Below are positions 1 through 52,997 of a stretch of 52,997 nt of DNA, in pieces. Both the position numbers and the translations under genes were made by a program. Location: the NCBI GenBank assembly GCA_030041175.1, contig JASHOK010000038.1, positions 1-52,997 of the forward strand, given 5' to 3'. The stretch is from Thermoplasmata archaeon. GTDB lineage: Archaea > Thermoplasmatota > Thermoplasmata > Lutacidiplasmatales > UBA184. The notes under the pieces are model-generated. The model searched no databases. It was given only the letters and a program-made list of their open reading frames with translations, and was not told the DNA's origin. Position 1 is the stretch's first letter. Each line of letters opens with the position of its first letter.

Positions 1-750
1 GCCTACCTGGCCGATGAGGCATCCGCCTACACCCGGGATTTCAGAGCCAAGGTCGTCGCCCTGCCCCCGGGGGCCGTGGTCCTCGACCGGACGTACTTCT
101 ATCCGGCCGGGGGGGGCCAGCAGGCCGACCACGGGACGCTGGGCCCGGTGGGTCAGGCCCGGTACTCGGTCGTTGACGTCACGAAGTCCGGAAGCTCTGC
201 GGTCCACCGTGTCCGCAAGGGCACGGGACCCGCTCCACCCGCCCTCCAGGTCGGCGAAGAGGTCGAGGGCAGCATCGACTGGGACCGAAGACACCGCCAC
301 ATGCGGCTGCACACAGGGCAGCACCTGTTGAGTGCCCTGGTGTTCCAACGCACCGGCGTCCGGACCCGGGAGGCGACGATGTCCGGCTCCGGCGGTACCG
401 TGGACCTCGAGGCTGCGCTTCCGGCTGGCGTTCCCGTCGAGACGCTCGCTCGGGAGGCGAACAGCCTTCTGCAGGAGAACCGGCGCGTCACCATCCGCCA
501 TGTGGCGCGGAGCGAGTGGGAGTTGAACCCGGGTGCCCGGTCCGGTCTGGTGCCGCTCCCTCGGCACGTCGACCCGGTTCGGATCATCGAAATCGACGGG
601 CTGGATTCCTGCCCCTGCGGAGGAACGCACGTCCGCGCGACCGGGGAGGTCGGCGAGATGGTCCTGGATCCGGTCGTGCCTCTCGGGCTTGGCGCGGTGC
701 GGGTTCCGTTCAGACTGTCGGATGACGGGTCGCCCAGTCGTCCCGGATGA
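1..750 (+). CDS. alaX: AlaX-type alanyl-tRNA editing protein (5' end outside window)
   Basis: Frame open from base 1; motifs TYFYPAGGGQ..D.G, HMRLHTGQH (HxxxH) and CPCGGTHV (CxxxH) of the Zn editing site. Confidence 0.93.
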   Translation, partial: AYLADEASAYTRDFRAKVVALPPGAVVLDRTYFYPAGGGQQADHGTLGPVGQARYSVVDVTKSGSSAVHRVRKGTGPAPPALQVGEEVEGSIDWDRRHRHMRLHTGQHLLSALVFQRTGVRTREATMSGSGGTVDLEAALPAGVPVETLAREANSLLQENRRVTIRHVARSEWELNPGARSGLVPLPRHVDPVRIIEIDGLDSCPCGGTHVRATGEVGEMVLDPVVPLGLGAVRVPFRLSDDGSPSRPG

Positions 751-1279
751 GCCCGTACACGGCGATGTCATGCCACCGAGCATGGTGGAACAGCGCGGAC
801 CGAAGGACGCCCTCGCGTTGAAAACCGACTCGCTCCAGGAGGAGAAGGGAGGCACGATTCTCGACGTCGACCGTGGCACCGACTCGGGGGAACGGGGTGG
901 ACGCGAACAGATGCTGGACCAGGAGGGTCACGGCTTCGGTGCCGTACCCTTTCCGTCGGGCGCGTCGGTCACCGATCACGTACCAGACGTCGACGGTTTC
1001 GAGCACCGGGTGGGGTACGTAGTGTCCCACGACGCCGATCGGGGCGTCCCCATCCCGCAGCGCCACGACGAACCGCGGCGCCAGAGAGTTCGGGTCGCCG
1101 GGCGCTTCCCGGAGCGAGCGCTCGAATTCCTCGAACGTATCCACACTGAACCGGTCGTACGGCGCCACGATCTCTGGGTCGTTGTACCAGGCGAAGATGC
1201 GACGGGCATCGTCGGCCGCGGCGGGACGGAGCTGGACTCGAGTCCCGGGGAGTACGGACGCCGACCCTGCCACGATCAT
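710..1279 (-). CDS. GNAT N-acetyltransferase, RimJ/RimL family
   Basis: RRKGYGTEA acetyl-CoA motif, ENRASLLLLERVGFQREG, WHDIAVYGL. Confidence 0.88.
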   Translation of the reverse strand: MIVAGSASVLPGTRVQLRPAAADDARRIFAWYNDPEIVAPYDRFSVDTFEEFERSLREAPGDPNSLAPRFVVALRDGDAPIGVVGHYVPHPVLETVDVWYVIGDRRARRKGYGTEAVTLLVQHLFASTPFPRVGATVDVENRASLLLLERVGFQREGVLRSALFHHARWHDIAVYGLIRDDWATRHPTV

Positions 1280-1728
1280 TCAGGAGGCCTCCGGGGTCCG
1301 GAGCGGTCCCGGCGGCTCCCGGTTGACTTGCGGCGAGCTGGTGCGGCGCTGGAATCCGGCTCGACCGCCGGGGTGGCCGCGACAGCAGGAGCCGGTGCCG
1401 CCGGTGGCGGTGACGGGGGCGGCGGACCGCCCGGGGCGGAGGGGTTTCCGAACAGGTCCAGCGCCTTACGATAGCCGTTCGGCGTCAGTGAGTAGACGAG
1501 TTTGGGTTCGCTGAAGCCGATGACATACTGGACGCGGCGGTAAATCCACCGACCATTCTCGAGTTGCCGCAGGGCGTTCTTCAAGAGACCGGCCTCTAAG
1601 TCGGCGAAGGACCGGTAGATCCCGAACTCCGTGGTATGGGCGTCCGCTTCGAAGCGGACCTGGTGACCTCGATAGGTCAGAAGATGGCGGAGGAGGGATT
1701 GCTCAAGAGTGTCGAGTTCCTCCCCCAT
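1276..1728 (-). CDS. hypothetical protein, probable winged-helix domain plus Pro/Ala-rich tail
   Basis: LKNALRQLENGRWI...VYSLTPNG resembles a wHTH helix and wing; 4-nt overlap with the downstream GNAT. Confidence 0.6.
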   Translation of the reverse strand: MGEELDTLEQSLLRHLLTYRGHQVRFEADAHTTEFGIYRSFADLEAGLLKNALRQLENGRWIYRRVQYVIGFSEPKLVYSLTPNGYRKALDLFGNPSAPGGPPPPSPPPAAPAPAVAATPAVEPDSSAAPARRKSTGSRRDRSGPRRPPE

Positions 1729-1752
1729 CGGGTTCGCTCTGCCTCCGGCACA

Positions 1753-1977
1753 TCAGGCGATGGTCGTGACCTCATAGTTGACGCCGAGCCCCTTCAGGCG
1801 GCCGTGCATTGCGGTGACGAGGTCGAGAACCTCGTCGATCGTGGGCTGTTTGGTCCACTTGAACACAAAGTCGTGGATCCCCATCGACTCCTCGAACTTG
1901 AGGTCCCGCATGACCCGGAGCACATCCCGGGGGCTCGACCCCTCCGACTGGAAGATCATTCGCACGTAGGTACGCAT
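1753..1977 (-). CDS. small conserved hypothetical protein (74 aa)
   Basis: Globular composition (MRTYVRMIFQSEG...YEVTT), typical codon usage, first gene of a minus-strand run. Confidence 0.75.
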   Translation of the reverse strand: MRTYVRMIFQSEGSSPRDVLRVMRDLKFEESMGIHDFVFKWTKQPTIDEVLDLVTAMHGRLKGLGVNYEVTTIA

Positions 1978-2030
1978 GGGTTGATTCCCCGCCAGAAAAC
2001 GCGATTACGAGCGAGTTAGGCGGCTGTTCT

Positions 2031-2038
2031 GATATATA
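2031..2038. promoter_or_regulatory. TATA box in divergent intergenic region
   Basis: GATATATA in an AT-rich patch about 30 nt upstream of ATG 2070. Confidence 0.6.
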
Positions 2039-2069
2039 GGATTCTCTCACAATCTCCGGGAGCGCGGCG

Positions 2070-3032
2070 ATGTCGACCCCTCAGTCCAAGCCGCCCGTGG
2101 TCGTCACGGGTGGTGCCGGCGCCATCGGAACGGTCCTGGTGCACGCGCTCGCGGATGCGGGGCACGCCGTCCGGGTCATCGACAACCTCAGCTCCGGGAA
2201 GCGGGAGCGTCTTCGGGACCTGGAGCAGCTCGGTCGACTGACCTTTCACTCCCAGGACCTCGGTCGCGACGACGACCTTCGGCCGACATTTCGGGGAGCT
2301 GGCGAGGTCTGGCATCTCGCCGCCAACCCCAATATTTCACTTGGGACCCAGAATCCCCGCATCGACCTGGAGAACGGTACCCTCGCGATGGCCCATGTTC
2401 TTGAGGCCGCTCGGCAAACCGATGTCCGTCGGGTCTTGTTTGCCTCCTCCAGCGTCGTCTATGGGATGCCGACGGTGTTTCCAACGCCCGAGAGCTACGG
2501 GCCGCTTCTCCCCGAATCCCAATACGGGGCGTCGAAGCTCGCCTCCGAGGCATTGATCAGTGCCTACTGTCACTCGTACGGAATGCGGGGCTGGATCTTC
2601 CGGTTCGCCAATATTGTCGGTCCTGGCATGACCCACGGCGTCATCCCCGACTTTCTGCAGAAGATCCGGCGCGACCCGAACCGTCTCGAAGTGCTCGGCG
2701 ACGGCCGACAGGCGAAGAGCTACCTCTGGGTGACCGACTGTGTCGCCGGCATGCGTCGTGCCGAGGAGGCCTCCCAGGAGGTGGTCAACGTCTTCAACCT
2801 CGGCACCGAACAGCAGGTCCCAGTGCGCGACATTGCGCAGCGAGTGGTGGCGGCCTTTGGGGGAAGGGCCCGGATCGAGTACACCGGTGGCCGGCAAGGC
2901 TGGCCGGGCGACATTCCTCTGCAGCTGCTCTCCGTTTCCAAGATCCTGTCGCTCGGCTGGCGCCCCCAATACGACTCGTCCACGGCAGTCGACATGGCGA
3001 TCGCGGCCGGCCGGGCGGAACTTGGGATCTAG
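2070..3032 (+). CDS. galE: NAD-dependent epimerase/dehydratase (UDP-glucose 4-epimerase-like)
   Basis: TGGAGAIG Rossmann motif, ASSSVVYG, YGASK (YxxxK), RFANIVG, GDGRQAKSY. Confidence 0.9.
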   Translation: MSTPQSKPPVVVTGGAGAIGTVLVHALADAGHAVRVIDNLSSGKRERLRDLEQLGRLTFHSQDLGRDDDLRPTFRGAGEVWHLAANPNISLGTQNPRIDLENGTLAMAHVLEAARQTDVRRVLFASSSVVYGMPTVFPTPESYGPLLPESQYGASKLASEALISAYCHSYGMRGWIFRFANIVGPGMTHGVIPDFLQKIRRDPNRLEVLGDGRQAKSYLWVTDCVAGMRRAEEASQEVVNVFNLGTEQQVPVRDIAQRVVAAFGGRARIEYTGGRQGWPGDIPLQLLSVSKILSLGWRPQYDSSTAVDMAIAAGRAELGI

Positions 3033-3038
3033 TCCCGG

Positions 3039-4082
3039 ATGAGCGCGTCCCCGACTTCCTCCATGGCCGCCGGAGCGGTCACGGTGATCGTAACCGTCCT
3101 GGATGACCCCCGGCTGGAGCGGACGCTCGACAGCCTGCTCACGCAGCACCGGCTCCCGGAGGAGGTCCTGATCGCCGACGGCGGAGATTCGCCGGCCATC
3201 GCGGCGATCTCCGAACGGTTCACCCGTCGAGACCCTCGTGTCCGCCGCATCGCGGCGCCCGGTACCATCGCCGAAACCCGGAACGGAGCACTGGCCGCCG
3301 TGCGCACGGACCTCGTGGCGTTCCTCGATACCGACGAGGTCGCGCCGCCGCAGTGGCTGGAACACCTCCTGGCGCCGTTCGAGGAACCGGCAGTCGGCTT
3401 CGCGGGAGGCCCCACGCCGGCCAATCCGGCCTCGCTCCACAACGTCGCCGCTCGATACTACAACGCGTACATGCGCCGCTTCTACGACCGAGTCGTCCCC
3501 GAGCGACCCCATGCCATCCCGATGGGGAATTCGGCCTGGCGCATGCGGATCTTTCGAGAGCTCGGGGCTCTCGACCTGAGCGTTTCGGGCTTCGGGAGCG
3601 AGGACCAGGAAATCGCTCTGAGGGCACTTCACGCGGGCTGGCGGGGAGTCTACGTCCCCGGAGCTGCCGTGGAGCACGACCTCTCGGACATCGGGTGGAG
3701 CAGTCTGTTCCGCAAGCAGCGGCGCTACGGTCACGGGGGGTATCTGATCTGGCGCCGGACCGGTGCGACGTACGAGGCCTCCCCCGAGGGCGTGCTGCCT
3801 TACCTGGGCCTGCCGCTGCTCGTCCTGGCCGGGCTGGTCATGGTGGTGTTCCCGGTCGTCCGCTGGGCCGGCGTGGTCGTAGCCCTGTTGGGTTTGGCAG
3901 GACTGGTCGTACTCGTGGTGGTCCTGACCGTCGAGGGACGGCGTGAGGACCTGCAGTACCCAGGGTACCGGTTTCGGGCCGTCGAGATCTGGCGACGGTG
4001 GGCCACCCTACTCGGCGCGCTAGAGGCCGCCCTGAGCCGGAGTGGCCCGGTGGCCTCGTCGTCGGCGCCGGCTCGGCGGTAA
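3039..4082 (+). CDS. GT2 family glycosyltransferase with C-terminal membrane helices
   Basis: VLIADGG, RNGAL, AFLDTD (DxD), SEDQE, KQRRY; hydrophobic C-terminus. Confidence 0.88.
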   Translation: MSASPTSSMAAGAVTVIVTVLDDPRLERTLDSLLTQHRLPEEVLIADGGDSPAIAAISERFTRRDPRVRRIAAPGTIAETRNGALAAVRTDLVAFLDTDEVAPPQWLEHLLAPFEEPAVGFAGGPTPANPASLHNVAARYYNAYMRRFYDRVVPERPHAIPMGNSAWRMRIFRELGALDLSVSGFGSEDQEIALRALHAGWRGVYVPGAAVEHDLSDIGWSSLFRKQRRYGHGGYLIWRRTGATYEASPEGVLPYLGLPLLVLAGLVMVVFPVVRWAGVVVALLGLAGLVVLVVVLTVEGRREDLQYPGYRFRAVEIWRRWATLLGALEAALSRSGPVASSSAPARR

Positions 4083-4084
4083 AC

Positions 4085-4090
4085 TTTAAA
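4085..4090 (+). promoter_or_regulatory. TATA box for probably leaderless FKBP gene
   Basis: TTTAAA about 25 nt upstream of ATG 4115. Confidence 0.6.
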
Positions 4091-4114
4091 CCCCACCCCG
4101 ACTGCGCGGCCCCG

Positions 4115-4987
4115 ATGGCGGAGCACGCGGCTGCGGAGACGACCCACGTGAAGAGTGGGGACCTGGTTCTCCTCGATTACGAACTATGGGCCGAGGCCGG
4201 GGGTAAGATGGAGCTCATCGACACGACCCGGTCCGAGGTGGCTCAGAAGGAGAACTTCTCGCTCTCCGCGGGCTTCGAGTTCGGCCCCCGTCCCCACATC
4301 ATCGGGGGGGACGACTTTCCGGCCGCCCTAGAGACGGCCATTGCCGCGGCGTCCGTGGGTCATGAGGTCGAGAAGGAGCTGACACCGGCCGAGGCCTTCG
4401 GCGAACGGGACCCGAAACTCATCGAACTGTTCTCGATGCATGAGATCGAGCGGCTGCCGGAGATGCGCCGCGAAGACGCCGAACTAAACATCGGCACGGT
4501 CCTCACGATCCGGGGCCGCCGGGGCCGGGTCGTCAGCTACACGGCCGCTCGGGTTCGAGTGGATTTCAATCCTCCCTTCGCCGGTCGGAAAATTCGGGCG
4601 AAGTTCAAGGTCGTCGAGGCGGTGACCGAGCCGGTGGCCAAAGCGCTCGCCCTGATCGAAATCACGTACGGCCGGGCGAAGGATTTCGCGGCGACCTGGC
4701 ATGAAAAGGTGCTCACCATCACCGTCCCAGATCGTGCCAAGTTCGACCTGGCCTGGCACGCGGCCTCTAAGTCCCGCCTCATCGAGCGTCTCCGGGCCCA
4801 GCTCCATCCGAAGTCCATCCACTTCGTGGAGGAGTACGTCACGCCCACGCCGAAGGAGACCAAGGCAGAGGAGAAGGGAGAGAAGGCGTCCGAACGGGCG
4901 GCCGAGCCGGCCAAGGGCGACTCAACCGACGAAAAGAAGACCCACGCAAAGACCAGCCATTCCGCCGCCGGGACCTCGAAGTCGTAG
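4115..4987 (+). CDS. archaeal long-type FKBP peptidyl-prolyl isomerase (SlyD-like)
   Basis: GDLVLLDYE, IDTT, PAEAFGERDPKLI, VRVDFNPPFAGR; charged C-terminal tail. Confidence 0.9.
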   Translation: MAEHAAAETTHVKSGDLVLLDYELWAEAGGKMELIDTTRSEVAQKENFSLSAGFEFGPRPHIIGGDDFPAALETAIAAASVGHEVEKELTPAEAFGERDPKLIELFSMHEIERLPEMRREDAELNIGTVLTIRGRRGRVVSYTAARVRVDFNPPFAGRKIRAKFKVVEAVTEPVAKALALIEITYGRAKDFAATWHEKVLTITVPDRAKFDLAWHAASKSRLIERLRAQLHPKSIHFVEEYVTPTPKETKAEEKGEKASERAAEPAKGDSTDEKKTHAKTSHSAAGTSKS

Positions 4988-5023
4988 CGCGGCCGGGCCA
5001 GCGGCCGCCCCCGGCCCCGTCCG

Positions 5024-5767
5024 CTAGCTCGACCGGCTCGGGGAGAGGAGCCGGTCTACCCCGGCCGCGAGGAGACCGCCCACGATCGGTGCCAGGATGA
5101 AGAGCCAGACCTGGTCGATCGCCCAGTGAGCACTGGGCCAGATGAGCGAGAGCAGAGCTGGCGCCAGGCTCCGGTAGGGATTGATCGAGGCGTTATCGAT
5201 CGGGATGGCGACCAGCTGCGTGAGAAACAGCGTGAACCCGATCGCAATGGGCGCGAACATCTTTGCCGGGCTGCCGTCGCGCGTCACCCGGTGGATGACG
5301 AGCACGAAGAAGAACGTCATGACCGTCTCGAGCAGGAAGACGGCTCCCCAGGTCGTGTGAAACGGAGCTCCATTTCCGGCATAGCCCTGGGAGGTGAGGG
5401 CGTTCGCCTGCACCAGAGAGAGGAGCGTCCCCGAGGTCCCCGAGGCGATCACGAGGACGATTTCCACGGCAAGAAGGGCGCCGAGCAGCTGGGCGACCAG
5501 ATAGGGGATGACATCGCCCTTCGGCATCTTGCCGGAGACTGCCATCGAGAGCGTCACGGCGGGATTGAAGTGGGCACCCGAAATGTCCCCGAAGGCGAAG
5601 GCGCCGGCCAGCACAACAATTCCGAATGCGAACGAAATCGCCAGGTATCGGGCATCGGTCACAAAAGAGAGGTTCAGGGTCGCTTCCGCAGTTCCGACTC
5701 CGAACAGGAGGAGGCCGAAGGTTCCGAGGAACTCTGCGAGCAGCCGTTGATAGATCGAGGTGGCCAT
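5024..5767 (-). CDS. aqpZ: MIP family channel, AqpZ-like aquaporin
   Basis: AEFLGTF, ISGAHFNPAVT, NASINPYRS; six hydrophobic helices; start placed at MATSIYQ. Confidence 0.9.
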   Translation of the reverse strand: MATSIYQRLLAEFLGTFGLLLFGVGTAEATLNLSFVTDARYLAISFAFGIVVLAGAFAFGDISGAHFNPAVTLSMAVSGKMPKGDVIPYLVAQLLGALLAVEIVLVIASGTSGTLLSLVQANALTSQGYAGNGAPFHTTWGAVFLLETVMTFFFVLVIHRVTRDGSPAKMFAPIAIGFTLFLTQLVAIPIDNASINPYRSLAPALLSLIWPSAHWAIDQVWLFILAPIVGGLLAAGVDRLLSPSRSS

Positions 5768-5906
5768 TGCCCAGACGGAAGAAAGAGGTGGCTTGAATGT
5801 TGCGGCGCCGCCGAGGGTTTGGGTCGCCTCCGCTGGGGACTCGGGCACCGTCGGCAAAAACTCGTACCGTGGGAACAAAAACCGCCATGACGGTGCCCGA
5901 CGGACG

Positions 5907-6128
5907 ATGACGGCCGCCCCAGAGCCCGCGTCTCCCTCCTTGCCGTGGCTCTTCTTCTTGGTCACGATCGTCGCGGCGGCCATCGTGGGGATCATCATCG
6001 CCTACCTCGGCTTGACCGGCCACCTGGGTGCGGGTATTCCCGGCTCGAAGTCGCCCGACGGCGGCCTCACCATCGCTCCGCTGCTGGGCCTGATCGCACG
6101 CTGGCGGGATCGGGGGTGGCGGCGCTGA
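5907..6128 (+). CDS. small membrane protein
   Basis: Strong TM segment WLFFLVTIVAAAIVGIIIAYLGL; divergent from the aquaporin gene. Confidence 0.55.
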   Translation: MTAAPEPASPSLPWLFFLVTIVAAAIVGIIIAYLGLTGHLGAGIPGSKSPDGGLTIAPLLGLIARWRDRGWRR

Positions 6129-6271
6129 GCGCCGTGGCAGTCCGCGCCGCGGCCCAGCCGGAGGGGCCGGCCACGCCGTGGGAGCTCTACAAAGGCTGGG
6201 TCGCGGGCGCGATCATCATCCTGGTCATCCTGTCGGTGGCGTTCGGGTTCTGGTTCCGGTATCATCCGTAG
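6116..6271 (+). CDS. small single-TM membrane protein
   Basis: GTG start overlapping previous gene; WVAGAIIILVILSVAFGFWF. Confidence 0.5.
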   Translation: MAALSAVAVRAAAQPEGPATPWELYKGWVAGAIIILVILSVAFGFWFRYHP

Positions 6272-6806
6272 ACTGTGCGGCGTCGGGCCATCGGTAGAGG
6301 TAGACCTTGAGCGCCGGGTCTGCCACCTCGGGCGTCCACGCGAGAATCGGATGCCAGTGACTCACGACCCGGGATCCGGGCGACAGCTCACGCTCGAGGA
6401 TCGGCCGGAGGCGCTCCATCGCGCCGGGCCACAGGAACACCGCCACCACCTGGGCGGTGCGAAGGTCGGTCTCGAAGATGTTACCCCAAACGAATCGCAC
6501 CCGGTCCCTCGGGCCGCCCCACCAGAGGCGCAGGCGGAGAATCAGAACCCGGAGCGGTTCCACCTCCACTCCGACGGCCTTGGCCCCGTAGGTCCGGGCG
6601 GCCGCGAAGACGATGGCCCCCGTCCCCGCTCCGAGGTCGAACAGAGTGTCCCCGGAGTGGAGCTCCGCCAAGTCGAGCATTCGACGGACGACGCGCGGAG
6701 GGGTCGGCTGATACCCGGCCCCAAAGGCGAAGGAAGCGTACAGGAAGTAGGCGACGACGCCGACCCCGAGCAGCCCCACGATGTAGAGCGTGGTCGCCAG
6801 CGTCAT
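6225..6806 (-). CDS. class I SAM-dependent methyltransferase with N-terminal TM anchor
   Basis: YQPTP, LFDLGAGTG motif I, GVEVEP, VFLWPGAM, PGSRVVSH. Confidence 0.85.
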   Translation of the reverse strand: MTLATTLYIVGLLGVGVVAYFLYASFAFGAGYQPTPPRVVRRMLDLAELHSGDTLFDLGAGTGAIVFAAARTYGAKAVGVEVEPLRVLILRLRLWWGGPRDRVRFVWGNIFETDLRTAQVVAVFLWPGAMERLRPILERELSPGSRVVSHWHPILAWTPEVADPALKVYLYRWPDAAQSTDDTGTRTRTPPTG

Positions 6807-6812
6807 CGCGAG

Positions 6813-7781
6813 CTACGCTGATCGGCGGATCTCGGCTACGAGCCGGTCGGCCACCGAGTGTGGGTCGATCTCCCGGGCCACGACCCGGTCCAGGAACGAC
6901 TGCAGTTCCGGTTCTCGGGCGAAGACCTCTGCGAGTCGTGCGTCAACCCGTTCCCGGACGAGCCCTAGGATCTCATCGGTGAGTCGACGGCGGTCGAGTT
7001 CCTGGCGGGTCCCGCTGGAGTCCAGGAAGGCTTCGTGTCGGGCCACCGCTGTCCAGAGCTCTTCGATACCCTTGGGCCCTACCGTAGACGTCTGGACCAC
7101 GGCCGGCCGCCACCCTCCGTTCCGGCCCCCCAGCTGCGTCATCTCGTTCAGATACCGAGCGGCGGCGTCTGCGCCGGGCAAGTCCGCCTTGTTTACGCAA
7201 AAGACGTCCGCGATCTCGAAGAGGCCGGCTTTCAGCGATTGGACCTCGTCCCCCAGGTGGGGAACCACGACGACGACGCTCGTCGTGGCCACGTCGTGAA
7301 TCTCCACGTCCGACTGACCACTGCCGACGGTCTCCACCAGCACCACGTCCATCCCGAAGGCGTCGAGGAGCCGGACCGTCTCCCGAGTCGCGAGCGCGAC
7401 CCCGCCGGCGTGGCCCCGGGAGGCCATCGACCGGATGAAGACGTCCGAGTCGCCCGGGGGTCGCTCGAGACGAATCCGATCGCCGAGGATGGAGCCGCCC
7501 GAAAACGGACTGGACGGATCCACCGCGACAACGCCCACGGACCTGCCCTGTCGACGGAGGTGACCCAGGAGCAGGTTGACGAGAGAGGACTTTCCCACTC
7601 CGAGGGGCCCGGTAAGCCCCACCACGGTCGCCTTACCCGAATGCGGATACAGCGACCGAACGGCCGGGAGGGCGGCTGGGTCCCGGTTCTCGACCTGCGT
7701 GATGAGCCGAGCCAGCGCCTGACGGTCGCCCTGCAGGATACGACGAGCTACGGGGGGAGTCGACGCGGCGCGTCGACTCAT
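6813..7781 (-). CDS. meaB: MeaB/ArgK GTPase chaperone of methylmalonyl-CoA mutase
   Basis: [41 protein letters not shown]. Confidence 0.95.
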
Positions 7782-8197
7782 GAGCGCACAGGACCGGCTA
7801 GCTTGCGGGCGGTGGCTACGATCTCGTCGAGCGAGGCACCCGGCCCGAAGATTGCTCGGATGCCCATCTTCTTCAGACGCTTGGCGTCCTCGTCCGGAAT
7901 GATCCCGCCCGCGAAGACGCGGATCCGGGACGCCCGCTTCTGCTTCAGGAGGGCGAGCACCCGGGGGAAGAGGGCCATGTGGGCCCCGGACAGAATCGAG
8001 AGTCCGATCAGCCGCACGTCCTCTTCAATCGCCGAGTCGACGATCTCCTCGGGGGTCTGGCGAAGGCCGGCATAAATGACCTCCATCCCAGCATCCCGGA
8101 GGGCCCGCGCGACGACCTTCGCCCCGCGGTCATGCCCATCGAGGCCCGGCTTGGCGATCAGAACCCGAATCGGTCCCGTGGACTTGGTGGGAGACAT
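7778..8197 (-). CDS. methylmalonyl-CoA mutase small (cobalamin-binding) subunit
   Basis: [13 protein letters not shown] (DxHxxG), [14 protein letters not shown]. Confidence 0.95.
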
Positions 8198-8254
8198 GCC
8201 CAGCGCTCGATGGAGTCGGTCGCCGAGACAAAAGGTTTCCGGCGGGGGCGGCGG

Positions 8255-9175
8255 TTAGAGCGCGGAGAACAGGTCGAACACGAGATTTCCGGCCACGAGC
8301 GCCGCGATCGCGCCGGCGAGGATCCACAGAATGAACGGCAGCTGCGGCGTCACCCAGATTCGCTCTATACCCTGCTTCCGGAGCTCCGCCGCCTGTCGGC
8401 GTCGAAGCGCCCGGTCTTCTTCGGTGCTTTCGGGCTCCGGCTCGTCGGACGCCGGGGCATAGTCGAAGGTCGGGTCCTTGATCCAGACGAAACGATCCGG
8501 CAGCTCCGATACGGGGATGGTGTAGCCGGTGAATCCACGTGGAAACGCGAACTCGTGCCGAGCCACGTTCCGGATTGCGATCGCGATCGGAACTGCGACC
8601 GCGATCAATGCGGCGTTGATGAGGATCGTTAGCGCGAACGGATAGTAACCGAGCAGCGGAGCCACACCCGGCGGGGACCAGAGAACGGTGCTGTCGATCG
8701 GCAGCAGGAGCCCGGCGACCATGAGCGCCTTCGCGTCCGCTCCGCCATACAGCACTCCGATCTCGAACAGGCCCCGGGCCAGAAGGATCGAGGCAGCAAC
8801 GGCTACAATCGCGATGGGTACGCCGGAGCCTCCGACGCCCCTGGTCACGCCGGAGACCACCAGGACGGCAATCGCGAGGACATAGAGCCCGAGCTCCACC
8901 CAGACCGGTATCCGCTCCGAGTAGCTCTCGAGCGGGACGTCCCAAGGGAAGAGATGCTCGAGCGCCCAGACGCTCACCAGCACCCAGAGCGCGAGCTGGA
9001 AGGGATTCCCCCAGAATGCGAGCACGCCGAACACGGCTCCCAGCACGCCGATCGACTGCCAGAGCCCATCCCCGACCTCCCGTTCGACCCAATCCTGATA
9101 CCCGGCAAAACCCAGTCCCGCGAGGAGGACCACGGCGCGGAGCACGAAGAGAAGCTCGGGCGACAGCGAGGTCAT
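8255..9175 (-). CDS. archaeal prepilin/preflagellin peptidase (A24, PibD/FlaK family)
   Basis: Catalytic motifs YQDWVEREV and GGADAKAL; C-terminal WVTPQLPF; multi-TM. Confidence 0.9.
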   Translation of the reverse strand: MTSLSPELLFVLRAVVLLAGLGFAGYQDWVEREVGDGLWQSIGVLGAVFGVLAFWGNPFQLALWVLVSVWALEHLFPWDVPLESYSERIPVWVELGLYVLAIAVLVVSGVTRGVGGSGVPIAIVAVAASILLARGLFEIGVLYGGADAKALMVAGLLLPIDSTVLWSPPGVAPLLGYYPFALTILINAALIAVAVPIAIAIRNVARHEFAFPRGFTGYTIPVSELPDRFVWIKDPTFDYAPASDEPEPESTEEDRALRRRQAAELRKQGIERIWVTPQLPFILWILAGAIAALVAGNLVFDLFSAL

Positions 9176-9278
9176 CCTAATTCGTCTCAACCAGCGGCCG
9201 TCCCTCTCTTAAACGGAGAAGGCCCAGCGGGCGGAGGCAGTGCCGTGCCCGAGGGCAGCCCCCGAGCCCGGGACAGCC

Positions 9279-9285
9279 TTTTAAA
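9279..9285 (+). promoter_or_regulatory. TATA box of rps6e-eif2g operon
   Basis: TTTTAAA about 40 nt upstream of ATG 9324. Confidence 0.6.
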
Positions 9286-9323
9286 CGGGCCCCGGGTGCC
9301 CGCGCCGCTTCGCATCGAGATCC

Positions 9324-9701
9324 ATGGTAGAGCTCAAAGTCGTGATTTCCGAGCAGGCCAAGTCGTACGCCCGTACGGTGACCGACGCTCAGGTATCGTC
9401 GCTCCTCGGGCGACGTATCGGTGAAACCGTGGGCGGGGATGCCTTGGGGCTTCCCGGCTACACCCTCAAGATCACGGGAGGGACGGACAAGAGCGGATTC
9501 CCCCTCCGGGGGGACCTTCCGGGTGCCCGGCAGGTACGCGTGCTGGTCGGGGAAGGGGTGGGGTTTCACGCCCCGCGCCACGGGATGCGGAAACGCCGCA
9601 CCTTCCGCGGTAACACGGTCAGCGAGGACACGGTCCAGGTCAATCTGGCCGTCGAAGCTAAGGGCTCCAAGCCTATCGCGGAGCTCCTGACGGCTTCATA
9701 G
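9324..9701 (+). CDS. rps6e: 30S ribosomal protein S6e
   Basis: LKITGGTDKSGFPLR, RKRRTFRGN, QVNL. Confidence 0.96.
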   Translation: MVELKVVISEQAKSYARTVTDAQVSSLLGRRIGETVGGDALGLPGYTLKITGGTDKSGFPLRGDLPGARQVRVLVGEGVGFHAPRHGMRKRRTFRGNTVSEDTVQVNLAVEAKGSKPIAELLTAS

Positions 9702-9702
9702 G

Positions 9703-10938
9703 ATGAAAGTCCCCAAGCAACCCGAGGTCAACATCGGCCTGGTCGGCCATGTCGACCACGGAAAGACGACGCTCACCCAGACCCTCACGGGAGAGTGGAC
9801 CGACCGCCATTCTGAGGAGCTGAAGCGCGGCATTTCGATCAAGCTGGGGTACGCCGACGCGGCGTTCTACAAGTGCCCGAACCACGAAGCTCCCGCCGGG
9901 TGGACGGTCGAGCCGAAGTGCCCCATCTGCGGTGCTACGACGAAGTTCGTTCGGGCGGTGTCGTTCGTGGATGCGCCCGGTCACGAGGCGCTCATGGCCA
10001 CCATGCTCTCCGGCGCGGCGCTGATGGACGGGGCCTTGCTGCTTATTGCGGCCAACGAACCGGTTCCGCAGCCGCAGACTCGGGAACACCTCTACGCCCT
10101 CGATATCATCGGGGTGCGGAAGGTCGTGGTCGTCCAGAACAAGATCGACCTCCTGACGCCCGAACAGGCCGTGGAGAACTTCGAGCAGATCACCCGGTTC
10201 CTGAAGGGCAGTCCCATCGAGAACGCGCCGATCGTTCCGATCTCGGCCAACCACAAGGTGAACATCGACGCGCTCATCGATACCATCGAGCACGTGATTC
10301 CGACACCGCCCCGGGATGCCACGAAGCCCCCGCTCATGTACATCGCCCGATCCTTCGACATCAACAAGCCGGGGACGAGGCCCGGCGACCTCCAGGGGGG
10401 CGTGCTGGGTGGGTCGCTGCTGCAGGGACGTCTCAAAATCGGAGACGAGATCGAATTGCGCCCGGGTCTGGCCGCAACATCTAACGGGCATTCTTCAGAG
10501 ATCCGTACCAAGATCACCTCGCTGATCTCCGGCGGGAACGAGCTCGATGAGCTCCGGCCGGGAGGGCTCGCGGCGATCGGCACTTCGCTGGATCCTTCGT
10601 ACACCAAGGCGGACGCGCTCACCGGTCGATTGGTTGGCACGGCCGAGACGCTACCGCCCGTCACGCAGAAGGTCCGGGTCAAGGTGACGCTGCTGGACCG
10701 CGTCGTGGGGGTTCAGCGCGAGATGAAGGTCGAAAAGATTCACTCGAACGAGCTCGTCTCTCTGAACGTCGGGACCACGGTCGCGCCGGGCAAGGTGACG
10801 AGCGCCCGGGGCGACGAAGTCGAAATCCACCTGGCCCGCCCGGTCACCGTGTTTCCGGGGAGCCGGGTGGCGATCTCGAGGAAGTTCAACGCCTGGCGTT
10901 TGATCGGGCACGGAATCATCGAGGGGGAAGGCAAGTGA
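9703..10938 (+). CDS. eif2g: translation initiation factor 2 gamma subunit
   Basis: QPEVNIGLVGHVDHGKTTL, RGISIKLGYA, Zn ribbon, DAPGHE, QNKID. Confidence 0.98.
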   Translation: MKVPKQPEVNIGLVGHVDHGKTTLTQTLTGEWTDRHSEELKRGISIKLGYADAAFYKCPNHEAPAGWTVEPKCPICGATTKFVRAVSFVDAPGHEALMATMLSGAALMDGALLLIAANEPVPQPQTREHLYALDIIGVRKVVVVQNKIDLLTPEQAVENFEQITRFLKGSPIENAPIVPISANHKVNIDALIDTIEHVIPTPPRDATKPPLMYIARSFDINKPGTRPGDLQGGVLGGSLLQGRLKIGDEIELRPGLAATSNGHSSEIRTKITSLISGGNELDELRPGGLAAIGTSLDPSYTKADALTGRLVGTAETLPPVTQKVRVKVTLLDRVVGVQREMKVEKIHSNELVSLNVGTTVAPGKVTSARGDEVEIHLARPVTVFPGSRVAISRKFNAWRLIGHGIIEGEGK

Positions 10939-11117
10939 AGCCGGACCTGCTGGAGATCCTGTGCTGTCCGGTGGACCGGGCGGACCTCCGGATGACCGCG
11001 ACCAAGACCGAGGGCGGCGAGGTCGTCGAGGGCGCCCTGACCTGCACGAAGTGCGGTACCGCGTACCCCATCGAGGACGGGATCCCGAATCTGCTGCCCC
11101 CCGACGAGCGAGACTAA
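10935..11117 (+). CDS. trm112: Trm112 family methyltransferase activator
   Basis: LLEILCCPVD...LTCTKCGTAYPIEDGIPNLLP. Confidence 0.93.
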   Translation: MKPDLLEILCCPVDRADLRMTATKTEGGEVVEGALTCTKCGTAYPIEDGIPNLLPPDERD

Positions 11118-11271
11118 GGGATCCGGGCTCGACGCCACCGGTGGCGTGGTGACGCTACCGCGCGAAGGGAGGGCCAGTCGGAGTGTCGACCACGAGTAGG
11201 GTCGGCTCGCCGGCCCCATCGGCCACCCAGAGGCCCTCTAGGAATGTAACCCGTACCCGGAGCTCCGGCGC

Positions 11272-11904
11272 TCACGGGGCGATGAGGACGGCCCGACAGG
11301 GTGCGCCGTCGCCGTCACGGATTTTTAGCGGAAGGCAGCGGAGCTCGTAATCGCCGGCCGGCACCTCCGCCAGCCGAAGACCTTCCAGGATGAGGCACCC
11401 ACTTTCCAGCAGCGTGTGGTGAACCGGGTACTGGTTGGTGGTGTCCCGCTCAATGGACTGGGAGTCGATCCCCACCAGCCGCAACCGGGCCGCCGCGAGA
11501 TACTCGGCGGTCTCCGGGGCGAGTGCGACGTAGTCGGGAAAGAACGACTCTCCCCGCGCCCACCGGACCGAGTTCTGGGTGCGGAATAGCACGCGACCCA
11601 CTCCGTGCAAGAGCCCCTTCAGGTCGCCGGTGCTGATCTCCCGATGATGGTCCGGAACGTGCACGACCCGGCACGGTCCGTTGAGCGCGTCCAGGTCCAC
11701 CTGGTCGCTGGTGAGTCCGCCCGCGAGGAAATGGCGCGGCGGATCGATGTGGCTTCCCGCATGCGTACCGAGGGCCAGTTCCGACAGGTTGTACGGGTCT
11801 CCGTGAGCGAGCTGGTGCGTCGCCCGAATGACAATGGGAGGGTCTCCCGGGAACGACGGCATGCCCGGGTGAATCTCGGCGGAGATGTCGTAGACCCGCG
11901 GCAT
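11272..11904 (-). CDS. cyclase family protein (kynurenine formamidase-like)
   Basis: FPGDP, THAGSHIDPPRH (HxGxHxDxPxH), VGIDS, ILEGL, DGAPCRA. Confidence 0.9.
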   Translation of the reverse strand: MPRVYDISAEIHPGMPSFPGDPPIVIRATHQLAHGDPYNLSELALGTHAGSHIDPPRHFLAGGLTSDQVDLDALNGPCRVVHVPDHHREISTGDLKGLLHGVGRVLFRTQNSVRWARGESFFPDYVALAPETAEYLAAARLRLVGIDSQSIERDTTNQYPVHHTLLESGCLILEGLRLAEVPAGDYELRCLPLKIRDGDGAPCRAVLIAP

Positions 11905-11975
11905 CCAGCACTTCCCTCCAGGCCTCGCGGCGACCACCCAAGAGGGATTAAAGGACTGTCACGGGTGGGCGCCGC

Positions 11976-12686
11976 GTGACCCTCATCGATGATGCCGTGT
12001 TCGTGCCCGCGTTCATCGTCACGCTGCTCGAGATGACAGAGGTCGTGGCGCTGGTCTTCGCCTTGAGCGGAGGCGACCACGGGCTGCGGGACACGATCGC
12101 GGGGGCATTGACCGGAGTAGCGGTCATCGGCACCGTTGCCCTCCTCGCCGGTTCCGCGCTCGACCGCCTGCCGCCCGACCTGCTACTCGGGCCTTCCGCC
12201 ATCGTCCTGGCGGCCTTCACGGTCTTCTTGTTTCGAGGCACGCTCCGAACCTACCGCCGGTCGAGGGCCCAGCGACAGGGTGCAGCGGGGGCCTTTCCTG
12301 CGGCACCCCCGGTAGTGAGCTTTGGTGCGGGGTTCTCGGTCGGCGCAGTCGAGACCACGGAGGCCGTCATCGTGCTGCTTGCACTCGCCGCCCCCGGCTA
12401 CGGCTGGACGACCCTCGCCGGAGCCGTCTCCGCCGGAGCGATTCTCGTCGTGCTCGCACTCCTGCTGCACGGCCAGATACGGAAGGTCAAGATCACGACC
12501 CTCCGGGGAGCGGGGACGGCGATGCTGCTGACCTATGCGGTGTTCTGGGGCGGGGAGGCCTTGCATGTTCCCTGGCCCTGGGATGACCTCACCCTCCTCC
12601 CTATCTTCGGCGCCGCGGCGCTCGTCGTAGCGGGCACGGTCTGGCTCCTGGGACGGGCCCCCCTGCCGGTCGAGACTAAGAGCTAA
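11976..12686 (+). CDS. membrane protein, COG4280/GDT1-like putative cation transporter
   Basis: Two repeats of an ExxE helix (LLEMTEVV; AVETTEAV); multi-TM. Confidence 0.7.
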   Translation: MTLIDDAVFVPAFIVTLLEMTEVVALVFALSGGDHGLRDTIAGALTGVAVIGTVALLAGSALDRLPPDLLLGPSAIVLAAFTVFLFRGTLRTYRRSRAQRQGAAGAFPAAPPVVSFGAGFSVGAVETTEAVIVLLALAAPGYGWTTLAGAVSAGAILVVLALLLHGQIRKVKITTLRGAGTAMLLTYAVFWGGEALHVPWPWDDLTLLPIFGAAALVVAGTVWLLGRAPLPVETKS

Positions 12687-12713
12687 GAGGCCGGAGCCGC
12701 CCGGCGGTGCTGC

Positions 12714-14156
12714 ATGGCCCGGCGGGGAGCATCGGACGACCTCGAGGACGACCCCGTCGAGGACGAGGACGAAGAGCCGGAGGACAGAGCCGGAGGGCAG
12801 CCGGAGGAAGAGGAAGCTCCTCCTCGGCGGCGCCCATCTGCCTCCCCGCGGCGACGCGCGACGGGCCGCTCGGCAGGACCTCCCCGGCCGTGGACGATCG
12901 AGGACCTGGACCGGGAGACCGACGATGTCCGGCGAACGAAGCGTCGTAAGGGCAAGGATGAGGACGAGGAGCCGGGCTTCTTCAGTCGGCTAAGGCGCCC
13001 GGTGTTCTTCCGCGCCCGCGATAGCTGGTACTTCGAGCCGCTCGTGGCCCTCGCCCTCATTGTCCTGCTACTGGTCGGTCTCTTCGCCTACACGTCGAAC
13101 TGGCCACCGATCTTCGTGGTAGAGTCCGACAGCATGCAGCACGGCTATGGAGACACGGTTGGGCTGATCAACACCGGAGACCTCGTCCTCGTGCAGAAGG
13201 TCAGCCCATCGACCATCGTCACGTACGTCGAAGGACAGCAGACCGGGTTTTCCACCTACGGCGAATATGGCGACGTCATCCTGTACCACCCCAACGGAGC
13301 CACGCTCGCGACTCCGGTCATCCACCGGGCCATCCTCTACCTCGAGTGGGACCCCCAGACGGGAGACTACTCGGCTCCCTCCCTCGCCGGGCTGCCCTGC
13401 GGCAGCCAACCGGGAGCCCTCTACTCGATTGCGGGCAGCAGTACCGGCTGTGGTTCCACGGGCTTGATCACGACCATCACCCTCTACGACGTGGGCTGGA
13501 AGGGCGCGACCGTCTCCATCCCGCTCGGTGGGCTCGGTCGGTACTCGGGTTTCATCACGATGGGCGACAACAACCTGGTCGCCGGGTCCCCGCCACAGGG
13601 GAAGACCGACCAGTCCTGGGGCATCTCCGCCCTCGTGGCTCCGAGCTGGGTCATGGGAGTGGCTCGAGGGATGATTCCTTGGGTCGGCGCTTTCAAGCTG
13701 CTCATCGACGGCAACGCCCAGGAGGTACCCGCCCAATCCTGGCAATTCCTCGCACTCACCATTTCGGCCATCGTCCTCGCGGGCTTCGGCCTCCACTATC
13801 TGTTCCGGGTGGAGGGCATTGAGGACCCCCGGCGGCGGGAGGAGGAGCGGGCCGAGCGCCGTACGAACGACGACGACGAGGAGGGCGGCCCGGTGTGGAA
13901 GGACCGCCCTCCCGGCAGCCGGTGGCACGGCCTGCGGGAATGGCTCGCGGCCCCGGACGATGAGGAGACCGAGGAACCCCGAGCCGTCCCGCGGAAGAAG
14001 ACGATTACGGCGGAGGCGCCGTCGGTGAAGAAGGGCCCGGCGCCGGCCGGCCGGAGCCGGGGACGGCCGAAGCCGGCGGTGCGGAAGACGAAGGGTCTCT
14101 GGTCGCGCAAGACCCCCAAGCGCTCGACTCGAGACTCGGACGACAATACCCTCTGA
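12714..14156 (+). CDS. signal peptidase I, S26 (Sec11/ER-type) with long charged tails
   Basis: VVESDSMQH (Ser), GDLVLV, VIHR (His), TMGDNN, IPWVG; TM on each side. Confidence 0.9.
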   Translation: MARRGASDDLEDDPVEDEDEEPEDRAGGQPEEEEAPPRRRPSASPRRRATGRSAGPPRPWTIEDLDRETDDVRRTKRRKGKDEDEEPGFFSRLRRPVFFRARDSWYFEPLVALALIVLLLVGLFAYTSNWPPIFVVESDSMQHGYGDTVGLINTGDLVLVQKVSPSTIVTYVEGQQTGFSTYGEYGDVILYHPNGATLATPVIHRAILYLEWDPQTGDYSAPSLAGLPCGSQPGALYSIAGSSTGCGSTGLITTITLYDVGWKGATVSIPLGGLGRYSGFITMGDNNLVAGSPPQGKTDQSWGISALVAPSWVMGVARGMIPWVGAFKLLIDGNAQEVPAQSWQFLALTISAIVLAGFGLHYLFRVEGIEDPRRREEERAERRTNDDDEEGGPVWKDRPPGSRWHGLREWLAAPDDEETEEPRAVPRKKTITAEAPSVKKGPAPAGRSRGRPKPAVRKTKGLWSRKTPKRSTRDSDDNTL

Positions 14157-14197
14157 CAGAGGGTTTCCGGTCCGCTCAGAGTTTCAGAAAATTTGCA

Positions 14198-14229
14198 CTT
14201 CCAGGGGACGGAATTCCGTCCCCCGGAAG
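14198..14229 (-). terminator. hairpin between convergent genes, followed by a T-tract on the minus strand
   Basis: Perfect 20-bp palindrome GGGGACGGAATTCCGTCCCC (14204-14223) extended by CTTCC/GGAAG; TTTTT shortly after on the minus strand. Confidence 0.65.
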
Positions 14230-14269
14230 GAGGGAAAGGGTTTCACCCGTCGAGGCGGGGACCGCCCGA

Positions 14270-14866
14270 TTACGTGATCGTACCGCTGGTCGTACCCGAA
14301 AACGATCCCTGACCGAGCGCCACCAGGCTGTAGCCGGACAGGCTGCAAGCGATGGGCGAGATCTGGACCGAGAACGTGTACTGGGTCGTCATCGGGGAGG
14401 TCGAGCTGCAGGCCGACGTGTAGGTCGGGGCCGTGCAGCCGGTTCCGTAGGTCGTCGCCGCGCCCGGCGTGAAGGTCGCAACCACCGTGTTGATGGGGTT
14501 GATGATGACCACGTGGAGCGCAGTGACTGCCGTTCCGGTGACCGTGCTTCCGACCGCGATGATGGATCCCGTCGGGCTCCGGACCTCGAACGTGAACGAG
14601 CCGAGGGTCAGCGTGGAACCCGCCGACTCAACGGTCATGTTGTAGTAGTTCACGGTGCCCGAGGCGCCGTCGGTAGAGCTACCAATCGCCAACGCACTGC
14701 CGATTGTGACCCCGCCGCCGCCCTTTGTGTACTGGCTGATCAGAATATACAGGACCGCGGCCAGCACGACAGTGATCGCGACGAGTAGAATCGTAGCGAT
14801 GATCGGCGACACCGCGCGCCTGTTCTTCCGGCGCCAGCTTCGTTCGTTCTTGCCCCAAATGTTCAT
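14270..14866 (-). CDS. archaeal type IV pilin (class III signal peptide)
   Basis: RRKNRRA/VSPIIATILLVAITVVLAAVLY; Thr/Ser/Gly-rich beta domain; GGAGG SD and TTTAAATAT TATA upstream. Confidence 0.92.
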   Translation of the reverse strand: MNIWGKNERSWRRKNRRAVSPIIATILLVAITVVLAAVLYILISQYTKGGGGVTIGSALAIGSSTDGASGTVNYYNMTVESAGSTLTLGSFTFEVRSPTGSIIAVGSTVTGTAVTALHVVIINPINTVVATFTPGAATTYGTGCTAPTYTSACSSTSPMTTQYTFSVQISPIACSLSGYSLVALGQGSFSGTTSGTIT

Positions 14867-14925
14867 TCGCGTTTTTCCTCCGAGGAGAGTTACTCCCCTA
14901 AGAGAGCCGTAGGGGGCAGGATTGC

Positions 14926-14934
14926 ATATTTAAA
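14926..14934 (-). promoter_or_regulatory. TATA box of pilin gene
   Basis: TTTAAATAT on the minus strand about 60 nt upstream of the start. Confidence 0.6.
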
Positions 14935-15151
14935 CCCAGCGGCGGTCGTATCGGCAATCGCCGTTTCCGACTTCGACACACGTATGAATGCGCATCCGTT
15001 CCCTCGAGAAGCCGGCACGAAAACCGGCCCCCGGGACCCGTGTTAGTATGGGGCGCAGCACCAATCCCGCCGGGGATCGCCACGTCGGAAGCCCCGAGGC
15101 AGCCCCGCTCCATCGCGAGGACCGTTGGCAGCCTCAGCGGAGGAGGGCGGC

Positions 15152-15730
15152 CTAGAAGACGTGGACTTCGACGGTCCCCGAGTACGCGCTCACTCCGATG
15201 AACCGCAGCGTATCGCCGGACAGGCTAACGGGCATGGCTCCGGACGTGTAGACGACGAATGTGAGGGTAGAGGTCACCGGGACGGCCGCGCCGAGGCTCC
15301 AGGAACCGCCGAACGTCGTCTGCCCCACGATCTGGTTCGTTGCGTTGACCACCACAACGCCGCCCGGAGGAAGGATCAGGCTCCCGTTCGCGGCGATAAT
15401 CTCTACCGCGATGTCGTGGAGTTCGAGTGCCCGCGAAGAGGCCTGGACGGACAGGTTGTAAAAGTTGCACACCGAGGCGCCGCAGCCCGTAATGCTCCCC
15501 GTGGTGCCTACGGACTCCTCAGGGGTCCCTACCGCCAAGACCGTCCCCAGGCCTGGCGAGGTCGCATTGCCGGCGGTGTAGCCCCGAATCAAGACGAATA
15601 GAACTGCCGCCAGTACGACGACGATGACCACCATCAGAACGATGGCGACGATATCCGAGACCCCGCGGCTTCGAGAGGATCGCCCTCGGACCCGGACGGC
15701 CCGAAGTCGGTTGTCGTATCCGTGCATCAT
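15152..15730 (-). CDS. second archaeal type IV pilin
   Basis: RSSRSRG/VSDIVAIVLMVVIVVVLAAVLF; shares FYNLSVQ / YYNMTVE and GSLI / GSII segments with the adjacent pilin. Confidence 0.88.
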   Translation of the reverse strand: MMHGYDNRLRAVRVRGRSSRSRGVSDIVAIVLMVVIVVVLAAVLFVLIRGYTAGNATSPGLGTVLAVGTPEESVGTTGSITGCGASVCNFYNLSVQASSRALELHDIAVEIIAANGSLILPPGGVVVVNATNQIVGQTTFGGSWSLGAAVPVTSTLTFVVYTSGAMPVSLSGDTLRFIGVSAYSGTVEVHVF

Positions 15731-15946
15731 AGGAGAACCTGAAGATGCGCGAGGGTCGGGTTCCTGTATTAGTACCCATCGAGAACGGCTTCGACATTTG
15801 TCGGCGGATACACCGGCAGCAGTCCCTCGCCGACATCGCGTCGTGGGCCTGCGTTCCTGCGAGTCCGCCCGGCAATACGCCGGTGCGTGAGTCGCCCCCA
15901 CAACGCTTTTGCCTCGGCCCCGGTGAACGGCGCCGGAGCAGCGTCG

Positions 15947-16834
15947 ATGTACGTGGTTGCGGGCACGGCCTCGACCTCCCTCGCCGAGCGGATCTCGCGA
16001 GAGCTTGGGAATGTCCCGTTCGGAATGCCGTTCCTGAAGCGGTTTCCGGACGGCGAGCTGTACGTGCGTATTGGCGGGCAGATGGCGGGCGAGGACGTCG
16101 TCCTGGTGCAGTCCACACGGAGCGACCAAGACCTGCTCGAGCTCCTCTTCCTCGAGGACGCCGTCCGGCAGTCCGGAGCACGACGACTCGTGGTGGTCGT
16201 CCCGTACTTCGGGTACGCCCGTCAGGACAAGGTGTTCTTTCCCGGCGAACCCGCGACGGCCCAGATGCTCGCCCAGCACATCGCCCTCGAGGCGGACGCG
16301 GTCGTGAGCGTGGACCTGCATTCGACCGACACCCTGAAGGCGTTCACAAAGCCCGCGTACGAGGCGAGCGGAATTCCGGCGATGGCGCGGCTCCTCCGTC
16401 AGCGGCCGGTCGACCTACTCGTCTCGCCCGACAAGGGTGGGACGGACCGAGCTCGACGCATGGGACAGCTCCTCGATCGGCCGTGGGTAGCGCTCGAAAA
16501 ACAGCGGATCGATAGCGAACACGTGGAGCTCCAGCTGCCCCGGGAGCTTCCGATGGAACTCGAGGACAAACACGTGGTCATCGTCGACGACGTGATCTCC
16601 ACGGGCGGGACGATCGTGGAGGCGGCCCGGCTACTCGCGAAGCAACGGGTCGGTGCCATCACGGCGGCCTGCACCCATGGGCTGTTCCTGCGGGATGCCT
16701 TCGAACGCATCAAGGCCGTCACGGACGAGATCTACTCGACAGACACGCTGGCCAATCCAGCGGAGAAGGCGTCGGTCGCCCCCGACATCGCGGCGATTGT
16801 CAAGCGGCACCTCTCGAGCACCTCGACGGCCTGA
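15947..16834 (+). CDS. prs: ribose-phosphate pyrophosphokinase
   Basis: KRFPDGELYVRI, PYFGYARQDK, SPDKGG, IVDDVISTGGT, CTHG. Confidence 0.96.
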   Translation: MYVVAGTASTSLAERISRELGNVPFGMPFLKRFPDGELYVRIGGQMAGEDVVLVQSTRSDQDLLELLFLEDAVRQSGARRLVVVVPYFGYARQDKVFFPGEPATAQMLAQHIALEADAVVSVDLHSTDTLKAFTKPAYEASGIPAMARLLRQRPVDLLVSPDKGGTDRARRMGQLLDRPWVALEKQRIDSEHVELQLPRELPMELEDKHVVIVDDVISTGGTIVEAARLLAKQRVGAITAACTHGLFLRDAFERIKAVTDEIYSTDTLANPAEKASVAPDIAAIVKRHLSSTSTA

Positions 16835-16848
16835 CCGGGCGATGGGGC

Positions 16849-17802
16849 ATGATGCCGACGGGAGTTCTACCGGCGCGTGAGCTCCCCCGAGACGAGCTCT
16901 GGAATCTCGTCGGGACGGTTCGACACGAGCTCGCCGCGCGCGGGGAAATCTTGCCCGCTGCGTGGGTAGACGAGACGGTCGACGCGATCGGGCAGGGTGT
17001 CGGGACCGCCTGGTTTGCGGGGGAGCGGAGCCGTCCTTCTGGGCTTGCAATTCTCTGGGTCCGAGACGGTCGAGGGTACGGCCATCTTCACGCAACGCAG
17101 GGAGCTGCCTCGGTCTCCGCCATGAGCGAGCTCGCGCGGAGATTGACGCAAGAACTTCCCCCAGAGGTGGCTCGGCTGGATATGGGGTCTACGGGCTTGG
17201 CTCAACCGGACGAGCGGGCGGTCGGGGAATCCCTGCGGGGAGACCTCCGATTCACCACCCTCCTCCGGCACTCGATGGTGCGCGCGCTCACAGCCGAGGC
17301 ACCTCCCTCAGAGCCTCGGTGGCCCGACGGGACCGAGGTCACGACCGTGCGCCGCGTTCCGATGGAGCAACTCACGACCTTGGACTGGCGCACCTACCGC
17401 GGCACGCCCGACGAAACCTTGTTGTCGGCAAGTCCGGAAGGGAACCGGGAGCTTCTGGAGAATGCCCTGGCCGGCCTCTTCGGAAGGTACCTCGATGAGG
17501 CGTCCCCGGCGGCCCGGGACCCCGATGGGCGACTTCTCGGCTTCGCTATCGGCTGCGAGGAGTCGCTTCGGTCGGGCGTGGTTTTGGACATCGCGGTCGA
17601 CCCCGAGTTTAAGCGACGCGGGATCGGCGAGGCGCTACTTCTCCGGTGCCTGCGCGGGTTGCTCGCGCTGGGGTACCCTCGGGCGCACCTCTGGGTTACC
17701 CACGGCAACCGGCCGGCCCGCGCGCTCTACGAGAAGGTCGGCTTCGCCGAGGACACCTCCGCGACGATCTACCGCTGGGTCCGCACGCCGGGCGGACAGT
17801 AG
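16849..17802 (+). CDS. GNAT acetyltransferase, probably two-domain
   Basis: IAVDPEFKRRGIGEALL, NRPARALYEKVGF. Confidence 0.85.
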   Translation: MMPTGVLPARELPRDELWNLVGTVRHELAARGEILPAAWVDETVDAIGQGVGTAWFAGERSRPSGLAILWVRDGRGYGHLHATQGAASVSAMSELARRLTQELPPEVARLDMGSTGLAQPDERAVGESLRGDLRFTTLLRHSMVRALTAEAPPSEPRWPDGTEVTTVRRVPMEQLTTLDWRTYRGTPDETLLSASPEGNRELLENALAGLFGRYLDEASPAARDPDGRLLGFAIGCEESLRSGVVLDIAVDPEFKRRGIGEALLLRCLRGLLALGYPRAHLWVTHGNRPARALYEKVGFAEDTSATIYRWVRTPGGQ

Positions 17803-17809
17803 GTCGGCC

Positions 17810-19363
17810 GTGGCCCCCGACGCGCGGTCTCCGCTGATCGTGGGAAGCGGAATCGCGGGGCTGTACGTGGCCCTCCGCGCCCGCGAAGAGGGGCTCCGGC
17901 CCACCGTGGTGACAAAGAGCGGCCTGGCGGAGTCGAATACCCGGTATGCCCAGGGCGGTATCGCAGCGGCGCTGGGCCCGGATGACACCACGGAATTGCA
18001 CTGCAAGGACACGATCCGTGCCGGCGCCGGTATCACGGATCGCCACGCTGCGGAAGTCATGGCCTCCGAAGCGCCGCGCCGGATCGCGGACCTGGTCCGG
18101 TATGGAGTACCGTTCGACACGATCGAGGGACGCATCGCTCTCGGCCGCGAGGGCGGTCACTCCCGGGCCCGGATTGTGCATGCCGGGGGGGATGCGACCG
18201 GCCTGCAGATCGAAGAAACCCTCCGGGCGCGGGTACTGGAATCGGGCATCGAGGCGCGCGAGCGGGCTCGTCTCCGCGCGCTCCGCGTCGACCCGGACGG
18301 AACCGTTACCGCGGTCCTGTCCCGAGACGATGGAAGCCAGGTCGAGGAAGTGTCGGGGCGGCCCGTGGTCCTCGCCACCGGGGGAACCGGCAGTCTCTAT
18401 CGCCAGAGCTCGAACCCCGCCACAGCCACCGGTGAGGGGGTTGCCCTCGCCTTCCGCGCCGGCGCACTGATCACCGACATGGAGTTCATCCAGTTCCACC
18501 CGACGGTCTTTGCCAAAGAAGGGGCCCCGCGCTTCCTGATCACGGAGGCGCTCCGAGGCGAAGGAGCTGTTCTCCGAAACCACGCCGGGGAGCAATTCCT
18601 GCTTCGGTATCACCCCGATGCGGAGCTCGCGACCCGGGATGTCGTCAGTCGGGCGATCCACCAGGAGATGCGACGAACGAACGAGCCGTTCGTCTACCTC
18701 GATGCCACGCGAATCCCCCGGGATCGCATGTACGTTCGCTTCCCGAGCATCTGCCGTTTCCTTGCGGACCACGGACTCGACCCGTCCGCCGACCTGATCC
18801 CGGTGAGCCCGATGGCCCACTACATGATTGGAGGGGTCACGACCGACCTCGACGGCCGGACCTCTCTCCGGGGCCTCTGGGCCTGCGGCGAGGTGGCGTC
18901 CACGGGAGTCCACGGCGCGAATCGGCTCGCGAGTAACTCACTGCTGGAGGGTGTGGTATTTGGCGAGCGAGTGGCCCGACAGCTTGCCAACCCCAGCCCG
19001 GGGTCGCCGCGGGACGCGCCCCGGATGCAGTCCCTCGCGCTCGCACCGGGCAAGGGCGAGGACCCCCGGGAGGCCTGCTTCCGCGATGTCGGCACTCTCC
19101 TCTGGAACGACGTCGGAATCGTACGAGAGAATGCGGGGCTCCAGACCGCCGTCGGCCGGCTCGAGGAGTGGAGGTCGAGAACCGATCCTGCCAGCGAGGT
19201 CGACCTCCCGAACCCCTCGGCGAACGCCGCCCTGACGGCCCTGCTCATCGCGCAGTCTGCGCTGGCCCGGGAAGAGAGTCGAGGAGCCCACTACCGCTCG
19301 GACTTTCCCCGGCCCTCTCCGCGATGGAAGTACCATCAGGGGCTCCGTCGGCCGGCCACCTAA
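17810..19363 (+). CDS. nadB: L-aspartate oxidase
   Basis: IVGSGIAG, SNTRYAQGGIAA, REGGHS, EFIQFHPT, LITEALRGEG, HYMIGG, GVHGANRLASNSLLE, ESRGAHYRSDFP. Confidence 0.95.
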   Translation: MAPDARSPLIVGSGIAGLYVALRAREEGLRPTVVTKSGLAESNTRYAQGGIAAALGPDDTTELHCKDTIRAGAGITDRHAAEVMASEAPRRIADLVRYGVPFDTIEGRIALGREGGHSRARIVHAGGDATGLQIEETLRARVLESGIEARERARLRALRVDPDGTVTAVLSRDDGSQVEEVSGRPVVLATGGTGSLYRQSSNPATATGEGVALAFRAGALITDMEFIQFHPTVFAKEGAPRFLITEALRGEGAVLRNHAGEQFLLRYHPDAELATRDVVSRAIHQEMRRTNEPFVYLDATRIPRDRMYVRFPSICRFLADHGLDPSADLIPVSPMAHYMIGGVTTDLDGRTSLRGLWACGEVASTGVHGANRLASNSLLEGVVFGERVARQLANPSPGSPRDAPRMQSLALAPGKGEDPREACFRDVGTLLWNDVGIVRENAGLQTAVGRLEEWRSRTDPASEVDLPNPSANAALTALLIAQSALAREESRGAHYRSDFPRPSPRWKYHQGLRRPAT

Positions 19364-19401
19364 CGGGCCAACCGTTATCCCTCAGGTCCTTTACTGCGGG
19401 C

Positions 19402-20559
19402 GTGAATCTGGACCTCTCGCCCGACGAGGTCGAGCTTCAATCGACCGTTCGCCGGTTTGTCAGGAAGGAGGTCGCTCCGGTCGCCGACCGGATGGACCGG
19501 GAGGACTACTTTCCCCGGGACCTCTTTAGCCGCCTCGGCGCCCAGGGTTTGCTCGGACCGTCGATTCCCACCGAGTACGACGGGCTCGGGCTGACGTACC
19601 GGACTCAGGCCATCATCTTGGAGGAGATCGCACGGTCCAGCCCCGCCCTCGCGCTGAGCGTGGGAGCACACTCCAACCTGTGCGCGGACAACCTCTGCCG
19701 GAACGGCACTCCGGACCAGCGCCAGCACTTCCTCCCTGACCTCGTGGCCGGCCGGACGATCGGAGCTCTCGCCCTGACCGAGCCGTCTTCCGGCTCGGAT
19801 GCGGTCTCGCTCCGTACTCGTGCCGAACGACAGGGAGACCATTACGTGCTCAACGGCTCGAAACAGTTCATTACGAACGGCCCGGTGGCCGATACCCTCC
19901 TGATCTACGCCAAGACCGCTCCGTCGAAGGCCGCTCAAGGGATCAGTGCCTTCGTGGTGAGCCGGGACACGCCGGGTTTCTCCGTGACTCGGAGCCTCGA
20001 CAAGATGGGGATGCGCGGGTCGCCGACCGGGGAGCTAGCCTTCCAGGACTGCCGGATCCCGGCGAGTCAGCTCGTCGGCGAGGAGAATCGGGGCGTGGCG
20101 GTCATGATGAGCGGCCTCAACGTAGAACGTGCCGTGCTCGCGGCCATTCCGGTCGGCATCATGGCCGAGTGCCTGGAGCGGAGCCTCGAGTATGCCCGGC
20201 AGCGGGAGCAATTCGGCAAGAAGATCGGGCAGTTCGAGCTGATCCAGGAGAAGTTGGCGAACATGTACGCCCAGCTGCAGGCCTCTCGGCTGCTGCTCCT
20301 CGAGGCTCTGTCCTCCGTCGCAGGGGACAAGCGAAGCCATCGGGCCAGCGCCACGGCGTTGACCTTTGCCTCCGAGGCCTCCACACGGGTCGCCCTGGAG
20401 GCGATCCAGGTGTTCGGAGGCTATGGCTACATGCGAGACCTCCCGCTGGAGCGGCTGGCGCGAGACGCGAAGCTGCTCGAGATCGGCGCGGGCACCTCCG
20501 AGATTCGCAGACTGCTCGTAGCTCGGGAGCTCTTGGGCGACGGATTCGACGCCGCCTAG
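19402..20559 (+). CDS. acyl-CoA dehydrogenase (isovaleryl-CoA dehydrogenase-like)
   Basis: LSVGAHSNLC, ALTEPSSGSD, NGSKQFITNG, KMGMRGSPT, GLNVER, FGGYGY, EIGAGTSEIRR. Confidence 0.92.
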   Translation: MNLDLSPDEVELQSTVRRFVRKEVAPVADRMDREDYFPRDLFSRLGAQGLLGPSIPTEYDGLGLTYRTQAIILEEIARSSPALALSVGAHSNLCADNLCRNGTPDQRQHFLPDLVAGRTIGALALTEPSSGSDAVSLRTRAERQGDHYVLNGSKQFITNGPVADTLLIYAKTAPSKAAQGISAFVVSRDTPGFSVTRSLDKMGMRGSPTGELAFQDCRIPASQLVGEENRGVAVMMSGLNVERAVLAAIPVGIMAECLERSLEYARQREQFGKKIGQFELIQEKLANMYAQLQASRLLLLEALSSVAGDKRSHRASATALTFASEASTRVALEAIQVFGGYGYMRDLPLERLARDAKLLEIGAGTSEIRRLLVARELLGDGFDAA

Positions 20560-20687
20560 GCGGGTCGAGGAGGCCGATCCGGACCCGGACGGCCTCCGCC
20601 GGCCGCATCCGGCGGGATTCCTGTCGGAACGAAGCACTCCTCTCAGGAGCGAAGGTTTTTGCCCTCTCTCGGTCCATCAGCCGGTTG

Positions 20688-21446
20688 ATGGCGGGACGTC
20701 CCGCGGGCACCGCGCCCGTACCGCAGATTCGCACCGAGGTGCTCAAGGAGCTCCAGCAGATCCTCGAGAATCGGGACCAGAGGGACCGCCTCGACCGGGG
20801 CCCCCTGGCCGAGACCAAGGGGCGCGAGCACTGGGTGCTCCACCTCCTCCTGCGGGCCTTCGAGCAGGAACAGGCCCACGTCAACACTCTCGTCGGCACG
20901 GCCTACTCGAACCTCCTGGCCCGGTTCCAGGCGCTCGAGGACCGGGTGGCGCACGTCGAAGACCTCGAAACCGCGACCGAGAACGACTTCCGGGGACGCT
21001 TCGACTCCCTGGAGGGTAGCCTGGTCCAGCAGCTCCAGCGCGGCATCGATAGCTCCGTCCAGCAGATGACCGGGACCCTCACGACCTCGATGAACGAGAA
21101 CCTGGACCGGAAGTGGAAACCGATCAGCGAGTCGGTCGAGACCTTCGCGACGGGGTCCAAGCAGATCCTGAAGGACGTGGCCGACACCTACCGGGTCGCT
21201 ACGCAGACCCGACTCCTGCTCAACGAGAATGCTCGACGGATTACCGACCTGGGCCGGGACCTGCTCGCCCTGGAGGACAGCCTCAAGCTGGTGGTCAGTA
21301 AGACGCTCGAAGAAGCCCTGCTACCCTTCGAGCAGCGTCTCGGCGCGCTCGAAGCGCACCTCGGCATCCCCGCGTCTCCCCCTGCGGCCCGGCCGACGAC
21401 CAACGGGACGGTAGAACCCAACGGCACAGCCACGCCGCCCGCGTAA
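20688..21446 (+). CDS. hypothetical alpha-helical coiled-coil protein
   Basis: Heptad-rich L/E/Q/R composition, typical codon usage, no enzyme motif. Confidence 0.7.
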   Translation: MAGRPAGTAPVPQIRTEVLKELQQILENRDQRDRLDRGPLAETKGREHWVLHLLLRAFEQEQAHVNTLVGTAYSNLLARFQALEDRVAHVEDLETATENDFRGRFDSLEGSLVQQLQRGIDSSVQQMTGTLTTSMNENLDRKWKPISESVETFATGSKQILKDVADTYRVATQTRLLLNENARRITDLGRDLLALEDSLKLVVSKTLEEALLPFEQRLGALEAHLGIPASPPAARPTTNGTVEPNGTATPPA

Positions 21447-21468
21447 GCGCTCGGCAAACCGCCGCGAG

Positions 21469-22275
21469 ATGACGCGGTTCCCCCGGTCCCACCCCCGATA
21501 CCGGAGCCTCGTCATCCGCGCCCGGCTGGCCGATGCATTGCGTACCGGCCTCGTGGTGCCGGAGGGGCTCATAGCGCACGGGCGGGCAGAGGCCTTCGAC
21601 TACCTGCTGGGCGAACGCACATCGGCGTCGGCCTCCAAGGCTATCCAGGCGGCTGCCCGCTGGTTGGTGGTCGCCCGGTTCCCTGTGATCAGCGTGAACG
21701 GTAATGTCGCAGCCCTGGCCGGGCCGGAAATCGCGGAGCTCGTCCGGGCGCTGCCCACGCTGTCCGTAGAGGTCAATCTGTTCCATCGCACACCGGGCCG
21801 TGCGGCCCGGGTCGCAGCGCGTCTCCGAGCCGCGGGGGTGTCCCAGGTGCTCGGACTTCACCCCACGGTCCGTGTGCCGGGCCTGCCGTCGGACCGGGGG
21901 CTGGTAGACCGCCGGGGCATCGCTCGGGCGGATGTGGTCCTAGTTCCGCTCGAGGACGGAGACCGGACGCAGGCCCTCCGCCGGATCGGGAAGCGAGTGA
22001 TCGCGATCGACCTCAACCCCTTGTCCCGGACCTCGGTCGCCGCCGACATCCCGGTCGTGGATGAGCTCGGGCGGGCGCTCGGCCGGCTCGCCCGAGAGGT
22101 CCGCGCGGAACGCCGGCGGCCGCAGCGCCGGTCCTACCCGGCCTTCGACGGTGCAGCGGCCCGTGCCGACGCACTCGCCACGATCAACCGCCGCCTCGCA
22201 ACGGCGCTCGACCGCCGAGGATCTCGGGCAGCACCTGCTCCGCCAAGGACGCGACCCGCTCGGCGACGGCGGTGA
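21469..22275 (+). CDS. pps: archaeal phosphopantothenate synthetase
   Basis: SHPRYRSL, GLIAHGRAEAFDYLLGE, VISVNGN, EVNLFHRT, VPLEDGDR, IDLNPLSRT. Confidence 0.93.
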   Translation: MTRFPRSHPRYRSLVIRARLADALRTGLVVPEGLIAHGRAEAFDYLLGERTSASASKAIQAAARWLVVARFPVISVNGNVAALAGPEIAELVRALPTLSVEVNLFHRTPGRAARVAARLRAAGVSQVLGLHPTVRVPGLPSDRGLVDRRGIARADVVLVPLEDGDRTQALRRIGKRVIAIDLNPLSRTSVAADIPVVDELGRALGRLAREVRAERRRPQRRSYPAFDGAAARADALATINRRLATALDRRGSRAAPAPPRTRPARRRR

Positions 22276-22699
22276 GGAAGCGCTCGTCCGATGCGTCGTA
22301 GGCGCGCACCTCGTTCCCATCGATATCGATCTCCCCTACGACATGCCCGTCCCGTCGGATCGGCACGACGATCTCGGCGCGAGTCTCCAGAAAGCACGCC
22401 AGGTATTCCGGTGCCGCACGGACGTCGTCGACGATGACGGAACGATTCTCTCGCACCGCCTTTCCGCAGATGCCGGATGCGACGGGGATCGAGACGTGCT
22501 CCGTGGCCTGGGCGCCGGCCCAGGCGGCCAGCCGAAGGGTCTCTCCGTCCCGGAGGTAGATGCCCACCCACCGGTACTGGTGGAACTCGTGCCGGAGGAA
22601 CCGGCAGACCTCGCCCAGCGCATCGATGCCGCTGAGATGGGCGAGGATCGAGTCGACCTGAAGGAGCGACGGCGTGACCTGGACGGACCTTACGGGCAT
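22184..22699 (-). CDS. msrC: GAF domain protein, free methionine-R-sulfoxide reductase-like
   Basis: WVGIY, GICG, YLAC, EIVVPI, GEIDID. Confidence 0.82.
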   Translation of the reverse strand: MPVRSVQVTPSLLQVDSILAHLSGIDALGEVCRFLRHEFHQYRWVGIYLRDGETLRLAAWAGAQATEHVSIPVASGICGKAVRENRSVIVDDVRAAPEYLACFLETRAEIVVPIRRDGHVVGEIDIDGNEVRAYDASDERFLTAVAERVASLAEQVLPEILGGRAPLRGGG

Positions 22700-22731
22700 A
22701 CGGGTTCACCGGGGCGGAGCGCCGGAGGGAG

Positions 22732-22849
22732 CGCCGAGGGGGAGAATTTCCGCCGACTCGGGTCGGCCGATGTCGGCGTTTGAACTCCCGAGGCGTATGC
22801 CGCCACGAGCTTTCCAGACTCGCGCCGTACCGGACTGAGCCACCTCGGC
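22732..22849 (-). tRNA. tRNA-Ser(GGA) with 33-nt intron in the T-loop (intron 22746-22778); CCA not encoded
   Basis: Acceptor GCCGAGG/CCTCGGC, discriminator G, anticodon arm CGAGT-CTGGAAA-GCTCG (GGA at 22813-22815), long variable arm GGCG/CGCC, T-stem GGGAG/CTCCC; removing the intron restores TTCAAAT. Confidence 0.93.
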
Positions 22850-22910
22850 ACGCCCGGGGAATCGGACCGGGGTCGCCCTATTACCTCTTTGGCACGTCCT
22901 CGGCGGCGGG

Positions 22911-23147
22911 CTACGGGTTCGGGAACCAGCCGCACCGGACGCAGCCTGCGGCGCGCGAGGTCGGCTCAATCTCCGTGCCACACTCGGGGCAGGGCATCGC
23001 CTCCGGCCCGAGCAGGGACATGCAGTCGAAACAGGCACCCCCCCGGTGGTCCGAGGGCAGCACCACGATCGACTTCCCGCAAAAGAGGCAATGCTGGTAT
23101 CGGTCCTCGGCGCTCGGGAAGAAACGCCGATCGGAGTGTGCCAGCAT
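22911..23147 (-). CDS. small double zinc-ribbon protein
   Basis: Four CxxC motifs (CLFC, CFDC, CPEC, CVRC); TATA-like CTTATGTA about 25 nt upstream. Confidence 0.7.
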   Translation of the reverse strand: MLAHSDRRFFPSAEDRYQHCLFCGKSIVVLPSDHRGGACFDCMSLLGPEAMPCPECGTEIEPTSRAAGCVRCGWFPNP

Positions 23148-23240
23148 TCGGGCCGCTCGACCAGTGCTCGCGTACATAAGCCCTGTTGCGCCCCTCGCTC
23201 CGCGGATCTCTCCGGTCGTCGTTTCGGGCGCGGGGCGTCG

Positions 23241-24005
23241 CTACGGCTCTCGCCAGCGGGCCTTGGTGGCGGCGAGCAGGATCAGCACGATGGTGAGCCC
23301 TCCCAGGACCGCCCAGTCCAGGGCGGTCGCGGCTGCCGAGGGCGCTTCGTAGCAGGCCGAGCCGGCCGCACAGAGTCCCCGATGGACGAGGTCGGCGGCA
23401 TAGGTGGTCGGCGAGAGGTAGGCGGCCCATCGAAGGGTGGGCGGAATGTACGTGATCGGATAGTAGACCGGCGGCAGCGTCGTCATCAGAATCGAGATGA
23501 GCGGTGCGAACACGAACGCCTCTCGGATGTCCGAAAAGTAGGTCGCGAGAGTGAAACCGAATGCCGTGGAGAAGCCCCAGATCAGCACCAGGGCGCCGAC
23601 GAGGGTCAGCGTTCCGACGACCGTGTAGTCGAGGACGCCGATCGACAACAGCAGGAAGACCGCCAGGCCCGGGATCGAATAGACGAACTCGGAGAAGGCC
23701 ATGCCGGCGACGTAGACCGGAGCTTCTACCGGGGACGCCACGACCACGTCCTGAAACTTCAGGTCCTGCTTGTAGTGCACGAGGTCGGCCTGGATGCCGG
23801 TGCCGGTCGTCAGGATGGTGAGGATGAGGCCGCCTGTGATGGCGAAGGAGCTGAGCGCGCCGCGCGAGGCAACGTCGATGAAGAACAGGAAGGCGAGGGG
23901 CGACGCGATGGTGTTCAAGAGATAGAGCGGCTGGGCTCGCATCGGCAGGATACCGTTCAGGTAGACGATCGACAGGAAGGACCGAATCCGGTTGCGCGCG
24001 CTCAT
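23241..24005 (-). CDS. ABC-2 type exporter permease
   Basis: Six TM; PVYYPITYIP, SPTTYA; overlaps the ATPase gene. Confidence 0.88.
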   Translation of the reverse strand: MSARNRIRSFLSIVYLNGILPMRAQPLYLLNTIASPLAFLFFIDVASRGALSSFAITGGLILTILTTGTGIQADLVHYKQDLKFQDVVVASPVEAPVYVAGMAFSEFVYSIPGLAVFLLLSIGVLDYTVVGTLTLVGALVLIWGFSTAFGFTLATYFSDIREAFVFAPLISILMTTLPPVYYPITYIPPTLRWAAYLSPTTYAADLVHRGLCAAGSACYEAPSAAATALDWAVLGGLTIVLILLAATKARWREP

Positions 24006-24949
24006 GCCGGCTCCTCGGCCGTCTCGGATGGTTCCCCTTCATCGAGCGGACGACCCACCAGCTGCAGGAAGATGTCCTCGAGGCTGACCGGCGCCAGGGC
24101 GACCCGGCTGCCCCGAGCCAGGGCGGTCTGGACCAGCTCCCGCGCCTCCTTCTCTCGCGTGAACAGGAGGTGCCCACCGACCACCGGCGTGACGGGGCCG
24201 TACGGTGCAAGTTCCTCGACGCTCCAGCTCGAATCGAGCGTGACCCGGTAGGGCAGCTGCACGCGGGCTCGAATGGAATCCGGGGTTCCCTCCACACGGA
24301 GGTGACCGCCCTCGAGGAGGGCGAGCCGCGACGAGAGCGCCTCGGCCTCGTCGAGGTAGTGGGTAGTGAGGAGCACTGTACGATGCTCTCGGGTGGCCCG
24401 CTGGATCGCCGCCCAGACCTCCCGGCGGGCGAGGGGATCGAGCCCCGTGGTCGGCTCGTCGAGGAACAGCAGCTCTGCGTCCGAGGCGAGCACCATCGCC
24501 ACCATCACGCGTCGGCGCTGACCACCGGAGAGCCGACTGACGAGCCGCCGGCGCACGTCGCCGAGCCCGAGCTCGTCGATGACATCGTTCCGCCGTCGAT
24601 GCGTTTCGGGCCGGTCCATCCCGCGCATCCGGAGATACCCGTCGATGAGCTGCTCGGTCGTCGCGAAGTACAGCGGTCGCGATTCTTGGGGCACCATCGC
24701 GATCCGGCGACGGATCTCCCGCTCCTCGGTCCGGATGTCGTATCCCAGAACGGTCGCCGTACCGCTCGTGGGAAGGAGCAGCGTTCCCGTGATCCGAAGG
24801 AAGGTGGTCTTCCCGGCCCCGTTCCGACCGATCAACCCGTAGGTTTCCCCGCCGGGAATGTCGAACGACACATCGTCGAGCGCTCGGGTGGAACCGCCTC
24901 GATAGGTGTACGTCTTCGAGAGTCGTTGTGCGGAAACCGCCGTCGCCAT
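24002..24949 (-). CDS. ABC exporter ATP-binding protein
   Basis: GRNGAGKTT, LSGGQ, LFLDEPTTGLD, TTHYLDEAE, SLEDIF. Confidence 0.95.
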   Translation of the reverse strand: MATAVSAQRLSKTYTYRGGSTRALDDVSFDIPGGETYGLIGRNGAGKTTFLRITGTLLLPTSGTATVLGYDIRTEEREIRRRIAMVPQESRPLYFATTEQLIDGYLRMRGMDRPETHRRRNDVIDELGLGDVRRRLVSRLSGGQRRRVMVAMVLASDAELLFLDEPTTGLDPLARREVWAAIQRATREHRTVLLTTHYLDEAEALSSRLALLEGGHLRVEGTPDSIRARVQLPYRVTLDSSWSVEELAPYGPVTPVVGGHLLFTREKEARELVQTALARGSRVALAPVSLEDIFLQLVGRPLDEGEPSETAEEPA

Positions 24950-25020
24950 GAATCCGTTCGCGTCTCCGATGACGGAATCGGCCTACCGTCGGGGCCCGAC
25001 GACCGCGCGAGGCTGCCGCA

Positions 25021-26088
25021 CTAGCTCAGCACCTCGCCCAGTCGGTCTTCGGCCCGAGCCCGCTTGAGCTCGAGGGCAATCCGGCGACCGGTGGACAGCT
25101 GGGGCGCCACCAGGTCCGAGTAGCTCGAGCCGGAGGGGAACAGGTTCGTGCCGGCGACGATCCGCGTCGAGATCTCGAACACCTTGAACTGGAGTTCCTC
25201 CGTCACAATGCCCTCCACGCAGAACGGGCCGACCATGCCACCGAACAGGTCGACCGAGGTGTCCACGATCCGCGCGGCGACGTCGAAGACCTGCGGCAGG
25301 AGCGATTCGCGCAGCACCACCGGTACGTTGCCCGTCACGACGAAGGTGGGCCGGATCCCCGCCCGCCGAAGGCCCTCCTGGGCTCCGAGCTTGTACAGCT
25401 CGTCGATGTTCGCCTCGTCCCGGCGGTCCATCCCGAGGAGCTCGATCGAGCCATGGCGCACCCGGTATCCGTCTTCGGACAGCGGGGAATAGAAGAAGTG
25501 CACGTAATACCGGGTGCCGACGACGTACTCCTGGATGACGTAGGGGCCGGTGGGCCGGAAGTCGGCGAGCTCTTCGGGATTCTTGGCGAGGAAGAAGCCC
25601 TTGCCGCCCTTCGCCCCATAGTACTTGATGATCACCGGCCCGTCGACCGCATCGAGGTTCGCGAACTTCTTCGGCATCGGAACCTGGGCCTGTTCCAGCC
25701 ACTCTCGTTCCTTTTCCCGGTCCGACTCCCATCCGAGAACCTTCCGGTTCCCGAAGACCGGGACCTCGAGGGCGTTGAAGGCGGTGGGACCGAGGTACTC
25801 CACGAAGGAGCCGGTGGGCACGATCACGGCGCCTTCCCGTTGGAGCGTGGCCGCGTGCCGACCGAGTTCCGCGAGCTTGGGCAGAGACAGGAACCGGTCG
25901 GGCCGGGCCAGCGGGAACGCCTCGTAGAACCGTGGCGGCTTACCGACCGCGATGCCCAGTGTGCCGAGGCCCTCGTGACGGGCGCCGTGAAAAATCTGCA
26001 GGGAGGAATGGGAGCACAGCGTGGCGATGACCGGGGTCCGCTCCTTCACCGCCGCGACACGGGACGCGGAGGCGAGCTCGATTCCCAT
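25021..26088 (-). CDS. purP: FAICAR synthetase (PurP family ATP-grasp)
   Basis: ATLCSHSSLQI, PTGSFVEY, FGNRKVLGWE, GAKGGKG, VTGNVPVVLRESLL, FEISTRIVAGTN. Confidence 0.93.
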   Translation of the reverse strand: MGIELASASRVAAVKERTPVIATLCSHSSLQIFHGARHEGLGTLGIAVGKPPRFYEAFPLARPDRFLSLPKLAELGRHAATLQREGAVIVPTGSFVEYLGPTAFNALEVPVFGNRKVLGWESDREKEREWLEQAQVPMPKKFANLDAVDGPVIIKYYGAKGGKGFFLAKNPEELADFRPTGPYVIQEYVVGTRYYVHFFYSPLSEDGYRVRHGSIELLGMDRRDEANIDELYKLGAQEGLRRAGIRPTFVVTGNVPVVLRESLLPQVFDVAARIVDTSVDLFGGMVGPFCVEGIVTEELQFKVFEISTRIVAGTNLFPSGSSYSDLVAPQLSTGRRIALELKRARAEDRLGEVLS

Positions 26089-26134
26089 ACGGGAAAGGAA
26101 CGGGATTCGGAGATAGCCTTTGCGCGCCGGAGCG

Positions 26135-27343
26135 TCACGAATCCGGTTCCGGGTGGTCCAGCTCCCAGTACCAGCGGACCTGTCGACCGCCTCGCTTCGA
26201 GATCTCGTGTCGGACCGCCGGGTCGATTGTCGGGTCCCGGACCAGTCGCTGGATCTCGGCCGCGTCCAGGCGGCTCGCCCGGGGCAGCAGCCCGTGCTCC
26301 TCGAGGAGCGGACGGACGCCGTCGGGCGCGTAACTCCACTCCTCCTCGCGGCGGCGGATCGCCACTCCGGCGCGTCCCGGCAGCCGATGGACTCCCAGCC
26401 GCTCAGCCTCCGCATGCAGCTCGTCGGCCACCCGGTGGAGGTCGGCGTCGACCTTCTCGCCGTCCTTCCGCAGCTGGATGAAGCGGTCGACGAGGGACTC
26501 GAGACGCTGTCGTTCCTCCAGGGGGACCTCTCGGAACTCGGGACACAGCCCCCGGAAGTCACATCGCTCGCACTGGCGGCCCGGCGTAGGGTCGAACTGC
26601 TGACTCCGGATGCCGTCCGCCACTTCGCCGACCTTCTGGGACAGATGGGCGAGCGTGGTCGCACTCCGGGCCGCGCTCCGATGGGGAGTGAGCGATCGCA
26701 GATGGTAGAGCGTCAGATGCTCGACGGGCAGGGCGTAGTTGGTCTCGACCAGGACCTGGTACATCGACAGCTGGTCGGACTGCCGGGCCTCGTGAGCGGC
26801 CATCTCTCGGCTCGTCTTGTAGTCCAGGACCTCGAGGCCCCCGCGGGGAGTGAGATCGATGCGGTCCACGTACCCGTGCACCGCGACTCCGTCCAGCGTG
26901 GACTGGAGGTACTCTTCGATGGCCACCGGTCGAGGATGTTCCTCCAAGAACTGGTCATAGTACCGGAGGAGCAGATTTTCGCCCAACCCCTTGTACCGGT
27001 TCTCCTCCTCCGGCGAGGAGTAGCCGTCTCGGACCCAGAGGCGGTCGTAGGCCGCCAGCAGCTCGTCCTTGCTGAGCGGCCGAGGATGGCTCTCGACCAT
27101 CGGGCCGGAGGGCTGCCATTCGTCGAGCCGACGCTGCGAGGTGCCCGAGCTCTTTCGGGGAACGGCTTCGGGCACGAGAAACGGCCGGACCAGCTCCTCG
27201 AGGACCGAGTGGATGGTTCGACCGAACGAGAAGTAGGAACGCGGTGCCTCGGGCAGCTTGTCGACGTAGAGGAATTTCCACCGCAGCGGGCACTCGAGGT
27301 AGGTCCGCAGCGACGAGTAGCTCAGCGGACGCAGCTCGCTCAC
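26135..27343 (-). CDS. PD-(D/E)XK nuclease, RecB/AddB/Cas4-like with Fe-S cysteines
   Basis: LSYSSL.TY.ECP, FGRTIH, GYVDRID, VLDYKTS, QLSMY, CERCDFRGLC. Confidence 0.9.
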   Translation of the reverse strand: MSELRPLSYSSLRTYLECPLRWKFLYVDKLPEAPRSYFSFGRTIHSVLEELVRPFLVPEAVPRKSSGTSQRRLDEWQPSGPMVESHPRPLSKDELLAAYDRLWVRDGYSSPEEENRYKGLGENLLLRYYDQFLEEHPRPVAIEEYLQSTLDGVAVHGYVDRIDLTPRGGLEVLDYKTSREMAAHEARQSDQLSMYQVLVETNYALPVEHLTLYHLRSLTPHRSAARSATTLAHLSQKVGEVADGIRSQQFDPTPGRQCERCDFRGLCPEFREVPLEERQRLESLVDRFIQLRKDGEKVDADLHRVADELHAEAERLGVHRLPGRAGVAIRRREEEWSYAPDGVRPLLEEHGLLPRASRLDAAEIQRLVRDPTIDPAVRHEISKRGGRQVRWYWELDHPEPDS

Positions 27344-27412
27344 GGGGCTGCGCAGCCCTCCGCGACCATAACGGGTTGGGGCCGGGGGTCACCCCCGGTC
27401 CCGGCGGCGGAC

Positions 27413-28513
27413 TCAGTGGCCGGCGGCGAGCGGGGCGTCGGCCAGGGAGTCCTCGCCCAACTTCGGGGCCGGGAGGGTCCCGCGGGCCTGCGGGTTCGAG
27501 AGGTTCTTCGGAAGGCCCAGCAGGTCGAGGAGCTCCTTGTAGTGGTTGCGGATCGTGACCGGGGTCACGTTCGCGACCGCGGCGATCCGGTCCTGACTGC
27601 GAGGCTCGCCCATCAGGTTCGACGCGATGTAGATGATGGTCGCGAGGATGCCGTTGGGGAGGACGCCGCTGGTCGAGTAGACCTTCTCCACCTGCTCCAG
27701 GAGGCCAAGGACCTTCTGACGGACCTCCTTCGACAGGTTGAGGTCCTGGGTGAAGCGGACCAGGTAGTCGCGCGGCTCCACGGGCTTGAGCCCGAGCTTG
27801 AGTTCGCGAGCGAGCAGCGTGTACGCCCGGCCGACCTCGATCTTGGTCGCCTTGGAGTGCTGGATGATCTCCTTCATCGTCCGCGGCACGCGGCACTGCC
27901 GACAGGCCGCGTAGACTGACGCGGCCACGAGGGCCACGATCTTCTTGCCGCGCGTCGCTTTGTGCTCGAGCGCTCGACGGTAAATGTAGGTCGCCGACTC
28001 CTTGACCTCCCGCGAGAGGCCCAGAACCCCGGCGAGGCGGTTGAGCTCACCGAGGGCGACGACCAGGTTGCGCTGATGCGTCCGTGCGGCCCGAAGCCGG
28101 TGGTTGAGCTTGCGGAGGTGGTAGAACTTGAGCGACGTGTTCCGGGAGAGCGAATTGCCCTGGAAGTCGCGCGTCGGAACTCCGATCTCGCTGAACAATC
28201 CCTTGTCGGGCATCAGCGGCGAGATCACGGGGCCCCAGCCCCGGGCCTCCCGACCGGTGTCCTCCTTGCTGCCGCGCTGTCCGCGGTCCGACACCAGGGC
28301 GCTGGCGTCCACGACGAGTCCGCAGTCCGCGCAGACGATCTCCCCGCGGATGTCGTCGCGGGTCAGGTGGGTGGAGCCGCAGTTGGTACAAACGTCCTCA
28401 GAAACGGTCGCCGGAGCCGACACGTCCGGAGCCTCAGGCGCCGAACGGAGGGCGGCGGGACTCGGGTGCTTGCTACGCGTCGAGCGAGTAGAAAGTGATG
28501 CGTGGGTCTGCAT
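27413..28513 (-). CDS. tfb: transcription initiation factor IIB paralog
   Basis: CTNCGS...GEIVCADCGLV Zn ribbon, RNLVVAL.EL, AASVYAACR, PRTMKEI, VTPVTIRNHYKEL. Confidence 0.93.
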   Translation of the reverse strand: MQTHASLSTRSTRSKHPSPAALRSAPEAPDVSAPATVSEDVCTNCGSTHLTRDDIRGEIVCADCGLVVDASALVSDRGQRGSKEDTGREARGWGPVISPLMPDKGLFSEIGVPTRDFQGNSLSRNTSLKFYHLRKLNHRLRAARTHQRNLVVALGELNRLAGVLGLSREVKESATYIYRRALEHKATRGKKIVALVAASVYAACRQCRVPRTMKEIIQHSKATKIEVGRAYTLLARELKLGLKPVEPRDYLVRFTQDLNLSKEVRQKVLGLLEQVEKVYSTSGVLPNGILATIIYIASNLMGEPRSQDRIAAVANVTPVTIRNHYKELLDLLGLPKNLSNPQARGTLPAPKLGEDSLADAPLAAGH

Positions 28514-28544
28514 GATATCTCCGAGGGGAGGAGGGGGCCGGGAC

Positions 28545-28552
28545 TATTTATA
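28545..28552 (-). promoter_or_regulatory. consensus TATA box of tfb
   Basis: TATAAATA on the minus strand about 32 nt upstream of ATG; A7 tract upstream; GGAG SD-like before ATG. Confidence 0.75.
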
Positions 28553-28629
28553 GATTGGGCGGTTTTTTTGTCACTCCTGTTTGAACAGTTGCTACAAAGT
28601 GACCCATGTTACCACGCGGCAAAAGGACC

Positions 28630-29913
28630 CTAGAGCGGGCTCAGCGAGAAGACGTGGCCCCGGGCGCTCCGGCGCCGGGCCTCGGGCCGCGTGACCTCCC
28701 ATCGTCCACCCGTCCGCGCCTCGAAAATGGTACGGAGGATGGCGGGGCAGAGGAGTCGGCCCACCTCGGGAGAGGCACCGTCGCAGGCGATGCATCCATC
28801 GGTTCGCACCACCAGGGGCTCCGACTCGACAATGTCGAACCGGACGTTCCTTCCGCGGTAGTACTCTTGGAGGGAGCGGGCAACCTCGAGCGGGAGCTCG
28901 CCCTCGATCTCCCCGGCGATCTTTCGGCCGACCTGACGGGCCACGGTGTCGATGAACTCGGGAACGTCGAACGGGAGGTCCCGGAGCCCTCCGACCTGCA
29001 TCCCGAGCTGGGTGATCTCCCGAAGCCGGTTGAACGATTCGACCTCGCGCCCGAGACGAACCGGCAGGGCGGCGACCGCGGGTTCCTCGAGCTCCACGAT
29101 CCGGTGCTCGGAGGGCGTGCAGTGGTTCCAGAGCTGCTGGTACTGGACCCGCACCAGATTGAGGAACTCCGGATCCGTTGTCCAGACCGTCACAAGATGG
29201 TCCTCGTTGCCTCCGGTCCGGAGGTCTCCGGCGACATAGACGACAGCTCCGCTCTTGTCCAACAGGACGCCCCGTGCGGCGGGCATCGTTCGAGTGTTCC
29301 GGACTTCCGAGAAGGCGGAGAAGTGCTTGACGTCGGCGAGGTTGCCCCGGTTGATCTCGGTGATCACACGGACCTTGACGCCTCGCTGCTTCGCCGTGCG
29401 CAGGTCGCGGTCCAGCCCGCCGTCGATGAACCGGGAAAGCGCGGAGGGACTGAGGGACAGCTGAATCTCCTTGCGGGCCAGCCCGATCTGCTTTCGGAGG
29501 AAACTGTAGAGCGACTTCCGACGTTCCATGACGACGTACTTGCGCCCATCGCTGACCTCCGGGGTGGAGATGTGCTCCTGGAACTCTCGGAGCAGGTGGT
29601 CGCGCCCGGCCTCCAGCCGGCGCAGGTCCTCGGACGTCGTGCGGATCCAGCGCTCGAGCAATTCCTCGGCCGATAGCGCGCCGAACCTCATCGGGCGGCC
29701 GCCGACCGGACGCAGCAAGCCGGCCTCGCGGAGCTGCTGGATGTGCCGGTAGGTCTCCACGCGGTGAGTTCCGCTCATCCGCGCCAGCTCGGAGGCGGTC
29801 TGAGGACCTTCGCGCGAAGCGGCGATGTAGATGCGGGCGGCCCGCTCGGGGACGCCCCGCTCGGCGAGCAACCGGACGAGGCCGGCGCCTGAACGCGCCA
29901 CGAAGTGTACCAC
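28630..29913 (-). CDS. TrmB family transcriptional regulator with effector domain and Cys-containing C-terminus
   Basis: N-terminal wHTH (GPQTASELAR...YRHIQQL...GLL), KQRGVKVRVIT effector-domain motif, GCIAC...LLCP. Confidence 0.82.
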   Translation of the reverse strand: MVHFVARSGAGLVRLLAERGVPERAARIYIAASREGPQTASELARMSGTHRVETYRHIQQLREAGLLRPVGGRPMRFGALSAEELLERWIRTTSEDLRRLEAGRDHLLREFQEHISTPEVSDGRKYVVMERRKSLYSFLRKQIGLARKEIQLSLSPSALSRFIDGGLDRDLRTAKQRGVKVRVITEINRGNLADVKHFSAFSEVRNTRTMPAARGVLLDKSGAVVYVAGDLRTGGNEDHLVTVWTTDPEFLNLVRVQYQQLWNHCTPSEHRIVELEEPAVAALPVRLGREVESFNRLREITQLGMQVGGLRDLPFDVPEFIDTVARQVGRKIAGEIEGELPLEVARSLQEYYRGRNVRFDIVESEPLVVRTDGCIACDGASPEVGRLLCPAILRTIFEARTGGRWEVTRPEARRRSARGHVFSLSPL

Positions 29914-29964
29914 CGGGGCCGGCGATAAAACGTATCGGGGAAGCGAGGGTCCCGCCGCTGGGGA

Positions 29965-30630
29965 CTACAGCGCGGCCTGGAAGTCGTCGATCGTGAGCGG
30001 GTACGGTGGCTCGGTCTCCGACCCACTCCGCGCCCGGAGGATCTCCCGCGCGAGAAGCCAGTAGATCGTTGCGAGCGAGACCCGACCCTTGTTGTTGCAG
30101 GGGATGACCAGGTCCACGTTCCGCGTTTCGTTGTTGACGTCGCAGAGACCGACGACCGGGATCCCGACGGAGACGGCCTCCGATAGGGCCTGCTGGTCGG
30201 TCGCCGGGTCCGTCACGACCAGGACCTTCGGTTCGATGTACTCGGCCAGGTTGGGATTTGTGAGACTGCCGGGCACGAACCGTTCCGAGAACGCGACCGC
30301 GCCGATCGCCTTGGCAAAGATGCGTACGGGCTTCTGGCCGTATTGCCGCTGGGAGACCGCGAGGACCTTCTCGGACGGAAAGCGGGCCAGGAACTGCGCC
30401 GCGAGCCGGATCCGTCGGTCGGTCTCCTTGATGTCCAGGACATACAGGCCGTCGTAGCGGATCTTGAACACGAAGCGGCGCATGCTGGCCGACTTCTGCT
30501 GCGTGCCGATGTGCACGCCCGCGGTAAGGTAGGTGTCCTCCGGAACAAGCAGCTCGCCGGGGCGGATGTCCTGGCCCTCGCTGGACGTGGAGGTAAGCTG
30601 TTCGGTCGCCTGAATCTCCTCGTCGGCCAT
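29965..30630 (-). CDS. rps2: 30S ribosomal protein S2
   Basis: YLTAGVHIGTQQK, RFVPGSLTNP, DPATDQQALSEA, IPCNNKGR. Confidence 0.97.
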   Translation of the reverse strand: MADEEIQATEQLTSTSSEGQDIRPGELLVPEDTYLTAGVHIGTQQKSASMRRFVFKIRYDGLYVLDIKETDRRIRLAAQFLARFPSEKVLAVSQRQYGQKPVRIFAKAIGAVAFSERFVPGSLTNPNLAEYIEPKVLVVTDPATDQQALSEAVSVGIPVVGLCDVNNETRNVDLVIPCNNKGRVSLATIYWLLAREILRARSGSETEPPYPLTIDDFQAAL

Positions 30631-30633
30631 GCC

Positions 30634-31845
30634 TTACGTTCCGGGGGGGCTGGCGAGCCGCAGGAGTTCATTTAGCTTTGCCACCCGCTCACCGCCGAGC
30701 AGGCCGCACTTGAGGCCGGCAGAACCGAAGGCGACCGCCAGGTGGGCCAACCAGCCGTCCGGGGTCTCGCCCGACCGGTGCGACGTCACCGTCTTCCATC
30801 CGGCCGATCGGGCGAGGTCGACGGTCGCCAGGGTGTCGGTGAGCGTTCCGACCTGGTTCACCTTGATCAGCACCGCATTGCTTGCGTGGCGGCGGATACC
30901 CTCCGCGACCCGGTCCCGGGCTGTCGTGTAGATGTCGTCGCCGACGACGAGCACCCGGGCCCCCACGGCCTTCGTCACGGCGGTGAAACCGTCAAAGTCG
31001 CCTTCCTGAATCGGGTCCTCGACATACCGGAGCCCGAACCGGTCGACGAGCTCCGCGATGAACGCCACCTGTCCGTCGCGGTCCAGGGATCGCTCCCGGT
31101 ACACGTATCGGCCCTCCCGGTAGAATTCGCTCGCCGCGAGGTCGAGGCCCGGGTGGACCTCGACGTGCAACCGGTCTCGCACGTCGGCACATGCCTGTGC
31201 GAGGAGTTCCAGGGCCTCGACGTTCCCCAGTGGCGCGACCCAGCCGCCCTCGTCCCCCCGCCCGAGAGCCAGGCCCGGGTACTTCCGCTTGAGCCGCTCG
31301 CCGACCTGATGATGCACCTCCAGCGCGGCCCGTATGGAATCCGGCGGCCGGCCCGAAGCGACCGCATGGTACTCCTGGATCTCGGGCCCACCGATGGCGT
31401 GTCGGCCGCCGTTGAGACAGTTGCCGACAATGGCTGGATCGGTCATGCGCTCCATGCCCGGCCGAAGGAGCGAACGCCAGAGCGGTGCACCCCCTTCGGC
31501 GGCGCGGGCGAGGGCCGTAGCGACCGAGATCGCGGTGGCGGTGTTGCCTCCCACCCGAGAGAAGTTGGGAGTGCCGTCCAGACGATGCAGCAGCTCGTCG
31601 ACTCCGGCCTGATCGTCGATCGTCAGCCCGAGGAGGCCCGGCCGGATCTCCGAACGGAAGCGCTGCAGCGCCTCCGGCACGCCGCCGGCGGGAAATGCCT
31701 GCACCTCGGTCGCTCCGGTGCTTTCCCCGCTCGGGGCGCCAGCCCGACCCTCACCGCCGTCCTCCCCCGAGACCGTGGCCTCTACGGTGGGTCGACCCCG
31801 GCTGTCGTAGATGAGCCGGAGCGAGGCTTCGACGATCCGGCTCAT
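30634..31845 (-). CDS. eno: enolase
   Basis: DSRGRPTVE, PSGESTG, GDEGG, DLAASEF, VGDD, IKVNQVGT, SHRSGET. Confidence 0.96.
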   Translation of the reverse strand: MSRIVEASLRLIYDSRGRPTVEATVSGEDGGEGRAGAPSGESTGATEVQAFPAGGVPEALQRFRSEIRPGLLGLTIDDQAGVDELLHRLDGTPNFSRVGGNTATAISVATALARAAEGGAPLWRSLLRPGMERMTDPAIVGNCLNGGRHAIGGPEIQEYHAVASGRPPDSIRAALEVHHQVGERLKRKYPGLALGRGDEGGWVAPLGNVEALELLAQACADVRDRLHVEVHPGLDLAASEFYREGRYVYRERSLDRDGQVAFIAELVDRFGLRYVEDPIQEGDFDGFTAVTKAVGARVLVVGDDIYTTARDRVAEGIRRHASNAVLIKVNQVGTLTDTLATVDLARSAGWKTVTSHRSGETPDGWLAHLAVAFGSAGLKCGLLGGERVAKLNELLRLASPPGT

Positions 31846-32237
31846 GGCTGCTCCACGAACTCGACCAGGACGCCTCCAAAGGCGGCTGGATGGGCAAAGC
31901 CGACCCGGCGCCCCCGGGCCCCGGGACGTGACACGGAATCGATGACCCGCTCGCCCCGGCTCGACAGCTCGGTGAGCCGAGCGGTCACGTCGGGCACCGC
32001 CAAGGCGAGGTGGTGCATGCCCTCACCTCGCGACTCCAAGAAACGGGCTACCGGTGACACGGCGTCGGTCGGCTCGAGAAGCTCCACGTGAGATGCGCCG
32101 GCGTCGAGGAACGAGACCCGGACGCGCTGGGCGCTCACTTCCTCCGGAGGAGAGGCGGGGGTTCCGAGAAGTCGCTCCCACTTCGGGGTCGCCGATGCCA
32201 GGCTGCGGACGGCGATGCCGATGTGATCGACGTGCAC
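31842..32237 (-). CDS. mce: methylmalonyl-CoA epimerase
   Basis: DHIGIAV, VELLEP, GEGMHHLAL, FAHP..FGGVLVE; adjacent to the mutase. Confidence 0.93.
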   Translation of the reverse strand: MHVDHIGIAVRSLASATPKWERLLGTPASPPEEVSAQRVRVSFLDAGASHVELLEPTDAVSPVARFLESRGEGMHHLALAVPDVTARLTELSSRGERVIDSVSRPGARGRRVGFAHPAAFGGVLVEFVEQP

Positions 32238-32249
32238 GACGCGGCCCCC

Positions 32250-33923
<1,674 letters not shown>

Positions 33924-33946
33924 CGAGGGCGGGGAGGGACCGGGGC

Positions 33947-35644
33947 TTATGCGCTTTCCGTGCGCCGGACGAAGGGCCAGAGGGCGGTCAGGTCGACCTC
34001 GGCCCAGGTGACTGGCATCGGTACCTTGAGCTCAGCCAGCACCGAAGGTCCGATCTCCCCCAGCTCCGCCACGGCCTCACCGGCGATCCGCACCCGGGCC
34101 GCCCGCCCGGGAATCGTTCCCGGGAGCTCGGCCGGCTCCCGAACGCCTTGGGCTCCGAACGCCCCGAGGAGGTAATCGGCCCAGGCTGCAGCATCGGCGA
34201 ACCCGGCCCGTTCGCCCGCGAGCGCGATGCCGGCATGCCAGCGCGTCCCTCCCCCGCTGGGCTCGCGGGGGTCCGGCACGACGACCGGGCCGACGTCCGA
34301 AAAGAGCTGCGGGTAGGGGTACCGGACATTGTGCTCGAACGCTGCGAGGAGCGAGACCTGGACCGCATCCCGGACGCGTGCGTAGAGCTCGGAGACCGGA
34401 TTTACCACGTGGATCGCGGAGGTCCGACCGAGTAGGGCGGTGTGCCGGGCCGAGACCAGCACCGGAGAGCGAAGCTCCACACATCCGAGACCGAGCAGGT
34501 ACCTCCGGACCTGCCGACGATAGCGCGTCTCTGCGAGGCGTCGGCCTCGGGTGGCGCTCGAGGAGAGCAGTGACTCCTCCGGAAGAATGCCCCGGACGTC
34601 CAGCACCTCTTCGGTCAGGTCGACCGAGGTCTGCAGGTCGGGCCGCCACGGCGGCGTCGCCACCCACCATCCATCGGCGGCCTTGGTCGCGGCAAGCCGG
34701 GCGCGCCCAAGGAACCCCTCCACGTCGGAATCCGGCAGCGCGAGGCCGGCCAGGTCCCGAAGGGTTGAGGCGGTGAACGGCAAGCGTCGGGCAGAAATCC
34801 AATCGAGGCCGGAGTCGGCGTGATCCGGATATTCCACCCGGAGGGGCCGGAGGGACCAGCCCCGAGCCACGAAGGGCAGGAGCATCAACCCGACGGCTTC
34901 CTCGACTCGGGTGGCCCGGGTTCCCGTGGACTCGAGCAGCAGCTCCCGATCGCCGATCCGTATCTCGCCGGCGTTCCGGCTGTTCAGAATCGGGGGAAGA
35001 CTCAAGATCTCGCCCTCGGCGTCGCGAAGCGTGAGGCACTCGCCGTTCGATCGCCCGAGGCGGCCGTACTTCTGGGCCATGCTGTGCTCGGCGAAGAAGC
35101 GGGGCCCGTCCACTTCGGCCGCGCCGTCCAGCGGAGTGAAGCGGACGCCTTCCACCGGTTCGAGCGCGTACCGGACCGGTGGCCGGAGCCGCTCCCAAGG
35201 GTACAGCCCGAGGCTGGCGGCCCGGCGATCCAGACCGATGGTCGCGTGAAGCACCTCTTGGAACCGAATGGCTTCGGCGTACAGCCCCGCGTCCAGTGCT
35301 ACCCCGGGCGGAGCGGCCAGGATCGCGCCGGCCAGATAGGGTCGCAGAGACCCGACACCGGCGTCGACGAGCACGGAGGGCCGGTCGAGCGCCGCCGTGG
35401 GCTCCGGCACTGGAACGGCGCCGGTCTTGAGTCCGAGGCTACCCTGCAAGAAGAGGCCCAACCCTCCTTCCGAGAGGAGGTCGAGGCGGTCCGGGGTGAC
35501 CTCGATCGTCAGGGCGTCCTCGGTCCACTCCTTCAACTCGGCCTTGGAGCGGAACAGCTGTTCTTCGAGCTCAGTGCGGCCGAGCGGTTCGCCCACCATC
35601 TCGAGGACCCGATTCGCTGAGAGCACGCTCTGCGGCACGATCAC
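33947..35644 (-). CDS. pheT: phenylalanyl-tRNA synthetase beta subunit
   Basis: [38 protein letters not shown]; overlaps pheS. Confidence 0.92.
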
Positions 35645-37173
35645 TCCGGGCGGCCGGTCAGACGGCCGCGGTCATCGAGGTAGAGGTCCCGGATGTCGTT
35701 GTACCCGAGCGAGACCAGGGCAAGACGCGTGATGCCGATGCCCCACGCCGCGACGGGCACTCCGATCCCCAGCGGTCGGAGCACCTCGGGCCGGAGCATG
35801 CCGCCGGGAAAGACCTCCATCCATCCGAGACGGGGATGGCGAACGTACCCTTCGATGGACGGTTCGGTGAACGGGAAGTAGCTGGGTCGGATCTTGAGTT
35901 CCGAAATTCCGAGGGCCTCGGCAAACGCCTTGAAGACACCGACCAGGTGACGGATCGTCACCCCCGTATCGCCGAGGATGCCCTCGCACTGGTCGAACTC
36001 GACGTGGTGCCGGGCGTCGAGGGCATCGGGCCGGAAGTTCCGGCCGATGCAGTACATCCGGAACGGCGGCTCGGGCTGGGTCGCCAGGAACCGTGCCGAA
36101 ACGGCCGTCGTCTGGGATCGGAGCACCGGCCGTCGGGCCCGATCCCGGGAATAGGGGGTCCGCCACCCCGGAGAGACTGGCAGGCGTTCCCCCGGCATCG
36201 GCCGCCCCTCGTGGGCCGCCGCCACTCGTTCGACGAGCTCCCCCGGCAGGGGAGCGCCGGGCGGCGAGTTGACGAAGAACATGTCGTGGACCGACCTCGC
36301 GGGGTGTTCCTGGGGCATGTTGAGAACGTCCGCGTTCCAGAACTCGGTCTCGAGGAGAGGTCCCTCCGCCTCCTGAAAGCCCAGCCCAACGAGGATGTCC
36401 TCCACTTCCTCGATCCAGGCGAGGTACGGATGCGGCCGAGCCCCCTGGAGATACGGTACCGTAGCTCGGACATCGTACGGTCGGAAGGAGACGTGGGCCC
36501 ACTCCTCCGACCCGAGCAGGGTGGGGGTGAGAGCGCCGACCAACGGCTGGCCGGCCTTGGGCAGCGGAAGGGCGAGGCCCTCGGGAGAGGGCAACCAGCG
36601 CCGGACCGAGTGTCGCTCCAGCAGGACCAGGCCCCGGCGCTGCAGCTGAGCCAGGACGCTCTCGTCGACCTCCTTGGCACCGGTCGCAACCGCCTGCAGG
36701 ACCTGCTCCTCGGGAAATGGACTGTCCACGTCGGGCCGGGGCTCCGCCCATCGGAACGGGACGCCCTCCGCCAGGAAGTGATGCCTGCGCAGATAGCCGA
36801 TCGCCGCCCCCTGCTCTTCGCCGGTGAGCCCTTCCGCCTCGACCTGGTCGGGAGTCAGGGTCCCACCCCGACGGCGTAGCGCGAACAGGAACCTGCGTTC
36901 CGGGAGCCCGCGCGCCCGGGCCTCCTCCCCGCGATGGGTAAGCTTGCGCTCGACCCACGCGTCTTCCGAAACGAGAACGAGGCCCTTGGAACGGAGCCGC
37001 TCCAGGCTTCCCCGGAGCGCGTCCGTTGGAAGTCCCGTCCGCTCGGCCAACGCGGAGTCCTCCTGCAGGACGTGCGGCGCGGCTCGCAAGGCCTCGAGAA
37101 CCACGCGCTCGGGTCCCGACAGCGAGAGCGCAGCGGAGGGGTCCGGCGGGGGCGGGTTCTCCTCGTCGGGCAC
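35641..37173 (-). CDS. pheS: phenylalanyl-tRNA synthetase alpha subunit
   Basis: FWNADVL.MPQEHPARS.HD, LRSQTT, RNFRPD, EFDQCEG, YFPFTEPS, GMLRPEV; start placed at GTG about 25 nt from the TATA. Confidence 0.96.
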   Translation of the reverse strand: MPDEENPPPPDPSAALSLSGPERVVLEALRAAPHVLQEDSALAERTGLPTDALRGSLERLRSKGLVLVSEDAWVERKLTHRGEEARARGLPERRFLFALRRRGGTLTPDQVEAEGLTGEEQGAAIGYLRRHHFLAEGVPFRWAEPRPDVDSPFPEEQVLQAVATGAKEVDESVLAQLQRRGLVLLERHSVRRWLPSPEGLALPLPKAGQPLVGALTPTLLGSEEWAHVSFRPYDVRATVPYLQGARPHPYLAWIEEVEDILVGLGFQEAEGPLLETEFWNADVLNMPQEHPARSVHDMFFVNSPPGAPLPGELVERVAAAHEGRPMPGERLPVSPGWRTPYSRDRARRPVLRSQTTAVSARFLATQPEPPFRMYCIGRNFRPDALDARHHVEFDQCEGILGDTGVTIRHLVGVFKAFAEALGISELKIRPSYFPFTEPSIEGYVRHPRLGWMEVFPGGMLRPEVLRPLGIGVPVAAWGIGITRLALVSLGYNDIRDLYLDDRGRLTGRPE

Positions 37174-37195
37174 GGCGGTTCCCAAAGGGCGCCGT

Positions 37196-37203
37196 CTGTT
37201 AAG
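37196..37203 (-). promoter_or_regulatory. TATA-like box of the pheST operon
   Basis: CTTAACAG on the minus strand, preceded by CCAAACC, about 25 nt upstream of GTG 37173. Confidence 0.5.
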
Positions 37204-37215
37204 GGTTTGGAAATC

Positions 37216-37344
37216 GAGTGCTTTGGGATTTTATTCGAGTTCCTCGAGGAGACCCGGTTCTCACCGTTCACCTTCCATCGGCGCCGTCAGTCGCTTCTAG
37301 CCCCACTCCGACTCATACCGGATGCAGATCCTCCGGGGCCTCCT
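37216..37344 (-). repeat. left inverted repeat / inverted diverged copy of the tnpB 3' (omega-RNA) region
   Basis: Three collinear blocks shared with 38501-38621: AGGAGGCCCCG (11/11), GGAAGGTGAAC (11/11), GAATARAATCCCAAAGC (16/17). Confidence 0.75.
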
Positions 37345-38605
37345 TCTTCCTCTCGCCTCTCCGCTCCCCGCTCCCCTCCTCGGCCTCATGGCTGACTATC
37401 GACTGCTGACCAACGCCACCCTTCGATACCTCCTCGAGACCGGCAAGACCTCCCGAGGGTCCGGGTCCAAGTTCGCCCGGAACTGGGCACTGGTCAACCA
37501 CATGACCGGCCAGCATGCGGTGGTGGCCGCGGAGATCGCCGTCTCACTCGCTCGAGCCCATCGAACCCGGCTTCGAAAGGGAATCCCCTCTGCGATCCCC
37601 TACGTTCGGAAACGATTCCTTCGGACCAGTCCGACGACCTTTCACTTCGATATCGACACCGGCAGGGTTCGAGTCTCCCTGCGGAGCGGAGAATGGTGTT
37701 CCTTCTTCGTTCACGTCGCTCCTTACCATCGGGAACGCCTCCAGGAACCTGGAGTTCGGATCAAGCAACTCCAGGTGTCGGAGGACCGGGTAGCCCTGTT
37801 CCTTGAACGACAGGTTCCAGAACCCTACCCTCCATCGTCCCTGGTCGCCCTCGACACCAACGAACGGTCGATGGACGGGGTAGTCGTCACTTCCTCCGGT
37901 ACCGAGGCTACTCGGGTCGAGTACTCGGACATCCCGCAGATCCAGACCGTGCACTTCCTACGGAGGCGACGCCTCGCCCGGAAGAAGGCCCACGACCGAC
38001 GGGTGGCTCGTCGACTGCTACGCAAGGAAGGGACTCGGGAACGCCACCGGGTTCGGTCTCGTCTACACGTCCTGAGCCGACGGTTCATCGAGATCCTGGA
38101 ACGACACCATGCCGCTCTTGCCCTCGAGGACCTGTCTCGAGTGCCTTCACCACGACGACGAGGTCCCGGAGCTAGGGGTCGGTGGCGGGGACCCCAGCTC
38201 CGCCGTCGGCTCTCGAGCTGGCCTCGTCGGGAGTTGCATCGCCAGCTGGAATACAAGGCCCAGGACCATGGCGTTCCGATCTACTGGGTCAACCCGTATC
38301 GTACCAGCATGACCTGCCCGAGATGTGGGGATATTCGACGACCCCGAAGCAGGGTAGGGCCGATGTTCACGTGCGAGTCGTGTGGCTGGACGCTGGACCG
38401 GCAACTGAATGCCGGAGTGAATGTCGGACGAACCGCTCTGCGAGATATCGCAGAGCTCGAAGGTCTACGACTGGACCTTGACGGCCTTTCCGAGGATGCG
38501 AGGAGGCCCCGCTACCCCTTCGAAGCGTCGACGGGGCACGGGCGGAGCGGAGGGAAAGGAAGGGAGCGAACGCAGGGGGCATCGGAAGGTGAACCCTGTG
38601 AATAG
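37322..38605 (+). CDS. tnpB: TnpB family RNA-guided RuvC protein (solo, RuvC-III Asp replaced by Gln)
   Basis: RuvC-I VALDTN (D178), RuvC-II LALEDL (E269), QLEYKA, VNPYRTS.TCPRCG, CESCG, LDRQLNAG (Q361). Confidence 0.93.
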   Translation: MQILRGLLLPLASPLPAPLLGLMADYRLLTNATLRYLLETGKTSRGSGSKFARNWALVNHMTGQHAVVAAEIAVSLARAHRTRLRKGIPSAIPYVRKRFLRTSPTTFHFDIDTGRVRVSLRSGEWCSFFVHVAPYHRERLQEPGVRIKQLQVSEDRVALFLERQVPEPYPPSSLVALDTNERSMDGVVVTSSGTEATRVEYSDIPQIQTVHFLRRRRLARKKAHDRRVARRLLRKEGTRERHRVRSRLHVLSRRFIEILERHHAALALEDLSRVPSPRRRGPGARGRWRGPQLRRRLSSWPRRELHRQLEYKAQDHGVPIYWVNPYRTSMTCPRCGDIRRPRSRVGPMFTCESCGWTLDRQLNAGVNVGRTALRDIAELEGLRLDLDGLSEDARRPRYPFEASTGHGRSGGKGRERTQGASEGEPCE

Positions 38606-38640
38606 AATCCCAAAGCCGCTCAAATCCCTCCCGCGACGCT
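38480..38640 (+). ncRNA. predicted TnpB omega-RNA (scaffold overlapping tnpB 3' end plus flanking guide); boundaries approximate
   Basis: Position typical of omega-RNAs; nested pairings CCTTTCC/GGAAAGG, CCGCT/AGCGG, CCCC/GGGG; low-complexity protein tail after RuvC-III. Confidence 0.55.
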
Positions 38641-38768
38641 CGCGATTGCCTACGCACACACCGGAGATGCGGAGGCCCGTTCGCGCGGCCCGCCGGCCGA
38701 CGGCGGAAGGGTCCAGGCACGCACCCAACAGTCGACTTCCGCTCGTCACAGGTCGCGGTCGGCCCGGT

Positions 38769-39728
38769 CTACTCCTCGCCGACTCGCTGCAGCACTCTGA
38801 GAGCGGTCAGCGTGACCATCTTGCTCGGCTTGCCCGCCTTTTCGAGCGCGAATGGAACCGGGGCATGATCCGGATGCGCCGCCAACCAGCGCGCCACCGG
38901 CCCCTCGACATCGGGGTGTACGGCGTCGAGGTTCCAGCGCCCGTCGGCCCGGCGCTTCTTGCGCAGATGGGTGAGCGCGAACCTCAACCGTGGGTCGTCG
39001 CCGTAGCCCAGCGCCGTCAACATATCCAGGCCGACCAGGAGGTCATAGTAGTAGTGAATCGGGTAATGGAAACGATACCAGGGCGCGTAGCGACCGCCCT
39101 GGTGGTGCAGCTCGCGTGATAGGAAGAACTCGGCGCCGAGGTCGACAACCCTCCGCATGGCAGGGGTCCACAGCTCCCGGGGATATGCCGCAAAGGCGCT
39201 GAGCCCCTCCCACGAATCCAGGTTCCGGCCCGGGCCCCAGCAGGCCCATCCCCCCTTGGGGTTGGCATGGTCGACGATCCACTCCATGCTCCGGCGGACC
39301 CGGGGGTCCTCCGCGTACCCGAAGTGGATCAGTGCCCGGGCCATGTCTCCGACGACACAGATCTCTCCCGTCCCTCGGGAATTGCCTCCGACTCCGCCGT
39401 TGGCCAGTGGAAATCCGCGCATCCAGTACTCGCACGCGCTGCGAATCTCCGGGATCGCCCGGGTCACGCCCAGATCCGAGAGCACGAGCATCATCCAGTG
39501 CGTCGAGATGTATTTCGGCTGGTACTGGGACGTTCCCTCTACCCAGCCGCGACGGGGCCTTCGCTCCTTCCAAATGTCGTGCGCCCACCCAACCGAGAGA
39601 ATTCGCCCCTTGGCTTCCCGAACCTCCTCGTCGTGCTCTGGCCTGCCCAGCAGTCCGGTTAGGGTCAGGTAGCGGATAGAGGGTTGCGCAGGCTCCAACA
39701 GCCAGTTCAGCACCGGGGCTCGAGCCAC
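38769..39728 (-). CDS. prenyltransferase/squalene-cyclase-like alpha/alpha barrel protein of unknown function
   Basis: QW-like repeats (HANPKGGW, KRRADGRW), YQPKYISTHW, FHYPIHYYYDLL, PSKMVTL. Confidence 0.72.
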   Translation of the reverse strand: MARAPVLNWLLEPAQPSIRYLTLTGLLGRPEHDEEVREAKGRILSVGWAHDIWKERRPRRGWVEGTSQYQPKYISTHWMMLVLSDLGVTRAIPEIRSACEYWMRGFPLANGGVGGNSRGTGEICVVGDMARALIHFGYAEDPRVRRSMEWIVDHANPKGGWACWGPGRNLDSWEGLSAFAAYPRELWTPAMRRVVDLGAEFFLSRELHHQGGRYAPWYRFHYPIHYYYDLLVGLDMLTALGYGDDPRLRFALTHLRKKRRADGRWNLDAVHPDVEGPVARWLAAHPDHAPVPFALEKAGKPSKMVTLTALRVLQRVGEE

Positions 39729-39827
39729 ACCCCCGCGAAGGCCGCGGGACTACAAGCGGTTTGTCCGGTCCAGGTCGGGGAATCTCCGCTCGGCGACTCT
39801 AATCTATGGGCGTGCTCTTCGCCGCTC

Positions 39828-40640
39828 ATGCTGCAGGATCGTCCGATTACCATCCGAAGCGCCGGTCGCGACTTGGACTGCTTTCTCACGGTACCGGCAG
39901 GCACGCCGCCCGGCCGTCGCTGGCCCAGCCTCATCGTCATCCACGAGATTTTCGGACCGGACGCGCACATCCGGGACGTGGCTCGCCGCTTCGCGTCGCT
40001 AGGATACGTCACCGTGGCGCCGGATCTGTTCACGGGGGAACTGCACCATCTCCTGACCCCGGAGAACGTCGCGCTCGCGATGAAGGCGTTCTCCGACGCC
40101 CCTCCGGACCTGAGGCGGGACCCCGCGAAGCTCGCCAGCTTCGCGGCCTCGCAACCCCCCGAGCGCCGGCCGATTCTCGAGGCCTTCGGCCGGATTAGTA
40201 CTCCGACGGCGCACGAGGCCTTTGGAAAGGACCTCCGGGCCGTCGCCGACTATCTGCGGACGCTGCCCGAGGTCGACCCGGACCGGATCGGCGCGGTGGG
40301 CTTCTGTTTCGGCGGAGCGATGTCGGCACGGCTGGCGACCGCCGACCCGCGGCTCCGCGCCGGCGTGATCTTCTACGGGCAGAATCCGCCCCGCGAGCTG
40401 ATTCCCCAGATTCAGGCCCAGATGCTGGGCCTCTACGGGGAGCTGGACCCGGGCATCTCCGCCACCATCCCCGAGTTCGCCGCCGAGATGAAGGCGGCCG
40501 GCAAATCGTTCGAGTATCACATCTACCCCGGGGCGAAGCACGCCTTCTTCAACGATACTCGCCCGACCTACCACCGGGAGAGCGCGGTCGATGCGTGGGA
40601 GCGGGTGACCCGATTCTTCGGCGGGAGCCTCTCTCCCTAG
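39828..40640 (+). CDS. dienelactone hydrolase family protein
   Basis: IHEIFG, APDLF, GFCFGG nucleophile, GELD, YPGAKHAFFND. Confidence 0.93.
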   Translation: MLQDRPITIRSAGRDLDCFLTVPAGTPPGRRWPSLIVIHEIFGPDAHIRDVARRFASLGYVTVAPDLFTGELHHLLTPENVALAMKAFSDAPPDLRRDPAKLASFAASQPPERRPILEAFGRISTPTAHEAFGKDLRAVADYLRTLPEVDPDRIGAVGFCFGGAMSARLATADPRLRAGVIFYGQNPPRELIPQIQAQMLGLYGELDPGISATIPEFAAEMKAAGKSFEYHIYPGAKHAFFNDTRPTYHRESAVDAWERVTRFFGGSLSP

Positions 40641-40666
40641 CCGGGACCGAACGACCCGGGAGGGCC

Positions 40667-41488
40667 CTACTGGGCCATCCGGGGATAGAGCCGGGCCTCG
40701 ATCACGATGAGCGCCACCGTCACCCCGAAGAGGACCGTGAGATCGACCCAGAGCGGGAAGAGTCCGCTCCCATGGGGGAGCATGAGGATCCGGAGCGCGT
40801 CCACGAGGTAGGTGAGTGGATTGCCGAGCGCGAAGGCGCGCAGCCAGGCCGGCATGATCGACAGCGGATAGATCGCGTTGCTCGCGAAGAACAGGGGCAT
40901 CGTCAGCAGCTGGCCGATGCCCAGGAACCGCTCCTGCGTCTTGACCAGGCTTGCGATGATCATCGAGAGCGTCGAGAAGAGCGCCGAGCCGAGCACGATT
41001 GCGACGAAAACCCCGAGGAAGGACCACGGACTCGAGCTGAGCCGAACGCCGAGCGCGAGTGCCAGGATGGCGATGATCAGGGCCTGCGAGAGGCCCCGCA
41101 TGCTCGCGGAGAGTCCGCGTCCACCGACCAGGACCACGCGAGGGGCGGGGCTGACGAGGAACTTCGTGATGATGCCTAACTCTCGCTCCCGAATCGAGGC
41201 GATGCCGTAGAAGATCGCGATGAACAGCACGCTCTGGGCGAGAATGCCCGGCGTGAGGAACTGGAGGTACGTGTACGGCGCCGTGGGGATCGCGTGGATC
41301 ACGCTGAAGACGCCTCCGAAGACGACCAGCCAGAGCGCCGGCTGGACGGCCCGAAGGAGGAGCTCCGACGGGTCGTGGACCAGCTTTCGGGCCTCGTACC
41401 CGATGATCACCGCCGCCTGGCCGACGGCCGAGGAGATCCGGCCGGCCTCGCCGGCAAGGGCGTTCCTATTCGAGTCGGACAGCGACAC
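40667..41488 (-). CDS. ABC-2 permease (DrrB-like)
   Basis: QPALWLVVFG, FLTPGIL, ERELG, PLFFASNAIYP, NPLTY. Confidence 0.9.
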   Translation of the reverse strand: MSLSDSNRNALAGEAGRISSAVGQAAVIIGYEARKLVHDPSELLLRAVQPALWLVVFGGVFSVIHAIPTAPYTYLQFLTPGILAQSVLFIAIFYGIASIRERELGIITKFLVSPAPRVVLVGGRGLSASMRGLSQALIIAILALALGVRLSSSPWSFLGVFVAIVLGSALFSTLSMIIASLVKTQERFLGIGQLLTMPLFFASNAIYPLSIMPAWLRAFALGNPLTYLVDALRILMLPHGSGLFPLWVDLTVLFGVTVALIVIEARLYPRMAQ

Positions 41489-42281
41489 GGCGCGTCCTCC
41501 CGGCCTCCCGGTACCCGCCCGAGAGCTCGACTTCTTCGCCCGTGTATTTCGCGAACACATCCTCGAGCGTGGCGTCGGGACGCCCGAGGCTTTCCTTCAG
41601 CGCCGCCGGTGGACCCAGGGCCACGAGATGGCCCCGATGGAGCACGCCGACGCGCTGGCACAGCCGGTCCGCCTCCTCCATGTAGTGCGTAGTGACCACG
41701 ATCGACGTTCCGTAGTGTTCGCGGAGCCGTTCGATCTGATCCCAGACCGCATCCCGAGCTAGGGGGTCGAGCCCGACCGTCGGCTCATCCAGGAAGAGAA
41801 TCCTAGGGCGGTGCATGAGCGCCTGCGCGATCTCGAGGCGCCGGATCATGCCGCCCGAGTAGTTTCGAACGAGCTCGTTGCCGACCGCCGTCAGGCCCAT
41901 AAAGTCCAGGGCCTCCCGGATCCGCTCCCGGCGTTCCGCCCGGGGAATCTGATAGAGCCCGGCGAACACCCAGAGATTCTCGAATCCGGTGACCTGGGCA
42001 TCGGCCGAGATGAGCTGCGGGACGTAGCCGATGCTCCTCCGGACCTCCGTCGCCTGATGCACCACGTCGTAGCCGGCGACCGTCGCGCGCCCCGAGCTCG
42101 GGGGGAGCAACGTGGTCAGCATCTTGATGGTGGTCGTCTTGCCGGCACCGTTCGGGCCGATGAGCCCGAAGACCTCGCCCGGGGTTACACTGAGCGAGAG
42201 CCCATCGACTGCGGTAAAGTTGCCAAACCGTCTCGTGAGCGCGTCGGTAACCAGTACCGACGATGCGGGGGCCACTGCCAT
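41466..42281 (-). CDS. ABC ATP-binding protein (DrrA-like)
   Basis: GPNGAGKTT, YSGGMIRRLEIA, FLDEPTVGLDP, TTHYMEEAD. Confidence 0.95.
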   Translation of the reverse strand: MAVAPASSVLVTDALTRRFGNFTAVDGLSLSVTPGEVFGLIGPNGAGKTTTIKMLTTLLPPSSGRATVAGYDVVHQATEVRRSIGYVPQLISADAQVTGFENLWVFAGLYQIPRAERRERIREALDFMGLTAVGNELVRNYSGGMIRRLEIAQALMHRPRILFLDEPTVGLDPLARDAVWDQIERLREHYGTSIVVTTHYMEEADRLCQRVGVLHRGHLVALGPPAALKESLGRPDATLEDVFAKYTGEEVELSGGYREAGRTRRVAVRLE

Positions 42282-42353
42282 TTCTGCATCACTGGCTCCC
42301 CCGCATCGTCCGGAGATAATATCGGTGACCGTCCCGGGCGTGGCGGCGCCCGG

Positions 42354-43874
42354 TCACTTGGGGTCCGTCCCGGAGGGAGGGCTGCCGGACGGTCGTCCGC
42401 TCCACTCGGGGCGCGGCTGGGCCGCGGCGCCCGGGCGGGGCCGGCGGAGAACCGAGAAGACCGCGGCGATAACGAGGACCCCCGCCATCACATAGAACGC
42501 CACGTGGAGCGCATCCAGGAACGTGGTCGAGACGTTGCCGATCAATCCCTTTCCGGCCACGAAGACCTCGAAGGCCACGTACCGGGGGACGACCGCCGAA
42601 GCGATGGTGATGACCAGGGCGTAGCTCCCGATCGTGCCGGCATTGGTCAACGTCCGGAGCAGGCCCGAAATCGTTCCGTAGTGCTGCGGGGGGGCATCGG
42701 CCATCACCGCCTTGTTGTTCGACGGCCAGAAGAGCGCCCCTCCAAGCCCCGTGATGACGGTAATGAGCGCGACGACCAACAGCGGCGTGGTCGTGGTGAG
42801 CTGGGCATAGAGCAGCACTCCGACGATCATCATCGCAATGCCGGCGGTGGCGAAGCGCCAGGCTCCCCATCGATCCGCCCAGTGACCCGCGCTCGGCGAC
42901 AGCCCGGCCGAGATCACGTACCCCGGAACGAGCAACAACGAGGCGTCCAGCGGCGAGAGTCCGCGGATTCCCTGCAGGTACATGATGAGCAGGAAGACCA
43001 CGGAGAGGTAGCCCAGGCTTTGGAAGAAGGAGGCCGCCAGCGATGTGGACAGTAATCGAGACCGAAACAGCGAAAGGTCCAGTGCCGGGACCTTGGTCCG
43101 ACGTTCCCAGAGGATGAAGGGGATGACCAGGAGCGCTCCGAGCACCATCAGAGCCACGTTCGTTGTCGTGGCGCCGTGCGAGGCGAAGTCCACGGCCCCG
43201 TACGTGACGAGACCCAGTATGGCACCGAGCAGCAGCATGCCGATCCAGTCGAAACGCGTTGCAATCCGCGTGCTGGGGGTGAGGTACCGGAGTCCGAGCG
43301 CGACCGCCACGATGCCGATCGGGATGTTGATGTAGAAGATGAAGCGCCAGCCGACGAACGTCGTGAGTACGCCACCCAAGGCAATCCCAAGAACCGCCCC
43401 GACGCTCCAGCCCATCGCCGTGTAGCCAAAGGCACGGCCCCGGGCGGCCGGCGGGAAGTGCTCGGAGATGATTGCGGTCCCCGTGGCGATCATGAGAGCC
43501 CCGCCGATCGCCTGGAGCGCCCGGAATCCGATGAGGGAGTCTGCCGTGGGCGCGAGTCCGCAGAGCGCAGAGCCGATCGTGAAGACGACAAATCCGAAGT
43601 TGTAGGCCCGGTTCCGGCCGACCACGTCGCCGACCCGGCCGAACTGGGTCGTCAGGACCGACGTGAGCAGCAGGTAGATCAGAATGACCCAGATGATGGA
43701 CGCCAGGCCCGCGTGCAGATCGCCGGCAATCGTCGGAAAGGCAAGGAGTACGATGGTCGTATCGACCGAGGCCATCAGCGTCCCGAGAACGACGACGAAC
43801 AGGACCCATCGGACTCCCGGCTCCATGCGGGACGGAGACCTGGTGCCAGTCGGCGTGGGCGCAGCTCCCGACAT
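42354..43874 (-). CDS. MFS transporter, DHA2 (EmrB/QacA) family
   Basis: DTTIVLLAFP, GRVGDVVGR motif A, WRFIFYINIPIG, YLQGIRGLSPL; about 14 TM. Confidence 0.92.
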   Translation of the reverse strand: MSGAAPTPTGTRSPSRMEPGVRWVLFVVVLGTLMASVDTTIVLLAFPTIAGDLHAGLASIIWVILIYLLLTSVLTTQFGRVGDVVGRNRAYNFGFVVFTIGSALCGLAPTADSLIGFRALQAIGGALMIATGTAIISEHFPPAARGRAFGYTAMGWSVGAVLGIALGGVLTTFVGWRFIFYINIPIGIVAVALGLRYLTPSTRIATRFDWIGMLLLGAILGLVTYGAVDFASHGATTTNVALMVLGALLVIPFILWERRTKVPALDLSLFRSRLLSTSLAASFFQSLGYLSVVFLLIMYLQGIRGLSPLDASLLLVPGYVISAGLSPSAGHWADRWGAWRFATAGIAMMIVGVLLYAQLTTTTPLLVVALITVITGLGGALFWPSNNKAVMADAPPQHYGTISGLLRTLTNAGTIGSYALVITIASAVVPRYVAFEVFVAGKGLIGNVSTTFLDALHVAFYVMAGVLVIAAVFSVLRRPRPGAAAQPRPEWSGRPSGSPPSGTDPK

Positions 43875-43925
43875 GCTACGAGTCGCCCCTCCGACCGATT
43901 GGGGGGTTAAGAGAGGCACCCTGCG

Positions 43926-44447
43926 CTAGAGCAACGGCGTGGTGTAGGTCCCGTTGATCCAGATCGAGGTGTCGGCGGGAAGGAAATCGGGAGTCGCAAC
44001 CAGATCGAGCACGAACGTGAATGGGCTACCATGGCCTGCGAACGTACCCGAACCGCCTTGCGCCCAGGTCTCGTTCAGGTTGTACGGGTTCCCCTGCTGG
44101 TACTCGGAAACGGCAACGTAGACGAGCGTGCCGTTGGCCTTCTGAACCGCCATCTGGGCCGAAGCATTGCTTCCGACCCAGGTCACCCACCAGTGGAAGT
44201 GGACCGTCGCCGAGGACGGGAATCCGTACGAATACTGAGTAATCCGCGCACATTCGCACGCCGGCGCGCCGAACTCGAAGGCAAACGACTTCGCGGGAGT
44301 TGTCGCGCCGGAGAGGACCCGGGCGCCAATCAGCACGACGAGCAGGACGGCGCCGACGGCCACGGCCGTCCAGAGGATCCGGTTGAGCCGCAGGCCCCGG
44401 TCGGGCGCCGGGCTGGGAGGTTCGGGGCTGGGGGGTTCGACCGTCAT
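43926..44447 (-). CDS. hypothetical membrane-anchored extracellular protein
   Basis: N-terminal TM, beta-rich aromatic domain, N-glycosylation sequons. Confidence 0.65.
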   Translation of the reverse strand: MTVEPPSPEPPSPAPDRGLRLNRILWTAVAVGAVLLVVLIGARVLSGATTPAKSFAFEFGAPACECARITQYSYGFPSSATVHFHWWVTWVGSNASAQMAVQKANGTLVYVAVSEYQQGNPYNLNETWAQGGSGTFAGHGSPFTFVLDLVATPDFLPADTSIWINGTYTTPLL

Positions 44448-44492
44448 TCCGGAACGAATAGGGTGCCCGGTAGAATTTGGCCTCTTCCGTCC

Positions 44493-44699
44493 TCAGGACT
44501 GACGGAAGTGCGCGCGGCCGAGACCGTCCTCGGAGTCGATCGGGGCCTCCCGCGTTGTGCCGGTTGACGGTGAGCATCGGGATGGCGCCGCTGATGGTGG
44601 CGACCTTCCCGGCCCTGGTTTCCTCGCCCCCGCCGGCTCGCCTCCTCCTGGCGCCCCTCCCGGGGTCCCTACGGTTCTGGACTCCGAGTCAGGGTCCAC
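44493..44699 (-). CDS. possible small disordered protein (68 aa)
   Basis: TTAATGAG TATA-like about 20 nt upstream of GTG; 8-bp hairpin over the stop codon; no recognisable motif. Confidence 0.3.
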   Translation of the reverse strand: MDPDSESRTVGTPGGAPGGGEPAGARKPGPGRSPPSAAPSRCSPSTGTTREAPIDSEDGLGRAHFRQS

Positions 44700-44795
44700 C
44701 ACCCCGCACCTCAAGCTCATTAACCCGGGCATGGCTTTTTTTCCAGCGATGGCCCGACGGTTCCCTCGCCCGCGAACGGTCGCGGGGAGGCGTCT

Positions 44796-46025
44796 GTGAA
44801 GGGCGACGCGGCCCCCACCCCTCCCTCCGGGTCGGACGACATCCATGAGGCGATCCGGATCGCCCAGGGGGCACGAACCCGCCCGCGGGTCGCGGTCGTC
44901 ATCGTCGTGGTGCTTGTACTTACGGTGGCAACCAGCGGGTGGGTTCTCGGGTGGTTCGCTCCCACGGCCCCGATCGTGAAGCCCCAAACCTGCGCCGGGC
45001 ACGTGGCCATTCTGGGAGACGGTTCGTCGGCGGCGAGCCCCGTCATGCGGACTTGGGCCGCCTTCTACAACACGAGCGTCTGCGCGCACGTGAGCTATGT
45101 CTCGTCGACAACCGGGGTCTCTGCTTTGGCTTCCAAGTCCGTGGACTTCACCGTGCTGGACGGCGCCTTGAGTCCGGAAGACAGTAGCCAGCTGGGCGCT
45201 GCGTCGGTGAGTATGCCGGTGACGCTGCAGGCCACGACCGTAGTCTATCACATCCCGGGGGTATCGTCCGGCCTGGAGCTGTCGGGCCAGCAGCTGGCCC
45301 GGATCTACCTGGGGGCCATTACGAACTGGAACAATTCGTCCATCCGAGCCCTGAATCCCGGCGTCCCACTTCCATCGAGCCTCCCGATCACGGTGTTCTA
45401 TTGCGCGACCGGGTGTAGCACCACGCTCGCGTTCACGCAGTATCTATCGAATGCGAACCAGACCTGGAACTCGACGGTCGGTACGACTGCCGCCCCGAGT
45501 TGGCCGACCGGCGTCTCCGAGCCGACGAGCGCGGCTGTAACCGCGGCGGTCAACCAAACGGCTGGCGGTATCGGTTACGGCGAACTGCCCTTCGCGCTGG
45601 CCGCGAATCTCACTTGGGCGGCTCTCCAGAACCCGGCCGGTACCTTCGTAACGCCCACCGCCGTGAACACGACGGCGGCGGCGGTGGCCTCCAACCCTGC
45701 CGTGATCCCCGAGACCGGGACGCCGTCCAACGAGTCCCTCGTGGACCAGCCCGGGAACGACACCTACCCCATCGCGACGATGTGCTACGTGGTCGTCTAC
45801 AAGGACATTGGAGTGGCCTACGGAGGTGCGCTCACCCAGAACACGGCGCAGTGGCTGGCCTCCTATGTGCTCTGGGTCACCACGGCGGCCCAGGGGAGGG
45901 GGGTACCGCTCGGCTACGCTCCCCTATCTCCGGCCCTCGTGACCTGGGACTCGGAGGTCGTGGAGCTCGTGGTCTATTACGGCCTACCGGTCCTCTCCGG
46001 AGGCGACGCGGACGGAGGGCTATGA
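44796..46025 (+). CDS. PstS-fold substrate-binding protein, membrane anchored, orphan
   Basis: LSGQQLARIYLGAITNWN, LNPGV.LP, GGIGYGE, LQNPAG.FV.P, YPIA, GYAPL. Confidence 0.85.
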   Translation: MKGDAAPTPPSGSDDIHEAIRIAQGARTRPRVAVVIVVVLVLTVATSGWVLGWFAPTAPIVKPQTCAGHVAILGDGSSAASPVMRTWAAFYNTSVCAHVSYVSSTTGVSALASKSVDFTVLDGALSPEDSSQLGAASVSMPVTLQATTVVYHIPGVSSGLELSGQQLARIYLGAITNWNNSSIRALNPGVPLPSSLPITVFYCATGCSTTLAFTQYLSNANQTWNSTVGTTAAPSWPTGVSEPTSAAVTAAVNQTAGGIGYGELPFALAANLTWAALQNPAGTFVTPTAVNTTAAAVASNPAVIPETGTPSNESLVDQPGNDTYPIATMCYVVVYKDIGVAYGGALTQNTAQWLASYVLWVTTAAQGRGVPLGYAPLSPALVTWDSEVVELVVYYGLPVLSGGDADGGL

Positions 46026-46141
46026 GACCTGGCGGCCGCGCCCGCGCGAGGAATGTATTTATGCGTACTCCCGGCGTTTACCACTGGGGAGCCGGTCCGA
46101 GCCTGCCGGCCCCATCGACGACCTGAGTACCGCGGGGAACC

Positions 46142-47926
46142 ATGGAGAGCGAGACGAGCCGGGCTCCCTGGAGTGGCCGCGGCGTGGTGCCGATGGTATT
46201 GTCGGGTTGGTTCGTGGTGGTACTCGGTCTCGTTAGCCTCTCCGGACACTTCAGTGGCGGTCCGCTGTCGGCGCTGACCCAGGCGTTGACATCGCCCGCC
46301 TTTCTCGCTGCGTCGGTCGTGGGAATGCTCGTCGCCGTCCTGGCCTGCTGGGACCGCCTTGCCCCAGCGCTCCGGGGCCCCCTCCTGGTCCAAGCCGGTG
46401 TTCTAGTCCTGCTACCGACGGCCGTCCCGGTCGCCGGATGGGCCACGTGGTCCCGCTTCCCACTCGCATTTGCCATCGTGGGGTTGTTCGTCTATCTCCT
46501 GCTCTTCGCGTACCGGAATCGCCAGATCGACCGGCCCGTGGCCAACTACCTGCTCGGGCTGGTAGGCACCCTGGCACTCGTGTCCGCCGGGCTGTTCCTG
46601 TGGAGCGCGGCCGGGACCCTCTATGGAATGGCCGCCAGCGTCGTCGCCGTGACGGGGCTACTCGTCTACGCGCTCTCCTTGTCGCCCTCGGAGGCGGGGG
46701 AGCCAGGGGTACTCTGGCAGTTCAATGCCTTCTGGACGTTCCGGCTGCTGCTCTCCGTCGTCGCGGCAGAGATTTTCTTGGGCGCTTCGCTCGACATGCA
46801 AACCTGGGGCGCTTCCTTCCTTGGAGTGGTCCCCTTCCTGCCGCTCACGGGTAGCGCTCTCGTTATCGCGGCCCACGGGGCCTACAATCTGCTCTGGTTC
46901 CTCGCCGCGACCTCGATCTCGGCGTGGTTCCTCATCCTGCTCGGGGTCTGCATGGGGGCGCTGGTCGTCCCCAAGTTCTGGACCTTGAAGCACCGGGAGC
47001 AGAAGATCCGACTCGGCCTCATGATGGGCGCCTATGCGGTGGCGGGCGTCTACATCCCCAGCATGTGGACCTCGACGCCGCTGCTGCACAATGCCGCGCT
47101 CGTGAACTGGCCCATTCTCGGCTGGGGCATGGGGCTCCGGACGGGCGGCCCCTTCGTGACGAGCTTCTTCCTCGGCGTGGTCGTCATGTATGCAGCGGTC
47201 GGTTCCCTCTCCGTCCTGTTCGGCCGGCGCGCCATCTGCTCGGTGATGTGCGGCGCCGCGATGATGTTCCAGGGCACCACGATCTCCCAGATGACCACGT
47301 TCAACCGGACATCCCGGATCGGCCGGATGTTCCTGGGGAGCCGGTTCTCCACCGCCTTCACGGTCACCTCGTCCCTGGCACTCGTCTCGCTCGTCGCGGT
47401 GTCGATTCTGCCCTACCTGCACCTGCTGAACGCCTCGAACCAGACGCTGATCCTGCCGTTCCTGTTCTACTTCGGCACGCTCTGGATCGTGATGTTCGTC
47501 TCGATCCCGTATGTCGGGAACTACAACTGCTCGACCACGGGCTTCTGCCACTGGGGCTCGCTCAGCATGCTCTTCTCGCGAGCCGGGTTCTTCCGGGTGA
47601 AGGCGAAGAACCCGAAGGTCTGCCAGAGCTGCACGACCTACGACTGCGCCAAGGCCTGCCCGGTGGCGCTGGTCGACATGCCCCTCCAGCTCCAGGCCAC
47701 GGGCGAGTTCCGCAGTGCGAAGTGCATCGGCGTGGGAGAGTGCATCGAGGCGTGTCCCTATGACAACCTCTACCTCCACGACGTTCGCCACTGGATCCGA
47801 CAGAAGCTCGGACATGGCCGGAGCTCGCACCGGCCGCTGCCGATGGTCCGGCCGTCGGCCGCCCCGGCCCCGGCGCCCGCTCCCGTCCACGCGTCCGAGT
47901 CCGGAACCGCGGCCCCGGTGCCGTGA
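46142..47926 (+). CDS. polytopic membrane protein with C-terminal 4Fe-4S domain (NapH/RdxA-like)
   Basis: More than 12 TM; GRRAICSVMC, CSTTGFC, CQSCTTYDCAKACP, CIGVGECIEACP. Confidence 0.85.
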   Translation: MESETSRAPWSGRGVVPMVLSGWFVVVLGLVSLSGHFSGGPLSALTQALTSPAFLAASVVGMLVAVLACWDRLAPALRGPLLVQAGVLVLLPTAVPVAGWATWSRFPLAFAIVGLFVYLLLFAYRNRQIDRPVANYLLGLVGTLALVSAGLFLWSAAGTLYGMAASVVAVTGLLVYALSLSPSEAGEPGVLWQFNAFWTFRLLLSVVAAEIFLGASLDMQTWGASFLGVVPFLPLTGSALVIAAHGAYNLLWFLAATSISAWFLILLGVCMGALVVPKFWTLKHREQKIRLGLMMGAYAVAGVYIPSMWTSTPLLHNAALVNWPILGWGMGLRTGGPFVTSFFLGVVVMYAAVGSLSVLFGRRAICSVMCGAAMMFQGTTISQMTTFNRTSRIGRMFLGSRFSTAFTVTSSLALVSLVAVSILPYLHLLNASNQTLILPFLFYFGTLWIVMFVSIPYVGNYNCSTTGFCHWGSLSMLFSRAGFFRVKAKNPKVCQSCTTYDCAKACPVALVDMPLQLQATGEFRSAKCIGVGECIEACPYDNLYLHDVRHWIRQKLGHGRSSHRPLPMVRPSAAPAPAPAPVHASESGTAAPVP

Positions 47927-47991
47927 CGCGACGGGCTGTCAACCCGGCGTGACTGACCCTTAATCCCCGCCGCCCGGGCTCGTCGCTGTGG

Positions 47992-48855
47992 GTGGCGGCA
48001 GTGATCGAGATCCGGTTTCACGGACGTGGGGGCCAAGGGGCGGTCGTCGCCTCCGAGCTCCTCGCGCAGGCGGCATTCCTGGACGGCAAGTGGCCCCAGA
48101 GTTTCCCATTCTTTGGGGTCGAACGGCGGGGAGCGCCGGTAACGGCGTACACTCGGATCGACACGCATCCTCTCGGAGTGCGTACCTCGATCACGACCCC
48201 CGACGTGGTCGTGGTCCTCGAGCCGAGCCTGCTCCGTACCCAACCGGTGACGGACGGACTTCGCGACGGCGGTCTCCTGCTGGTGAATTCTTCCCATCCG
48301 GCGGAAGAACTCGTCCTGCCCGCCGGCGGGCGACGGGCGGCCGTCGACGCCAACCGGATCGCCGTGACGCACGGGCTCGGGAGCCTGACGATGCCGATCG
48401 TGAACACGGCCATGCTCGGCGCGCTGGCCGCCGTCACGGACGTGGTGTCGATGGAGGCGCTGGACCGTGCGATCCAGGAATTCGTGCCCGCTCGTCGGCC
48501 CGAGAACCAGGCCGCGGCCTCCGACGGTTATCACGATGTGCGCGTGGTGGGGGGGACGCTCCCCTTCACCCCATCGGTCCCCCGGGCAGCGGCCGCCACC
48601 CTGCCCCTTCCCGAGGGACCGATGGCCTCGGAGTCCAGCGAGCGGTATCACACCGCGGACTGGCGCACGCTGCGGCCGGTGATCCACCTGGAGAAGTGCA
48701 CCCGGTGCAACTTCTGCTGGAAGTTCTGCCCGGACGATGCGTTCAGCTTCGACGCCGAGGGATACCCGGTGCTGCGGACCGACTATTGCAAGGGCTGCGG
48801 CATCTGCGCGGTGGAGTGCCCACCCCGTGCGATCGAGATGGTAGAGGAGGCCTAG
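47992..48855 (+). CDS. porC: 2-oxoacid:ferredoxin oxidoreductase fused gamma-delta subunit
   Basis: [28 protein letters not shown], then WRTLRP with [12 protein letters not shown] and [12 protein letters not shown]. Confidence 0.93.
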
Positions 48856-48864
48856 GAGAGGTCC

Positions 48865-50049
48865 ATGACGCTTCAGGTGATGTCCGGGAACTCCGCCCAA
48901 TCGTACGCCGCCGCCTTGGCGCGCGTCCACGTGATTGCCGCTTACCCGATCACGCCCCAAACCACGATCGTCGAGAAGCTGGCCGACTTCGCGGCCTCGG
49001 GGCAGCTCCCGGCCCAATTCGTCAAGGTCGAGTCGGAGCACAGTGCCCTCCAGGTCTGCGTCAGCGCCTCGTCGCTCGGCGCCCGGACCTACACCGCTAC
49101 CTCGAGCCAGGGCCTGTTGCTCATGCACGAGTTGCTGCACTGGGCCGCAGGGCTCCGAACCCCGATCGTGATGGGCGTCGTGAACCGTGCGGTGGCGCCG
49201 CCGTGGAACCTCGGGGCGGACCACACGGACACGATGTCCCAACGGGACACCGGCTGGGTCCAGTTCTATGCGGAGAGCAACCAGGAGGTCCTGGACACGG
49301 TGCTTCAGGCCTACCGCCTCGCCGAGGACCCTGCGGTCCGACTTCCCGTCATGGTGACGGAGGACGCGTTCTATCTCTCGCATACCGTGGAGCCCGTCGA
49401 AGTGCCCGCCCAGACGGAGGTGGACGCGTTCCTGCCCGCTCGGGAAGCCCGTGCGGTCCTCGTTCCCGGCCGAGCCGCCCGCCTCGGTTCCTTCACCGGC
49501 CCGGACCACTACGTGGAGTTTCGACATGAGGTCGCCCAAGCGATGGCCCGCGTCCCGGAGGTGTTCCGGGGGGTCGAGGAGGACTACCGGTCCCGGATGC
49601 ACCGGTACCACGGCGGTGCCGTGGCAACGTACCGGGTCGACGATGCGGATGCAGTCCTCGTGACGATGGGGACGATGAGCACGACGGCTCGGAGCGTCGT
49701 GGATGAGCTCCGCGCCGAGGGACGGAAGGTCGGGCTCGCGAAGCTCCGGCTCTTCCGGCCGTTCCCGGCGGCGGAGTTCCGTGAACTGGCGGGCCTCGTG
49801 GACCGGATCGGGGTCGTCGACCGATCCTTCACCTTCGGCGCCGAAGGGCCGGCGGCCACGGAGGTGGCCGCGGCGATCTACTCGGGCCCGCATCACCCGT
49901 TCCTGACCAACTACATGGTGGGCCTGGGAGGACGGGAGGTCACTCCGCAGCTCGTTCGGGCGATCTTCGACCGCCTGCTCGGTGCCGAAGGTCCGGGTAC
50001 CCGCTGGATGGATCTTCCGCAGGATGCGGGGGAGGTTACGCATGGCTAA
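48865..50049 (+). CDS. porA: pyruvate/2-oxoacid:ferredoxin oxidoreductase alpha subunit
   Basis: AYPITPQT, VESEHSA, TATSSQGL, NRA, RLFRPFP, GLGGR. Confidence 0.95.
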   Translation: MTLQVMSGNSAQSYAAALARVHVIAAYPITPQTTIVEKLADFAASGQLPAQFVKVESEHSALQVCVSASSLGARTYTATSSQGLLLMHELLHWAAGLRTPIVMGVVNRAVAPPWNLGADHTDTMSQRDTGWVQFYAESNQEVLDTVLQAYRLAEDPAVRLPVMVTEDAFYLSHTVEPVEVPAQTEVDAFLPAREARAVLVPGRAARLGSFTGPDHYVEFRHEVAQAMARVPEVFRGVEEDYRSRMHRYHGGAVATYRVDDADAVLVTMGTMSTTARSVVDELRAEGRKVGLAKLRLFRPFPAAEFRELAGLVDRIGVVDRSFTFGAEGPAATEVAAAIYSGPHHPFLTNYMVGLGGREVTPQLVRAIFDRLLGAEGPGTRWMDLPQDAGEVTHG

Positions 50050-50932
50050 GCTTACGATCCCGGCGCAGGAGTTGCTCCGGTCCGGTCACTCGGCATGTCC
50101 CGGCTGCGCGCCGGCGCTGGCGATGCGATTGATGCTGAAGGGCCTGGGGCCGCGGACGATCGTCTCGATCCCGGCCTGCTGCTGGACCGTCATCGATACG
50201 CCGTATCCGACGACCGCTCTGGGCGTCGCGATGCTGGACAATCCCATCGAGTCCACGGGCGCTTCGATCTCCGGGCTGCGCGCCGCGGCCGACGCTCTCG
50301 GCATCCCCGACGTCACGATCCTGGGGTTCGCGGGCGACGGCGGCACTGCCGACATCGGCCTGCAGGCGCTGAGCGGGATGCTCGAGCGGCGGACGAACGC
50401 GATCTACGCAATGTACGACAACGAGGCGTACATGAACACCGGCGTCCAGCGCAGCGGTGCGACGCCGTTGGGAGCCTGGACGACGACGACGCCTGTCGGC
50501 GAGGGGTCGCACGGAAAGGCCGAACCGAAGAAGGACGTGATGGGGATCGTCCTTGCCCATCACCCGGTCTATGCCGCCACCGTGAACCCGAGCTTTCCCG
50601 AGGACTTCGTGAAGAAGGTCGAGAAGGCCCGGGACCTTTCGGGGCCGAGGTTCTTCCACATCTTTGCTCCGTGTCCGCCGGGCTGGCGCTACCCGTCCGA
50701 CCAGTCGATCGAGATCGGGAAGCGGGCCACCGACTGCGGCGTCTTCCCGCTCTACGAGGTCATGGACGGGCACTACCACATCACCCGGAAGGGAGGCGCG
50801 CTCAAGCCGGTCCGGGAGTACTTCCAGGCTCAGGGGCGATTCTCCCATCTCGGGGACGCTGACCTCGACCGGGTGCAGGCGCAGGTCACCGCAGATTGGA
50901 ACCGGTTGGTTCGGCTCGAGAGCGAGACGTGA
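50042..50932 (+). CDS. porB: pyruvate/2-oxoacid:ferredoxin oxidoreductase beta subunit
   Basis: GHSACPGC, AGDGGTADIG (TPP motif), YDNEAYMNTG.QRS, PCPPGW. Confidence 0.95.
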   Translation: MAKLTIPAQELLRSGHSACPGCAPALAMRLMLKGLGPRTIVSIPACCWTVIDTPYPTTALGVAMLDNPIESTGASISGLRAAADALGIPDVTILGFAGDGGTADIGLQALSGMLERRTNAIYAMYDNEAYMNTGVQRSGATPLGAWTTTTPVGEGSHGKAEPKKDVMGIVLAHHPVYAATVNPSFPEDFVKKVEKARDLSGPRFFHIFAPCPPGWRYPSDQSIEIGKRATDCGVFPLYEVMDGHYHITRKGGALKPVREYFQAQGRFSHLGDADLDRVQAQVTADWNRLVRLESET

Positions 50933-51063
50933 GAGGGCCGCGGAATGTCCGGGAGCATTCCGGGCGGCGCTCTCGATGGCCGTCGGACGAGGGACTATAA
51001 TCCCGCCTCGGATTCCCCCGGACGGTTCCCGGCCCCTGCGGTCCGGGATCCGCGGAGTGCGCC

Positions 51064-52212
51064 ATGAATGCGCCCGAAGTCGGGGACCGTCTTCTGATGG
51101 ACCGGGGCGACTTTCCGGCGTTCCTGTCGGCCCTGCAGGCGTCCGGCTATCGGGTGGTGGGCCCGACGGTTCGAGACGGAGCCATCGTCTACGGCGACAT
51201 TCGCTACGAGACCGACCTTCCGATCGGCTGGACCGAGCGGCAGGACGCGGGAACGTACCGGCTGGAGCGGCGAACGGACGCCGCGCTCTTCGGCTACGTG
51301 GTGGGTCCCCACAGTTGGAAGAAGTACCTGTTCCCGTCCCACGAACGGCTCTGGACCGCCCATCGGACGGAAGCGGGGTTCACTGTCACGCCCGAGCCGG
51401 CGGACGAAACTCGGTACGCGTTCCTCGGCATGCGAGCCTGCGAGCTCGCGGCGCTGGACATCACGGACAAAGTGTTCCTCGGCACCGTCCACGACCCAAG
51501 CTACGAAACCCGTCGCCAGCGCACCCTGCGCATCGCCGTGCAATGTGGCCAGGCCGGCGGGACCTGCTTTTGTGTGTCGATGGGCACCGGGCCCGGAGTC
51601 ACCCACGGATTCGACCTGTCGCTCACGGAACTGCTGGACGGCTCGCGCCATGAGTTCCTGGTCGTGGTCGGCTCACCGGCCGGTGCGGCCGTGCTGGTCA
51701 CTCTGCCGCTGCGGCCGGCGAGCCCGGACGCGGAGAAGCAGGCGAGCCGGATCGTAGCGGCCACGGCGGCATCCATGGGCCGAGCGATGGAGACGGTCGG
51801 TCTCCGGGATCTCCTGGTGTCCCAGCCGGATCATCCCGCGTGGGACCGCGTGGCGAAACGCTGCTTGTCGTGCACCAATTGCACGATGGCCTGCCCGACC
51901 TGCTTTTGTCACACGACCGAGGAGGTCCCCAGCCTCGACGCCGACACGGCCGAGCGATGGCGCCGATGGGACTCCTGCTTCAACTTGGAGTTCACCAAGC
52001 TGCACACCGCCAGCGTCCGGACGAGCGGGATGTCCCGCTATCGTCAGTGGTTGACCCACAAGCTTGGCACCTGGAACGACCAGTTCGGAACGTCCGGTTG
52101 CGTGGGCTGCGGACGGTGCATCACGTGGTGCCCGGTCGGCATCGATATCACGGAGGAGGTTGCCGCCTTGCGCGCGCCGGCCGCCGCCGGCTCGGACGGA
52201 GGAAAGGCATGA
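51064..52212 (+). CDS. group 3b (sulfhydrogenase-type) NiFe hydrogenase beta subunit, Fe-S protein
   Basis: [64 protein letters not shown]. Confidence 0.9.
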
Positions 52213-52673
52213 GTGCGAGCCCATCCGCGGCGCTCCGCGTGGCGGACCACGCCTTTTTCCAGGGACTCGACCCGCACCTCGTCCACGAGGCACAGCGGCT
52301 CGCAACGGAACGTCAGTTCGAGACCGGTGCCTGGATCGTGCGCGACGGCGATCCGGCGGCGACCTTCTTTCTGGTCTTCCACGGGAAGGTCGCGCTCGAG
52401 GTCGCGACCTCAGAAAAACCTCACTTGACCATCCAGACCGTGGGGCCCGGCGAGGTCCTAGGCTGGTCCTGGCTAGTGCCCCCGTATCTCTGGCGTCTGG
52501 ACGCCCGTGCGCTCAAGCCGACCCAGACCCTTGCGATTGACGCCGTCGCGTTCCGGAAGATCCTCGGCGCACGGCCTGCCGAGGGCTTCCAGTTGCTCGA
52601 GAAACTCCTCCCCATCGTCGCGCAACGCCTGGAGAACACCCAGATCCAGCTCTTGGACATCCATGGCCTCTGA
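52209..52673 (+). CDS. stand-alone cyclic nucleotide-binding domain protein
   Basis: [39 protein letters not shown]; no HTH. Confidence 0.88.
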
Positions 52674-52997
52674 CCTCGCGGCGGCTCCGGCAGTGTGGGC
52701 CCCGACGCCGATGGCGCCGACGCCCTACCGAGTCCAGGCTCAGACGCCCGAGACGAGCGATACCTCGACGCTCGTGCTTGCGCCGGTCGATGGCTCCCCG
52801 ATTCCGCCCGCACGACCGGGACAGTTCAACATGGTCTACGTCTTTGGCGTCGGAGAGGCGGCCATCTCGTTGAGCGGGAACGCCTCGGATGCGTCGGCGA
52901 TTGTCCACACCGTCCGAAACGCGGGGCGAATTACCGAAGCCATTGCGGCCGCCTCTGCGGGACAGGTGCTCGGCGTTCGCGGGCCGTACGGGAGGGG
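52663..52997 (+). CDS. group 3b hydrogenase gamma subunit (FAD/NAD(P)-binding), truncated by window end
   Basis: Manual translation from ATG 52663: PMAPTPYRV...PGQFNMVYVFGVGEAAISLSG...GVRGPYG. Confidence 0.88.
   Translation, partial: MASDLAAAPAVWAPTPMAPTPYRVQAQTPETSDTSTLVLAPVDGSPIPPARPGQFNMVYVFGVGEAAISLSGNASDASAIVHTVRNAGRITEAIAAASAGQVLGVRGPYGR

Follow-up and report, generated by a model that had tools for sequence, protein, structure and literature searches.

Gene content and organisation of the locus

The window, a stretch of 52,997 nucleotides from a Thermoplasmata archaeon, contains a tnpB gene in the region upstream of the divergently transcribed pheS gene, enclosed by a pair of inverted repeats (Table 1). 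The arms of the repeat (37220-37236 and 38600-38616) are 17 nt long and complementary at 16 of 17 positions (94%), and no tnpA gene is present between them. Alignment with the copies on contigs C14, C9, C90 and C73 of the same genome (G000), which are 93-95% identical, delimits a whole non-autonomous element of 1399 bp.

Table 1. Features of the tnpB element of the window and of its flanks
Feature	Position	Strand	Evidence
Divergent pheS gene	35641-37185	-	Pfam
TTAA box whose end precedes the element by 16 nt; likely to serve the divergent pheS as TATA box	37200..37203	.	box distance
Left 9-mer GAAATCGAG, target copy of the pheS-upstream insertion site	37210..37218	.	comparison with C4
Whole element: left terminal inverted repeat (TIR), 5' leader, tnpB, omega-RNA-like region, right TIR	37219..38617	+	copy alignment
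Left TIR TGCTTTGGGATTTTATTC	37219..37236	+	inverted-repeat pair
tnpB, 427 aa, TAG stop inside the right TIR	37322..38605	+	Pfam PF07282, 8.8e-18
Omega-RNA-like structured region, overlapping the 3' end of tnpB and ending at the right element end	38435..38617	+	alignment of 14 right ends
Right TIR GAATAGAATCCCAAAGCC	38600..38617	+	inverted-repeat pair, copy alignment
Right 9-mer GCTCAAATC, unlike the left 9-mer, from another locus	38618..38626	.	synteny in relatives
Remnant resembling the 3' end of tRNA-Thr(GGU): T-loop, T-stem, acceptor strand; flank, outside the element	38620..38637	+	comparison with G004

The tnpB product scored 95.5 bits with the NCBIfam guided_TnpB model, just below the cut-off of 100, and its matches in the PDB were TnpB and Cas12f. 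Residues D178, E269 and D359, together with C332/C335/C351/C354, are invariant in 9 homologues at 38-69% identity; judged from the amino acid sequence, the RuvC D-E-D triad and the zinc finger are intact.

RNAalifold, applied to 14 right ends, predicted 55 base pairs, 16 of which show compensatory changes. The proportion of cells paired was 96.3%, as against 39-53% when partners were slid, and none of 500 shuffles reached the observed values. GGGA at 38562-38565 is paired with UCCC at 38608-38611 of the right TIR in this model, and the predicted structure, which is conserved and covarying, ends exactly at the right end of the element and takes in the right TIR. A search of positions 37150-38750 against Rfam gave no family match at E <= 1, and no RNA sequencing run was found listed as containing the locus. 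An 11-nt complementarity between 37266-37276 and 38578-38588 was dropped from consideration, being found only in the G000 and G004 copies and absent from other relatives.

Limits and distribution of the element

Conservation among the copies of the genome begins at 37219 (TGCTTTGGG) and ends at 38617 (CCCAAAGCC). The left TIR is identical in all four left ends of the genome, and the TIR is common to all copies there and to the elements found in relatives. An earlier note on this DNA had recognised a TnpB-bearing element with terminal inverted repeats and a target duplication, and had set its ends at GAG...CTC termini. The 16/17 inverted repeat is upheld by the present analysis, but the limits lie 3-4 nt further in: at the GAG and GCTC positions the other copies read TCA, GTG and GGC or CCGG, CTAC and GTTA, respectively, and these bases therefore belong to the flanks.

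Several copies occur in the genome, each with different flanks, and copies with their own target duplications, which the earlier note had proposed to look for, were found both here and in relatives, the length being 9 bp. The TIR pattern is present in 35 of 121 genomes of the family, distributed over genera g1, g5 and g6, and TIR-bounded TnpB elements were identified in G000, G004, G006, G007, G023, G105, G129, G133 and G140, representing at least three genera of the family. One of them, on contig C20 of G023, is a 0.8-kb deletion derivative. Copies in these metagenome-assembled genomes (MAGs) are located at contig ends and produce mis-joins, of which the window is most likely one example.

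Target site duplications were evaluated in 17 TIR-bounded TnpB elements contained in single contigs, including the deletion derivative. Direct repeats of 9 bp immediately abut the TGCTTTGGG...CCCAAAGCC ends with at least 8 of 9 positions matching in 10 of the 17 elements. The match is complete in seven (G000 C9, G007 C12, G023 C23, G023 C20, JOPF185 L063, G140 L083 and G105 L085) and 8/9 in three (G006 C2, G140 L084 and G129 L086), while L092 and L097 show 7/9 and 5/9. The flanking 9-mers are unlike in the other five, namely the window copy, G000 C14, G004 C21, G023 C29 and G023 C49. Six pairs of 9-mers taken across contigs or copies also match at 8/9 or better, with complete identity for C90-L/C14-R, G004 L046-L/L059-R and G095 C68-L/C99-R, and 8/9 for C14-L/C73-R, G004 L033-L/L053-R and G023 L045-L/L052-R. 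The tetranucleotide 5' of the duplication varies and is loosely T-rich, and no firm target-adjacent motif (TAM) is claimed.

The insertion site at pheS and the flanks of the window copy

The window copy itself has no duplication, as its left and right 9-mers are alike at only 1 of 9 positions in register. The empty site upstream of pheS, which the earlier note had suggested searching for, is kept on contig C4, where it reads ...GGGTTTGGAAAACGAG-GACTCAGGGG and carries GAAAACGAG in place of the left 9-mer of the window; a loose end with this site is present in the Logan contigs of run X1 as well. The synteny of C4 is preserved in 7 of 7 pheS loci of the same genus. Candidate starts of pheS lie 33 and 45 nt from the junction. 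On the right side, an intact tRNA-Thr occupies the homologous place in G004, and an intact copy in G000 is on C11; ARAGORN detected no tRNA in the window at the remnant. By these comparisons the window copy is atypical, with its left half located upstream of pheS and the right end abutting a tRNA-Thr-like remnant from another locus.

In the anatomy proposed earlier, the element would extend from 37216 to 38621 with GAG...CTC termini and an AAATC target duplication, an arrangement that would need GGGTTTGGAAATCCCTCCCGCG as the contiguous allele. AAATC is indeed present on both sides, at 37211-37215 and 38622-38626. However, none of the other copies shares the bases that separate AAATC from the conserved ends, the 9-bp repeats of related copies lie directly at the ends, and the right-hand AAATC is contained in the tRNA-Thr-like remnant. 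In addition, the two flanks are not neighbours in any of 7 same-genus genomes, and the C4 empty site lacks the predicted junction GGGTTTGG-AAATC-CCTCCCGCG. This anatomy can hardly be maintained, and the AAATC match is a coincidence, a risk that the earlier note itself had acknowledged for a single 5-bp match. The absence of a duplication would be accounted for by the joining of two loci in the window copy, whether by mis-join or by recombination. Most likely the copy is a mis-join of two copies in a short-read assembly; otherwise, real recombination between two copies would have produced it. A real rearrangement, by such recombination or by intramolecular transposition, is rather unlikely, although some observations agree with it. 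The right junction is bridged, from 38584-38588 into the flank, by Logan contigs of runs X1, X2 and X3, and T at position 37214 of the left flank differs from the C4 empty allele, so that the filled and empty alleles represent different haplotypes. Against it, the flanks of C14, another complete copy from this short-read assembly, likewise pair with flanks on other contigs, and of 12 single-contig elements with a duplication, 10 match at 8/9 or better, several of them on long contigs. The read-level data were Logan contigs from four runs belonging to a single study; they break inside the repeat, and among the pieces listed none spans a whole copy with both window flanks and none was seen to bridge the left junction at 37218/37219. 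Neither reciprocal junction was found among the copy flanks and Logan contigs. If the window is a mis-join, the copy at the pheS site would read as pheS flank, insertion sequence, GAAA(A/T)CGAG, GACTCAGG.

A candidate partner transposase

A gene at positions 2-1378 of contig C55 in the same genome encodes a protein with a DDE_Tnp_1 domain (3e-16, above the Pfam cut-off) and a SWIM domain (1.3e-6), and is the only match to PF01609 in the genome. It stops 1 nt before a TIR-like sequence, GAATAAAATCCCAAAGT, at C55:1380-1396. The contig starts within the gene, so that a single end is visible in this genome. A complete insertion sequence was found in a relative, where a 1746-bp contig (L014) carries GGCTTTGGGAT at both ends and a DDE gene 52% identical to that of C55; a further locus, L015 of genome G036, ends in GAATAAAATCCCAAAGCC. 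Apart from 1-2 bases, the right TIR of the window is the same as the end behind the C55 gene and the G036 end. A transposase bounded by the same TIR, which the earlier note had proposed to search for, is thus represented by one end on C55, both ends on L014 and one end on L015.

The best NCBIfam model for the C55 transposase is IS5_2, with 120 bits where the cut-off is 140, and in a tblastn comparison with plasmids the named matches were exclusively IS5-family transposases, including that of IS903B. No locus combined TnpB with the DDE gene: among the loci compared, 48 had TnpB, 22 had the DDE gene and none had both, and no DDE match was present in any of 20 further regions examined. Genomes G004 and G023 carry TnpB elements, and a search of their assemblies (89% and 91% complete) revealed no DDE homologue at E <= 1e-10. 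With the TIR patterns used, the more distant DDE homologues (L016-L022) showed no terminal repeat.

These data support the assignment of the element to the non-autonomous transposons of an IS903-like type, probably of the IS5 family, with 18-bp TIRs (T/GGCTTTGGGATTTTATTC), 9-bp target duplications and a cargo consisting solely of tnpB and the omega-RNA-like structure; a DDE transposase would move this TnpB carrier in trans (probability about 0.8). The TnpB element is most likely moved by a separate transposase of the cut-and-paste type, and we infer that a transposase of the C55 type binds the shared repeats and acts on the element in trans. Mobilisation of this kind had been put forward in the earlier note, and it is favoured here by copies that have their own duplications and by the same TIR at the C55 gene and the L014 insertion sequence.

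Placement of the left end near TATA-like boxes

In 20 of 22 flank rows a TATA-like box is found 14-17 nt from the left end of the element, compared with a background of about 2%. A box was counted if at least 4 A/T in a row ended 14-18 nt from the left end, a criterion chosen after the first flanks had been seen; the rows added later (L083, L084, L086, L087, L092, L094 and L097) were all positive (7/7). The 22 left rows include one chance host match (L066, first row), and L066 and L072 represent the same or a duplicated site. At the right side only 3 positives occurred among about 25 true right ends, this number being what is left of 32 right rows after three chance matches and four left ends read backwards are removed. 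The L085 end, which reads CGTTTTGGG, is outside the scripted count; on visual inspection its box ends at a distance of 18 nt. The TATA-like box was also considered as a TAM and rejected, since at 5-8 nt from the duplicated 9-mer it cannot abut the guide match.

A tentative explanation, which we consider doubtful, is that the IS903-like transposase inserts the elements beside archaeal core promoters, always at one position and in one orientation, the left end being set 14-17 bp beyond the TATA-like box, just outside the BRE of a divergent host gene. As the left end would be outside the BRE, the host gene would keep its promoter, and the complement of the A-rich BRE would give, 5' of the duplicated 9-mer, the T-rich motif required by TnpB as a TAM. 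Target choice and TAM would then be co-adapted in a promoter-seeking, self-retaining transposon, loosely resembling Ty3 at Pol III start sites. If it does reflect targeting, oriented placement at a fixed distance from TATA-like boxes would represent a targeting behaviour uncommon among prokaryotic insertion sequences. In the literature searched, no paper was found on promoter-proximal targeting by an IS903-like or Thermoplasmata TnpB carrier.

Proposed life cycle and alternative origins

In the proposed life cycle, the omega RNA would be transcribed through the right TIR into the flank, and the guide would consist of the 9-bp duplication and the flank that follows. TnpB would cut unoccupied alleles, where the left flank would supply a T-rich TAM directly 5' of the target sequence, and recombinational repair of the cut allele would copy the element back in, a homing role as for the TnpB of IS605. 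An occupied site would be spared, its match adjoining the TAM being limited to 9 nt. A duplication of this length, and of variable sequence, would need to be counted with the guide.

For a DDE transposon, whose excision already leaves a double-strand break, the gain from a homing nuclease is harder to see (PMC13565253). This is one argument for a different role of TnpB on an otherwise real, DDE-mobilised TIR element, where it would be a mere passenger or act in regulation or defence without helping to keep or spread the element, and where the 3' RNA structure would serve something else. The lack of a clear TAM 5' of the duplications points the same way, as do the many exapted TnpBs reported by Altae-Tran et al. 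in 2023 (PMC10691335). Such a role is nevertheless improbable, given that the D-E-D and zinc-finger residues are invariant among homologues at 38-69% identity, that conservation of the RNA structure extends precisely to the end of the element, and that the gene is kept in mobile copies across at least three genera of the family. Membership in the TnpB family would also be compatible with an ordinary solo-TnpB element of the IS200/IS605 group (IS1341-type) or an IS607 element mobilised by a TnpA of the Y1 or serine type, in which the terminal repeat would be incidental. The NCBIfam scores in favour of this origin are weak (46 bits for IS607_TnpB and 30.5 bits for IS200_TnpB), both far below the cut-offs. 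Moreover, no match to Y1 transposases (PF01797) or serine recombinases (PF00239) was found in the 89%-complete assembly, whereas control genomes do match (6 of them for PF01797). TIRs and 9-bp duplications, absent from those families (PMC13565253), are present here, and the same ends bound a DDE insertion sequence; an origin of this kind is very improbable. The alignment of the flanks of TnpB homologues, one of the checks proposed in the earlier note, showed the left repeat and target duplications to be present, at boundaries other than those it had given.

Comparison with known systems

The association of TnpB with DDE transposons, which the earlier note had likened to Fanzor capture by eukaryotic DDE transposons, had already been published for prokaryotes: Altae-Tran et al. 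(2023, PNAS, PMC10691335) described six DDE-associated TnpB branches, DDE-1 to DDE-6, all with inverted terminal repeats, and a review lists the transposases concerned as ISL2, IS630 or IS1031 (PMC13565253). Carriage of this type has thus been known in prokaryotes since 2023, and the present element is one more instance, in which the placement of the left end near a TATA-like box is possibly the one new feature. It is a clear natural case, present in several copies, of a prokaryotic TnpB carried on a TIR/TSD transposon of the cut-and-paste type, with the TnpB carrier and a separate transposase-bearing insertion sequence in one small archaeal genome. The role of a homing nuclease for a DDE transposon is still treated as open in a 2026 review (PMC13565253), and the system makes it testable how an RNA-guided homing nuclease can serve such a transposon. 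For annotation, it is of use that copies at contig ends cause mis-joins in these MAGs.

In common with the DDE branches, the prokaryotic TnpB lies inside an inverted-terminal-repeat element with the 3' end of tnpB less than 250 bp from the element end (PMC10691335). The ends of the solo TnpBs in those branches are almost the same as the ends of elements that bear a transposase, which was read as mobilisation in trans (PMC10691335). The main text of that paper names only IS630 (DDE-6) as a transposase and no Thermoplasmata, whereas the partner here combines SWIM and DDE_Tnp_1 domains with IS903-like ends and 9-bp duplications. Unlike in the DDE branches, TnpB and transposase do not share an element in any of the loci compared here, but this clade may be among the six. 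The literature searched yielded no description of a TnpB carrier that is IS903-like or from Thermoplasmata, and the DDE-branch sequence lists of PMC10691335 may contain the clade.

Similarity to IS903B is seen in the 18-bp terminal repeats starting with GGCTTTG (the ends of the IS903B copy read GGCTTTGTTGAATAAATC, and the right-end complement here is GGCTTTGGGATTCTATTC), in the DDE_Tnp_1 domain, and in weak tblastn matches of 24.5-28.1% identity over residues 142-399 or 217-399. IS903 makes a 9-bp duplication. The one IS903B copy examined has unlike 9-mers at its two sides. In contrast to IS903 and IS5, the transposase here is longer (about 450 aa), bears an N-terminal SWIM zinc finger and resides in an archaeal host, and a family of TnpB-carrying non-autonomous derivatives exists.

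Like Fanzor elements, the present one combines an RNA-guided nuclease as cut-and-paste cargo with a putative guide RNA ending at the right end of the transposon (Yoon et al. 2023, PMC10711439). Fanzor elements take a short constant duplication into the RNA scaffold (PMC10711439), while here the duplication is 9 bp, variable and would be part of the guide, and the host is prokaryotic. With IS1341-type elements of the IS200/IS605 group it shares tnpB as the only gene and a structured RNA overlapping its 3' end; those elements, however, have no inverted repeats and no duplication, possess hairpin ends and depend on a Y1 TnpA (PMC13565253), in all of which the element described here differs.

Limits and gene content of the element

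The 427-aa product of the window tnpB matches PF07282 (Cas12f1-like TNB domain; 8.8e-18), and its top NCBIfam model is guided_TnpB, with 95.5 bits slightly below the cut-off of 100. The inverted repeat reported in the earlier note was recovered by a repeat search (37220-37236 against 38600-38616; 17 nt, 94% complementary), and the tnpB stop codon falls within its right-hand copy. The genome itself (G000; 98 contigs, 89% complete) contains further copies of the element with 93-99% identity. The aligned copies share a start at TGCTTTGGGATTTTATTC (window 37219) and an end at GAATA(G/A)AATCCCAAAGCC (window 38617), and the bases beyond these positions are unlike between all of them; the 'GAG' and 'GCTC' read earlier as GAG...CTC termini therefore belong to the flanks. 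All TnpB elements also have a conserved CGTTCA(C/T)C motif, in many cases doubled, at 45-60 nt in from the left end and upstream of the tnpB start codon (about 37262-37275 in the window). Candidate roles are a site for the transposase, a promoter element and a segment of the leader.

Features around the window copy, element copies in its genome (G000), and flanking sequences of TnpB elements (G, genomes; C, contigs; L, fetched loci)
Feature	Location or elements	Strand	Basis or remark
pheS	35641-37185	-	gene left of window copy; pheT next
tnpB ORF, 427 aa	37322-38605	+	ORF reading
tRNA-Thr(GGU) 3'-end-like remnant	window 38620-38637		start of right flank; comparison with G004, C11
Full element copy	G000 C14:56819-58217		sequence match to window copy
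Full element copy	G000 C9:98-1500		sequence match to window copy
Left part of element	end of G000 C90		sequence match to window copy
Right parts of element	ends of G000 C14 and C73		sequence match to window copy
Flanking 9-mers 9/9 alike	G000 C9, G007 C12, G023 C23, G023 C20, L063, L083, L085		7 elements
Flanking 9-mers 8/9 alike	G006 C2, L084, L086		3 elements
Flanking 9-mers 7/9 alike	L092		1 element
Flanking 9-mers 5/9 alike	L097		1 element
Flanking 9-mers unlike	window copy, G000 C14, G004 C21, G023 C29, G023 C49		5 elements
Example left flanks with TATA-like A/T run	window 37200-37203; L083, L084, L086, L092, L094, L097		

A DDE transposase with the same ends

Apart from the TnpB copies, a terminal-repeat scan of G000 found ends on contigs C5 and C55. 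The latter starts inside a 459-codon frame containing DDE_Tnp_1 (3e-16) and a SWIM zinc finger (1.3e-6), whose stop codon is immediately followed by GAATAAAATCCCAAAGT. This gene is the sole PF01609 match in G000, and its homologues are present in 24 of 61 related genomes. In G036 the DDE gene is followed by GAATAAAATCCCAAAGCC, and a 1746-bp contig, G017:C141, has GGCTTTGGGAT at both ends with a DDE homologue between them. The alignment of the C55 protein starts at residue 91 of the G017:C141 open frame, so hardly more than the left end is missing from C55. A transposase bounded by the same inverted repeats, for which the earlier note suggested searching, was thus found with one end on C55 and both on G017:C141. 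A degenerate DDE gene fragment also occurs at C84:5275-5694 (60% identical over residues 312-453, two TGA stops).

Comparison of the C55 protein with plasmids matched 733 records; the named matches, at 24-28% identity, are all IS5-family transposases (IS903B, ISAba10 and ISEc28 among them). The ends of IS903B (one copy) read GGCTTTGTTGAATAAATC, of which the first seven bases are common to IS903B and the TnpB element.

In agreement with the reported absence of tnpA, neither a Y1 transposase nor a serine recombinase was found in the 89%-complete G000, where all PF07282 matches come from this element family. TnpB and the DDE gene were not found in one locus among 48 loci with TnpB and 22 with DDE. 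Because its ends are shared with the DDE insertion sequence, no Y1 or serine enzyme was found and no locus joins the two genes, the TnpB element is probably non-autonomous and moved in trans (probability about 0.8). A point against such mobilisation is that G004 and G023 (assemblies 89-91% complete) carry TnpB elements and gave no DDE match at E <= 1e-10. The core of the earlier interpretation, a non-autonomous element with terminal inverted repeats that carries TnpB and is mobilised in trans by a DDE enzyme, is retained, but its limits, duplication and empty allele are revised.

Target duplications and the origin of the window copy

The several further copies found in G000 and related genomes have different flanks, many with their own 9-bp duplications. 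Duplications were counted in 17 single-contig TnpB elements bounded by the inverted repeats, one being a 0.8-kb deletion derivative. The C9 copy has the identical 9-mer CTACGCGTG on both sides; the left 9-mer of C90 equals the right one of the C14 copy (CCGGGAGGC), whose left 9-mer matches the right one of C73 at 8/9 positions. Six left/right pairs across contigs or copies within one genome are 8/9 or 9/9 alike; these and the matching single-contig elements establish that the family makes 9-bp target duplications. The window copy, flanked by GAAATCGAG and GCTCAAATC, has 9-mers only 1/9 alike. The AAATC proposed as a 5-bp duplication is present at 37211-37215 and 38622-38626, but not as a target duplication, related copies having 9-bp repeats, and its right-hand occurrence is part of the T-loop-like tRNA remnant.

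The first 164 nt of contig C4 are those of window 37055-37218 except for one base, and C4 continues directly into an 853-aa gene, entered from its stop codon (GACTCAGGGG...). C4 represents the empty site, because this gene is the upstream neighbour of pheS in all seven same-genus genomes with the pheS locus; the gene right of the window copy has that place in none of the seven. In metagenome run X1, a loose end at 37218 continues in the same way as C4. An empty allele upstream of pheS therefore exists, but not with the AAATC junction predicted for it. The right flank opens with a copy of the tRNA-Thr(GGU) 3' end. G004 has an intact tRNA-Thr (L105 1372-1444) at the homologous place, directly beside the homologous 319-aa gene, and that of G000 is on C11 (C11:501-605), with AT-rich DNA after it. 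This suggests an element integrated at tRNA-Thr in G000, the window remnant being its far attachment-site copy.

On these comparisons, the left and right parts of the window copy evidently stem from different insertion sites, which accounts for the lack of a duplication. Such a copy may be a real recombination product of two element copies or a mis-join of the assembly. The flanks of the C14 copy are crossed over in like manner in the same short-read assembly, which favours a mis-join; we consider a mis-join the somewhat likelier source, and genuine recombination rather unlikely. Copies of the 1.4-kb repeat lie at contig ends on C14, C9, C73, C90 and C81, and in two of the three full G000 copies the flanking 9-mers pair with flanks on other contigs. 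Such cross-contig pairing probably marks mis-joins in the assembly, one of them inside the window.

Insertion beside TATA-like boxes

Of 22 left-flank rows, 20 have at least four consecutive A/T whose last base stands 14-17 nt before the left end; the two exceptions are a chance match to host DNA and a flank that reads TTCAAGAA at the box position. Background in G000 amounts to 1.98% of all positions, and to 7.8% of those with an A/T run within 40 nt. This rule was drawn up from the first flanks, and all seven later rows conform. Other left-flank loose ends, from four metagenome runs, have TATAAAC or TATATAC some 15 nt ahead of the junction; when true right ends were tested in mirror image, only 3 out of about 25 rows had the box. 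At C55, the sole DDE insertion sequence flank examined, the box is 17 nt from the end. Since a high-GC3 ORF on the opposite strand (pheS in the window) begins 26-90 nt from the junction in 9 of the 12 left flanks with enough sequence, the box would most simply serve a divergent host gene as its TATA box, with insertion just outside the BRE of that gene. This placement may reflect either transposase targeting or survival of harmless TAM-bearing insertions.

Back-to-back element ends 9-11 nt apart occur at C5:1621-1665, G005:C64:9727-9770 (L088) and G035:C41:826-869 (L089). They are either insertions right beside another element or junctions of tandem or circular forms, and suggest that insertion can also make use of a resident repeat's A/T box.

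TnpB nuclease and putative omega RNA

In an alignment of nine TnpB homologues (38-69% identical), the RuvC triad D178, E269 and D359 and the cysteines C332, C335, C351 and C354 are invariant; PDB matches of the window protein are TnpB and Cas12f. Over the final 240 nt of 14 elements, DNA conservation is far above that of the proteins. RNAalifold predicted 55 pairs in these right ends, 16 with compensatory changes; 96.3% of cells are paired, versus 39-53% with partners slid by 1-3 columns, and none of 500 shuffled alignments matched the observed values, although deriving and testing the structure on the same alignment favours it somewhat. The predicted structure reaches the last bases of the element, includes UCCC of the right inverted repeat, and would look like an omega RNA; no matching Rfam family was found for this region. 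A read-through transcript would carry the 9-bp duplication and the flank as guide, with TAM recognition and cleavage presumed.

Distribution

The 17-nt repeat was found, with up to two mismatches, in 35 of the 121 genomes in the host family (about 110 matches, versus 7 for the backwards control), and hosts of related elements are Thermoplasmata MAGs. In another genus (G140, G105, G129, G133) it bounds TnpB elements of 1.42-1.48 kb, 53-56% identical. It also bounds short MITE-like derivatives of 50 bp (L101), 378 bp (L087) and 1052 bp (L091). A 2874-bp element with the same terminal repeats (L088) has no TnpB or DDE match. TnpBs 49-50% identical to that of the window (L045 and L052 in G023, L037 in G025:C46, L038 in G010:C42) lie between other repeats, GGCTTTGAATCAAAA and the 24-nt GGGTTCTGTCC...; no duplication is visible at the 24-nt GGGTTCTGTCCCAGATTCGGGCCG repeat. 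The TnpB nuclease appears to have passed from one transposon frame to another.

Comparison with known systems

As the earlier note held, a review (PMC13565253) describes IS200/IS605 and IS607 elements as having neither inverted repeats nor target duplications, and it gives ISL2, IS630 and IS1031 transposases as partners of DDE-associated TnpBs. Altae-Tran et al. (2023, PMC10691335) describe six DDE-associated branches of TnpB, each bearing inverted terminal repeats, with solo TnpBs that have near-identical ends and owe their mobility to transposases acting in trans. The main text of that paper names no Thermoplasmata or IS903-like partner, and the clade of the window TnpB could be one of the six or lie outside them. 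In Fanzor transposons a short duplication forms part of the RNA scaffold (Yoon et al. 2023, PMC10711439), whereas the variable 9-mer of the present element cannot be scaffold. A full-text literature search for such an element in Thermoplasmata, or for its promoter-side placement, yielded no paper. TnpB carried by DDE transposition is already known as a kind, to which the window element adds a well-documented example; of note, a single genome holds both partners, and the elements lie beside TATA-like boxes in a set orientation.
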